Part shown: one piece after another, positions 1 to 64,000 of the stretch
Layout of the letters: every line of letters starts with the position of its first letter
How positions within the stretch are numbered: the stretch's first letter is position 1
Assembly (NCBI GenBank): GCA_976551045.1
Contig: CDPCPM010000007.1
Location: 15,500,001-15,564,000 of the forward strand
Direction of reading: 5' to 3'
DNA from: Glaucostegus cemiculus
Taxonomy: Eukaryota
Length of the DNA: 64,000 nt
Made by a program: the position numbers and the translations under genes
The notes under the pieces: generated by a model
The model's database searches: none
Told to the model about the DNA's origin: nothing
Seen by the model: the letters and a program-made list of their open reading frames with translations, nothing else

Positions 1-1515
1 CTGCATAGCTTGAACTGAATTCATGTCTGTGTTTGGTTAAGAGGTCCCTTCTCTGAAGGACAAGAGAAGAAACAAGTTGTTTTTGCATCAATCCTTAATA
101 CTCTTGTTAGTGTACAAATTACTTGACTTACTTAATTCAGACCTACTAACTACTATGGAATGTTGATCCTCCAAACTCTAGGTTACTGATTCTAGACCAT
201 ATTACAAAGCTAACCCACATTGTTTGAAGAAATATTAGCAACTCAATAACCTTGAGATTATTTAATCTTTTTCCAAACAGGTAGCCTCTACTGTAATGTG
301 ACATACTTCAATTACACTTTAGCCATCCTTGTGGGAAAACACCTTTTCAAATGTAAAATAGGAGAAATATTAAATAATAAACAAAGCATTAATTCAGCTG
401 AATATATCCAGACTAGATGTTCTTGTGACAGCTTTAGAGGATCAACATTTACGAATGAAACTAGGGATTCACCAATGGTTGTTAAATGTTTCCTAAAATA
501 ATATTCCAGGTTAACTTTTTCTTACATACTCCATATCATTACCATTCAGTCCTCTCCTTTCCAGACCTTTAAGATTGAATATTTGAAGGTTTCTTTTGTT
601 TCTTGGTGACCAAATCAGGACACATTAATTCAAACTGCAATCTAACTATAGTACTATTAATCTATTTCTTGCTTTGAGGTATTTTCTACTTCTTTGGCTT
701 TATAGTTGAACATCCTATTGGATTTGTAGATTATTGTTTTGATTGGTCAGACAATTCACTACCAGGTCTCCTTCCACTTCATCCACCAGCTGTTACAATG
801 CGTTACAGGATTATCCGTCTTGCCTATAGTCTTCCTCCAATGTTCTTAACATTGTGCATCTCTCGAGAGGAACTGCAGCTGAATTAAAGCAATGTCTGAA
901 ATTGTTTGAAGACTATTTCAACATGGTTAAAACAAAAGTCTGTTGTATTTGTGTTTTACTAGTGAGGGTGCAGTTCAAAAGAAATGAAAATGGAGGTTAC
1001 CTTTATTATTGAGAATTAAGTAGGATTTTTTAATTCACCACAGGGATCTAGAAATTCAGATGTATATTGTTTGATGTTTTTTGCAGTACACATTTAAAAA
1101 TCAGATTTTTCCCAGAATAAACCTGATTTCTTACATTGTATGGTACCTCTCCAGAAATTAGGACAGGTACTTCCAGTCACATTTTCCACAACAGACACAC
1201 ACATTGTGACATTTTTGTCCATGGAAGCAGTACCAGGGAAATTAGTCTCTGAGGTGCACTTGCCATGAGGCACCCTCTAAGCAAGCAGTTTTCATTAGCA
1301 TTGCTATCTCTGTGACAGTGCAATTTAAAGACAAGAGTTCCCTGAGCTGGTCCCAGTCTGGCCACAGGAATCTGATGCAGGAATGTCCCCTTTAACTTAA
1401 TTACTTATCCACAGTCTTTCAGCCCCAGTCCCTCAGCTCAAGCCCATCAGCCGTCCCTCGTTCCTATCCATCCTGTGACCTACAACCGCCCGGCATCTCC
1501 AACCTCCACCCACTA

Positions 1516-1660
1516 TCAGAATCAGAATCAATTTTATTGTCACTTCCATATACACATTCAGCATGCATGGGAGTGAAATACCGTACTCCACAGATCAAGG
1601 TGCAGGTCACATTAAAAACAATAAGAGACACAAAGACAGAAAGACATTAAAGACATTGGT
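1516..1660 (-). mobile_element. Short 3' fragment of the same Rex1-tail family
   Basis: ATCAGAATCAGAATCAATTTTATTGTCAC...ATACCGTACTCCACAG matches 33196-33255 and 43699-43780. Confidence 0.75.
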
Positions 1661-2024
1661 CCTAGATTAGACCCTGCCCCAATTCCAGACTTTCATGCTA
1701 TTTCCCTCTGTATGCTCCCATTGGCTTGATGTGTGCAGGAAAGCATGTATGGTCATTGAATAGCAGCTGTCCGTTGGTCTAAGGTATCCCTGAAATTTTA
1801 AGTATCAGCTCTATAAACAAAATAGTCATTGACTTACTGCACAATAATGAGGACAGAAGAATTTTTAGTCTTTTGTATGTTACATGCAACACATGGAATA
1901 ATACACTAACTTGGTTCAAAGCTGCTTATTAAGCCCTACCAGTTCATGCTATAACTTGGGTATACATATTGCCAAACACAGCCAATATTTGAATGAGGTA
2001 TCTATTCTTAATTGAAAATCAAAA

Positions 2025-2215
2025 AAACTGAAGGTGTTTGAAATTTGAAATAGAAATAGAAAGTGCTGGAAAAACTCAGCAGGACAGGAGCATCTGTGGA
2101 AAGGGAAATAGAGTGAATGTTTCAGGTCAGGATCTTCAACCTGAAATATTAATTTGGTTTCTCTTTCCACAGATGATGCCTAAGTATTTCCAGCACTTTC
2201 TGATTTTATTCCTAA
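2025..2215. repeat. Palindromic pair of Penelope-like terminal repeats
   Basis: Arms GAAAGTGCTGGAAA/TTTCCAGCACTTTC, CATCTGTGGAAAG/CTTTCCACAGATG and TTTCAGGT/ACCTGAAA. Confidence 0.75.
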
Positions 2216-2654
2216 TTTTAACTTTTGATGTGTATTGATGGTTTTAATGGATTATATTTGTACAATAAAATATGGGAATCGTATTCACGTATCATGTAGC
2301 TATAAGTGGAACTATGCTACATTTGCAAGGAGGTAAAACATATCTTGGTGCAGTAACAAGCACTTCACAATCACCTATTCTTTCCTTTATACGGAGAAAG
2401 AATCAAGCCACCGGTGGACAACAGTTCTTTCAGTCCTAAATCACAAAATCACTGCTTGTATTTTGACTGAATCTTAATGTAGCACTTTTTTCAAAAGAAA
2501 AGATATTCCTATCAGGTAAAGTAATAGAAATAAATCAGTCTCTCGGCTGTAATTTTGCTTTTCAAAGAGTCAATCAGTTTCAAGGTTCTTTCAGTAGCTA
2601 AAGAAGCAAAATATATTTATCTGAGTTAGGTGGTTGTGAAATCACTTTAAATCA

Positions 2655-2840
2655 GTGCGTGGAATAGGCTGCCGAAGATGGTGGTGGAGGCGGATACGAT
2701 AGGGTCTTTCAAGAGACTGTGGGATAGGCACATGGAGGTAAATAAGACAGAAGGCTATTGGTAAGCCTAATAGTATGGGGACATGTTCGGCACAGCTTTG
2801 TGGGCCGAAGGGCCTGAATTGTGCTGTAGGTATCTATGTT
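2655..2840 (+). mobile_element. CR1 3' end fragment
   Basis: GCGTGGAATAGGCTGCC...GGCACAGCTTTGTGGGCCGAAGGGCCTG. Confidence 0.85.
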
Positions 2841-3794
2841 CAGTGCTAAGAATGCTATCATTTATGATTTGAGCTCAGTTTTGTGTAATCAATGTGACTT
2901 GATCTTCTGACTCATTAAAATATTGGTTGGTACTGTTGCTCCAAGTGATTTGTGAGGCTGTATAAACTGGAATAATCAATGGTCTCCACTCGAGCAGCTG
3001 AAATTATTCCATGTGAATACTAGTTCAGGAATGTTAGTGTCAAATCGAGATACAAATGCTTTTACTAAGTTATTAATCTATTTATTTTAACTAGACAAAT
3101 GCATCTGTTAAAGCAGTGGATAGAGGAATATAAATAAATGCATTGCATGTTTGCATACTGAATCATACACCCTACCCTAGAAATTCAACTGTATCCCACA
3201 ACAGGTGGGCAGGTAGCAGCCTGCTGGATTTGTTTGAAATTTGTGTTGGAATCTCAGTAAAATAATGCAGGCATATACTATCATTGACTGTGATATTCAA
3301 TGCATGCACGGTGTGAAGGGGCAGGGGGATGGGAATTGGTTCAGGGATTTGGGCGTTCCTTGTGCCCTTGAAAAGCATTCAGCTCCTCTTAAAGTGAATG
3401 TACCATGTAGCTGCAGACCACAAAATTGAAAAAACAAGTTTGATGATTTCCAGAATGCAGCAGGGAATCTGGATGTCCTATATTGGAAGCACTGGTGAGG
3501 TGAGAGGTCCTGAGCACAGCAAAATGTGGCAGCAAGAAACCTTTGTAAAATTGAAATCAATGGGGATTAGGTGAAATCTCTGTTGGATGGTGGTCAATCA
3601 TCTCAGCCATAGGATGTGGCTGCCTGAGTGCGTCAGAGCTTCATTAATTATCCCCCCTCCTTCCAACAAAAGGTAGAAGGGGAAATGTTTGCTAATTTCA
3701 TTGTTCAATTCATCAGATAATGAAGCAGACCATGCATGTAGGCTTGTCCAACATTTAGGCTTGTGCAAGTAACACCTGTGTCACCACAAATTGT

Positions 3795-4190
3795 TGAGAG
3801 GTTGAGCAGGTTGGGACTTTTCTCATTGGTGCATAGGAGAATGAGGGGTGATCTTACAGAGGTGTATAAAATTGAGGGGCATAGGTAGGGTTGCGGAATC
3901 AAGAATTAGAGGGCATAGGTTTAAGATGAGAGGGGAGAGATTTAATAGGAACCTGAAGGGCAACTTTTTCACCCAGAGAGTGGACAATATATGAGCTGCC
4001 AAAGAAAGTGGTTGAGGCAGGTACATTAACAACATTTAAAAGTTACTTGGACAGATCCACGGATAGGAAAGGTTTAGAAGGATATGGGCCAAATACGGGC
4101 AAATGGGACTAGCTTAGATGGGAATCTTCGACAGCATGGACCAGTTGGTCCAAAAGGCCTGTTTCTGTGCTGTGTGATTCTATGAATCTA
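3795..4190 (+). mobile_element. CR1 3' fragment
   Basis: RRMRGDLTEVYKI and RGHRFK-coding remnants; CR1 3' end with a TTCTATGA-type tail. Confidence 0.88.
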
Positions 4191-4666
4191 CATGACAATA
4201 ACCAAGTTGAACAGAGAGAATGTACTAACCTTTCTGTTGACATTCAAAGGCTTGTCATTGTCAATATCTGGGGAGTAAATACTGATCAAAACACAACTGG
4301 TCAAGCCACATAAGTGCTGTGACCATGTGAGACTGAGTATTCTACAGCAGTGACTTATTCCCTGGTTCGCCTGCTTCCCCCCTCTATTCCTCCCCATAAA
4401 GCTATTCTACTGCCTACAAGGCCCAAGTCGGAGAGTGATGGAATACTCTCCCTTTGCTTGGATGAGCCCAGCTCAGTCCTCTACCTTCTTCCCGAAGCAT
4501 TTTCTCCCTCCACCTTTGGAGCACTAGGGCTACAGTGTGTATCAGAAATGTACCACAACAATCAACTTAAGATTCTTTGTCAGCATCTCCTAAACTGTGA
4601 CCTAGATGGAGAAGGGAATGAGAACACCACCATTTTCAAGTTACCCTCTGTAGTATATACTTGTAT

Positions 4667-4900
4667 TGTGGTCGCCCATGAAACGTGGCTCAAAAAGATC
4701 CAGAGACGCGGCGAATCAGTCAAACACATTTTATTCACCAAACCAAAATGCGCGCGCACGCAGAACTTCCAGAAACCTCGCCGGCAGAAGTGATGTCATC
4801 CTCCTGCCGGAAATCTCGCCTCCGACGTTACCGTGCGGACTCGTGTGTTCTCCCGTGGTTGCCAATGGCGGTTCGGCTATCGGTAGCGCAGGTCACTACA
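4667..4900 (-). mobile_element. Solo LTR (234 bp), young
   Basis: TGTGGT...ACTACA termini; 4-bp target-site duplication GTAT (4663-4666 and 4901-4904); AATAAA on minus near 4730; CpG-rich relative to flanks. Confidence 0.8.
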
Positions 4901-5286
4901 GTATACTATTAAGAACTATATGTATCATGTGATATAACTTTTGATTAGGTTGTTTCAGCCACTGTTGTTGGTTGGGTGTTATTCGTCTTCAGTAAAGAAT
5001 GTCTGTTTAAAGCTCAGTCCCTGGGCTTACTGAACAGCAGCACTGAAGAGCCCATGGACATTGCATAAATGAAGAAGATGGTATATTGCTGCTGAGTAAG
5101 AAGTAAGGCAGTAATCAAGGGAGGTAAAAGAGCATAGGGTTCTCTGGATAAAGTGTGTATGTTGGCAGGCAGTGGATGTGGTGGAAATATTGGTGAGCTG
5201 TGAATTGATAAATGAGAATTGCACCTATTTATTCTCCACATAGAATAATTAAACATATTTCCAAGAGCAAATGGCATTGGTGACAA

Positions 5287-5620
5287 TGGCACAGCTTTTG
5301 GAGCCACTGCCACATGGTGCCAGATACCCGGGTTCAGTCCTGACCTCTGGTGCTGTCTGTGTGGAGCTTGTACATTCTCCCCATGACTGTATGGGTTTCT
5401 TCTAGGTGTTCCAGTTTCCTCCCACATACCAAAGGCATGCAAGTTGATAGGTTAATTGGCTGCTGTAAATTGTCCCTATCGTGTAGGTGAGATTTAGAAT
5501 CTGATGGAATTGAGACTGTGGGGTGGATAAGTAAATGGAATTAATGTGGGATTAGTATAAATGGATGGTTGATGGTCAACATGGACTCAGTGGGCCAAAG
5601 GGCCTATTGCTCTGTCTTAT
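5287..5620 (+). mobile_element. tRNA-derived V-SINE (HE1-like), CR1-type tail
   Basis: B-box-like GGGTTCAGTCC; V-domain TGGGTTTCTTCTAGGTGTTCCAGTTTCCTCCCACA; tail GGGCCAAAGGGCCT. Confidence 0.85.
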
Positions 5621-7669
5621 GGGCTCCTCCTGTATTGCTGAGGTCCTGGAGAGGGCACAGAATAGTCAGATATATAAAGAGAAAGGCAAAATTACTATTA
5701 GTGGTAGGGCTGGAAACACAAGAGATCTGAGTGAGTTTATTACTGCATTAGCCATGGACAAAGGGTACTGAAAAAAACTTAAGGGCACATCTTAATCAAG
5801 TACCTTTGTAAATTTTGGAGAGATACACCTCTGGTATGTGGATCAGAAGTGACAGTTGGTGAATATGTTGTCAGCATAAAGCCATTGGCTATACAGTTTG
5901 CAATTTACACAGATGGTATTTCCTCTACTAACCTGAGGACTGTTTTATATATTTATTTCCTGTTAGATATTAAAGGAGCTCATCCTAAAATGGTTATAAA
6001 TAGCATATAAAGAGCTTTGCTGAAAATGCACCTTTTTTCATGTTTGCACAACATCATAAAACCACTGGCCAGAAAACTTTTACTTAAAACCTTTAGTCCA
6101 TAAAAATGATCTTGGTTCAGTGGATTCATTGTATTCAATGACATAGTTGTGAATTAAAATCATTAATCAGCATGTTTTGTTTGTAGATAATGAGAAAAAA
6201 TCTTTAATGAATATTTTCTTGCAATTTGGAATTCACTAACTTTGTAATTTATTGAGGTATTGAATCAAAATATCATGCTAAAATATCAGAATATATAAGT
6301 TTTACTATATAGTACAGAACACAAGCCAATTATTATTGAATCACAATTGAAAATAGTACACCTGTTTTTTGAACATTTCAAGTATTTTTCCAGCTTCATG
6401 ATCCACTAAGTGCATTTTATGTCAACTCCCATTGATGCAATAAGTGCAGCAATGATAGGGAAAAGAAAAGGAGTGCTGCAGACTTTAAATGATTGCAGTC
6501 ACACTGGTGAAAGCTACCTTGGTGTGAAACTCCAGAGGCAGCCTGCTCCAGTATGAAAACTCACTATTTAGAATGAATTGACAGTTAGGTTGGACATCAC
6601 AGTGGAATGGCTATGGCTTTATACAGAGTGGACACACAGCTGGATGATCATTTCGTACCATCAGGATATTCAACACAAACATTTTAAGGAATGAAAAATA
6701 ATCATCAAAACTAACTGGCATGACTATGATTCAAACTAGAAAAACATTAAGATTTTAAATGTCAGCTTAGTTGACTATATCAAAAAGCTTTGCAAAAATG
6801 GCCAATCAATTGTTTTATGACTCCATTTTGTTAGCTCCTCTTGCCACGGACCTTGAACAAAGCTGTTCACACATGTCAAGAGATCCTGAGGACTTGACCT
6901 TCTCTGGCTTTGGTTACCATTAGGTGTCATTTCTAGGAGTCCTGGTATCCAGCAACTGTGATGTCATCCATGTGAGCCAGCAGTCAACCACTTTAAACAG
7001 TTCTTCTGACCATATATCAGGAAGTAAAAAACAACATTTGCAACTAATATTTTATCAAGCATAAAACAAAAAATTGAGCAAATGCATGAGATTAATATAG
7101 AAGTTGAAATAACATGAACAAATTGCTAAAATATAAACAAGTATATTGCAACTTCTTCAATGTTATTCCATTGCGAAATATTTATCTGAAAGAATTAAAT
7201 CCACAGAATTCTTTTTTAAGATTGCAAAGTTTGCTGATTTGTATCAATATTTTCTATGAATCAAAAAAATTATATCCTATGCTGCACCGCATGACATTTT
7301 CAGAGTATTTTACAGTGAGAAAACTTTGTAACTGCTCGAAGTTCTTATTAACACACTAATTTCTGGAAATTACCCTGGAGAAGGCTGCAAATCAATGCAA
7401 CGTGAGGAGGACTAGTGAGTCATTATTTGTGTATGTACACATTCCAGTTAGTAGAAATTATTCCTTAGTTGCATGTGCTAAATGCACATTTTTGTTGGAT
7501 GTTCTTGTACTCTGCTTCTGATATGCCCTTGAAGCCACTAGAACCTTGACAATCCCAGGCATTGTCATGGCTGAGTCTTCACCTTCAATACTTTTCATCT
7601 TCACTCAGAAGCCAAGCTGGATCATGCATATAAATACTGCAACTATACAAAATTGAGTTCTTGTGGTGA

Positions 7670-8190
7670 GTGACTCAGGTCCTGACTCCTCAAAACCATT
7701 CCATCATCAAGAAGACAGAAGTCAGTAGTGTGTTCGCACATTCGTCCACTCTGCCTGGCCAGGTGTAGCTCTAACAATTTTCAAGAAGTTTGACACTATG
7801 CTCAACAAAGTAGCCAGTTTGATTAGCACCCATTCACCTCCCTGAACATTCATCACCTCCAGACCTAACACAGTCTAGCTTTAGTATGTACTGTCCACAA
7901 AATATACTGCGGTTATTTGCTTGGGCTACTCCAGCTGCACCTCCCAAACCTGCGTTCTTGGCCACCTTGAAGGACAAAGACTGTAAGTGCATGGGAGCAC
8001 CATGACCATGTTTCACCCCACCCAGGCTTGGCAATATTTCATTGTTCATTATAAATCTGAAACTCCCTACTCAATAGCATTGTGGGAGTACTTTCACCAG
8101 AAGGATTACACCAACTGAAGAAGATAGCTCACCACCATCTTCTCAGAAGTAATAAACTAAAGGCTATTAATACCGACCTCAATATACCCT
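7670..8190 (+). mobile_element. Ancient CR1/L2-group LINE 3' remnant (related pieces at about 3560-3790 and 4200-4648)
   Basis: Degenerate KKFDTMLNKVASLI-type coding (cf. KKLDTIQDKAARLI) and a 3' UTR with AAGAAGATAGCTCACCACCATCTTCTC. Confidence 0.6.
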
Positions 8191-10714
8191 AAATTAATTT
8201 TTTTAAGAAGAAATGAATATCAGAAGTGGGTTCAATGTCCATATATGCCTCTGTTAGGTGTTTAGTGCATGTAATTGAGCAGAAATTTCGGCTGCCAGAA
8301 GTTGCAGTCTGTTTCATGGTGTATTGTGCGTGAACACTAACAGTTTTACCATCATTATAATGGTAAAATCCAGACCATTGGAGCAGGGACACTCATGTAA
8401 AAGTACAGAAGTGCTGAAGTCTTCCAGCATATCCCGATTAGTTAAATATCCCAACAGATTTATAAAAGCTATATTTAGAATCCTTAGTGATTATGGTGGG
8501 GTGGGGGTGGTTTATGCTTTAGACTAATGAGGTTAATTAATAAGGGTCTAATGTTCTGAGCCATATCACATTACTGTCAGTATAGTTTATTATATTTACA
8601 GTAGAGTTGGCTCCATTACAATCCTTCATTGCTGACTTGCATGGCTAGTGAAGTGTCATTGCAGTGGATTTCTTTTCCAATTATTTAACCATTGAATTGC
8701 TCAGTAAACCACCAGTTACATCTACAAAATGTCTGTGTGGCCTCTGGACTTGGAGAGAATTGAGATACATTATGGAGAATCTTGGACTGTAATTAATTTT
8801 GATCTATAAGATAAAAAGTTATGGAGGTACGCAGCAGGCCAGCCAGCATTTGTGAAGAGAGAAACTAATTTAACGTTTGTTATCAATGACCTTATTCTTT
8901 CATCAATCGTTGATCTGAGCCATAACCCTATTTTTCTTTCTATTGAGTCTGCCTGACCTACTGAGCATTTCCATCTTTTTTAGTTTTAATGACCTCAAGC
9001 TAACAGTATCTTGTTACCCACACAGTTGATGATCTATGTATCTTCACAGCACTATAAATGTCCAAGACTTAAAAATGGGCTCAAATAACATTCAAACCTC
9101 ACTTCTTTAGTAGAAGGAAGATCTTTGTATAACTGGCATGAAGTGAATAAGAATGCTCAAAATGATTAGTGTTTTTAACTTGTTAGTGTGAAGTATGATG
9201 TAGCATGTATTGACTGTTATACTTTTATTTACGAGTTCCACTGGTGTATGATAAATCCAGACTTGTAACTTCAAAGACAGAAGTGACTTATCTTCATTCA
9301 CAAGATTGAGATAATTTCCAATCAGTACAATTTTGGAATAATTACATAAATATGTAAGAATTATGGCATTTTCTATTGATTAAGAAGAACTCAAAACATT
9401 TTTATTAACCTTCCCGTTTCAGAGAACTGTTATGATGTATAATTACTGAATGTTAGACTTTGCATCTTTTTTCCATTTTTTCAGAATCGCTGATTCTAAG
9501 ATCACCTTTATGACTTCCTATGACATAATGAGAAGCCAGCTATAATTATTCCAAATCAAAAAAAAGAGCCTTTGACTCTTGGGTCAAAAGTGGGAACTGT
9601 TTTCATTTGCACATTGCAGCACACTTTAATGAGTCAGCCCATGTCAACCAGAACCACAATTAGGACACAACAATAATTCTAATGCACTGGGGGTAAGGGA
9701 AAGATAAATTAGGTCAATTTCTTGCTCCAAATCCGTATCTAGTGGCCCATTTTGAAAATGCATGTATGTGAACTTCATGTAAGAATAAGATCAAGGGCAG
9801 TTGTAGTTCCTCATCCGTATGTGCGCTTTCAATGTCGCAGATAACAAAATCCACCCTAGTAAGGTCAGCATCAGGGAATCTGTACAAGTCAGTAGCTCCA
9901 GGAGAGCTGAGAGAAAAATTGAAAGAGGTGTATAACTGCATTTTGTTATGTGATCTTCTGCATATGTGAAAGCCTTTCAAGGGAAGCATGAGAAGTGTTT
10001 CAATTAATTTATCTTTTCCTGCATGATCCACTGTTTCATGTATATTGAATATGAAAGTCTTGAAGGTAATGTATGATGTGTGATGTCAATCCTGTGGAGT
10101 CGAGCTTTTTTTCTCACAGTGATAGCATCGAGCACTCCTGGATTTAAGGGCAGACTATGCTCCTGGAAGCCAGGTCTGGCAGTACAAGAATAAGTCCCAG
10201 AATACTCACCTGTAAAACCAGGTTGTCATCTACATCTACGCTTTTAGGGTAGGCTGAAGTATTGTAATTCAAGTTGCATGAAATATTTACTTAAATTTTG
10301 CATTGCAATTAAGTTAAGTGAAATGTCATCTCTCATCTACTTAAAACAGGATTACTTTGTGTTGCCATCTACCCATGGCAAGCACTATTAGTGATTCTTA
10401 AAAGACCAAAGGGCAGATCTACTCTGAGATGTAATAACTTGTTTTTTTCTGAATAATCTTATGCAGTTATTCTGGAAATTTGTTTGGATAACCTCTCTTT
10501 AATGGTAGGTGGTAGTTATGTTTCTTTTTAATGGTTTGTATCAATTATATGCAGAGTCAAATACAGAAATACTGGGGTGAATTTGAATGCCTTAGATGCT
10601 GTCTCCAGGATGCATGCACACTTCTGATGTAAAGCTCACCTGATACCATCCTGGTAAAGGGATTGGCTAATGCACTGTTACCGATGCTGCAGATTATGGT
10701 ACTTTGCTGATATG

Positions 10715-11370
10715 GAACACAAGAATTTAGGAAATAGCAGCTGGGGTAGGTTATTTGAGTCCTCAAGCCTGCTCCACCATTCAGCATGATCATGGCTGAT
10801 CTTCTACCTTAAACACCATTCTCCTGCCCTTTCTCCAAATCCCTGGATTCCTTTGATATCCAGAAATCCATCAATCTCTGCTTTGATTGTAATAAATGTC
10901 TGAGCCTCCAAAACCCTTTGGTGTAATAAATTTCAAAGATTCACCAACCTCTGAGTGAAGGAATTTCTCTCCATTTCAGTCCTAAATGGCCTCCTCCTTA
11001 TTTTGAGCTGGTGACCTTAAGTTCTAGATCTTTAGCTAAAAGTAACACTTTTTTGCTGTGAGAATGCGATGTGCTTTTGGTGTTGTCTATGTGTATATCT
11101 GGAATCAGTGGAACTGGGAGAATGAACAAAGGCCACATAGAGCAGGACAAACTAACAAGAGAGAGGAGATTGAGAAAGTCTGTCAGCAGGAAATCTTATT
11201 CCCCCAGTATGTCAGGAAGCAGTTTTCTTACCTGAATGTCAATGGTGACCAATGCTAGCCTGCCAAGCCATCTCAGAATTTTACACCTTTTAATGAGGTC
11301 ACCTTTCATTCTTCTAAACTCTAGAGTAAAGAAACCTAACCCACTTAATCTCTCCCTGCATGACAGACCA
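10715..11370 (-). mobile_element. Old CR1 3' fragment interrupted by a 200-bp duplicated segment
   Basis: CR1 3' UTR (CTCAAGCCTGCTCCACCATTCAGCATGATCATGGCTGAT on plus); remnants resume at about 11270 (AGGTCACCTTTCATTCTTCTAAACTC). Confidence 0.75.
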
Positions 11371-11835
11371 TTTTTGTCTGTCCTTGTTGGTCCTTTTTAC
11401 ATACCCATAGGAGATCTTATAGCCTGCTTTTATGTACCTTGCTAGTTTCATGTTCCATTTTCCCTTTCTTTATCAATTTGATAACTATACTGCTATTTTG
11501 ACATTCAGTAATCCCAGTTACTGTTATTCCTTAACCTTGCATAGCTGGGCATGCATTAAGAGCCTTTCACCAGTGAGATTTTCGCAGAACATCATACAAG
11601 TCATCAGCTGGTTGATTTTATCTGTCTGCTGTGAGACAATGTGCTTTTAGTGTTGTCTATGTTTATTTTTGGTATCAGTAGAACTAAGTGTAGCTGGGAG
11701 AATGAACAAAGGACACATGGAACAGGACAAACTAACAGGAGAGAGCGGACTGAGAAAGTCTGTCAGTAGGAAGCCTTATACCCCCAATATGTCAGGGATC
11801 AGTTTTCTTACCTGACTCTCAGTGATGGCCAATGA
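11055..11835 (+). repeat. About 200-bp direct duplication (11055-11255 and 11627-11835)
   Basis: Shared CTGGGAGAATGAACAAAGG...CAGGACAAACTAACA...GAGAAAGTCTGTCAG...CAGTTTTCTTACCTGA; roughly 80% identical by eye. Confidence 0.92.
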
Positions 11836-11970
11836 TTCTCCTTCACTGACATCCTCATCACTGAAACTTGCTGAGCTCAGTAGCCACAACTCCAACCTCC
11901 AGGCCAGGTAGGAAGTGCTTTGCAAGTGGCTGTGGAAGTGCTAGTGGCTATAACTCTATGTATTGGCACA
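11627..11970 (+). mobile_element. Harbinger/PIF transposase N-terminal remnant
   Basis: Degenerate PQYVRDQFSYLTLSDGQ...FTDILITETC...PQLQPPGQVGSALQVAVEVLVAI, resembling the N-terminus of HARBI1-like transposases (ALPVAVKV motif). Confidence 0.65.
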
Positions 11971-14169
11971 GGAGATATTAGCAGTTTGCACTACACTCTT
12001 GTACAAAGGAGGACACTGAGTCTCTCTTTTCAAAGATAGATAACTTAATTTAATTTTTTCTTGCCAGGAGTGAACATAACAGTTTGATCGAATTATAGGT
12101 ATCCACATTTCTCAAGGCAAAATTTAAAAAAGTGTAGGTGCTGGAAATCTGACATAAAAATAGAAAATGCTGGAAATGCACTGTTCTGATCAAGCATCTT
12201 TGACTGAACCACGAACTGTTTGTTTCTATAGATATTGACTGACCTGCTGAACATTCCCAGCAATTTCTGTTTTTACAGACATTACTGGAGGAAGCTATTG
12301 ATGAATGCACATTGCTTTGTGGTAGCTTATTCCAACTCCACTCAGTACCAGAACAGAAAGATCTTCCATCTCTTTATTGTGAAACCAGAGTGTCCTCATT
12401 CAGACCCATTACCCCTATGCTTGCTGATCTACACCAGCCAGTTAAGCAACAAATCAAGTTTAAAATATCCACCTTTGCTTCTGATCCTCTTTCCCTGTGA
12501 TTTCCACCTGCATTACATTTGCTTTGGAACTCTCCATTTGTCCAATTTTGGTCAGTGGATCATCTTTGAATTTAACCACTTCACAACCTTTCTGATGCCT
12601 AAGTACTAAACCCTTCCTAAGCCTTCCCTCCTTGTTTATTTCTCTTTCCTCTTTTGTCTCTTTATAAAGCCTCTCTCTCCTATCAAGCTTTTGGTATTCT
12701 GACCAAATACATCCTTATTTGATTTGACATCAAATGTTGTTTGATAATGTTCATGTGAAACACATTGAGATACTTTGTTGCAGAAAAAGTCCATTTAAAT
12801 GAGGTTGTTATTGCATTCAACCATAAATGACACGTCAATAGGTGAGTAACCTGGAAGCAGACAACAAGCATTCATTTGTGCAGGCCCTTGCCAGTTATAT
12901 TTCAACTATCATGCCAAACTAGAAAGTCATCGGCTGCAGGATGACAAAGTTTGTCTCCTGATGGCATGGCAAGTGTTCAGAATGCATACGATGAGATCAT
13001 TACCAATGTAAGGAAGCTGATGATGCGGGTAACTGGCATGAAGCACTGCCTGGACTAATCTGGAGGACCCCTGAAGTAATTGTATACTAGATTGTGTACA
13101 TCTATAACAGTGATAACCAAAACCTCAGAGCTTCAAACCCTTGGAGTCTTGTGTGATGATATTCAGAAGTTCTTACACAATTTTTATGCGTACATGTACA
13201 TTGCTATGCATCCTTGCAGAATCATCCTAAGAGCGAGATGCTTTGTGAGTTACCATCCTGGTTGTAAGCCCTTTGGAAGTTGCAATTTGCTTTATCAGTC
13301 ACTGAATTCTTGTGTCACTTGGATTGAAAATTTTAGCCATATCTGAGAAGCACTCGTTCACCAAATGGCAGCATTAGTATGACATGTATGCAAGATGTGG
13401 CTGCATGCCTTTACTCTCTAAAGTACATGAGTCATCAATGGCAGCCACATGGTTACTCAGGTGGCAACCCTTTAAATGTTGACTGCAGTCTTTTGATGAT
13501 TTACACAGTTCTACCTAGTGTTGAGAGCAATCAGAACTGGAAGCTTGCCTAGTGTAGCTAATTAGATTGGCTTCATCCAAAGTTGGCAAGTATCCTGCCT
13601 CATTAGTGTGAGGAGAAGAACATTTACCCATATTTTATTATTAAGCCCCCAAAAAGGTGTTCTTTGCTTTATTGGTGTCGATTTTTCCAATGCACTCCAT
13701 ACATTTGTGTTATCTCTCCGAATGAGAGTTAGTGCCATCACATGTTGAATTATAACCTATTTAGTATTGTGCTTCATATTCAATATGAATAAGATTAATA
13801 TTGTCCAGTCTCATTTCAAAATCCACACCTCAGGACAAGATATTTTACATTATTAGTTTGGATTGGTTTGGAAAGTGACACGGCATCAAATTGCTCCAGA
13901 ACTTTGAATTTAGTCCAGTAAACCAATCTTTGCATATTTGGACAGATTACATTGGAGAAACATCACAAACTACCATGTGTTGACAGAGCTAAGCTAAATA
14001 ACCTGTTTCATTGAGTGCCATACAATTCTGAAACATATACTGTAGAAAATTTCAGGATGGATTCAGGTTCCTGTTCTCCCATTGCACATGCACATGTGGA
14101 TGTTTAATACAGGCACATAATTCAAATTTGTTGCATTGGTTGCCACTACTAGCAGGCCAAGATTTAGGA

Positions 14170-14550
14170 TCATGGAGTCATAGAGCTACACAGCACGGAA
14201 ACATGCCCTTCAGCTCAACCTGTCATACCGACCAATTTTCCTACCTGAGCTACTCCCATTTGCCTGTGCTTGGCCCATATTCCTTCAAACCTTTCCTCTC
14301 CTTGCACCTGTCTAAATGACTTGTAATTATTACCCACCTCTACCGCTTCTTCTGGCAGCTTGTTCCATATACCCTTTACCCATTCTGTGAAAAACTTTCC
14401 CTCCAGGTCCCCTTTAAATCTTTTGATTTTAGCCTTAAACCTATGTCCTCTAGTTTTGGACTCCTCTACCCTGGGAAAAAGACTATGACCATTCACCTTA
14501 ATCTATGCCCCTCATGATTTTATATATTTCTATAAGGTCACATGTCAGCC
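14170..14550 (-). mobile_element. CR1 3' fragment
   Basis: ORF 14215-14496 LFPRVEESKTRGHRFK...FFTEWVKGIWNKLPEEAVE. Confidence 0.88.
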
Positions 14551-16879
14551 TCCTTTTAAGTTGACTCTTTCTCTCCAGAATCTGTTCTGTCTTTTCCCTT
14601 AACATTTTGTATCGCGTTGTTTTGTGTGAGCAAAGGAATAGCTACCTGACTGCTCCATTGTTAGTCCTTGCTTAAGAGTGAAGGTTATCTCTTGTGATCT
14701 TTCCTTCCTCAGACTTGTCCTAAGGGATGCGTTTTTACTGTATGACTGATCCAATACAACAATATTCCTTTACCATTGATTGAATGTTGGTGATGTTACT
14801 TGTGCCAAAAGATTTGGTTGGAATACTTGGTTGCATCATTTAGCAAATAGAATATGAACAGAATGTTCCACGGGAATCTTGACAAGCTCTTCCATTTGCT
14901 TTCATTACGAGGTTCAGCACTTGAAGGCACAGAATATAGTGGAAATAATAGCAATTTGATAGCAAATAATGCTCTTATTAAGTGGTTTGGGACATTTACC
15001 AAGTTAAAGGTGTTGTAAGTATCGTTGTTGTTGATGAAATGCTCATTCCTTGATATGTCTGTGGTTTTCCCCAAACCACTCTACCTTTCTACCGCTCTGC
15101 CCTTTCAAGATGCTCTCTAAAGCTTACTCTTTTGATCAAGCTTTTGGTTGCATAGTATCTTTTTGCATGGCTTGGTGTCAGATTTTGTTTGGTAATGCTC
15201 CTGTGAATCCCCTTGGGATATGTTGCTATGTTAAAGGCACTATGTAAATACAAGCTGTTCTTGCTGTGTGAGTTGCTGGACTACATTCTGTTCATGCTAC
15301 CTTCCTGTGAGCCATATAACTTGTTCAATATGGATGTTGTAAAATTATGCTTTAGAAATTCATTTTAATCTATAATTGACAGTGCCCGTAAGCAAAATGG
15401 TCATCAGTCAGATGGAGGTCATCCCATGAAGGTCCCTCAAGTGAACATTTGTCAGTACGAAGCACTTCCTATTTCCTCCCTTTCCCTCATGAAGGAAACT
15501 GTTTGTGTATTCAAGAGTTCAAAACAACTGTAGAAAAAATACAAATTTCAGGCTTCCTTTAAATAAAACATGGTTAGTTCACCAGAAATGCCTTCAGAAT
15601 GTCATTGAATTTTATTGGAGCTGTTCAGCATAGTTGCACATGCTTGAAATTGAACAAATATATTACAATATTACTGAGACAGAGTAGAATCAAAACAAGG
15701 CAAGGGAGATGACATCAGATACTGGTTGCAGTTTTCACACATAAACCAATTCTTGTTTTTCATTCAGTAAAACAATTTCTGAATGCAAACCACACACTAG
15801 ATTATTCAAAGCAAAAAAAATCCCTTGAGCCCAAATTCTTCTTATTTTGTCTGTGCTTGTTGCTTTCAGGCAACCAGCAGTTTGTAGATCAACTTAATCA
15901 GGAATTGCTCACATATCACAAAATTCAGAAATACTATTACTGAACTCATGTATTGTTTTCACCTTCGCATTATCAATCCTGGAGGAGAATGAAATTGTTA
16001 GCTTTGGAATGAAACATTCTTTGGCTTTTGAAAGCCATTTGTTTCACTTGGTGTAGATGTGCAAAGGCATAATTATATCTTATGTTTCCAAGCATTGTTG
16101 TTATCAGTGACCCACTGGATGATGGCCAGCCTTTTGCAAGAATGAATACTGCATCTGTTCTCTTCTGCAAAGTTTAAACAAGTTACACTCGTCTTTCAAT
16201 GGACACCTGTGCAAAAGATGCACAAATAATGGAAGAGTTGCATTATGAAATTTTTCCAGTCTGAAAATGACTCAGAAGGACTGAAGTTCAATGTGCCACG
16301 TGTGGATCTGCTTAATGGCAGAAATACTCATCTTTTAGCAGAGAAAACAAGAGTCTGCTCATCTAAGAGATTTTTATGTGACCGGTTTTTAAATTTCTGC
16401 TGTTAGCTTAAAACAATAAAAGAACAGTGTTTTCTTGTTTGCTGAGTCTGCGATTAGGTCAAAGGTGAATGGCATATGGGCCAATTGATTGTTGAAAGTA
16501 TATAGCTGATATCGTGTGGTCAGTTGGTAAATGGCAACAGGCTGTGGGGAAGATATCTGGGTAAATTTATCAGCTTGTCACCAGGGAAAAACTGACACTG
16601 CAAACCTGCACCCCTTATAGAAATCAACTGTTACTGTGTTATGGGAAATAGAAAAAAGACAAACTTACTAACAGACAGCCATTTCATTAAATCTGTTTTA
16701 AGCCTGTTTTGTTGAAATGTTCTTATTTCAGTCCTGATGCAGGGTTTCACACTGAAACATCAACAATTCCTTTCCTTCCACAGATGCTGCTTGACCTGCT
16801 GAGTTCTTTCAGCAGGTTGTTTGTTGATCCATATTCCAACATCTGCAGTGTCTCGATAGTATAATCCAGTTCATCAGAC

Positions 16880-17632
16880 CATGTCAAAGTCAAATTTATT
16901 GTTGTATGGACAAGTACGTGTATGCACAGCGATGGAAAACTTACTTAAATTAAATTTTAAATTTTGTATTTATAGCGTGGTAACAGGCCCTTTTGGCCCA
17001 ACAAGTCCACGCCACCCATTTTAACCCCCCAAATTAACCTACCTGTACGTCTTTCAGAATGTGAGAGGAAACCAGAGCACCCGGGGGAAACCCACGCAGA
17101 CACGGGAGAACGTACAAACTCCTTACAGTCAGCGATGGGAATCGAACCCCGATCGCTGACGCTGTAACAACGTCGTGCTAATAGTATTAGAGACACAACA
17201 TTCAGAAGAAAAACATAAACTAAACATATACAGTATTATACAAGAATTGTACAAGAAAAAACACAATTAGAACCAAAAAATAAACAAAGGTCATCATTGT
17301 ACAAAGTGGTCAAAGTGGTCATAGGGTGACTTGTACTGAGGTAGTGATTAGGGTTGTGCAGGCTTGTTCAAGAACTGAATGGTTGAAGGAAGGTAGCTGG
17401 CGGTGTGGGACTTAAGGCTTCTGCACCTGCTGCCCAATGATAGCTGTGAGAAGATGGCATGGCCCAGGTCGTGAGGGTCTTTGATGATAGGTGCTATTTT
17501 CTTGAAACTGTGCCTCATGTAGATACTTTTGATGGTGGAGAGGGATGCGCCTGTGATGTATTGAGCTGAGTCCACCACTCTCTGTGGCTTCTTACATTCC
17601 TGCACATTTGAATTGCTGTACCAGACCATGAT
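16880..17632 (-). mobile_element. Rex1/Babar 3' fragment with a SINE nested in its 3' UTR
   Basis: ORF 17348-17629 (QRVVDSAQYITGASL...IIKDPHDLGHAIFSQL) matches the Rex1 C-terminus; AATAAA-type tail near 16885-16900 on minus. Confidence 0.8.
16946..17181 (-). mobile_element. tRNA-derived V-SINE, CR1-type tail (type A)
   Basis: GGGTTCGATTCCC B-box; V-domain; tail GGGCCAAAAGGGCCTGTTACCACGCT plus AT-rich end. Confidence 0.9.
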
Positions 17633-18811
17633 GCATTACTCTGCACTCCCTGCGTGTTCTTCCACTGAGATTAGGAACCAAAAGTGGAATATATTAGTAC
17701 TCTGACAATGAGGATGGGATGGAAAAGAATCGGGGCTGCTTGAAGTAAAATCCATTGAATACATTGAGTGATTGTGGTAGATTTGGTCTGAGAATTCACA
17801 GAAACTTCAAAATGCGGACTTGAAATGATGGACTCTCGACTTGAGCTCAGAAGGAATAAGGCATGCTGATTGTCTAATATCATCCCCTATAACTGTTAAA
17901 GCAGGAACTGTGCAAGATGGTAGCTCAGAACCAATCTAGCTATAAAGGGAACTTTGACATTTATGATAAAGCATACAAGTCCTCCAGTTCTTAAACGGAA
18001 TGGATAGAGATGTTCTTCAGGGCAAACTATATTGTTGAAATTGAGGGCAAGAATGACAGTGTGCCTGCTCAAAAAAAGACAAACTAGAGTGTAAGAGAGC
18101 AATCTTATTAATAAAGATAGATACATTTGCCATTTTGGCAGATCTCTGATGCCATGCAAGACAAAAGATGTTTCACTTGAGAAAGTGTTTGAGAGATTGG
18201 AGAATCACTTTAAGTGACACCCTTGGAAATCGTAAAAAGGTACAAAAAAGTCTAGGGGAGCAAATTTAGTCTAAATGATTAAATATGCAAGACTTAATCG
18301 TTAAGTGTGCAGGTAAAATTACCACATGGTTGGAGATGGCTTCCAAAGCACTGAAGAATTTTGGCCATGCATAATGTCACTGTTAATATTGTATATGGGA
18401 AGATAAATATGGTAAAGGTGGGAGTCCTGATACTAAGTTCAGATAACATGAAGTTTGGCACAAAAGGCAGGGCTGGTGGGAAAAGCTGTTCATAATATAA
18501 TGTAGATCACCCATTACATGTTTTCCCATTTACAGCAGTGAAACGCTTCACCCTCAGAAAGGAAGAGTGCGTAGCCTTAGTGTGTAAGGCTAGATCTAGG
18601 AATGGAAGACAGAATGATGTTAGCCAAGTACTTTCTCAAAATAAGGGCACAAGAAGCACAATAAGAAACAAGAGCTGGACGAGGCTGTGCAGCCCCTTGA
18701 GCCTGCTCTGTCATTCAGCAATGTCATGGATAATCTGAACTTGGAACCAGGTTCACTTTTCTGCTTGTTCGCCATCACCCTGGACTTCCTGATGGACTAA
18801 AATCAATTTCA

Positions 18812-21240
18812 TAGAACATAGAACAGTACAGCACAGGACAGGCCCTTCAGCCCATGATGTTGGGCTGAACTAATTAAACCAATGACTGCTAATTAATCTA
18901 ACCCCTCTTCTCCGCACAGTGATCATATCCCTCCCTTCTCTGCATATTCATGCGCCTTTCTAAAAGTCTCTTAAATGCCCCTATGCTGTCCGGCTCTAAA
19001 TTAGTAAATTGCTTTATTATCACATGTACTGAGGTACAGTGAAAACTTTGTTTTGCATTCCATCCATCAAATCATTTCATTACAACAGTGTATTGAGGTA
19101 GTACAAGGGAAATCAATAGCAGGATGTAGAATAAAGTGTTACAGTTGCAGAGAAAGTGCAGTGCAAGCAAACGATAAGGTGAAAGGCCATAATGAGGTAG
19201 ATTGCAAGGTCAAGAGTCTATATTATTGTACCAGGGGACCATTCAATAGTCTTATAACAGTGGGAAAGCTGTCCTTGAGCCTGGTGGTACATGCTTTCAG
19301 CCTTTTGGATCTTTTGCCTGATGGGAGTGGGGAGAAGAGAGAATGTCTGGGGTGGGTGGGGTTTTTTGATTATGCTGGCTGCTTTACCAAGGCAGCAAGA
19401 AGTATAGACAGAGTCCATGGAGGGGAGGCTGGTTTCTGTGATGCGCTGAGCTGTGACCACAACTCTCTTCAATTTCTTGTGGTTTCAGGCATAGTAGGTG
19501 CCACACTAAGCCGTGATGCATCTAGATAGGATGCTTTCTAATGTGCAGCGATAAAAATTGGTGAGGGTCAAAGCGACATGCCAAATTTCTTTAGCCTCCT
19601 GAGGAAGTAGAGATGCTGGTGAGCTTTCCCAGCCATGGTGTCTACGACATCGGACCAGGACAGGCTATTAGTGATGTTCACTCCTAGGAACTTGAAGCTT
19701 TCAACTCTCTTCACCTCAGCACCATTGATGTAGACAGGAGCATGTGCACTGTCCCCCTTCGTGAAGTCAATGACCAGCTCTTTTACATTGCTGATATTGA
19801 GGAAAAAGCTGTTGTCATGACACCATGCACTAGGCTTGCTATCTCATTCCTGTACTCTGACTCGTTATCCGACCCACTATGGTGGTGTCATCTGCAAACT
19901 TATAGAGCAGAATCTGCCCACGTCATCATAAGTGTATAGGGAGTAGGCTAGAGCACTGAGGACGCAGCCTTGTGAGGCATCAGTGTTGAGGATAATTGTG
20001 GCAGAGGTGTTGCTGCCTATTCTTACAGATCATAGTCTGTTGGTTAAGAAGTCAAGGATCCAGTTGCAAAGGGAGGTGTTGAGTCCCAGGAGTTTGGAGT
20101 TGAGTTTGCTTGGAATTATAGTATAGAAGGTGGAGCTGTAGTCAATAAACAAAAGTCTAGTGTAGGTGTCTTTACTGTCCAGATGCTGCAGAGATGAATG
20201 TAGAACCAGGACTGCCATGGACCTACCACTACCCCTGGCTGTGCAGTCCAGGCCCTACCACTCTCTGTGTAAAAAGCTTGCCTTGCACATCTCCTTTGTT
20301 CTTCCCCCTTCTCATTTCAAAAACATGCCCTCTTGTATGTGACACTTCAGTCCTGGGGAAAAAGATAATGAATGCCTTGCATAATTTTATAAACTTCTAT
20401 CAAATCTCCCCTCAGCCTACACTACTCGAGGGAACACAGCCCCAGCTTGTCCAACCTCTCCTCATAGCACATGTCCTTCAAACCAGGCAGCATCCTGGCA
20501 AACCTCTTCTGCACCCTCTCCAAAGCTTCCACATCCTTCCTATAATGAGGTGACCAGAATTGAATGCAATACTCCAAATGTGGCCTAACCAGAGTTGTTT
20601 AAAGCTGTAACATAACTTCCTGGCTCTTGAACTCAATGCCTTGACTAATGAAGGCAAGCATGCCATATGCCTTCTTTACCACCCTATCAACCTGTGTGTC
20701 CACTTTTAGGGAGCCATGTACCTGGACCCCAAGATTCCTCTGTTCATCAATGCTGTTAAGGATCCTGCCACAAACTGTGTACTCTCCCTTTATGTTTGAT
20801 CTTCCAAAGTGCAGCATCTGCCACTTCTCAACACACATCTATATTCTGCTGTATCTTTTGGCAGTCTTCTGTGCAATCCGCAACACCACCAATCTTAGTG
20901 TCGTCTGCAAACTTACTCACCCACCCTACCACGTTTTCATCCAAATCATTTATATGTATGACAAAGAACAAAGGTCCAGTACAGATCACTGTGGAATACC
21001 ACTAGTCACAGACCTCCATCCAGAATAAGACCCATCCACCACTACATCATGTCTTCTATGGGAAAGCCAATTTTAGATCCAATCAGCCAAGTCACCCGTG
21101 GATTTCATGCATCCTAATTTTCTGGATGAGCCTCCCATGCGAGACCTTGTTGGATGCATTACTAAAATCCATGCATACAACATCCACTGCTCTACCTTTA
21201 TCACCTTTGTCACCTCCGAGAAAAACTCAATCAGGTTAGT
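18812..21240 (-). mobile_element. Decayed CR1 LINE fragment (RT plus 3' end) split by the Rex1 insertion
   Basis: CATAGAA tail at about 18810-18825; resumes at about 20226 (CCACTACCCCTGGC); degenerate KKAYGMLAFISQGIEFKSQEVMLQL and LTNLIEFF. Confidence 0.88.
18998..20225 (-). mobile_element. Decayed Rex1/Babar LINE inserted into a CR1 3' end
   Basis: [19 protein letters not shown] and CNWILDFLT (ORF 20030-20218); AQRITETSLPSMDSVYTSCCLGKAASII (ORF 19218-19472); tail TTTCACTGTACCTCAGTACATGTGATAATAAAG on minus. Confidence 0.88.
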
Positions 21241-21419
21241 CAGACGCAGAAAGCCAAACTTAACAAACTTGATTTCAAACCTAAACATTTTCAATGACTT
21301 TCACAGCTTTTTGAGGGGCAGAGAATTCCAAAGATTCGTGGACCACGGAGCAAGTTCCTCCTTATCCTTGCCCCGAGTTCTAGGCTCCCCCACTGGGGTA
21401 AACACCTTCTCAGCATCTG

Positions 21420-23480
21420 GGCTGCACTTGGAGTATTGTGTGCAGTTCTAGTTGCCCCATTATAGGAAGGATGTGGAGGCTTTGGTGAGGGTGTAGAAGA
21501 GGTTTACCAGATGCTGCCTGGATTAGAGGGTATTAGCTAAAAGGAGAAGTTGGACAAACAATAGAACAATAGAACAATACAGCACAGAACAGGCCCTTCA
21601 GCCCATCAAGCTGTGCCATCCTACAAACATCTCCCAACTAACTCTTTCCACCCTCATATCCTACTATTCCACATTCTTCCATGTGCTTATCTAACAATCT
21701 CTTAAACCTGTCCAACGTATCTGCCTCCACTACCACCCCAGGCAGTGCATTCCATGCACCAACCACTCTCTGGGTGAAAAACTTCCCTCTGACATCTCCC
21801 CTATACTTTCCACCTATTATCTTAAAGGCATGCCCTCTCGTCTTGAGCATCTGCGCTCTGGGAAAGAGGCGCTGACTATTAACTCTATCTATTCCTCTCA
21901 ATATCTTAAACACCTCTATCAAGTCCCCTCTCATCCTCCTCCTCTCTAATGAGTAGAGCCCTAGCACCTTAAGCCTCTCTTTATATTCCATACCCTCCAA
22001 TCCAGGCATCATCCTGGTAAAACGCCTCTGCACCCTCTCCAACGCCTCCACATCCTTCCTATAATGCGGCGACCAAAACTGAACACAATATTCCAAGTGC
22101 GGCCTAACTAGAGTTTTGTAAAGCAGCATCATCACCTCTCTGCTCTTGAACTCAATCCCTTTATTTATAAAAGCCAACATCCCATAAGCCTTCTTAACAG
22201 CCCTATCCACCTGCGAGGCAACTTTGAGTGAACTGTGGATATGAACCCCCAGATCCCTCTGCTCCTCTACACTGCCAAGAACCTTACCATTTACCTTATA
22301 CTCTGTCCTGGAGTTTGTCCTCCCAAAGTGCACCACCTCACACTTCTCCGGATTAAACTCCATCTGCCACCTGTCAGCCCATTTCTGCATCCTATCAATA
22401 TCCCCCTGTAAGCTCCTACAGTCCTCCACACTATCAACCACACCACCGATCTTGGTGTCATCTGCAAACTTACCAACCCATCCCGCCACTCCTTCATCCA
22501 AATCATCGATGAACATAACAAAGAGTAGAGGCCCCAGAACCGATCCCTGCGGGACTCCACTAGTCACAGCCCTCCAATCCGAGGGCACTCCCTCCACCAT
22601 AACCCTCTGCCTTCTACAGGAAAGCCAATTTCTTATCCACACAGCCAACCTCCCCTGGATACCTCGACCTCTGACCTTCTGAAGAAGCCTGCCATGAGGA
22701 ACCTTATCGAACGCCTTACTAAAATCCATATACACTACATCCACCGCCCTGCCTTCATCAAGCTTCCTCGTCACCTCCTCAAAGAATTCTATCAGGCTCG
22801 TGAGGCAAGATCTTCCCTTCACAAAGCCATGCTGACTGTCCCTAATCAGTCCATGACTCTCCAAGTGCTCATAGATCCTGTCCCTCAAAATCCTTTCCAA
22901 CAGCTTACCTACCACAGACGTGAGGCTCACCGGTCTGTAATTTCCTGGACTATCTCTACTGCCCTTCTTAAACAAGGGAACAAAATCCGCTACTCGCCAA
23001 TCCTCCGGCACCATCCCCGTGGACAACGAGGACTCAAAGATCCTCACCAGCGGATCAACAATCTCCTCCCTCGCCTCCCAAACTTGGATTGTTTTCTCTG
23101 GAGCATCAAAGGCTGAGGGGAGACCTAATAGAAGTTTATAAAATTATGAGAAGCATAGATAAGTAGACAGCCAGAATCTTTTTCCCAGCATAGAAATATC
23201 GAATACTAGAGGGCATAGCTTTAAGGTGAGAGGGGGAAAGTTTAAAGTGGATGTGTGGGGCAAGTTTTTTTACACAGAGAGTGGTAGGTGTCTGGAATGT
23301 GCTACCAGGGGTGGTAGTGGAAGCAGATATAATAGTGGCATTCAAGAGACTTTTAGGTAGGCACATGAATATGCAGGGAATCAATGTCAGGCAGGAGCAA
23401 TTAGTGTAATTTGCTGTTATGCTTGGCATAGACATGGTGCGCTGAAGGGCCTGTTCCTTTGCTGTACTGTTGTATATTCT
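21420..23480 (+). mobile_element. Older CR1 3' fragment split by the young CR1 insertion
   Basis: HLEYCVQF-coding segment at 21420-21559 resumes at 23080 (AAACTTGGATTGTTTTCTCTGGAG) and ends in a CR1 3' end near 23445-23480. Confidence 0.9.
21560..23079 (-). mobile_element. 5'-truncated young CR1 copy (RT plus 3' end), same family as 54684-58293
   Basis: ORF 21638-23047 differs from the full copy at only 6 residues; same AACAATAG tail; CAAAC target-site duplication at 21555-21559 and 23079-23083; interrupts an older plus-strand CR1. Confidence 0.96.
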
Positions 23481-24584
23481 CCAAACAGTCTGTAATATAG
23501 ATACAGTTAGAATATATATATTAAGGGGCACAAAGTCCACACACACAGTAAACCAAATACCAAGCTAATTTACTACATGGGAAGAGGAGGCTTTAACCAA
23601 CTTGAATTACAAAATGTGTTGGTCAGACTTGCATGCAACATACATTTGGTTTGATCCCCAAAGCTTTTAAGAATATTTGGCTTTGTAGGCACTATAATGG
23701 AACCCCAGATCGACCTATTGATAATGAACAACATCCTTTGTACTAAATCTGTTTGCTAAACTGGCATAGGCAAAGTTCTTGACCAAATTGGACTTAATAT
23801 GAAGAAAATCAACACTACCTGAGAAATAACACTTTAAAGAGTTTTATTCATATGCTAAGCTGTTTTATGGCATGGAGTCATCACCCAAAATATTGCAGGC
23901 CACCACAGACAGGATGTAAAAGGGTCTGTTAACAAGTTTTGATCACACCTGCCACAGAGGAGGAAGATCTCCAAGTATTTGAAGAGATCTTCAAGAAATT
24001 TCAGGATAATAATGTTAAACTTCAGAAGAGTAAATGCTTCCTTATCCAGAAAGGATTGGTTTATTTGGACCCACGAGTGAACAGAAATAGCCCACAACTG
24101 GTCAGGGAATTAGCTGAGGCCAATTTAAGAATGTCACTGAATTTCCGTCTTTGGAAGGCACAGTCCAAAATTGCCTCAGATTTCTGCCAAAAAACTGCAT
24201 CAAAGGCAGAAACATGAATCATTGTGGTGAGGAAAGGAGCAAGAGATGGCTGACAATTTCTGCGAGAGAAGTCTGAATAGTGAGTACATCCTGGTGCACT
24301 CTGACAATATTTGCATAATGAGGATTGCTTGTAGTGCCACCGGCTACGGAGCTGGGATGGTTACAAGCCACGTTATGGATAATAGCTGGGAAAAGCCTTT
24401 GTGTTGTGCACACAAACAAGTGCAAGAGGGACAAGGTTCAGATGGAAAAAGGCAGCACTGGGAATCCTAAATGGGTCAAAAAGGTACCATCTATTCTTTT
24501 TTTAGCAGACAATTCACATTGGTCACAAATCACAAATAATTGTCAGCCATTCTCAAACCTTTGTTCAGAATTTTTAAAATATTT

Positions 24585-24850
24585 CTTTATTCATCAAAAC
24601 ACACAATGAAATGCATCTTTTGTGTGGAATGTTCTGGGGGCAGCCTACAATTGTCGCCACGCTTCTAGTGCCAGCATAGCATGTCCACAACTTCCATACG
24701 TCTTTGGATCGTAGGAGGAACCCGGAGCACCCAGAGGAAATCCACGCAGACACATGGGGAGAATGTACAACCTCCTTGCAGTCAGCGGCCGGAATTGAAA
24801 TGGGATCACTGGCGCTGTAATAGCGTTATGCTAACTGCTATGCTACCATA
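24585..24850 (-). mobile_element. tRNA-derived V-SINE, Rex1-like tail (type B), nested in Gypsy
   Basis: Same head and V-domain as type A; tail GATGCATTTCATTGTGTGTTTTGATG...AATAAAG on minus. Confidence 0.85.
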
Positions 24851-24914
24851 ATGCTGGCCTGAAGAAAGCTCCAATATAAGTATAACAGAATCAGCAACTT
24901 TTCATGTAACCTTT

Positions 24915-26372
24915 CAGCGGTATTCACAAAGAAAACGGACTTTGTAGTTGGAGAATTCAGTGAAGAGGAAGATGAAAGTCTAGTGCAAGTCTTTATAAAT
25001 AAAGAGGAGGTACCCAATGACTATGGGAGGCAAGGGAAGAGATTGTTGGGGCTCTAACTGAGATTTTTAAATCTTTGCTGGCCATAAGTGAGGTATCAGA
25101 TGACAGGAGGATGGAAAATGTGGTCCCCCTTTTCAAGAAGAGCAGCGGGGAAAAGCCTGGTAATTACAGACCAATGAGCCTAACATCAGCAGTAGGGAAG
25201 TTATTGGAAAAATTTCTGAGGGAAAAGACTAATGATCGCTTGGAAAGGCAGGGACTTACCAGAGACAGCCAACATGGCTTCGTCAAGACCAGATCTTATC
25301 TGACCAACCTGACTGAATTTTTTTGAGGAGTTAACAAAGTGTATTGATGAGGGCAGTGCAGTAGGTGTGGTGCACATGGACTTCAGCAAGGCCTTTGACA
25401 AGGTCCCACTTGGAAGACTGATCCAAAAGGTTAGAGCCCTTGGAATCCAGGGCAGGTTGGTAAATTGGATCCAAAGTGATGATAGAAAGTTGCTCCTGTG
25501 ATTGGGGTACCTGTGACTAGTGGTGTTCCACAGGAATGGAGAGTCTTAGGGTACAGGGTAATAGCAATGTGGTGGTGAAATGGGTTGAGAAATGGAGATG
25601 GAGTTTAATCCAGATAAATGTCAGGTGATGCATTTTGGGAGTAGTAATAAGGTTAGGACATACACCATGAGTGGTAGGGAGTACTGAGGAACAGAGGAAC
25701 CTTGGTGTACAAGTCCAAAGGTTCTTGAAGGTGGCAGCCCAGGTAGATGATGTAGTTAAGAAAGCACATGGGATACTGGCTTTCTTTAGTTGGAACAGTG
25801 AATACAAGAGCAGGGAGGTTATGCTCCAACTTTATAAAACATTGGTCAGACCTCAGCTGAAGTACTACATGTAGCTCTGGTCATGACACTATAGGAAGGA
25901 TGTGATAGCACTGGAGAGGGTGTAGAGGAGATTCATCAGGATGTTGGCTGGGAGGCAACATTTTAGTTATGAGGAGAGACTGGAGAGGCTAGGTCTGTTT
26001 TCCCTGGAGCACAGTAGGTTAAGAGGGAACATGACTGAGGTATATAAAATTATGAGGGGTATATGGAGGAAACTTTGTCCCAAATCAGAGGTAGATACAG
26101 TATAACCAGAGGACGTAGATTTCGGGATTTAGAGGTGATCTGAAGGGGGCCTTTTTCACCACAATCGTGGTAAGTACCTGGAATGCACTGCCAGAGAGAA
26201 TGGTGGAAGCAGGGTTGCTGACAGCATTTAAGGAATGTCTAGAAGAACACAAATTGCCTAGATATCAAAAGCTGTGGACCAAGTACTCAAGAATGGGATC
26301 AATACGGAAGGGTGCCTGGATGAGTTGGGCTGAATGGCCTATTTCCATGCATATGACTCCATGGCTTTAAGA
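24915..26372 (+). mobile_element. Decayed CR1 LINE (RT to 3' end) nested in the Gypsy element
   Basis: NVVPLFKK...PGNYRPMSLTS...DSQHGFVK (25075-25326); DFSKAFDKV; KSREVMLQLYKTLVRP; CR1 3' end near 26320-26370. Confidence 0.9.
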
Positions 26373-27619
26373 TTCTAAAACCACTGCAAATGTATTATCA
26401 AGACTGCCTTATGCTGCACCAGTATAGGGAATGAAATGTGCACCCTACAGGCAGTAGAGAATAATTATCCTTTAACAGCCAGATTGATGAAGAAGAATGC
26501 AGAATGAAAGAAAGTACATGAGTGTTTTTTGATTGTTTGGATTGATTTTGGCACACATTTGGATGAGAATATAAAGCCTTTCCATCACATGATGTTACAA
26601 GCTACTCACAAATCATGACTGCATGAAATGAGGCCACAGAGTAGTAATTTAAGAGCATTATGGCATTGTTAACTTAGCAACTCTTAGATTTGTCTATTGG
26701 CTGAGCACAGGTGAAGATTTGCAAGAGCCATGTAGCAATGCAAAGGCCTGAAGTCACAGCCGCCGAGAGCAATAATTGGAATGTGGAAATGGCCCATGTG
26801 GCTAGCCAACAGACAGAAGTGGAAAGCCTCCTGGCCAGCATTGGATTGAGATGAACTATGTTGGATTATGCATCACCACTGAACATGCTACAGAAGAACT
26901 TAGATTTATCTTCACAACATATGACCTTCCCAATGAGATTTTATTGGTTAATGGCCCATCTTTCCAGCATTTCAAAATGATATGGGCTTCAGAACTTCTC
27001 ATCATCCAGCTTCAACTGAAGAAGCCGAGAGAGCAATATACACTGTTGCAGATGCTCTATGAAGCATTCATGAAAGGCAGATCAGATTTTACAATAAAGC
27101 ACTGATTCAAAGATACTCCTTTGAAATTCAAATCATTGCTGCAGTCTACCACAGGAAATAGTCCTGCAGAAATGCCGATGCACAGAAGATTCAGGATATA
27201 ACTGATTCTGATTCAGCTGACCTAGGAAGGGAAGGAAGGCAGTTGAAACACCACAAGTATCAGTTCACGTGCAGTAAAGGGAGCAGGTTTAGATCACATG
27301 ATTAGGTCTGGGTGTTGACATTATCAAGGATTTCACAGATGACAAAATGGGATGATGGAAAGATTGTAGAAGTACATGGTTCCAAGAATTATCTCTTAGG
27401 AGTTGGAGAGAAATTCAGAATGGTTCTTGCAGGCACTGATTTTGTTGCAGCTCTGCAGGAGAATAGTGAGGAAGATTGTGAGTTTGAATATACACCTGAA
27501 ATGATCCCTTCACTTATTGAAGAGGAGTTCACATAGAAGATGACTGGAAGTGACATGTTCAGTAAGTCTACAAATGGATGCTACATCAATAACATGATGA
27601 AATATATCTATACTTTCAC

Positions 27620-27770
27620 ATAGAATGTGCTGCCAGAGGAGGTGATGGAATCAGATACAATCATTACATTTAAGAGGCATTCAGACAGGCACTTGAAAAG
27701 GCAAGGCATAGAAAGATACAGACCTAATGTGGGAAAATGAATGCATAGGGGCCATTTCTGTGCTATAAGA
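27620..27770 (+). mobile_element. Short CR1 3' fragment
   Basis: GAATGTGCTGCCAGAGGAGGTGATGGAATCAGATACAATC...TTTAAGAGGCATTCAGAC. Confidence 0.7.
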
Positions 27771-30259
27771 CTAACATCTGTTGAGTTTCCAGGATCAATA
27801 CAAGCAACACCGGTACAGTTCTGAAGACTGAAGGGAATTTAAATCACAGGTGATTGGTTAAGTTTGTAAATATTGTTAAAACTAGTTTCATTTCTTCATT
27901 TTTGTTTCTTTTTAAGTGGGAAAGAAATGAAGGATATGTAAATAAATGCATTGTCTGTACATGATGTGTTTGACCATGCATGTACTGTGTGCATGTGCAC
28001 AGTCTGAGTAGAATCTTGATTAAGTCCGATATTCTGCACTCTGAATATTACTCCACTAGAGAACAGAAACTCACAGGGCATATAATAGTACTCAGGCCAA
28101 GGGAAAATAACAGGCATATTAAAAATGATGTTGTAGGGTAAGAACTGAGAGAATATTAAGCAAAGTTGCATGAGAGGGTGTAAGAATAGGCTTATGTATT
28201 CAGGAGAATTTGTAATCTAAAGAAAATGTCATTACAACCTATAATTAAATAATCTATTTTAAGCCAACAAACAGGTATAGAACAAGATTAACTTTAGGCC
28301 AACTTAAACCCACTTTGCAGGCTAACAATGATGAAGAACATTTAATTAATTTATTGATCTGGCCATGAGTCCTGTCCACAGCTTACTAATATCAGGAAAC
28401 TGTAGTTTAATAAGAATCATGTCAATCCAGAGAACATCAGCAAAAAACATTTATTCATATGGATTTTTTTAACCTCAGCAAAATACACTTGCTGCCTTAT
28501 CAGAAGCTAATCAGTAAAAAAAGAGAATTTGGAACGAGTCCTGTCCTTATTTTCAGACTTGATGTTTGTGCCCTGAAAATATCTTAATTCCTGTGTCTTA
28601 CTATGGGTCTCTGTACTTGCAGAACCTCCCAAAAGCCAATGTTTCATGTGCTAATCATCTTGTTTCTCTGTATTCCATCCGGTTTGTTCTGGACATCTCA
28701 CCCTGTTCTGTGAAGTACTTGGGGCTACCTCTGTGCACAGAAGAATTATGATAAAATGTAAATTGCCATTGTAGAGCAATGAGCTTTGGTATTAATTGTT
28801 GTCACTTTATCTGCCTTACATAGTACTCATATAAAACTTTTTAAACTTCCATTTAACTTGATCATTATACTCGTGCTTACAATGTGTGTGGGTAACAGGT
28901 ACTTGGTTTCTGTGTCCATGTCAAGGTGCATACAGCAGCAAACACTACATTTAACATCACATGCCATATTGTGGGAAAGTCATGACTTGTTTGTTGATAA
29001 AATTCCTCCGAGATTCCAGCAATTGCTTGCATCTGAGATAGATGTGCAGTTGCATTTCCTGTTGGCTTTAATCTTTCACCTCACCTTACATTCAAGCAAT
29101 ACAAATACAGTTCCACAATTATTCAAAACGACAGTGAGGGACCTATCCAAGTGTTTGCAACTTCCAAACAAGGGCTAGTGTTGTCATCTGGAAATTTTAT
29201 AATATCTAATTTCATGCCTTATTTATTAAATGGAAAAAAGTAAATCACTAGTATACTAGAGCCTTCATGCCATTTTTATGTCTATTATTTTACCATGGCA
29301 ACTATTTCTACAGTAAGCACAAGAGCTTAAATGATTAAGTGACCACATATGCATATTAACAAAAGGGCAGAAAGGCAAGTACTTATTAAGCTTTAATTCT
29401 AACCAGCTATAGGCATGATATGAATTCAGAAGACAGCAAGTGTCAGGACATCATGAATATTTTGCATTATAGATATTTTATGCATTTTTACCCAAGGATG
29501 ACACTCTCCTGAGTATTTTCACAAATGAAGATGAATATGCAGAGATCCATTTGGTTGATTTTGCGCCAGATGGCAAGTAGCAGAGGCTCCATGAAGTTGA
29601 TTTGCTTGAATCGTTTTTGCCATATTGCGTGCTGGCATCTACTTGAGTTTATATCATCTGCAAACACCTACAGCATTTCTTCACAGTATTTCAAAGCACT
29701 CAAATCCAGACTTGCTACTGTTGCCAGATTTTAAAGTGACAGTTGTCTCTTTTTGTCAATCTGTGCAAAGTGTTTTCAAATTGACTACAAGAAAAATGTA
29801 GAAACCATAAAAATCTAGTTATTGAAGCTTTCTCAGAAATCAGCAAGGTCAATAATACAGGTCCATGAGCTCCAGTACCTTATATTCTTGCAAAATATGC
29901 TAGTTCAAGACAAACATTTATGTTTTGTGAATTAATTTGTGAAATAAATACATTAGGCAAACTAAATAAAAGCTTATAATTTAGTCTATTTCATTGACAC
30001 CTCTATGCAAATCGTGCCCAATGACAGGCAAAGGAGATTCCTAGTAAAATCACTGGAATATCAGTTTATCAAGTTTGTAAACAAGATATCCATAATGGTA
30101 TCACTAATGTTAGTGCCAAAATATATATTTTTAAATTCTCAGCTGTTTCAGCTGCTTCAGTGTATCATTGGGTTGTTATGATATTGGGATGGTACCAAGA
30201 AGGCCCCCTTCTTGTTTCCTTGTCTGTGCTGACTGAATTAAATAAGACCAAAGGTCCAG

Positions 30260-30805
30260 CATTATAAAACATTGGTTAGGCCACAGCTAGAATTCTGTGC
30301 TGTTCTGGTCACCACACTATAAGAAGGACATGATTGCTCTAGAGCGGGCACAGAGGAGATTCACCAGGATGTTGCCTGTGATGCAATATTTCAGTTGTGA
30401 GGAGCGACTGAATGGGTTGGGCTCATTTTCCTTGGCGCATGGAAGCCTGGGGGGATCCTGAGAGAGGTATATAAATCATGAGCGGCATGGATATGGTAAG
30501 AGGTGTTGGCGATTTAAAGAGCATAGGTTAAAGATGAGGCATAACAGGCTTAGAGAAGATATGAGGAAGAATTTTTTCATCCATAAGGTGGTTGCAATCT
30601 GGAAAGAACTGCCTGAGAAGGTGGTGGAGGCAGGTACTCTCACAACAATTAAGAAGAATCTGTACAAACACTTGAATTGCCAAGGCATAGTAGGCAAAGA
30701 ACCAAGTGCTGGTAAATGGGATTGGTATAGATGAGTACTTGATGGTCGGCATTGTCATAGTGGACAGAAAGGCCTGTGCTGCATGACGCTTTGATACTAT
30801 GACTC
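30260..30805 (+). mobile_element. CR1 3' fragment
   Basis: YKTLVRPQLEFC remnant; FFIHKVVAIWKELPEKVVEAG; CR1 3' end. Confidence 0.85.
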
Positions 30806-32716
30806 TTAAGTGCTACGTATAGATGTCGGTTAAAGTTCAGTGTTAGTGGCAGCCTTCTAAAACTTAAAGTAGTTTCTCCAGATTCAGAGGTGAAGAATGG
30901 TCATTTGTGTCAGGAATCTGCGAACTCTTGCTATCTCAAGAAACAGTCTCAGCATGAACTGCCACATTCAGGTCAAGGTGGGTTGGATTAAAAAAAAAGT
31001 GTAAAATGAAATATAATCTCACAAATTATGTGTCACTGTTATTTCTGTTGTAGAAAATGGTGCACATGGTGAGAAATGACCATCAATTTTTTTACTATTC
31101 TCTCTTTCAATGAGAATTTCAACCATGTGAATAAGCCACTAAATTAAAAATAACTCCTGTAAAAAGCACTAACTCTGAGAACAACCAAGGACAATTTCAG
31201 GGAAGAAAACATTTTTTCTTTAATTTCTTCCATAAATACTTCTCTAGCAGAAGGACTTACTTGGAACAGCCTTAGCAATGGTGTTTTTTCCATTTGTTTT
31301 AGGAAATGAAGAGAAGTCATTGTATAAGCACTTATATACATATCATAATTTAAAATATACTGTAATTGCCTTTAATTATGTAAATATGGACCACCACTGA
31401 AACATATAATTGGGACCTTATTCTTTGTTGGTCTTTTGCAGATAAAATCAGCATGATTATGCTTTGCAGACATATAAAAATCATTAAAACCCTAGCTTAT
31501 ATTGGGTACATACTTTATAGAAACACTACATTTCAAAGGAAAATTATGGATGTTAAGTTCACAATTTCCCATGGTGCATTGCCAAGAAGTGCCACTCCCT
31601 GCTGCGACTGTCAATTGGAGAGTCAGCCTTATTATGTGGGAATGGTGACATTACACACAGAGCTTCTCAAGCATATAATAATTATTACCAAGCTTTGTCA
31701 ACCATTGAATATTAAACAAGTCTTTTTTGGCACTCATGAAACAGGTGCACTACCAGTGGTAGATATTCTTATTTTAAATGCATGTTACCCTCTTTGAAGT
31801 GTCTTTTCCTATCCTGTAACATGTCTGAAAAAAAAATCATGTAATAATCATTATGAATCATGCTGAGGGGGACACTTCAAATAAATTGTGTCCAGTCAGC
31901 TGTAAAGCTCTGCATCAATAAACCAAGGAGGTTTTATACATAAACATAGCATCTACCACTATCCACTGCTATCAGAGCATAAAACTGCCACATCTCCATA
32001 TAGTGTGGTAGGAATCTCATATTCATTGGTAGATAGTGGATATCATAGCTTGTCATTTTCGTATACAACTAGCTTTCATTAAGTGCATCACAGATCTCTA
32101 GTATTTGTTAAAATGTTAATTATGGGCTATGTTTTTGCCTTTGACACAATCAATCTAAAAGGCCAAAGACATTTTGTGAATAAATATGAACTGGTTTTAT
32201 ATTTTTAAAGAGTCTTCTATACGAACTGAGACCGCATGCTATACACTGGGAAGTGCAACTGCCAAACCTAGTGCCATATTACTGGATTACAAATCTCACT
32301 CAAAACCATCGGGTATGAGATACTATAAGAGCTTTGACCCTCCTGCATTTTCTTTTAATTTTGTGAGGGCAGGTGGGATAAAATCCTTTCTCTTAACACT
32401 TAAAAGGCTGATGACCACATCAGGAGACACTCAGCATCTTTTCTTTACAGATAAACATCTTTTTTAACACTAACCACACAGGCTTAAACTCCTAGTATGT
32501 GATAGCCTCTCATTAGCACCTGACAAAATGTGGTTTTAGTTTATTCAAGTAGCCACTCAGCATTAGCACAACCCCATTCACTTCAAATGGGTTAACATTT
32601 TTCTTGATTTTATCTTTGTTTTTAATTATTTGCTATTACTTTAAGATGTTTGTAAGCAAATATATTCTTTAATTTTTAAAAAAATCATTTCAATCTATTT
32701 GAACACAATCTATTTG

Positions 32717-32835
32717 GAGACACAAGAAAGGCTGCAATTGCTGGAAATCTGCAGCAACACACAAAATGCTGGAGAAACTCATCAGCATAGATGCGGCCTG
32801 ACTCACTGAGTTCCTCCAGCATTTTTTGTGTTGCC
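32717..32835. repeat. Penelope-like terminal repeat hairpin
   Basis: GCAACACACAAAATGCTGGAGAAACTCA ... TGAGTTCCTCCAGCATTTTTTGTGTTGC near-perfect inverted repeat. Confidence 0.8.
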
Positions 32836-33175
32836 TCCCAAGTTACAGTTCATGAGGAACTCTGCTCTGCCCTGGTACAGGACAACTGGGACAATAGGGC
32901 CTGCAACCTGACTGGTCCTGCAGAGCCTCAGCTAGTACAGCGGCTAGAAATATATGGAGGGGAATTGTGTACCGGGGACAGCAGGCCAGATCAAGCACGA
33001 TCTATTTGATCTTACTGTAAGTTTGTCGTGTCAATTGTTTTATCATCTTCTTCTCTGTAACAGCAAATATTCAGTATGTCTGGTACAATCTGCAGAGAGA
33101 GGAACAAGATTAATGTTTCAGTGGCCATTTGTTTGAACTGGAAAACATTATAGCCAAAACAGGTTTCAAGCAAGT

Positions 33176-33920
33176 ATCAGAATCAGAATCAGAATCAGAA
33201 TCAGTTTATTGTCACTTTCATGTATACATGAAGGCGAGGTATCGTACTCCACAGGCCAATGTGCAAAAGACATTAAGGACAATAAAGGACAACAGGACAA
33301 AAACATCAAAACATTGGAGCCGCATGGACTTCGGTCTGCTGGTACAACACGTCTCCCAGAACCTCAACATTACATCTCCCAGCCCCCAGCCTCACCCTGC
33401 ACCGATGACCACCTCCAACCCTCGCAGTCCTACAACCTCCAGCCCTGCAGTCCGATCCGATGACCACCTCCGGCCCCGCAGTCCGACCACCTCTGGCCCC
33501 GCAGTCCGACCACCTCCGGCTCCTTCATCTCCGGCCCCGCAGTCCGACGACCTCCGGCTCCTTCGCCTCCGGCTCCGCAGTCCGACGACCTCCAGCCCCG
33601 CAGGCCGACCACCTTTGGCTCCGCAGGCCGACCACCTCCGGCCCGGGCAGCCCCCTCACCGCCCATGTCCCGACGCCACCACGAGGCTCCAGGGCCTTCG
33701 ACACGCTGTCGCCTCCGATGAGCTCCGACGAGCTGTCGGAGCCATCAGCACAGACAACGACTCCATAAAACAAACACCAAGCACACAAACATTAAGAACA
33801 AACATCAGGAACAAAGAACACACAAAAAAACCAGCACAAAAATACTAAAAGACTAACAAAAAACACAAAGCACTACAGACCCGGGAGAGGCCGCTGCAAC
33901 TGTGTGCACCGCCATCTTGG
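33176..33920 (-). mobile_element. Non-autonomous Rex1-derived element (putative 5' end plus 3' end, no RT) with an internal GC-rich minisatellite
   Basis: (TTCTGA)4 tail and 3' region shared with the Rex1 at 43699; 5' end CCAAGATGGCGG; CpG-rich, so young; no RT motifs. Confidence 0.72.
33400..33655. repeat. GC-rich minisatellite, unit about 23 bp (CCCCGCAGTCCGACCACCTCCGG)
   Basis: About 8-10 visible variants of the unit. Confidence 0.9.
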
Positions 33921-34599
33921 ATGGTACAAGGGTAGGATAGTGGGAAGGAGAGTAAAGAACAAAAGCAAAGGTCTTTGCTGGGGAGAGGATAGGAGAAATC
34001 AATCAACTAAGAGAATAGTGCATGGATTATATTAGGACAAATAAGAAACAAAAAATGGCTTTAGAAATGCCTAAATAGCAAGAGCAGACTGCGAGCTGAA
34101 GAAATGGGAGCAGTGGTTATGATCTAGAATTATTGAAAGCTGAAATGTAATTGATCTAATAATGAGATACTGTACCTTAAGCTTACAATGATCTACAGTA
34201 GAGCAGCATAGAAAGCCAAGGATAGAGAGGGCAGAGTGTGACTGGGGCCGAGAAATAACATGGCAAGCAAAAAGACACTCACAGACTTATTTGCAGATTG
34301 AGTGGAGTTGATCTGCAAAGCAGCCAGTAGTCTACAAATATACAGACCACAATGCAAACTGTGATACTAAATGAAAGTACAAGTAAATTGTTGTCTCAGC
34401 TGGAAGGGGTATTTCAAGTACTGGATTGTAGTGAGCAAGGAAGTGAAAGGGTACTTTTGTGTCTCTTGCTGTAGAAGTGGAGTGGGCGTTAGTGATGTAT
34501 AAGAGGACCAGGTTATTATGGAGGAAGCCAACCTTCTAGAAAAGTAAAGATGCAAAGCAACTGCGTCATTATTTGTAGTTCTGGCTCACTTTCCACTGG

Positions 34600-35230
34600 A
34601 ACAGGATATGATTAACTACACACACAAAGCTCCCATATATTGCCCAAGAGTATCATCAACCATAAAGACTTTCATTCCTTCAATATTTGTCTGGTGTACA
34701 ATGGAAAGCACTTTCTACAACTGTGTGCAAGACTCCCAGGCAACTGCCGTACTGCAGTGTGTCCTGCTGTGTCTCACATGACCACTGGAAGCAGAGGTAC
34801 TGGCTGATCACTGAGAGGCAAGGGCCACTGAGAGGCAAGACAATGCCTTGAAACTATGAATGGTATTTCTCATAAGCTTGAGGAATGAAGTCATGGAGTG
34901 ATACAGTGAATCCCTTATTACCAACAAATGTGTCATTGAACAAGTCATTGGCATACTGGAGATAGGCTTCAGGCACCTGGACAGATCTGGAGGTGGCACA
35001 TCAGCCACAGTCTACAGAATGATCATATTGTGCTGAGCACTGCACTGAATTACCCAGCTTGAAGATTTGGACTGACAGGAAGACAAAGGCACAGAGTAGG
35101 CACAATTTTCAAAGAACATCGAGAAGGAAAAAGAGGAGGAAAATTAACAGGAGGAGGAAGATCAGGATACAGCAGATCACCACTGCTGGAATCAAGGCCC
35201 ATATATCGTTAATTGCTGAACGAAAGTAGT
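34600..35230 (+). mobile_element. Harbinger/PIF transposase (DDE_Tnp_4) C-terminal remnant
   Basis: Degenerate KDFHSFN, CARLPGNC and YSESLITNKCVIEQVIGILEIGFRHLDRSGG, followed by an acidic purine-rich stretch. Confidence 0.75.
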
Positions 35231-37666
35231 CTTGTGTATGAAACATGGGAAACATAATTTCACTCATTTGCACGCTAACGTGAATTTGCATTAGGTGTGT
35301 TTTGGACACTGAAGGAATACTTGGTTTGCTATTTGATTCTTATCTGCTGTTAATAGTTTTGGAAATGAGAAATAGGTGTGAGGAAGTTGACTATTGCCTC
35401 AATTACCCCTGCATGATGTTTTTCTTCTACAGACTAATTATTCATAATCCTTCCCATTTGAAAAGTGTCTGTAAGACAAAGGATAAAACTAAGCTCTATT
35501 GAATTAAGTCTGTTGTTCCTTTAAATAATTGGGAAACTGTTGCTGCTATTAGCAATATTGAGAGTGATCTAACCAAATAATATTTTTTCATAATGGTTTG
35601 AATTTATATGTACAAATGACATTAATTAAAGAATTAACATAAATAATAAATCATTTACACCAAAATTATTAACACCTATTTGTATGTATACAGCTTCTCA
35701 AACTGGTACTAACAATTGTCCAAGCAACCACTTCTCTCCCTGCCAAGAGGATTGCTCTCCCAAGTCAGCATTTCCTTGCTATTTGATGCCCAGACAAATG
35801 CTGCTGTTTGTCTTAACTCAAGTCCTGCACCCAATGAACCTTATACTCAATAGATGCATTATTTTTAAGTAGTGAAGGTTGCTTCATTTATTTATTTGTT
35901 TCAGGTTAGTTTCTACATTTTGTAAGTTTTCTGTTCTGAAATTTGGCCTAATAGCAAATATCTGGTGAATACAATCTCCATCCATGTTTTAGATGTCAAA
36001 AGTTTACTTTGAATTCATGCTCTCCATAATAAACAGTTTTTCAACTCTGTAAAAACTAGGGATCTGTTGTTAATTGATCAATAATATCAGTGGTGGATCA
36101 GTTGGTGTATTATGAATCATAAGTTTGTGTGTTCAGGTATCCTCCCTAGCTGGTTGAATAGAAAACACTCCACTTCTGTCTTCCTGACGGGACATTGAAT
36201 AGAAACCCTGTGTACTCTAGTGGATTACAAAGATTCCTTTGTGTTAGTTTGAAGAACAAAAGACTTATCCTCAGTGACTGTGTCAACAGTAATCGCTTTC
36301 TGTTCCTCAATCTCCAGCTTTGGGAATCATGGGGGAAAGAGGGAATGGGCTAAACGGGAAGGAGGTGAGTAAGGAAGAAGGGAGCAGAGAGCAATGGGGC
36401 CAAGTGTGTGCAGAAACTGAGGGAAGGCATCTAGAAGAAAGAGGTCAGAAATAAGGAGACTGAGCAAGGGGATTAGGGTGAATAAGAGGGGTTGACGAAA
36501 GGAGTCTGTGCAAAATTATGTGTCTATGTTCATGGTAACTGCGTGGTCAGAATAAGTCTGTGTGTGTCTGTGTGCATGCTCATATGTGCGCATGTGTGCA
36601 TGCACTAAATTTGTGTGACATAGCCTGGCCTCCAATTGTCTTGGATTTCCATGGCATTGGTGTATTAAACTATCCCAGTGGAAGCATGCCATCCTCAATG
36701 CCACTAAGGAGTCTACTCACTCAATATCAAAGTATCTGAGTTCCCAAGCTTTGGTAGCAAAGTGATGTCCAGTTATGTTGCAGTTGGGACTCTCCACAAG
36801 GATCCTGTCTTTGCAGATCTCAAACCTCATACTGAGGAGTGGAAATGTGACATCTTTTGATGGGGAACAGCCATCTCACTTCAGTTACCACGAGCTTGAC
36901 AGAGTGAGGCCTTATTCCAGAGCCAAGGAGGTCCAAAATGACTACAGACCATGCTCTGCTTCATGTACACTAACACATTTAAATCCACCTTTATGATGCT
37001 ATTGTAGACTCGTATGTTTTTGAGAAATGGACCACCTACAGCTAACACCTCAAAGCACTGACTTCACAAAATCCTCCACATCAGCTGAAAGGATAAGCAA
37101 GACTAAGTCAGCATTCTTTCCCAGTTTGAATCCCCAACACCGAGGCCCTAATTAGACTCAGTTGACTCAAGTGGGCAGGCCAGATGATTTGCATGCCTGA
37201 CACTCAGACTCCTGAAATAGATGCATTACTCTGAGCTCCTTCATGGCAAGAACCTACTGTATCTAATGGACAGAGGAAATGATTCAAGGGTATTCATAAA
37301 ACCTCTCTGAGAACATATAACATGCCCACCGACTTGTAGGAATCCCTGGCCTGTGACTGCACAAAGGTAGGAGAATTTGCGATGATACTGAGAACCTCAA
37401 GTTCATTTGTCAAGGGCACACAAAAGCCTAGTATAAGCAACAAAAGGAGCTCACCACCTCCCAAACTATCCATAAACCTGCTTACCTGTGGCACAGTCAC
37501 TTAGAAATGTAAGTGACTGTGACTTAGAAATGTAACATTGAAAATTCATTGAAAGGATTTTCAGAAGAACAGTAACTTATTAAACCCAACACAATTTACC
37601 TTATATAGCTGCTTTGTAGTTAGCCTTTCAAAAAATAATTCTTTATTTTCTATTGTACTTTGCCAC

Positions 37667-38430
37667 TGTTACGAACCAGCAACAAAAGAAACACACTGAA
37701 TCATGATTCAGTGTTTAAAAACTACTTTATTGATAGCTACTTATGATAATAAGAAAAATAAAAGTAAAAATGTTAGAAAGTTAGAAGTAAAAATGTTAAA
37801 TCTTAAACATTAACCTCAAAAACTAAACTCATAGTGTGTGTGTGACAAACTCCCAAACTCCAAATCCAGGAATATTTCTCAAAGTTCAGTTCAGCAAGCC
37901 ATAAAATGAAACGCGAGTAAAGGTTTCTTCAAAACCATTGTTGACTGAAGACAAAACGTAGATGTAGAGAGAACATAGAGAGTAATTACGAAATCCAAAT
38001 GTTCCACTCTGGAACTCATACGACACCTCAGTGTCTACTCGAATCGTGGCCACGACCGTCCACGCAAATACCTGTTTCCTTCTACAGGTCAACAACAAAG
38101 TGAACTCCACTGCTTTATTCTGAAGTATCTGCCACCCTGAAAAGCATCTGAGACGTGGTCGTCCAAACAAATACCTGTTTCCCTCTACAGGTTAACAACA
38201 AAGTGGACTCCACCGGATTACTCCAAAAATCTGTACGAGGATTGTAGTGACAGACACAGTTACTGTTTCTCATCCATCAACAGAGAAACTAGCAGGCTGG
38301 TCTCTCTCTCTTCTCTGATTCCAACTGACTTCTTCAACAACGTCCTTTATCTTCTGTTGACATAAGCACGCCACACACACTATGTCCTATCTTAAAGGGA
38401 CATACAGCAATAGTAACCTCGTCTGTAATA
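37667..38430 (-). mobile_element. Solo LTR (about 764 bp)
   Basis: TGTTAC...GTAATA termini (final CA decayed to TA); near 5-bp target-site duplication GCCAC/GTCAC; AATAAA on minus near 37726-37731; internal 45-bp direct repeat (about 38066-38110 and 38169-38213). Confidence 0.75.
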
Positions 38431-40219
38431 GTCACTATTGTAGAATCGTGCTGCTAATTCTTATTCTAACTCATTCAGTATGGAGATCTTTGATTTCTAT
38501 AAATGCTTTCATTGATCATCTATTATCTCAAGTCTCAACTTTTGGCGGAAAACTTAATTCAATAACTAACATATCAATATCAGATTCTTCTGTACAGAAA
38601 ACACAAAAGTAAGATTTGAATGTTTATTCATATTCAGACAGTCCAAACAGACACCAACCTTGGAAGCTATTACATTTTGGAACACTTATGTAATTATTTC
38701 TATTAGTTTTTCATCTGGCCAGTAGGCCAGATTACCAGTAAGTGTGTCTCCTTACCCCAATAGTAAAACATTTCTCATTTGGTTCAATCGTTTATCATTG
38801 AAGTTGTGCTTTCATTTGTTAACTTACAGGTCCTTTAACACATCACTTAGGAAACTGTTCAGGAGAGTGGATATCTAGAGGACATAATTGGGAAAAGAAC
38901 CAGATTATCTTGTAGGAGGTTGTCATGAACTGCTTGAAAAAGGGTGGAAACAAATTCAAAATGAATTACTTAAAAAGGAAAGAAACTTGTAGAGCTATGG
39001 ATAAAGAGTAGGAGAGTGAAACTAATTGGTTAGCATAACCAAAAAGGTCTGTTGACCAAATGAACTCTTTGTACTCTGTCTGATTCTGTGGTCCTATTTT
39101 GAAGCTGAACAGTAACATTTTCCTCATTTGACTGACTTTGTTGTGAACACTGCAGCAATGAACAACGATGGTTAAAGGATGACCCATTTATGCAGAGAAA
39201 AGTAAATAAGGATTTAGGTTGATTTCTTTGTTCCTCTCCCACCTGAATTCCCACCCATAATACAATGAGGTGAAGTAGCAATATTGTGAGGAGAAATTTT
39301 GTCTATTAGAGAAAACATGGGAATCCCATTGTTGCAATTCTTCACTAAAAATATTGTCCTTCATTCAGTTTGACTAACGTGTCATGCATCTGGCAAAAGT
39401 TGAATGGATATCTTGATAACAATCAGCATCTATTTTTTCTGCACTATTTATGTTACAATAAACAAGAGCTGTAATTTTATCTTTGTCATTATTGCACAGG
39501 ACCAAGTTGCTGCCTGTGAAAGTTAGTGTTCCCCTCAGGACACCCCAGTGATTCCAGTTTAAGCTACCTTCTTAATATCTTACAGAAATCAGATTTCCCT
39601 GTTATATTTTGAAGTTAATATCAATGTATTCTTAGTGCATCTACCCTTCCAATCAACTTGGAGCAGAAGGGCAAAATAAGCCTGTCATACAATGTAATGG
39701 ATTGCAATGGCTGGCTCGAAAGATGTAACCAAGGACTCTATCCAAACAAACTTGTTTCTTTTATGAACTTGGACAATGGAAGATGCTGGCGATCAATTAC
39801 GTAAGCATCTGAAAAAAGAAACAACAGGACAATATTTTGGGTAAAAAACCTTGGGTCAGAAACATTTATCTGCTTTTGCCCTCACAAGATGCAATTTCTG
39901 ATTCTTGTGCAATTATGGCATTTATGTTTTTATTCCCAGAATTTACAGTTTATCGCCTCAGCTAATTCACTGTCAGTATAATCCAGGTTACAATTTTCCT
40001 GCATCTATCTTGTATTTTGTATTAACACTTTTCATTTCCAAAATACATTTTGATGTCCAATTTAATAATGGTAACTGTGCCACTCTGGTGATTAGGTTCC
40101 CACCATGTTCAGAAAGCAGTTTCTTAATTTCAGTGTATTGAGTCGTTCCTAAACATCAGTGAAACTTCTACATCTCCTAGAGAAGAATTATCTGATATTC
40201 TTTTGCGAATATTCTCATG

Positions 40220-40907
40220 ACTATGATGGGGTATATATTCCAAAGGATTCTGAAGCATTAAAGTGGGTGAGCATGTTTATTGCAAAGTTTCCATATTCCC
40301 CTTGTCCAGTCCTACCTTTACTGTTTATAGATTAGACTCTTCAGTTGTTCTTAATCGCATATTTATTCATTGTGACGAGTTTTATTCTCATGAATATTCG
40401 AAACTAGAAAATGTATACTGTTGAGGGAACATGCTAAATAAGATATATTTGAAGGAGAGGAAACTACATAATAAATATTAAAGTCTAATTATTATGACCA
40501 AGAACAAAAGGATGTTTATGCAATTTTAATAACTACTTCCATCAATGCCTATGGAGATTATGGAATTCTTGAATTCAGCATATTTGTATGGTCATACCTA
40601 AGCAGATCCTAGGTTTGGTAGAAATCCCACAATTCAGTTTAAGAAAGACCCACCTTGTTAATTAAGTATAATTTGAACGAATAAGCTCAATGATATAAAT
40701 AGCCTTTATCATAAGGCTCATATTGGCAGAAACTATGATGGAACCTACATTCTAAAGGATTCTGAAGGATTAAAGTGGGTGAGCAGGTTTCTTGCACTGT
40801 TTCCCATATTCCCCTCGCCCAATCCTATCTTTACTGCTTATAGATTAGACTCTTCAGTTGTTCTTAATCACATCACTTATTCATTCATTGTGAAGAGCTT
40901 TATTCTT
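40220..40907 (+). repeat. About 170-bp direct duplication (40220-40388 and 40731-40907)
   Basis: Shared AAAGGATTCTGAAG...TTAAAGTGGGTGAGCA...TATAGATTAGACTCTTCAGTTGTTCTTAATC with scattered mismatches. Confidence 0.92.
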
Positions 40908-41569
40908 TGTGGGCTTTGTCCATTCAGAGCTATTGACTTAGTCAATCTACTTGTGTGAGTTTTCTAAATGTTATGTCCGTTATTCGGCTTCTGATGATTA
41001 TAGCTGGGAGCAATAGTATTTGTCTAAAAACTGAGGCAATCATGATTCTGATACATGGTTTGAAATCAATTAGATCAGCAGCCAGTACTGGATACTGGAA
41101 ATCCAAGGTGCAAATAGTGTAGAATACCACTTCTAAATGGTAGTTTATTGTTTAGATTTTTGTGTTTTTAAATACACATTGGTAAATACTAATATATTTA
41201 AGTACAATTTTTGTTTGAAAATGTTATTTATCATTTTGAGGGTATGATTGAAGGAAATAAAATCAATTTAAGGGAACAACCTAAAGTGCTTTGTCAGATC
41301 ATTGTCTATGCTTTCAAAATGAGACTGCATTGAGCCTCTTCACAGTAATTGTTCTGGCAGCATGACTCTCAGCAAGGTTGGACAAACACAGCATGAGCAG
41401 GTAAAAAGACAGAATTTTAGCACTCCTTTACTGTTCAGATGCAATGCTGAAAGAAGTTGAATGCAATAGAAGAGTATGTTTATGGACTGGTGTTAAGTTG
41501 GTTCGTAAATGGAGAGTGGAACTCACGATTGTACAGTGGATCAAAACTCGAGCTCCCATTGTGGTTCAA

Positions 41570-42570
41570 CAGAATCACAGAAGGAGTCCAGTTGACCCAT
41601 TGTGCCCATGCTGTCCAAACACAGTGCTCCAGAGGTTGCTCTTGGTCTGTAGACAGTCATCCAGATACTCTCTGAATGTGATGACAGTTTTTGCTTCCAC
41701 CACTCTTTGTGGCAGTGTTCCTGACCCCCACTACTAATTGGATGAAAATATTTTCAATCCCCTTCTAATCCTTTTAAAAATTAACTTGGTTCTAAATCTA
41801 GTTACTGACCTCACTGCCAAGGGAAATGGGTCCTTCCAGTTCACACAAAATTTTATAAACCGCCATTAAATCTCTATTTAATGTCATTTGTTTCAAAGAA
41901 GACTATCCAAGTCTAACCAATTCCTCCTCACTGCTATAATTCCTTGCCATTTGTCAGCATTCTTATAAACCTCCTTCATACCATCTCTAGTGGTATCTCA
42001 TCCTCTAAACTGTGGTGAGTCAACTGAACTCATGTCGTGCTTAACTGTTATTGTATATAGGCAGGCACGGTGGTGTAGCGGTTAGTATAACGCTTTACAG
42101 AGCCAGTGACCCAGGTTCAATTCCAGCCACTGTCTGTAAGGCACTTGTACATTCTCCCTGTGTCTGCAAGGGTTTCCTCTGGGTGCTCTGGTTTCCTCCC
42201 ACATTCCAAAGGACATACAGGTTAGGAAGTTGTGGGCATGCTATGTTGGCACCAGAAGCATGGCAACACTTGTGGGATGCTCCCAGACACTACGCAAAAT
42301 ATGCATTTCACTGCGTGTTTCAATGTACATGTGACTAATAAAGAAATCTATCTATCTATTGGTTATGCTCTCTACGTTCTTATATATTTATTTACCTCAG
42401 CCAAGAAGGGCAAGTATCCCATGTGTTTTCTGATCACCTTATCCATCTTTCTCCCACTTTCTGGGATCCATGGACATGCATTCCGAGATCCCTCTGTTCT
42501 TCTACACTTTGTGGTATTCTGTCTTTGTAGTATTCCTTACCTTGTTTGCTATCCTATGAAGCATTAGTTC
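41570..42570 (-). mobile_element. Old CR1 3' fragment with nested SINE (42063-42360)
   Basis: CR1-like 3' end at 41570-41620 and degenerate CR1 C-terminal blocks on both sides of the SINE. Confidence 0.65.
42063..42360 (+). mobile_element. tRNA-derived V-SINE, type B tail
   Basis: GGCACGGTGGTGTAGCGGTTAG head; V-domain; TTTCACTGCGTGTTTCAATGTACATGTGACTAATAAAG followed by (ATCT)n. Confidence 0.9.
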
Positions 42571-43698
42571 CTACTTCTCTAGTTTGGATTCCACATGGGG
42601 TCCCCTTGAGGCAGTAGCATGGATGGTGAAAGGCTGTTGATGTGCTGTGGAGGAAGCTGCGGACGGTGTTGCAGGATGTCTGTGGACAACTGTGGGCTCG
42701 AGGCCTGAGTTCAGACTCAGTGGTCTAATCATGAGCAGTGGCATTCAGGGCTGATTAGCTAACATACAACAACAATGGTATTGGCAGAAAGGCCTGCAAA
42801 TATCACCATTGCAAGGGAGGAGTATAGGTCCATGTTTAGTCCCTGATCCCCCTTAGGCACCACAATGGTGAAATGCCAAACTCGTCAAGATGTATCAGTC
42901 TTGCTGGTTCCTTACTCCAGAACATATGGGGTGCAGTACTCAGAATTTCAGTATCTGCAATCTGCAGGGAGGATCTACAGAGACTGTGTTTCAGTAAGGA
43001 AGCTGTCAGCTACCATAACCCAATGTACAGTCCTTCTCCACCTCAGATGTTAGTGTGCCAGTGGCTATTAAAGTTTCATCTGCTCTTAAGGTTATACCTG
43101 CATGTCTTACCAGGCCAAAGCTAAGGATATCATTAATAAAGGCTGTTTCCTATTGGATATGACAACTCACAGATGTATTGTTTGCTGTAGTAAGCAATTC
43201 CATTCACTTCCCCAAGTCCAGATAGCAACAGTTTAACCCACTGAGAGAGTCTGGAAGGCACAGGGCTGCACAGGTTGCACTAATGTGGTAGTAAAGGCTC
43301 CTTCAATCAATACCATCACTTTCACCAACAGGAAAGGATTCTAATCTCTTGATGTGCAGCTCATTTACAAACAGTAGTACTGCATCATGCAAATGATTGC
43401 TTGCTTCCTTGGGAATTTCCATTGTGCATTCAGTTTAAGATAGTACAGTATGTCAAGAGCCTTTGCGCTAAAAGTAAATTCTTGGGTGATACCCGGGAAA
43501 TCCAATCCATCATTGGTGCCACAGCTGAAAATGTCTCTGTAACACTTTAATTCCCTGGTTTTACATTAAATAGATTTTTTTTTCAATTGCTGTGTAGTTT
43601 CTTGAAGCTGCTTAAGAAGAGCTGGTTAGACATTTGTAGAATAATTTAGTCAGAGTGTTCATGGTGGAGGCTTAAATTCTTCCATTGACTTGAAATAA

Positions 43699-44816
43699 GA
43701 ATCAGAATCAGAATCAGTTTTATTGTCACAACCATATACATACATAATATGCATAGGAGCGAGATACCGTCCTCCTCAGGTGCTCGTCCCATTAAATAAC
43801 AACCAACAGAGACACACAGACACACTTAACAGAATAGACATTAAAAAACATTGAACATTAAAAACTACGGAAGTTACAATTAAATTAATACACAGATTAA
43901 ATTAAAAATGGCTGGTAAATAAATAAATAGTTATTAAAGTGAACGGGCTGGTGGCGGGCATTTAAAGTGCTGGTGCATTTCTGTGCACCTAGCATCTCTT
44001 AGTGTTAACAAGGAAGATGGAGGGATGAGAGAGTTTGCAGTTCTGATGGCTTGCGGAAAGAAGCTATTGTTCAGCCTGGTCGTTCTTGCCCTGATACATT
44101 TAAGCCTCCTCCCTGATGGCAAAATTGTAAAGAGGTGATGGGAGGGGTGAGAAGGGTCGGCCATTATGCTTTTGGTCTTCCTCACACAACGGTCTTTGTA
44201 TATGTCTGCGAGGGATGGAAGCGAGACACCTATGATCCTCTCCACAGCCCTAACTATCCTCTGGAGGGACTTCCGCCCAGCAGCTGAGCAGCTTCCAAAC
44301 CAAACAGTGATACTTTGGGTTAGGATGCTCTCAATGGTCCCTCTATAGAAGGATTTCATGACGGAGGGATGGGAGTTCGCTTTCCTCAGTCTCCGCAGGA
44401 AGTAGAGGCGTTTCTGAGCTTTCTTCGTGAGGGCCGTAATGTTAGTGGACCAGGTCAGGTTGTCGGTGATGTGCACCCCCAGGAACTTGGTGCTGCGTAC
44501 TTGTTCCACAGCAGACCCGTTGATGGTCAGCGGGGCGTGCACACGGTGACTCCTCCTAAAATCCACTATCATCTCCTTGGTTTTATCCACATTCAAGGAG
44601 AGGTTGTGTCATAGCACCACACGGCTAGTTGTTTCACCTCCTCTCTGTAGTCCGACTCATCGTCACCCGTGACAAGACCCACCACTGTCGTATCATCGGC
44701 AAATTTGATAATGCGGTTGGAGCTGGATCTGGCCTCACAGTCGTGAGTCAACAAGGTGAACAGGAGCGGACTGAGCACACAACCCTGTGGGGAGCCAGTA
44801 CTCAGTGTGATGGTGC
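43699..44816 (-). mobile_element. Young 5'-truncated Rex1/Babar LINE (RT C-terminal half), one frameshift
   Basis: TGSPQGCVLSPLLF, KFADDTTVVGL, then NVDKTKEMIVDFRR, FLGVHI, AQKRLYFLRRL; apparent 1-bp deletion near 44605-44610; (TTCTGA)n tail at 43699-43717. Confidence 0.93.
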
Positions 44817-45354
44817 TTAAGTAAGTTAAGTTAAGGAGTAATGTCTCCTTAAGTAAGTTAGGATTGAAATTCCTTGAAGCCTCATCCCATATTTGGTATG
44901 ATTTCAGTTTTGCTGCAGATTCACCCACCAAATGTACAGCCAGATACTGGTGGAAGTCCTGCAAGCATTCCACCCCAGCAATACACAAGATGCTGGAGGA
45001 ACTCAGTGGGTCAGGCAGCATCTATGGAGGGAAATGGACAGTCCATGTTTTGGGCCAAGACCCTTCATCTAGACCTTCATCCAACCCACTGTATTTAAAT
45101 CACCTTGTAAGTGGAGAGTAAAGGGTCCTTTGATCTATCCTTATTTGATCTTTTTGACATTAATGTATCACAGCAGAAGCAATTGGAAATGTGCAGTCTT
45201 TAATGGCAATGAGGCCGTGTGACTTCTTTAAAACTCAGGAGAGTACAATCTGGTTCAAATGAATAGTCTTAATCTGAAATGTCGACTGTCCATTTCCCTA
45301 CACAGAAGCTGCCTGACTCGCTGAGTTCCTCCAGCAATTTGTTTTTTTCTCCTC

Positions 45355-46650
45355 CAGGGCTCTAAATACTTGGAGTAACACATCTCTACTCTTGTAACCA
45401 ATTTTTTTCAACAAAGGCCAACATACCATTTACCTTACTAGTTACTTACTGTACTGCATGTTAACTTTCAGTGATTACTTTCGCCCAGCTCCCTCTGCAC
45501 ACCAACACTTTTCAACTTCTCACCGTTTGAAAATTACTTTGCTTTTCTATTTTTTTACCAAAGTGGATGACTTTACATTTTTCAACATTCCATGCCCTGT
45601 CCTTACCCATTCTCTAAGCCTGTCCATATCTCTTTGAAGCCTTTCTGCATTCTCCTAACAATTCATACCCGTTTTGTATTGTCAGAAACCTTGTATATAT
45701 TACATATGGTTTCCTGATTCAAATTATTGATATGGATTGTGAACAGTTGGGGCACCTGAAAAGACTTCTGTAGCATCCTACTAGTTGTTGTCTCCCAACA
45801 CCAAAATAACCTACACTGTATTTTTTATCCATTAATCAATCCTCAATCCATACCAATTTATTATACCCAATAACAGACAGCCTAACTTTGTTTAATAACA
45901 TCTTATATGACATTATATCAAAGGCCTTCTGAAAATTCAAATATGCAACATTAGTTCATTCCCCTTTCTCTTTTCTGCTTGTTACAACCACAAATAATCC
46001 AACAGATTTGCTTAACATGATTTTCCCATCATAAATCCATGTTGACCCTGCTCATTCCTATTTCTATATTCCATGGTACCCCATTACCATTTCTTAATAA
46101 TATATTCCAGCACATTCTGTATTACTGGTGTCATGGTAAACGGTCAATTCTCCTTTCTTAATTAGTGGGGTTATATTCATTTCCTTTCAATCTGTGGGAA
46201 CATCGAGGACATCTTCAAGAGGCAGTGCCTCAAACAGGCAGTATCCATCATTAAGGACCCTCACCATCTGGAACATGCCCTCTTTACGTTACTACCATCA
46301 GGAGCCTGAAGACCCACACTCATCACTTCAGGAACTGCATCTTCCCCACTACCATCAGACTTCTGAATGGTCCATGAATCCATGAACACCACCTCATAAT
46401 TTCCCTTATACACTATTTATTTATTTTTGTAACTTATAGTAATTTTTATGTCTTTGTGTCTTGCACTATACTGCTGCTGCCAAACAACAAATTTCATGAC
46501 ATATGTCAATGATAATAAACCTGATTCTGAACTCTTATTCTGAAAATGACAACCAGTGTATCCATTATCTTCACAGCCGCCTCCTTCAAAACCCTAGGAT
46601 GCAGGGCAAGTCCTGGAGATTTATTGCCTTTCAGTCCCATTAATTCCCAA
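45355..46650 (-). mobile_element. Old CR1 RT fragment
   Basis: Degenerate FQKAFD-coding (ATCAAAGGCCTTCTGAAAAT on plus) and other CR1 RT blocks on both sides of the Rex1 insert. Confidence 0.7.
46202..46530 (+). mobile_element. Rex1/Babar 3' fragment inserted in an old CR1
   Basis: IEDIFKRQCLKQAVSIIKDPHH-coding start; GATAATAAACCTGATTCTGA tail; GAAC at both junctions (possible target-site duplication). Confidence 0.82.
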
Positions 46651-47249
46651 AATAATTTCTCCTGTTTCAGTCTGTAAGGGACTTCAACTCACCTTTTATT
46701 TTTTGCATATCTTTAGAATCTCTTATAATCTGAATTTGGTTTCTCACCAGCCTGCTCTCGTATTCAATCTTCCCTTGCCTCAGTCCTCTTGTGAAGAATT
46801 CTGAAATGTTCCCAACGCTCAGGCTCATTGCTAATAATTTAACCTCTTCTGAAACACAAGAGCAACATCACAGTAAAATCAAATATCATAGATTTAATGT
46901 AATCATAATAACCTGAAGTTTTACTCTAACTTACCATATTTTCACTAGAACTTGAATTAAAAAATGATCACTAAACCCAGATCATAAAATATAACTGGTA
47001 TGGGAGTGATATTGTTTTCCTGCAGATCCAAATGTAAACTAGGTGAGCTTAATCTGATTTGCTTCAAATGTATCTGAGGGAAAATTTGTGGGAAAACAGA
47101 CTGTGCCAAATATTAGGCTTGTTTCACTTGAATGCTTTTGAAATGTAGCCTATTTTGTACTGTTGTTTTTGGTTAGAATAATAATGACTCGGAGAAATAG
47201 AAACTGGAATATCTGTTTAATGAGTAACATGATATAGTCCCATCCCTTT

Positions 47250-49560
47250 TTCTGCAGTTTCCCTCTGCACATTCCCTTGTGTATCGGTATGATTTGCCTG
47301 CAAGCCTGGTGTTAATGCTGATTGCAGCAGCTGCTTACACATGGATTCACCATGGCAACCATGATAGTTGCTAGGCAACTATGTGCTTTTAGGGACAGTG
47401 AAAATGCCCAAAGGCTGAGTTACTATATGCAAGGGGAGAGGAAGTTCCGACTTTTTCAACGGATAATTTAAAGGATTCAGCACAAAGAACTGCTCTGTAA
47501 TCAATTAAGTGCCTTAAAATGGATTGACAATGGACAGCCAAAACATAGAAAATACATAACTAGTGGAGCTAGAATTGACTGTCTAATGTTGTTATCAGTG
47601 TGGGCTTTATTCCAAAAAAATTGAACTTTGACAGGTTGTGGAGCCTACAGCTGTACTAGGGTAGCTTTCTCTGACTGTCAGTGAGGCCCAGAGCTTTCCC
47701 AGCAGTGTGTTGCAGAGGTGAGAGATCAGGCGAGAATCAGCAGTGTGATATTGATTGGTGCTGCTGAACGAGAGCCTCAGCTTCATAATGTGTTGCTGCT
47801 CAGGCTGCATTGCAAAGTCTTCTGGAAACCCAGGCGGCTTGTGAGCGTGCTGTGGGACTAAACATTCCAGCAGTGAATGACATCATTGCAGTCAGCTCAG
47901 CTGTTTCTGCAAATTCCATAAATAGCTGCTGGAAGATGCAGGCTTCTTTCATGAAAAGTTCTTAACCCTTGTAACCCCAGGCCTAAGAATGTGGCAAACT
48001 CAGAATTACCCACTGTTGGTACGTGCTTTGAATTGTCTTAAAATTTATGTTTGCATTCAGAGTAATTCGCTTCAGCAAAGGATATCTGAGAACTTAGTGA
48101 ATAATGTAAGTGAAATTCAAACATTGGTGAATTGTTCAGAATTGACTGAGTTCCCATCTTTATTCAGATAAATTAATGGCTTCACAGCTTTTATGAATAT
48201 GAGACTGTGTGCAAATGAACTCCAAGGGTTGAGCTGTTTGTGTGGATTAATATTGGCAAATGCCTAAATACAGAGCGTGTTGGAATTTCTGGAAGTGTTC
48301 AAAACTTCAACTGCATGGTCTTGCAGGTGGCATCCATGTGTATGTGTGACAAGACAATGCCAAGAAATAACACAAACTGCCTGTAATGTTGAAGAGAGCA
48401 AGAGTATAAAGAGGATGAGAACATTCGACTAGTTAAGTGTTGGGAAGACATGAATTTGAGTTACATTAATATTACTGATGTTATGATGGCTATTAATACC
48501 AAGATCTCAAAATATTTTTGGATAGTGTAATATCTTATTTCTTATTTATTAATGTGGCAACATTTTGATTACAAAATGGCATGAACTTGTGATTGTTCTG
48601 TTTTCTGCTCCAAAGCCAAGATGAAGGCAAATAATTTGACCATAATGCAAAACCAAGGATTGGATATGGAAATTATTTTTTAAAATTGTTTTTAGCTGTG
48701 CATTACATTTGTATTAAGAAAGTGAGCTTTATAACCCTCATTTTAATTATGTCTTTCCTAGTGAAACGGTGCTGAACTGCAAACACTGAATCTCATGAAT
48801 AATTCAGGTTTAAACTGAATCACAAGTTAAGGGTTTTACCCGGCGTGCATTAGAGCGTGTGAGACTGTGATAAAGGGACACACTTACCAGCTAGCTGATA
48901 ACATTTTGGGTCACACCAATGAAGAGATTGTTTTGCATTAGAGAGTTTGGTGGTGCTCTGGGAAATATTACATTTCTAGCATTTTATAAAGAACAATAGG
49001 TTATAAGTCTGGAGAGGAAATGGATGCTTCACAAATGCTATTTTTGTGCTTATTGTGAAAATGTAAACAAACCACAAGAAGAGAATTCAATGAACAGGGA
49101 GGACTTGATTTCAGACGCATTAGAAGAAAGTCAGCCCACTCAGCTGCTCCATATTGGCTGCTGGCCAGGCTTGTCGTGTGCCATGCTTGTTTGTATACTG
49201 ATGTTGCTTAGATTGGCAAATGCCGCTGCACACTGGAGAGGCCGGCGTGTCACTGGATGGCTGCCAGGACATTGTAGGATCGATGCCATGACTGGCTCTG
49301 CAGCCTGGCAGTAACAACCAGCACAAAGGCATTCAACACTTTGAATGTCACTTTGTTTCCGAACGCAATGCCAGGAGTGTTTAATGAGAGAATTCTTTGT
49401 TGCAAGGCCCTCAACATTAAGTGGGCTGGTGGGCTCATTAACCTGACTGCAGCAAATAAAAATGCACACAAGAGACTCCCATGATACCGTGCTTAATGTT
49501 GTTAAAGCTCTCCGCTTGGTTGTATGGTGATCCATCAGTGAGCATTGAGGCAAAGTCTTA
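47250..49560. promoter_or_regulatory. Putative conserved non-coding/enhancer region
   Basis: About 2.3 kb without recognisable transposon fragments in an otherwise repeat-dense window; X-boxes, Sox-like ACAAAG/CTTTGT sites (49323-49400) and some retained CpGs. Conservation not tested. Confidence 0.35.
47346..47382. promoter_or_regulatory. Tandem RFX X-box motifs in a repeat-free block
   Basis: GTTGCTAGGCAAC (47367-47379) inside the inverted repeat ATAGTTGC-TAG-GCAACTAT, preceded by TTCACCATGGCAAC (47346-47359). Confidence 0.55.
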
Positions 49561-50751
49561 ACACAAACCAGCTTAGTATGTACAGATTACATGTTTATAT
49601 TATTTGCATATTGTATTAAAATACATCTCTTTCAGCACTAGGAGTGTTTGAACAGAAACTTAGCACATTGGACAAGAGTAACATTGGAGGTTGTATTAGC
49701 ATGTGGTATTTTATTTTCTTACATAGAGGTTGTTACTTTTGCACCATTGACTGCCACACTTTTGTAATGGTTACAGGGTTTGGTATATTCCACATGTAAA
49801 TCGTGACTGCATCCATTGTTATATAAAAAGCTAGAAGCCTATACATTTGATTAATTACATATCTACTAAGGCAGATCGAATTTTCTCCATTCTTTTGCAA
49901 GACTTCTATTGTATTTTACTAATAATAAATAATAACAAATCACAGTGAATCATTTCAAGGCTAGAATATACAGAACAATGCATTTAATACAATCTACAGA
50001 GCAATTCATTCAGTACCATCTACAGAGACTATTTTATTGCGGACAGAGCAGTAAACAGATCAGAGCACACAGCACTGCACAATGTTCAAAGTATGGGGAC
50101 TATTATGGTGAGGTAGCGTGCAGACAACATTACACTGAAGATGGAGTATGGAGAAAACAGCATTGAGGACAGTGTATGGAGGGCATTACACCGAGAACAG
50201 AGTCTGGTGAGCGTTTCACTGGGGGCAGATTATGGCAAACATTATACTGAGGGCAGATTATGGCAAACATTACACTGGGGGCAGATTATGGGTAACATTA
50301 TACAGGGGCAGATTACTGGAGAGGATTACCCTGAAGGCAGATTATGTAAAGCATTACACTGAAGGCAGATTATGGGGAACATTACACTGAGGACAGATTA
50401 TAGAGTAGATTACACTAAAGACAGATTGTGGGGTACATTACACTGAGGAAAGAGCATGGAGAGTGTTAGACTCTGGAGTATGGATTATACTGAGGATAGA
50501 GTGCAGAATGCATTAGACTAAGTTAGGACATGGAGACCATTACAGTGGACACGGAGTGCAGGCAGAGAGGACAAAGTGCGGAGAGCTTTACAATGAATAG
50601 AACGCAATGCCAGCAGTGTTTAATGAGAGAATTCTTTGTTGCAAGGCCCTCAACATTAAGTGGGTTGGTGGGCTCATTAACCTGACTACAGCAAATAAAA
50701 ATGCACACAAGAGACTCCCATGATACCGTGCTTAATATTGTTAAAGCTCTC
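49361..50751 (+). repeat. 152-bp direct duplication (49361-49512 and 50600-50751)
   Basis: Copies differ at 4 positions by eye. Confidence 0.95.
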
Positions 50752-51340
50752 TGCACTTGGTCATTAAAATATCTGGTAGGTACCAACAGGAGCATTATAC
50801 TGAGAGCGGAGTACACAGGGTATTACACTGTGGGGTATGGACAGCAGTACTCTGAGGGTTATAAACAGAGACAGTTATGCTGCGGGTAGAGAACTGTTAG
50901 TGTTACACTGAGTTAGAGCATGGTGAATGTTACATTGAAGGAAGGGAGATCATTACACTCAAAGCAGTTTGTGAAGATTATTTTAGTGAGGGCAGAGTAA
51001 GGGGTGAATTACATAGAGGATTGAGTACAGACAGCATTATGCTGAGGCAGGTAGCGTGAAGCATTACTCTGAGAGCAGAATAAAGGAAAGCAGAAGGTAT
51101 TACACAGAGTTAGAATATGGAGGGCATTACACTAAGTAAACTGAGAACATGGGGACCTCTACAATAAAGCAATGGAGAAGATTACACTGAGAGCACAGTA
51201 CAGAGAGCATCCCATTGAATCAGAGTACAAATAGCATTAGGCCTACAGCAGGTTGTGGAAAGGATAGCACCAAGGGCAGTACATGTAGATTATTAATAAA
51301 TGGAGAGAGAACAGAATGATCTCTCTCCATTCTGTTGAAT

Positions 51341-51598
51341 GGCACGATGGCGTAGCGGTTAGCGCGACGCTGTTACAGCGCCAGTGATCGGGGTTCGATT
51401 CCCGTCACTGACTGTAAGGAGTTTGTACGTTCTCCCGTGTCTGCGTGGGTTTCCTCCGGGTGCTCCGGTTTTCTCCCACATTGTAAGAAGACGTACAGGT
51501 AGGTTAATTTGGGGTGTTAAAATGAGCGGCGTGGACTCGCTGGGCTGAAAGGGCCTGTTACCACGCTGTAAATAAAATTTATAAAATTTAAATTTAAA
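51341..51598 (+). mobile_element. Young tRNA-derived V-SINE, CR1-type tail (type A)
   Basis: A-box TGGCGTAGCGG; B-box GGTTCGATTCC; V-domain; CpGs intact; AGAATG target-site duplication (51313-51318 and 51599-51604). Confidence 0.93.
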
Positions 51599-52134
51599 AG
51601 AATGCTTTACACTAAGTTAGATAATGGAGAGTATGCACTCGGACCAACTACAGAGTGCATTACATTGCTGGCAGATTTTAGAGAGAATTACCCTGAGTTC
51701 TATATTTAGGAAGCATTATATCGAAGGCAGGGAAAGAGCGTTGCACTAAAGGCAGGAGTCAGAACACATTACAGAGAAATCAGAGTATCAAGAATATTGC
51801 ACAGAGGGCAGACAACAGAGAGTGTTGACTGAGGTCAGAATAGGGAGAGCAGTAAACTGAATGTGGACTATGGTGAGCATAACAAAGTAGAGAACAGCAT
51901 TATCCTGAGAGCAGAGCAGAGTCAGCAATACACCGAGGGCAGAGTACAGACGATATTACAATAAGGTCAGAGTATGGAGGGCATTACACTGGGGGCATTC
52001 TGGGGGACCACTACATTTGAGGTCAGAGTATGAAGAGCCTAATAATGTGGAGAGAGGACAGGAAGCATTGCATTGACATAACAGTAGATGGAGACCATTA
52101 CATTATGGGCAGAGAACAGAGAGCAGTACATTGA

Positions 52135-52434
52135 GAGAGATGAGATAGGATATCTTTATTAGCCACATGTACATCAAAACACACAGTGAAATGCATCTTC
52201 TGCATAGAGGGTTCTGGGGGCATCCCGCAAGTGTTGCCATGCTTCCGACGCCAACATAGCATGCACACAACTTCCTAACCTGTATGTCTTTGGAATGTGG
52301 GGAGAAACTGGAGCACCTGGAGGAAACCCACACAGACATGGGGAGAATATACAAACTCCTTGCAGATGGTGGCCGGAATTGAACCCGGGTCGCTGGCACT
52401 GTAATAGCTTTATGCTAACCACTACACTACCGTG
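52135..52434 (-). mobile_element. tRNA-derived V-SINE, type B tail
   Basis: Reverse complement of the 42063 copy; inserted in the 28-bp minisatellite. Confidence 0.9.
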
Positions 52435-52999
52435 ACAGTGTCTGTTACACTGAGAGTGAAGTTTGGATAGCTGTACACAGAGTACATAGAGTTTGGAGAA
52501 CACCACACTGTTAGAGCCTGGTGAGCGTTATACCTGCAGCAGAGTATGAAGGGCATTCACCGAGATCAGGGTACTGACAGCATTATATTAAGGTCAAGGG
52601 ATGGAGAGCATTGCACTGAGTTCATTATGCTGTGGTCAAATAATGGAGAATATCACAGATAGGTCCGATTACGGAGTGTATAGACTTCTTTACACTTGGA
52701 GCAGTGTAAGCATTGCACAAAACTGAGCAAAATATTCAGAACATTATCCTGAGTTAGAGTTTGGATACTATAATGTTGAGGACAGAGTATAGACTGCATT
52801 CATATACAGGGGACATTACACTGAGGCAAATAATCAAGAGCATTATCCTTTGGAGATAGAATGGAAAGCATTACACTGAGGAAGTCAGATGGTATTACAC
52901 TAAGGGCAGATTTTGATGAGCATTACACTGAGGATAGAGCATACAGGGCATTGCATTTAGGGAGAGTAAGGACCGAGGGTAGTTAATAGGGAGCAGTAC

Positions 53000-53345
53000 A
53001 TACAAGATGCTGGAGGAACTCAGCAGGTCAGGCAGCAATTTATGGAGGGAAATAAACAGTCAATGTTTTAGGTCGAGACCCTTCACCAAGACTGAAGGGC
53101 AGCAGAGATCACAGAGGGGGAGCAGTGAGCGGGGGCCTCTCAGAACTCCCGTTGAAGAGAGTTGGAAAAGTTCAGGGTAGGCATATCTCAAAGAGCCTTT
53201 GCAGTGGAGCAGCAAAGTGGAGACACGAGATTCTGCAGATGCTGGAATCTGGAGCAACACACACACAATGCTGAAGGAAATCAGCAGCATCTGTGCAGGG
53301 AAATAAATAGTCGATATTTGTGGCCGAGACCCTTCATCAGGACTT
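53000..53345 (-). mobile_element. Two tandem Penelope-like terminal repeats with degenerate minimal hammerhead motifs
   Basis: Minus strand AGTC CTGATGA AGGGTCTCGGCCA CAAA TATC GACT (53309-53344) and AGTCTTGGTGAAGGGTCTCGACCTAAAACATTGAC. Further family members at about 8815-8985, 12130-12275, 16725-16855, 44980-45072, 45268-45345 and 54355-54460. Confidence 0.68.
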
Positions 53346-54772
53346 ATGGGGAGCAGTGTGTGCAGAGCATTACACTGAGTGCAGAATATAAGAGATAATT
53401 ACACTGAAGGCAGTATATTGTGTAGTAATGGGGACATTATAGAGAGCGTTCTGAATGTGTAACTCAGAGAGGACAAACTATGAAGGGCGTAACACTGACA
53501 ACAGACAGAATGGATGGCCAGCTTGCTAATGTATAAGGTTTGATATAAGGCACCTTGCAGAGTACACAGATGTGGTCTGTGACTGGACAGCCTAAGAATG
53601 GCAGCTCTTGGCATGCACAATGAGATGCCTGAGGCAATTTTCAGGCCTGCCTGAATGCCTGCGTGAAACATCAGAGGATTGAAGGGAATTCAGGTGCTAT
53701 TTCGCACACACCTTTGTGCAGAGTTCAGAACCCATCCTGTCTGGTGTGGAAGAGGTGACCAGGCCCAGTTCAAAACTAGGCAACACAGCAAGGTACATCG
53801 TCTAATGGTTGAGATCTCAGCTTCTTCATTGTGATGCTGGTGGGTGTTACCTGATGCCTGAGTTCAGCGATGGAAGTTCAGATATCTGCCAAGCAAGCTT
53901 GAGATTGCTTACTTAGACATTTACAATCTCCTTCATTGCAAGTAAGCAGATTGGCTGAAGCCACTGAAGGGGCATTGCCTCAACCCAGTAGGGCAGGTGA
54001 ATACAAGTGAATGACAGGCACTGTGGCATGCACCATGTCTTGATTGGTGTATAAATATAGTGTGGAATGATAAATTGGATTGTTCTGGTCTTCAAAAAAT
54101 ATGTTCACGTGGACACATAAAATGATCAATAATGAAGGCAGCACCCTCTTTGGAGTGTATTGGAGAGATTCCTCAGATCAGGGGTATGTGCAACGACTGG
54201 TCTGAGAGTAACCCATTGGTCTGACATGATAAGAGTCACCAGAGCTCCCTAAGTGTACACTTCTCACCATCGTAGTCATCTGCCTAAAGTCACAGAGTAA
54301 ATGAATGCCCAGGAAATGAAGGAGCGTGTGGTTCCTGGTAAACCTAAACGAAATCCTATGGATACTGTAAATCTGACATAAAACCAGGAAATGTTGGAAA
54401 TAATCAGCAGATCAGGCAGCATCAGTGGGGAGGGAAAGAGCATTAACCTTTCATCAGAAATGGGACACAGGAGGAACCAATCAGCCCAGTCCATCCATGC
54501 CATTTGGAAGGAGCTTCACTGGAAGACACGGAATAACGTCAACAACCTTAACTGGTCCTTTTGAACCTCACAAAGGCCTTTGACTATCAGCTGATAGGGA
54601 CTCTGGAACATCCTTCTCATTTCTGGCTGCCTACTAAAATCTGACTCCATCTCGTGTCTGCTACATCGCAGTTTGCATCTTAAACAATAGAACAATAGAA
54701 CAATAGAACAATACAGCACAGAACAGGCCCTTCGGCCCATCAAGCTGTGCCATCCTACAAACATCTCCCAAA

Positions 54773-57700
54773 CTAACTCTTTCCACCCTCATATCCTACT
54801 ATTCCACATTCTTCCATGTGCTTATCTAACAATCTCTTAAACCTGTCCAACGTATCTACCTCCACTACCACCCCAGGCAGTGCATTCCATGCACCAACCA
54901 CTCTCTGGGTGAAAAACTTCCCTCTGACATCTCCCCTATACTTTTCACCTATTATCTTAAAGGAATGCCCTCTCGTCTTGAGCATCTGCGCTCTGGGAAA
55001 GAGGCGCTGACTATTAACTCTATCTATTCCTCTCAATATCTTAAACACCTCTATCAAGTCCCCTCTCATCCTCCTCCTCTCTAATGAGTAGAGCCCTAAC
55101 ACCTTAAGCCTCTCTTTATATTCCATACCCTCCAATCCAGGCATCATCCTGGTAAAACGCCTCTGCACCCTCTCCAACGCCTCCACATCCTTCCTATAAT
55201 GCGGCGACCAAAACTGAACACAATATTCCAAGTGCGGCCTAACTAGAGTTTTGTAAAGCAGCATCATCACCTCTCTGCTCTTGAACTCAATCCCTTTATT
55301 TATAAAAGCCAACATCCCATAAGCCTTCTTAACAGCCCTATCCACCTGCGAGGCAACTTTGAGCGAACTGTGGATATGAACCCCCAGATCCCTCTGCTCC
55401 TCTACACTGCCAAGAACCTTACCATTTACCTTATACTCTGTCCTGGAGTTTGTCCTCCCAAAGTGCACCACCTCACACTTCTCCGGATTAAACTCCATCT
55501 GCCACCTATCAGCCCATTTCTGCATCCTATCAATATCCCCCTGTAAGCTCCTACAGTCCTCCACACTATCTACCACACCACCGATCTTGGTGTCATCTGC
55601 AAACTTACCAACCCATCCCTCCACTCCTTCATCCAAATCATCTATGAATATAACAAAGAGTAGAGGCCCCAGAACCGATCCCTGCGGGACTCCACTAGTC
55701 ACAGCCCTCCAATCCGAGGGCACTCCCTCCACCATAACCCTCTGCCTTCTACAGGAAAGCCAATTTCTTATCCACACAGCCAACCTCCCCTGGATACCTC
55801 GACCTCTGACCTTCTGAAGAAGCCTGCCATGAGGAACCTTATCGAACGCCTTACTAAAATCCATATACACTACATCCACCGCCCTGCCCTCATCGAGCTT
55901 CCTCGTCACCTCCTCAAAGAACTCTATCAGGCTAGTGAGGCAAGATCTTCCCTTCACAAAGCCATGCTGACTGTCCCTAATCAGTCCATGACTCTCCAAG
56001 TGCTCATAGATCCTGTCCCTCAAAATCCTTTCCAACAGCTTACCTACCACAGACGTGAGGCTCACCGGTCTGTAATTTCCCGGACTATCTCTACTGCCCT
56101 TCTTAAACAAGGGAACAATATCCGCTACCCGCCAATCCTCCGGCACCATCCCCGTGGACAACGAGGACTCAAAGATCCTCACCAGCGGATCAACAATCTC
56201 CTCCCTCGCCTCCCGAAGCAGCCTGGGGAATATTCCATCGGGCCCCGGAGACTTATCAGTCTTGATACTACTTAACAATTTCATCACCTCCTCCCTCTCT
56301 ATAGCTACATACTCAAGAATATTACCCTTGTCAGCACTCACCATCACATCATCAAGGCCCCTCTCCTTGGTGAATACAGAGGAGAAGTATTCATTAAGTA
56401 CCTCCCCTACCTCTGCCACCTCCAGGCACATCCTCCCACCTTTGTCCTTAATAGGCCCTACCTTTACCCTAGTCATCCTTCTGCCCTTCACATAAGAGAA
56501 AAAAGCCTTGGGATTTTCCTTAACCCTACGAGCCAACATCTTTTCATGTCCCCTTCTAGCTCTCCTCAGCTCTTTCTTAAGTTCCCTTCTCACTATACTA
56601 TACTCCTCACGGGCCACATCAGAGCCTTGCCGCTTACACCTTACGTAAGCCTCCTTCTTCCTCCTAACCAGTCTTTCTACCTCTCTTGTCACCCACGGTT
56701 CCTTCACTATTCCATTCTTCCTCCGTCTTGCCGGAACATATCTGTCCCCAACATCCTGTAAAACATCCCTGAACAACGTCCACATCTCTACAGTACACAT
56801 CCCCTCAAAAAGGACTTCCCAATTTACACTCCCAAGCTCTTTCCTTATAGCCTCATAGTCTGCCCTACCCCAATTGAATATCTTCCTACGCTCCCTGCAC
56901 TTATGCCTGTCCATGACAATTCTAAAGCTTATCGAGGAATGATCACTGTCTCCCAGAGGCTCACCCACTAGTAGATCTCTCACCTGTCCCGGTTCATTTC
57001 CTAAGACCAGATCCAACACAGCATTCCCTCTAGTCGGTTTGTCAACATACTGCTCCAGAAATCCATCCTGGACACACTTAACAAACTCATTCCCATCCAA
57101 ACCTCTGGCACTGAGCATGTCCCAGTCTATATTCGGGAAGTTGAAATCACCCATTATTACAACCCTATTATCTTTGCTTCTGTCCAAGCACTGCCTGCCA
57201 ATCTGCTCCTCTATATCCCTACTGCTACCTGGGGGCCTATAGTATACTCCCAGCAGCGTAACCACACTTTTCCTATTCCTCACTTCCACCCACACCGACT
57301 CGAAAGAGGATCCTTCCGCAAACTCAGCCCTTTCCGCAGCCGTAACATCATCTCTGACCAATATCGCCACCCCTCCTCCTCTTCTCCCCCCCTCCCTATC
57401 TTTTTTAAAACACTGAAAACCAGGAATGTTCAATACCCACTCCTGCCCTGACGACAGCCACGTCTCAGTTATGGCTACAATATCATAATCCCCCATACCT
57501 ATCCAAGCCCTCAATTCATCACCCTTATTCCTAACACTTCTCGCATTAAAGTAAACACACTTTAACCCATCCAATTTAACCCTTTTATAGCCCTCATCCT
57601 GCCTCTCTCTCCCCAAAGCCTCATCCCCTGCTCGATGCAACTCATCTCCATCTTCAGTACACGTCGACGTGATCCTGCATACCTCCTCCTTTAAGCCATG

Positions 57701-57874
57701 TTGGTTTCCCTTGCCTTGCCTGTTTAGTTTATCCACCTTTTTACTATTACTGCCTGTACACTGCTTCTCCTTCCTCAAAGCAACTCCATTTGTCAGATCT
57801 GCCTTTTCTGTAATCCCTACATCCTCTGACCAGCCCTCCTGGTTCCCAACCCCCATCTCAACTAGTTTAAACAC
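54773..57874 (-). CDS. CR1 ORF2: apurinic-like endonuclease plus reverse transcriptase, intact (1033 codons; first ATG at 57856)
   Basis: APE motifs FNARS, ITETW, GVYYRPP, MGDFN, LDLVL, SDH; RT motifs YRPVSLTS, DFSKAFD, GVPQGSVLGP, FADD; CR1-type C-terminus RPHLEYCVQFWSP...TRGH; no stops or frameshifts. Confidence 0.97.
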   Translation of the reverse strand: MFKLVEMGVGNQEGWSEDVGITEKADLTNGVALRKEKQCTGSNSKKVDKLNRQGKGNQHGLKEEVCRITSTCTEDGDELHRAGDEALGRERQDEGYKRVKLDGLKCVYFNARSVRNKGDELRAWIGMGDYDIVAITETWLSSGQEWVLNIPGFQCFKKDREGGRRGGGVAILVRDDVTAAERAEFAEGSSFESVWVEVRNRKSVVTLLGVYYRPPGSSRDIEEQIGRQCLDRSKDNRVVIMGDFNFPNIDWDMLSARGLDGNEFVKCVQDGFLEQYVDKPTRGNAVLDLVLGNEPGQVRDLLVGEPLGDSDHSSISFRIVMDRHKCRERRKIFNWGRADYEAIRKELGSVNWEVLFEGMCTVEMWTLFRDVLQDVGDRYVPARRRKNGIVKEPWVTREVERLVRRKKEAYVRCKRQGSDVAREEYSIVRRELKKELRRARRGHEKMLARRVKENPKAFFSYVKGRRMTRVKVGPIKDKGGRMCLEVAEVGEVLNEYFSSVFTKERGLDDVMVSADKGNILEYVAIEREEVMKLLSSIKTDKSPGPDGIFPRLLREAREEIVDPLVRIFESSLSTGMVPEDWRVADIVPLFKKGSRDSPGNYRPVSLTSVVGKLLERILRDRIYEHLESHGLIRDSQHGFVKGRSCLTSLIEFFEEVTRKLDEGRAVDVVYMDFSKAFDKVPHGRLLQKVRGRGIQGRLAVWIRNWLSCRRQRVMVEGVPSDWRAVTSGVPQGSVLGPLLFVIFIDDLDEGVEGWVGKFADDTKIGGVVDSVEDCRSLQGDIDRMQKWADRWQMEFNPEKCEVVHFGRTNSRTEYKVNGKVLGSVEEQRDLGVHIHSSLKVASQVDRAVKKAYGMLAFINKGIEFKSREVMMLLYKTLVRPHLEYCVQFWSPHYRKDVEALERVQRRFTRMMPGLEGMEYKERLKVLGLYSLERRRMRGDLIEVFKILRGIDRVNSQRLFPRAQMLKTRGHSFKIIGEKYRGDVRGKFFTQRVVGAWNALPGVVVEVDTLDRFKRLLDKHMEECGIVGYEGGKS

Positions 57875-58293
57875 TCATCAACCACCCAAGCATAACGTGT
57901 TGCCAGGATATTTGCCCCCCACCGGTTGGGGTGTAACCCGTCCTCTCTGTACAGGTTCCACCTTCCCCAGAATAGATCCCAATTATCCAAAAATCTAAAT
58001 CCCTCTGCCCTGCACCACTCTCTCAGCCACGTATTTAACTGCCTCCTCTCCCTGTTCCTAACTTCCCTATCACGTGGCACCGGGAGTAATCCAGAGATTA
58101 CTACCCTTGAGGTCCTGGTCTTCAGCTTTCTGCCTAGCTCCCTGAACTCCCCTTGCAGGACCTCATCCCTCTTTCTACCTATGTCGTTGGTACCAACATG
58201 AACCACGACTACTGGCTGCTCTCCCTCCCGATTGAGAATCCGGGGAACCCGATCAGTAATATCCTGGACCCTGGCACCAGGGAGGCAACATAC
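57862..58293 (-). CDS. CR1 ORF1 C-terminal part, SGNH/GDSL esterase domain (5'-truncated)
   Basis: CCLPGARV (block II), VHVGTND (block III), DGLHPN (block V). The block I GDS motif is lost by truncation. The ORF-track N-terminus beyond 58293 is read-through into flanking RTE DNA. Confidence 0.92.
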   Translation of the reverse strand, partial: VCCLPGARVQDITDRVPRILNREGEQPVVVVHVGTNDIGRKRDEVLQGEFRELGRKLKTRTSRVVISGLLPVPRDREVRNRERRQLNTWLREWCRAEGFRFLDNWDLFWGRWNLYREDGLHPNRWGANILATRYAWVVDECLN

Positions 58294-61200
58294 TGAAGGG
58301 TCCACCGTATATCCAATCTTAGTGCAGTGACTGTCATCTTCCCAGCTCTTTTTAAAACCTTCCTTGCTGCAATGCTGCACACACCTACATCAAGCTTCCC
58401 ACTGGAGTGGAGCTCATCTATGGGATACTTGGGAAGATGCATCTTCATTTGTTCTTCACTCCAGAACAAACATCACCCCAATTTCAGTCAATGAGCTGCG
58501 GTCACTTGCATAAGCACACATTCAGCATCGACTCACTCACTGAACTGTAGAGAAGGAACTGTCCACTAAACATCCACAAATCCAAGGTCCTCTACCAATA
58601 TGCCCCCACTGTACAACACCACCCTCAACAATAAAATCCATAAACATCATATAAAAGACTCCTTTCAACGAAGGCAGACATTGATGGTGATGAAATTCAC
58701 TATACTAGCACAAGCTATCTGAAGAGGAGTGTTTGAAGATTACGACCTCTAGCCAGGCACAAAGCTCATGATCTACTTGGCAGCAGTGACCACTGCCCTT
58801 CCGTGCATTCAGAAATATGGACCAACTACAGGAGGCAGCTCAAAGCACTGGAGAGGGCCATCAGTTCTGCCTCCACAAGCCTTGAACAATTCTTAACATA
58901 CAAGCCAGTATGTTAAGAATTGAGGCCCTAATTACATTCAGCTGGATCCAATGGGAAGTGACAATGCTTACACGCCTGACACAGATATTCTAGTCCTAAC
59001 AAGAGATTACCAGAAGGGCAGAGGACCAAACTAAAGGATGTCCTCAGTTCCACCATGAAGGACTGTAACATTCCTACTGACTTATGGGAATTCTTGACCC
59101 ATGACCCCTCAAAGTGGAGAAGGGCAACTTAGAATGGCATTAAGAGGTTGAGTCCATTTTTTTGGAGGTACATGGATGTATCCCATCTCCCTAATTACCC
59201 AGCTGCCTGCCTCACTGAGCACCTCCTGCTCCATGTGGCAGAGCCTACAGGATTCATATTGGTATCATCTGCCATCTCAGAATCCACAGATTGATCGGAC
59301 CTTGATCCCTGAGGGACTGCTTAAGGGGAAGAAATATAACTAGATTGTGATATAAAATACATAAATGTTTGTAGTGTTACACATTGATAAATAAATATGG
59401 CTTCATACAGCAGATTAAAATACAATCTCACATCAACATAACATATGGTATGTGGGTGAAATTGGTCTGTGCCAGCAATGTGAAAAGGCTCATAGCAAAC
59501 TGACAGCCCATTTAACTTGTGCCTGATCCCTTCTCTGCTGACTTCAATGAAACAGAAAATGGGAATGATGGGCTTCTGAGATTAATTATGAGCCCATTTA
59601 TTTCGATTGGCTAAAACCAGTTTCACCGTCCTGAGGTGAATAATGATGATGGACACTTTATACTTGTATTCAACACACAAAAGATGTTTCTTGGTTCTAC
59701 ATTGTCTACATGTGGGATAATAGGGAAATTCCACTGCCATCCTTATTGTGATTTTATTGGTTTCCTTGAGGGTTTAAACTACCCAGCTGCTAGTGAAGGC
59801 TAATTGTTGTGCTTGCACTTAATAGAGACAAGGTGAATTTTTCACAAAAATATAAAGATTGCATTCTCAAGTATTATGTTGCATTTTCCAACTAAATTTG
59901 TGTAATAAATAACAAGGTATTCAAATGCATTTCATTTGTTAACCAAGTAATGTGAGTGAACGAGGGTGTCACAGTGAGAGCAATCACAAAAAGAATGAGG
60001 TGGTTTGCTTATTGTAAGCTTTACTGCACTGCACCAACAAATTGGTGTAGAGATATTATTTATACAGACATGAAATACACATTCAAATGTATCATTCATA
60101 GCTTGTGCGATGTATGCAGCAAAATCCTGTTGCATTAGCATTAACATGGTTCACAATGAGAGTTGGACACATAAAAAGGCTATTCCCGTATTGCCTACAT
60201 GCCTACATTTCACAGATCTGAAAAATCATGGCATTTTGTAATGTTTTATTTCTGGATGAATTGCCAGCATTGAGTGTTGCTTCACCTCTTGTTTAATTTT
60301 CATGATGGATTTCATGCTTTAGCATGCCTGTAACATATTTTGTTGTTGTCTTCCTTTGGCAGCCCTAGGAAGTAATGTCCAAATAGCGTTTTAATGCTAG
60401 GATCTCAGAAATGAGGACACCAAACTACTAATTGGGAAAATAACTGCCTCTTTTTTTCTAATTTAATTCAATAACATGACAGGCAATTTATAAGCTGCAA
60501 CCAAAACAGTACGCATCAGATCTTAAAATTTTGAACTGTTATATAAAACGTTTGAATCGTTATATAAAGTTCTGTGGAAATTTAACTCGGGTGTGGATTT
60601 ATTTGTAGAATTTTCTGAGCTGGATAGAGCCATTACAATTAGTGTGATTGCTGGCCTGAGTTGAGTTAGCTGCTGTCATCCACCATGGCAGTAACACATA
60701 ATGGAGCAAAATACCTCATCCACAGTGACTCCTGAGAAGTTCCTGAATCAAGCCAATCAAGTCAAACCAGGTACTGCAAACTACCCTTGTGTTATATTGG
60801 ATCAAGCTATGGATCTACATTTGGCTTTGACCCACACATCCTTTGACAACTAACCAGTGAAACAAAAGTAAATTTCAGAGGCTGCCATGTGTGTTCTGGG
60901 AGAGGTCAGAAATTACATGGAAGGAATGAGCCAATCGGGAAGTTACTGGATCTCTAGATGCATAGGGGAGAGAGGAACATTCCTGCTTTGTCCAGCACCA
61001 TTTCGAGGCATTTTTTAAAATGCACCTCCGGCAATCATTTTATGATCTGTTGGTTAGGTTGCATGCAGATTTGATTATTGTAAACACGGCAAGCCCACTC
61101 ACAGCAGTCCATTTTCAACAATTAGCCCTGATAAAGATGTTAGGCAACCTATTTGCAATAGTAAGGGCTTGAAATTGCTTCTATATGTAGGGCCCTGGAT

Positions 61201-62649
61201 GCTTTACTTTAGACTCTACCAATATGATTCAGGGAGCACTTAATGGAATGTGCAAGTATGCTATCAGCTTTGTTGGACATTTCAGTGCCTGTTTTGAACT
61301 TGGAAAACATGTGCAACATCAACGCATTTATGACTGAAATGACTGCTTTTCAGATGAAGTTCAATGGTCTGGATTACCCATAGAATTATACTTAGGCCAC
61401 TTCCTTCAAGCTCAAAGAAGAATACACTTGTCTACATGTTGGTGCATTGGTGCATAGATGGTGAGACAGTGTTTGCAAAGCACCTCAGATCTGAAAATCA
61501 GGAAACTGTTTTGATGAAATTTAACAGAAATAGAAAAGACAATTTGAAATATGTCAAATTTCCCTATTCATTCATAAAAGGTGTTGTAATCACAAATGCA
61601 CATTATAGACTTACAGTTCATTGATGATTAGAAGACACAGATACCATTGAAACAGCTGTTCATCTCTTATTTGATATAAGAGAAAATAATCATCTATCTT
61701 AAGCAGAAGTCTTATTCACAACAAATAAATTGGTCAGAGCATCATTAATTTTTCTGCTGACCTCAGTTCAGAATATCTAGAAAGCTATATTTGGCTCAAA
61801 TAGGCATCCATATATCCTTTGTAACTTTACTTTCCTCTTTACAAAGTCACAGGTTTTTGCCACAACAAAAGAAGTAAAACAAAGAGAGTGAACATCATTT
61901 CTACTTTATCAGCATAGAGAAAATATATTTATGTGTGTGAAATTCAGAGTGCAGTGCATGTCATATCAAAATTATGTTTACAAAAATGGGTCATTCAATG
62001 AAGATTTAAGATTTGGCTCTTCACAGTAATCAAAGCATTAACTTGGCCAAAAGACAAACTTTTTCCATTTCCATGTGGCATTTCAACTCATTACTCGTCT
62101 TGTTTTACTTCGGCAGTGGAAAATTATGTGCTGACAAACCAAATATTGTTCTGAATGGGATTCTCTATTCAACAGTTCTTGTTAACCACTTTACAATATT
62201 AAACCAGGTACTGATGGCATCAGAAGTGAGAGTGTCCAGGCCCTCCTTGAACAATCCAAAATGTCAACATGCTGCATGTCAGTCAGCTTTTTTCTTGGGA
62301 GAATAGAAGCTGACGATCTGTGAGGAACTCATCAACAGACTTGAGAGAAAAAAGGAATGGAACAAAGTGAATGATACTAAAATGCCCACAGAAACCTGAG
62401 AGAAATCAGGTATCCCACAGAGCAATTAAAAGGAAAACAGCAGACAGTTAACTGGCTCATGTTGTATTAACGTAACGTAATGGGGGAGAAACAAATATAA
62501 TAACAAATAAAAATAGAGGGAAGAGTGAACATCGGAATACTCAAGCTAAGGGCAGAAGATAAGACAGCAGGCCAGGAATCAGCTGGCTGACAAGGATATC
62601 CTGCCCTGCCAGCACTTTGCAAGATCTGCATCTTGGGGAAAAAAAAAGA

Positions 62650-63010
62650 AAGATGTGGATTTATACATCACCTTTCATGTCCCTGTCAGAGCTTCCAAAA
62701 ATGCCTTACAGCCAGTGAAGTACTTTTGAATTTTTACCATTGCAATTTGAGCACAGCAAAATCCCATAAAGAGTAGTGTTGTTATAAACCATTTTTTGAT
62801 GTTGTTTCAGGGACAAATATTATCCTTCAGAAGGACCTTACAAGTGATCTTTCGCATCCATCTGAGAGTGTAGATGGCACCATGGTTTAGCCTCTCACGG
62901 GAAAATTGGCACCTCCAACAGTGCGGCACTCTGGAATTTTCATGCTGAAGGCTCTAGAGTGGAACTTACTCCCAGACTGATTCTGACAGAGTACAAAATG
63001 TTGTCAATTG
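62650..63010 (-). mobile_element. Ancient DeuSINE-like (SacSINE1/AmnSINE-type) relic
   Basis: CTTACAGCCAGTGAAGTACTTTTGAA, CACAGCAAAATCCCA, CATCCATCTGAGAG and GGCACCTCCAACAGTGCGGCACTC blocks typical of Deu-domain SINEs. Similar weaker relics at about 36085-36300, and L2-type tails at 12720-12810, 15100-15260 and 28690-28770. Confidence 0.6.
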
Positions 63011-63617
63011 AAGTTCAGCACCTGATATACCACACCAGACAATGACTTTGCTTAATATCTATAGTCTTTAGTTACACAACTCTTAAGTTAGTTTTACAAC
63101 TTCTAAACATCACTACTTTGCATTCAGATGTTACCCATTCTAGATGATCGTGGCCAGGGTTCAATGCAGTGAGCTTTTCCCCAGGTTCCTGGCACAGGGT
63201 CTTCTTCTGTGATAGTTATTCTCCAGAGTTATTGCTCCTGGTCATCCTGTGAGGCACCTTTTTACACACCTACTTTACATACTTCCTAAGCATTGCTTTG
63301 ATCTTAATGCCAGTTGCGTGGCTATAAGTCAACTCCTTTTCCATATATGGACTTCTTTCTTTCATTTCTTCAAATTCCTGCTAGCACTGTTCCATCATCA
63401 CTTCAACCATCACTCCTGTAATTATCAGGACGTCTGTTCGTAGTGAAACATCTTTATCTGTTCCCAGGATCAGTTCGCAGAGCTGTGTTGGCACAACTCA
63501 AATTTCTCACATGACTGTGCCCTTTTTGTTCTGCTACTCACTACAAAATTACAGTTCCATCTCCTGACCAACCCCCCCCTAAAAAATATCAACATTTTCA
63601 TTTTGACTTCTCACTGG

Positions 63618-63922
63618 ACGGCACGGTAGCACAGTGGTTAGCACAATGCTTTACAGCGCCAGTGACCCGGGTTCAAATCCGGCCACTGTCTGTAAGTAGT
63701 TTGTACGTTCTCCCCGTGTCTGTGTGGGTTTCCTCTAGGTGATCCGGTTTCCTCCCAAATTCCAAAGATGTACAGGTTAGGAAGTTATGGGTATGCTATG
63801 TTGGCGCTGGAAGCGTGGCGACACTTGCAGTCTGCTCCCCAAAATCACTACGCAAAAGATGTATTTCAATGTGTGTTTCGATGTACATGTGACTAATAAA
63901 GATCTTACCTTCTCTTACCTTA
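63618..63922 (+). mobile_element. tRNA-derived V-SINE, type B tail
   Basis: GGCACGGTAGCACAGTGGTTAG head; GGGTTCAAATCC B-box; V-domain; GTACATGTGACTAATAAAG tail. Confidence 0.9.
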
Positions 63923-64000
63923 CTTCTGTTGAAGATGAGATCTAAAGTTAATATCAGAATTTTTTTTTGATGCTATCACTGAAGTCTGCAAGGTGCCTCA

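Follow-up and report, generated by a model that had tools for sequence, protein, structure and literature searches.

How does the ribosome reach the second open reading frame of a CR1 element? The translation of LINE ORF2 is a long-open question that has been answered for few elements only, and it is raised for CR1, the dominant retrotransposon of most vertebrates according to the available part of PMC13343379, by a junction within a 64,000-nucleotide stretch of the Glaucostegus cemiculus genome (contig CDPCPM010000007.1, positions 15,500,001 to 15,564,000), which as a whole we call the window. The original prediction was that, on the minus strand, a T TTA AAC heptamer sits in the X XXY YYZ phase directly ahead of the ORF1 stop codon and that a -1 slip on it would lead into ORF2. 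Both statements are confirmed at the sequence level: ORF1 ends in ...GAT GAG TGT TTA AAC TAG with the heptamer at 57871-57865 in that phase, and the frame that such a slip would enter stays open from 57874 to 54773 and encodes an endonuclease and a reverse transcriptase (Table 1).

Table 1. Parts of the CR1 junction and of the surrounding element, numbered by window position
Feature	Position	Strand	Basis or remark
Slippery heptamer T TTA AAC, the final two ORF1 codons	57865..57871	-	Sequence and conservation across clusters
ORF1 stop TAG, abutting the heptamer (TAA in some families)	57862..57864	-	Sequence
Two ORF2-frame stops, TGA TGA, two codons ahead of the heptamer	57875..57880	-	Sequence
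In-frame ATG, 5 nt past the ORF1 stop; peculiar to the window's family	57854..57856	-	
G-tract G5-NN-G3, beginning 10 nt past the heptamer; conserved, candidate stimulator	57845..57854	-	
Linker ahead of the endonuclease, variable	57554..57864	-	Heptamer-to-motif distance 318 nt here
ORF1 3' part with SGNH/GDSL esterase domain, 5'-truncated at 58293	57862..58293	-	
ORF2 frame, 1033 codons	54773..57874	-	-1 frame relative to ORF1
APE endonuclease	about 57550-56939	-	Exo_endo_phos at ORF2 residues 109-312
Reverse transcriptase	about 56101-55406	-	RVT_1 at ORF2 residues 592-823
3' tail, about 3.9 copies of an 8-nt repeat	54683..54713	-	Read from sequence

Judged by its domain content and its likeness to consensus rows labelled CR1, the element appears to be a vertebrate CR1 with an esterase ORF1. 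The SGNH esterase domain of ORF1 matches Lipase_GDSL_2 and the ZfL2-1 esterase (4C1B), ORF2 combines APE and reverse transcriptase domains, and the 3' end consists of 8-nt tandem repeats without poly(A). The copy in the window ends at 58293, without a promoter and without an ORF1 start, and our finding is therefore about the family rather than about this copy; ORF1 of full-length family copies elsewhere is 324 residues long. The family is very young, with 40 of 40 scored matches (out of 1238 candidates) identical over 351 nt. A second, shorter copy of it lies at window positions 21638-23143 on the minus strand and retains only the reverse transcriptase and C-terminal part; judged from translation, the window also holds another LINE reverse transcriptase fragment, of L2/Rex-like type (43934-45021, minus strand), and an older CR1 reverse transcriptase fragment (25021-25831, plus strand).

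The ORF2 frame opens three codons ahead of the ORF1 stop. Because the two stop codons at 57880-57875 shut the -1 frame further upstream, the two reading frames overlap by just 13 nt, and with that frame shut two codons before the heptamer, entry from ORF1 into ORF2 is possible only there. Counting both strands, the window contains 15 TTTAAAC sites, and only the one at this junction is followed by TAR.

We collected further CR1 copies of the genome with patterns drawn from the upstream esterase active-site motif, which are free of the heptamer and so avoid selecting for it. Three patterns gave 2184, 4 and 165 matches, of which 90, 4 and 30 were examined (for the 90, the first 30 in the list and, chosen for their diversity, 60 of the 70 that came next), and removal of one duplicate left 123 copies. 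The exact heptamer was present within a 55-nt window in 89 of these 123 decaying copies and in 4 of 1476 control windows; it stood at one fixed offset in 74 of the 123, and 74 of 87 sites were in the X XXY YYZ phase counted from the anchor. Some copies carry lesions at the junction, among them four of 30 copies of an old family, FB, with small deletions in the heptamer-stop region (L212, L215, L217 and L218) and one copy, L129, in which a tandem duplication doubles the heptamer-stop segment. A protein search of the genome with a turtle ORF1 as query returned nothing beyond the young family.

For the cluster comparison, 5 + 6 copies without a site within two substitutions, owing to deletions, breakpoints or decay, were set aside, and 24 relatives of one subfamily were added, which gave 26 clusters. 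All 26 share one majority base at each of the seven heptamer positions, and flanking positions agree in 35-96%, in a table that has a fuzzy motif match as its anchor and whose clusters, drawn from one genome, share ancestry and form no independent sample. In the 20 in-register clusters, TTA encodes the final Leu of ORF1 19 times; at three Leu positions further upstream TTA is used in 6, 0 and 0 of 20, and the backgrounds among Leu codons are 9/84 in ORF2 and 4/29 in ORF1. The codon just before the final Leu, always one of GGT, AGT, GAT and GCT, encodes any of four amino acids with T as third base in 20 of 20. The terminal Asn codon is AAC in all 20 clusters and does not discriminate, because an upstream Asn is equally AAC in 19 of 20. 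We conclude that the heptamer is conserved at synonymous positions, the Asn codon by itself being uninformative.

The phase of ORF2 relative to the heptamer is conserved as well. Among five large families the distance from the heptamer to the endonuclease motif is 156, 144, 204, 156 and 156 nt, always a multiple of three; the endonuclease is in the -1 phase in 5/5, and both other frames carry stops. The window's family has a distance of 318 nt; L031, a single distant locus from a metagenome scan with an ORF1 identity of only 36%, has one of 99 nt. Linker length thus varies threefold across families, so that the -1 phase has been kept despite changes of the linker, and upstream the -1 frame is shut within six codons of the heptamer in 21 of 26 clusters. 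Two candidate exceptions were dismissed. An apparently off-phase subfamily (7/7 copies) is explained by small indels, its 24 further relatives having a modal distance of 156 nt with 17 in phase; family FB, with 7 of 22 measurable copies in phase, gives 204 nt from its majority columns, and we ascribe its per-copy noise to the decay of the copies.

Start codons for ORF2 show no such constancy. In four of the five large families the first in-frame ATG is found at codon 85, 182, 186 and 186, beyond the endonuclease Asn (codons 51-55) and Glu (78-82). This Glu aligns with E43 of the L1 endonuclease, which we take to be a catalytic residue. In L031 the first Met likewise comes only after the endonuclease Asn. 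AUG-dependent reinitiation of the SART1/Zorro3 type calls for a conserved in-frame AUG close to or at the end of ORF1, and such an AUG is absent in the same 4/5 large families; SART1 reinitiates at UAAUG. The original prediction had held that, if the frameshift reading is right, the heptamer and the -1 phase should be kept across families and the downstream ATG should not, and at the sequence level this is what we observed.

These data bear directly on termination-reinitiation, by which ORF2 would be started at a nearby AUG or non-AUG codon after ORF1, with the heptamer aiding pausing or being incidental. The original prediction had named the ATG at 57856 as a reinitiation start; that codon is real, stands in good context and is carried by all 30 copies compared from the window's family, but it has no counterpart in four of the five large families. 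Family FB has in-frame ATGs at linker codons 16 and 52, a UAAUG overlap occurs in 3 of 17 junction rows in the part of the PMC13343379 supplement that holds them, and, in the available portions of PMC5009743 and PMC1965478, L1 provides a precedent for AUG-independent reinitiation. As L1 ORF2 tolerates loss of its AUG in those same portions, a missing ATG alone proves nothing. However, reinitiation leaves unexplained why the X XXY YYZ pattern is fixed at synonymous sites and why the -1 phase is constant; four of the five large families have no ATG ahead of the endonuclease Asn and Glu, L031 has none ahead of the Asn, and an ATG within the overlap is found in only 5 copies across all clusters. 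As a general account we consider it unlikely; in the window's family, with its ATG in good context, it is a possible second route that may coexist with frameshifting.

We extended the comparison to other species through the C-terminus of ORF1. A C-terminal Leu-Asn is found in 55 of 101 ORF1 homologs, the named sources including sharks, rays, coelacanth, a mormyrid fish, a frog and turtles, a range from chimaera to turtle. The residue before it takes 10 values, and a codon ending in T is possible for 54 of the 55, a share that drops to 25 of 55 at the position before. Among the best 150 matches of a profile search over 1.84 billion representatives, 99 have a usable tail; 48 of these, with tail lengths between 25 and 39 residues, end in Leu-Asn, and in a tree of the tails 31 of the 48 Leu-Asn proteins fall in one clade of 34. 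Three database proteins from indel-bearing copies read Phe-Lys-Leu at the junction. Longer fused proteins numbered two matches, one of them a natural in-frame fusion through an indel: P0102, a stingray gene model annotated as a hydroxyacid oxidase isoform, has ORF1 joined to the endonuclease because the run preceding the heptamer carries an indel. Two CR1 proteins, P0007 and P0094, are recorded as coming from a bacterium and a plant, probably through assembly contamination. In contigs of other genomes, relatives amounted to 8 loci with weak matches (E 2e-4 to 3e-11, 23-29% identity).

The frequency of the Leu-Asn end could also mean that selection acts on protein, Leu-Asn being a C-terminal signal of ORF1p and Phe-Lys-Leu the start of ORF2p, so that the DNA motif would follow from dual coding. 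Codons are indeed constrained where two frames overlap. Against this, L2-type fish esterases, including 4C1B with its solved structure, stop some two residues short of that point and lack Leu-Asn, the tail is variable in length, and Phe-Lys needs entry into the frame within six upstream codons, where there is mostly no start codon. We regard this protein-level reading as very improbable.

At the DNA level, the junction 10-mer was sought in the PMC13343379 supplement over the first 400 nt of each consensus. There are 20 matches in that portion. What looks like the junction accounts for 17 of them (halosaur, bowfin, bullfrog, coelacanth, alligator, crocodile, chimaera, sharks and rays), a 5' UTR for 2 and an L2 for 1; since the search was conditioned on the motif, no frequency follows from it. 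The two 5'-UTR rows are the dogfish elements SquAca_CR1-18 and SquAca_CR1-3, and none of 30 copies from the window's family has the 10-mer upstream. The accessible part of the PMC4316615 supplement was searched with the motif, and the junction was absent among the 4 matches listed.

An occurrence in a 5' UTR is what one might expect if the motif served as some other RNA or DNA signal, either a splice acceptor in a spliced RNA for ORF2 or a site of polymerase slippage. CTAG resembles an acceptor and RefSeq models splice into CR1 ORF1, but the AG is missing wherever the ORF1 stop is TAA rather than TAG (5 of 26 clusters, and 22 of 28 copies in one sample), and the sequence upstream is purine-rich. 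For polymerase slippage, runs of three bases are short. Two contig sets yielded no information on expression or splicing. Such a signal is, in our judgement, just as improbable as the protein-level reading, and both fit worse than frameshifting or reinitiation.

The junction feature is real and deeply conserved. From the conserved heptamer, the -1 position of ORF2 and the frequent lack of a usable start codon, it follows that the reverse transcriptase is likely made by slippage. We hypothesize, at a probability of roughly 0.78, that the CR1 junction is a programmed -1 frameshift site yielding an ORF1-ORF2 fusion. The retrovirus-like fusion suggested by the original prediction thus gains support from a heptamer and a -1 phase that are conserved where the ATG is not. 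Most ribosomes would halt at the adjacent stop and release the 324-residue ORF1p; in a minority, tRNA-Leu and tRNA-Asn on UUA AAC would re-pair on UUU AAA and continue in the -1 frame, giving a predicted fusion of 1354 residues with the order esterase, linker, endonuclease and reverse transcriptase. On U UUA AAC the slip would most likely be of the tandem -1 kind, two slipping tRNAs being favoured over one because the first three U are invariant. Slippage of this kind would fix the ratio of ORF1p to ORF2p, as it does for Gag and Gag-Pol.

What might stimulate such a slip? A downstream stimulator, built from a G-rich stretch and small stems, had been part of the original prediction; the G-richness is real and fixed in place, but the stems, although they can be drawn, are weak and not conserved. 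G occupies position +17 in 25 of 26 clusters and +19 in 26 of 26, in a tract that starts 10 nt past the heptamer. Position +17 is a third codon position whose codons stand for eight different amino acids or come from more than one codon family; the Gly codon that follows is GGG in 19 of 23 cases, compared with 14 of 45 in linkers. By eye, L031 shows the same spacing of the tract, as do at least 6 of the 17 consensus rows in the accessible part of that supplement. A short conserved motif at a fixed spacing of about 10 nt is therefore present, and it is G-rich, not C-rich. The G4Hunter score at the G-tract of the window copy is 1.64, in the top 0.5% of the element; family medians spread from 0.76 to 2.48, for which reason we consider a G-quadruplex possible and nothing firmer.

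Folding gave little that is shared. In the window the folds are weak (z -0.06 to -1.69 in 5/5 folds), RNAalifold on 25 representatives returned 0 consensus pairs, and single-sequence folding gave a median z of 0.0, with values below -2 in 2 of 26. As for the two stems, GGTT/AACC is 65% paired, a level reached by 258 of 500 shuffles, and ACCAG/CTGGT is 57% paired, reached by 4 of 500, a weak signal that relatedness can produce. No long-range partner of the G-tract was shared across 15 loci, the best duplex sites differing between families. Folding and duplex tests, which did not include a dedicated pseudoknot search, thus revealed no conserved stem-loop or pseudoknot 5-9 nt downstream. A hairpin or pseudoknot as stimulator finds no support here, the conserved 3' element being the G-tract, and the stimulator is probably not a hairpin. 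The candidates are the G-tract, acting as a G-quadruplex or through a protein that binds it, and a slow release of ribosomes at the stop codon next to the heptamer.

Among more distant esterase ORF1 proteins the pattern may have been kept while the heptamer changed. Among 51 distinct tails that do not end in Leu-Asn, the final pair is Gly-Asn or Lys-Asn in 11, and 32 of the 51 have at positions 22-30 a tripeptide that X XXY YYZ could encode (shuffle mean 10.3, maximum 21 in 2000 shuffles), these being protein data only, from mutually related sequences. Tails in the series P0277-P0371 end in Gln-Gly-Asn or Ser-Lys-Asn, or have x-Lys-Asn or Phe-Phe at the junction position. It is as if the heptamer had been swapped to G GGA AAC or A AAA AAC, which we take as a lead; a search for DNA encoding the Gly-Asn and Lys-Asn proteins gave none useful in viral contigs and none in plasmids. 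More tentatively still, and with doubts that outweigh our confidence, we suggest that esterase-ORF1 CR1s of jawed vertebrates and their heptamer-swapping relatives (U UUA AAC, G GGA AAC, A AAA AAC) could all make a Gag-Pol-like reverse transcriptase fusion through the fixed G-tract, by a G-quadruplex or a bound protein and not by a hairpin. This would be the first natural frameshift stimulated by a G-tract and the first established in a vertebrate LINE.

We found no proposal of frameshifting for CR1 in the open literature covered, which took in the available parts of PMC2734521, PMC4255032, PMC11835228 and PMC11303007; the primary CR1 papers of 1997-2005 lay outside this scope and may hold an earlier remark. 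The portion of the frameshifting source PMC5009743 to which we had access contains 0 mentions of CR1. If the frameshift reading is true, CR1 ORF2p is a fusion that carries ORF1p, the frequent lack of a CR1 ORF2 start codon is explained, ORF2 annotation has to be corrected, and CR1 comes under the influence of the host factors that modulate -1 frameshifting. Stimulation that needs no hairpin would interest those who study recoding. The signal is short and lies in a young family with many identical copies.

In known systems, programmed -1 frameshifting at U_UUA_AAC operates in coronavirus 1a/1b and at retroviral gag-pol and pro-pol junctions; the heptamer is identical to that of CR1, and so is the arrangement of a structural ORF followed by an enzyme ORF in the -1 frame. 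In BLV pro-pol and RSV gag-pol a stop codon directly follows the heptamer. U UUA AAC is among the most slippery heptamers for mammalian ribosomes (PMC5009743, in the part available), and canonical signals have an RNA structure 5-9 nt downstream (PMC7618472, likewise in part). CR1 differs from the coronavirus and retroviral signals in having no conserved pseudoknot or stem-loop at that distance and in residing in a non-LTR retrotransposon. A short motif at a fixed 10-nt distance is what the CR1 G-tract shares with the protein-stimulated signals of PRRSV nsp2 (a C-rich motif with nsp1beta/PCBP) and of cardioviruses (2A), whose motif is 10 nt away according to the same portion of PMC7618472; the CR1 motif, however, is G-rich where that of PRRSV is C-rich, and is known here from sequence, any trans-acting factor being hypothetical. 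G-quadruplexes stimulate frameshifting in synthetic constructs, and natural use of them was described as not known in 2016, both according to the accessible text of PMC5009743. Canonical vertebrate CR1 of type IVB, as set out in the available parts of PMC4120745 and PMC13343379, has the same ORF1 with zinc finger/leucine zipper and esterase, the same APE-RT ORF2, the same 8-nt 3' repeats and the same 5' truncation; in those parts frameshifting goes unmentioned and ORF2 figures as an ORF of its own. Mammalian L1, finally, has a bicistronic LINE RNA like that of CR1, and its ORF2 output is independent of the ORF2 AUG in the portions of the L1 sources seen; the L1 ORFs, however, are separated by a spacer, whereas those of CR1 overlap by a few codons at the slippery site.
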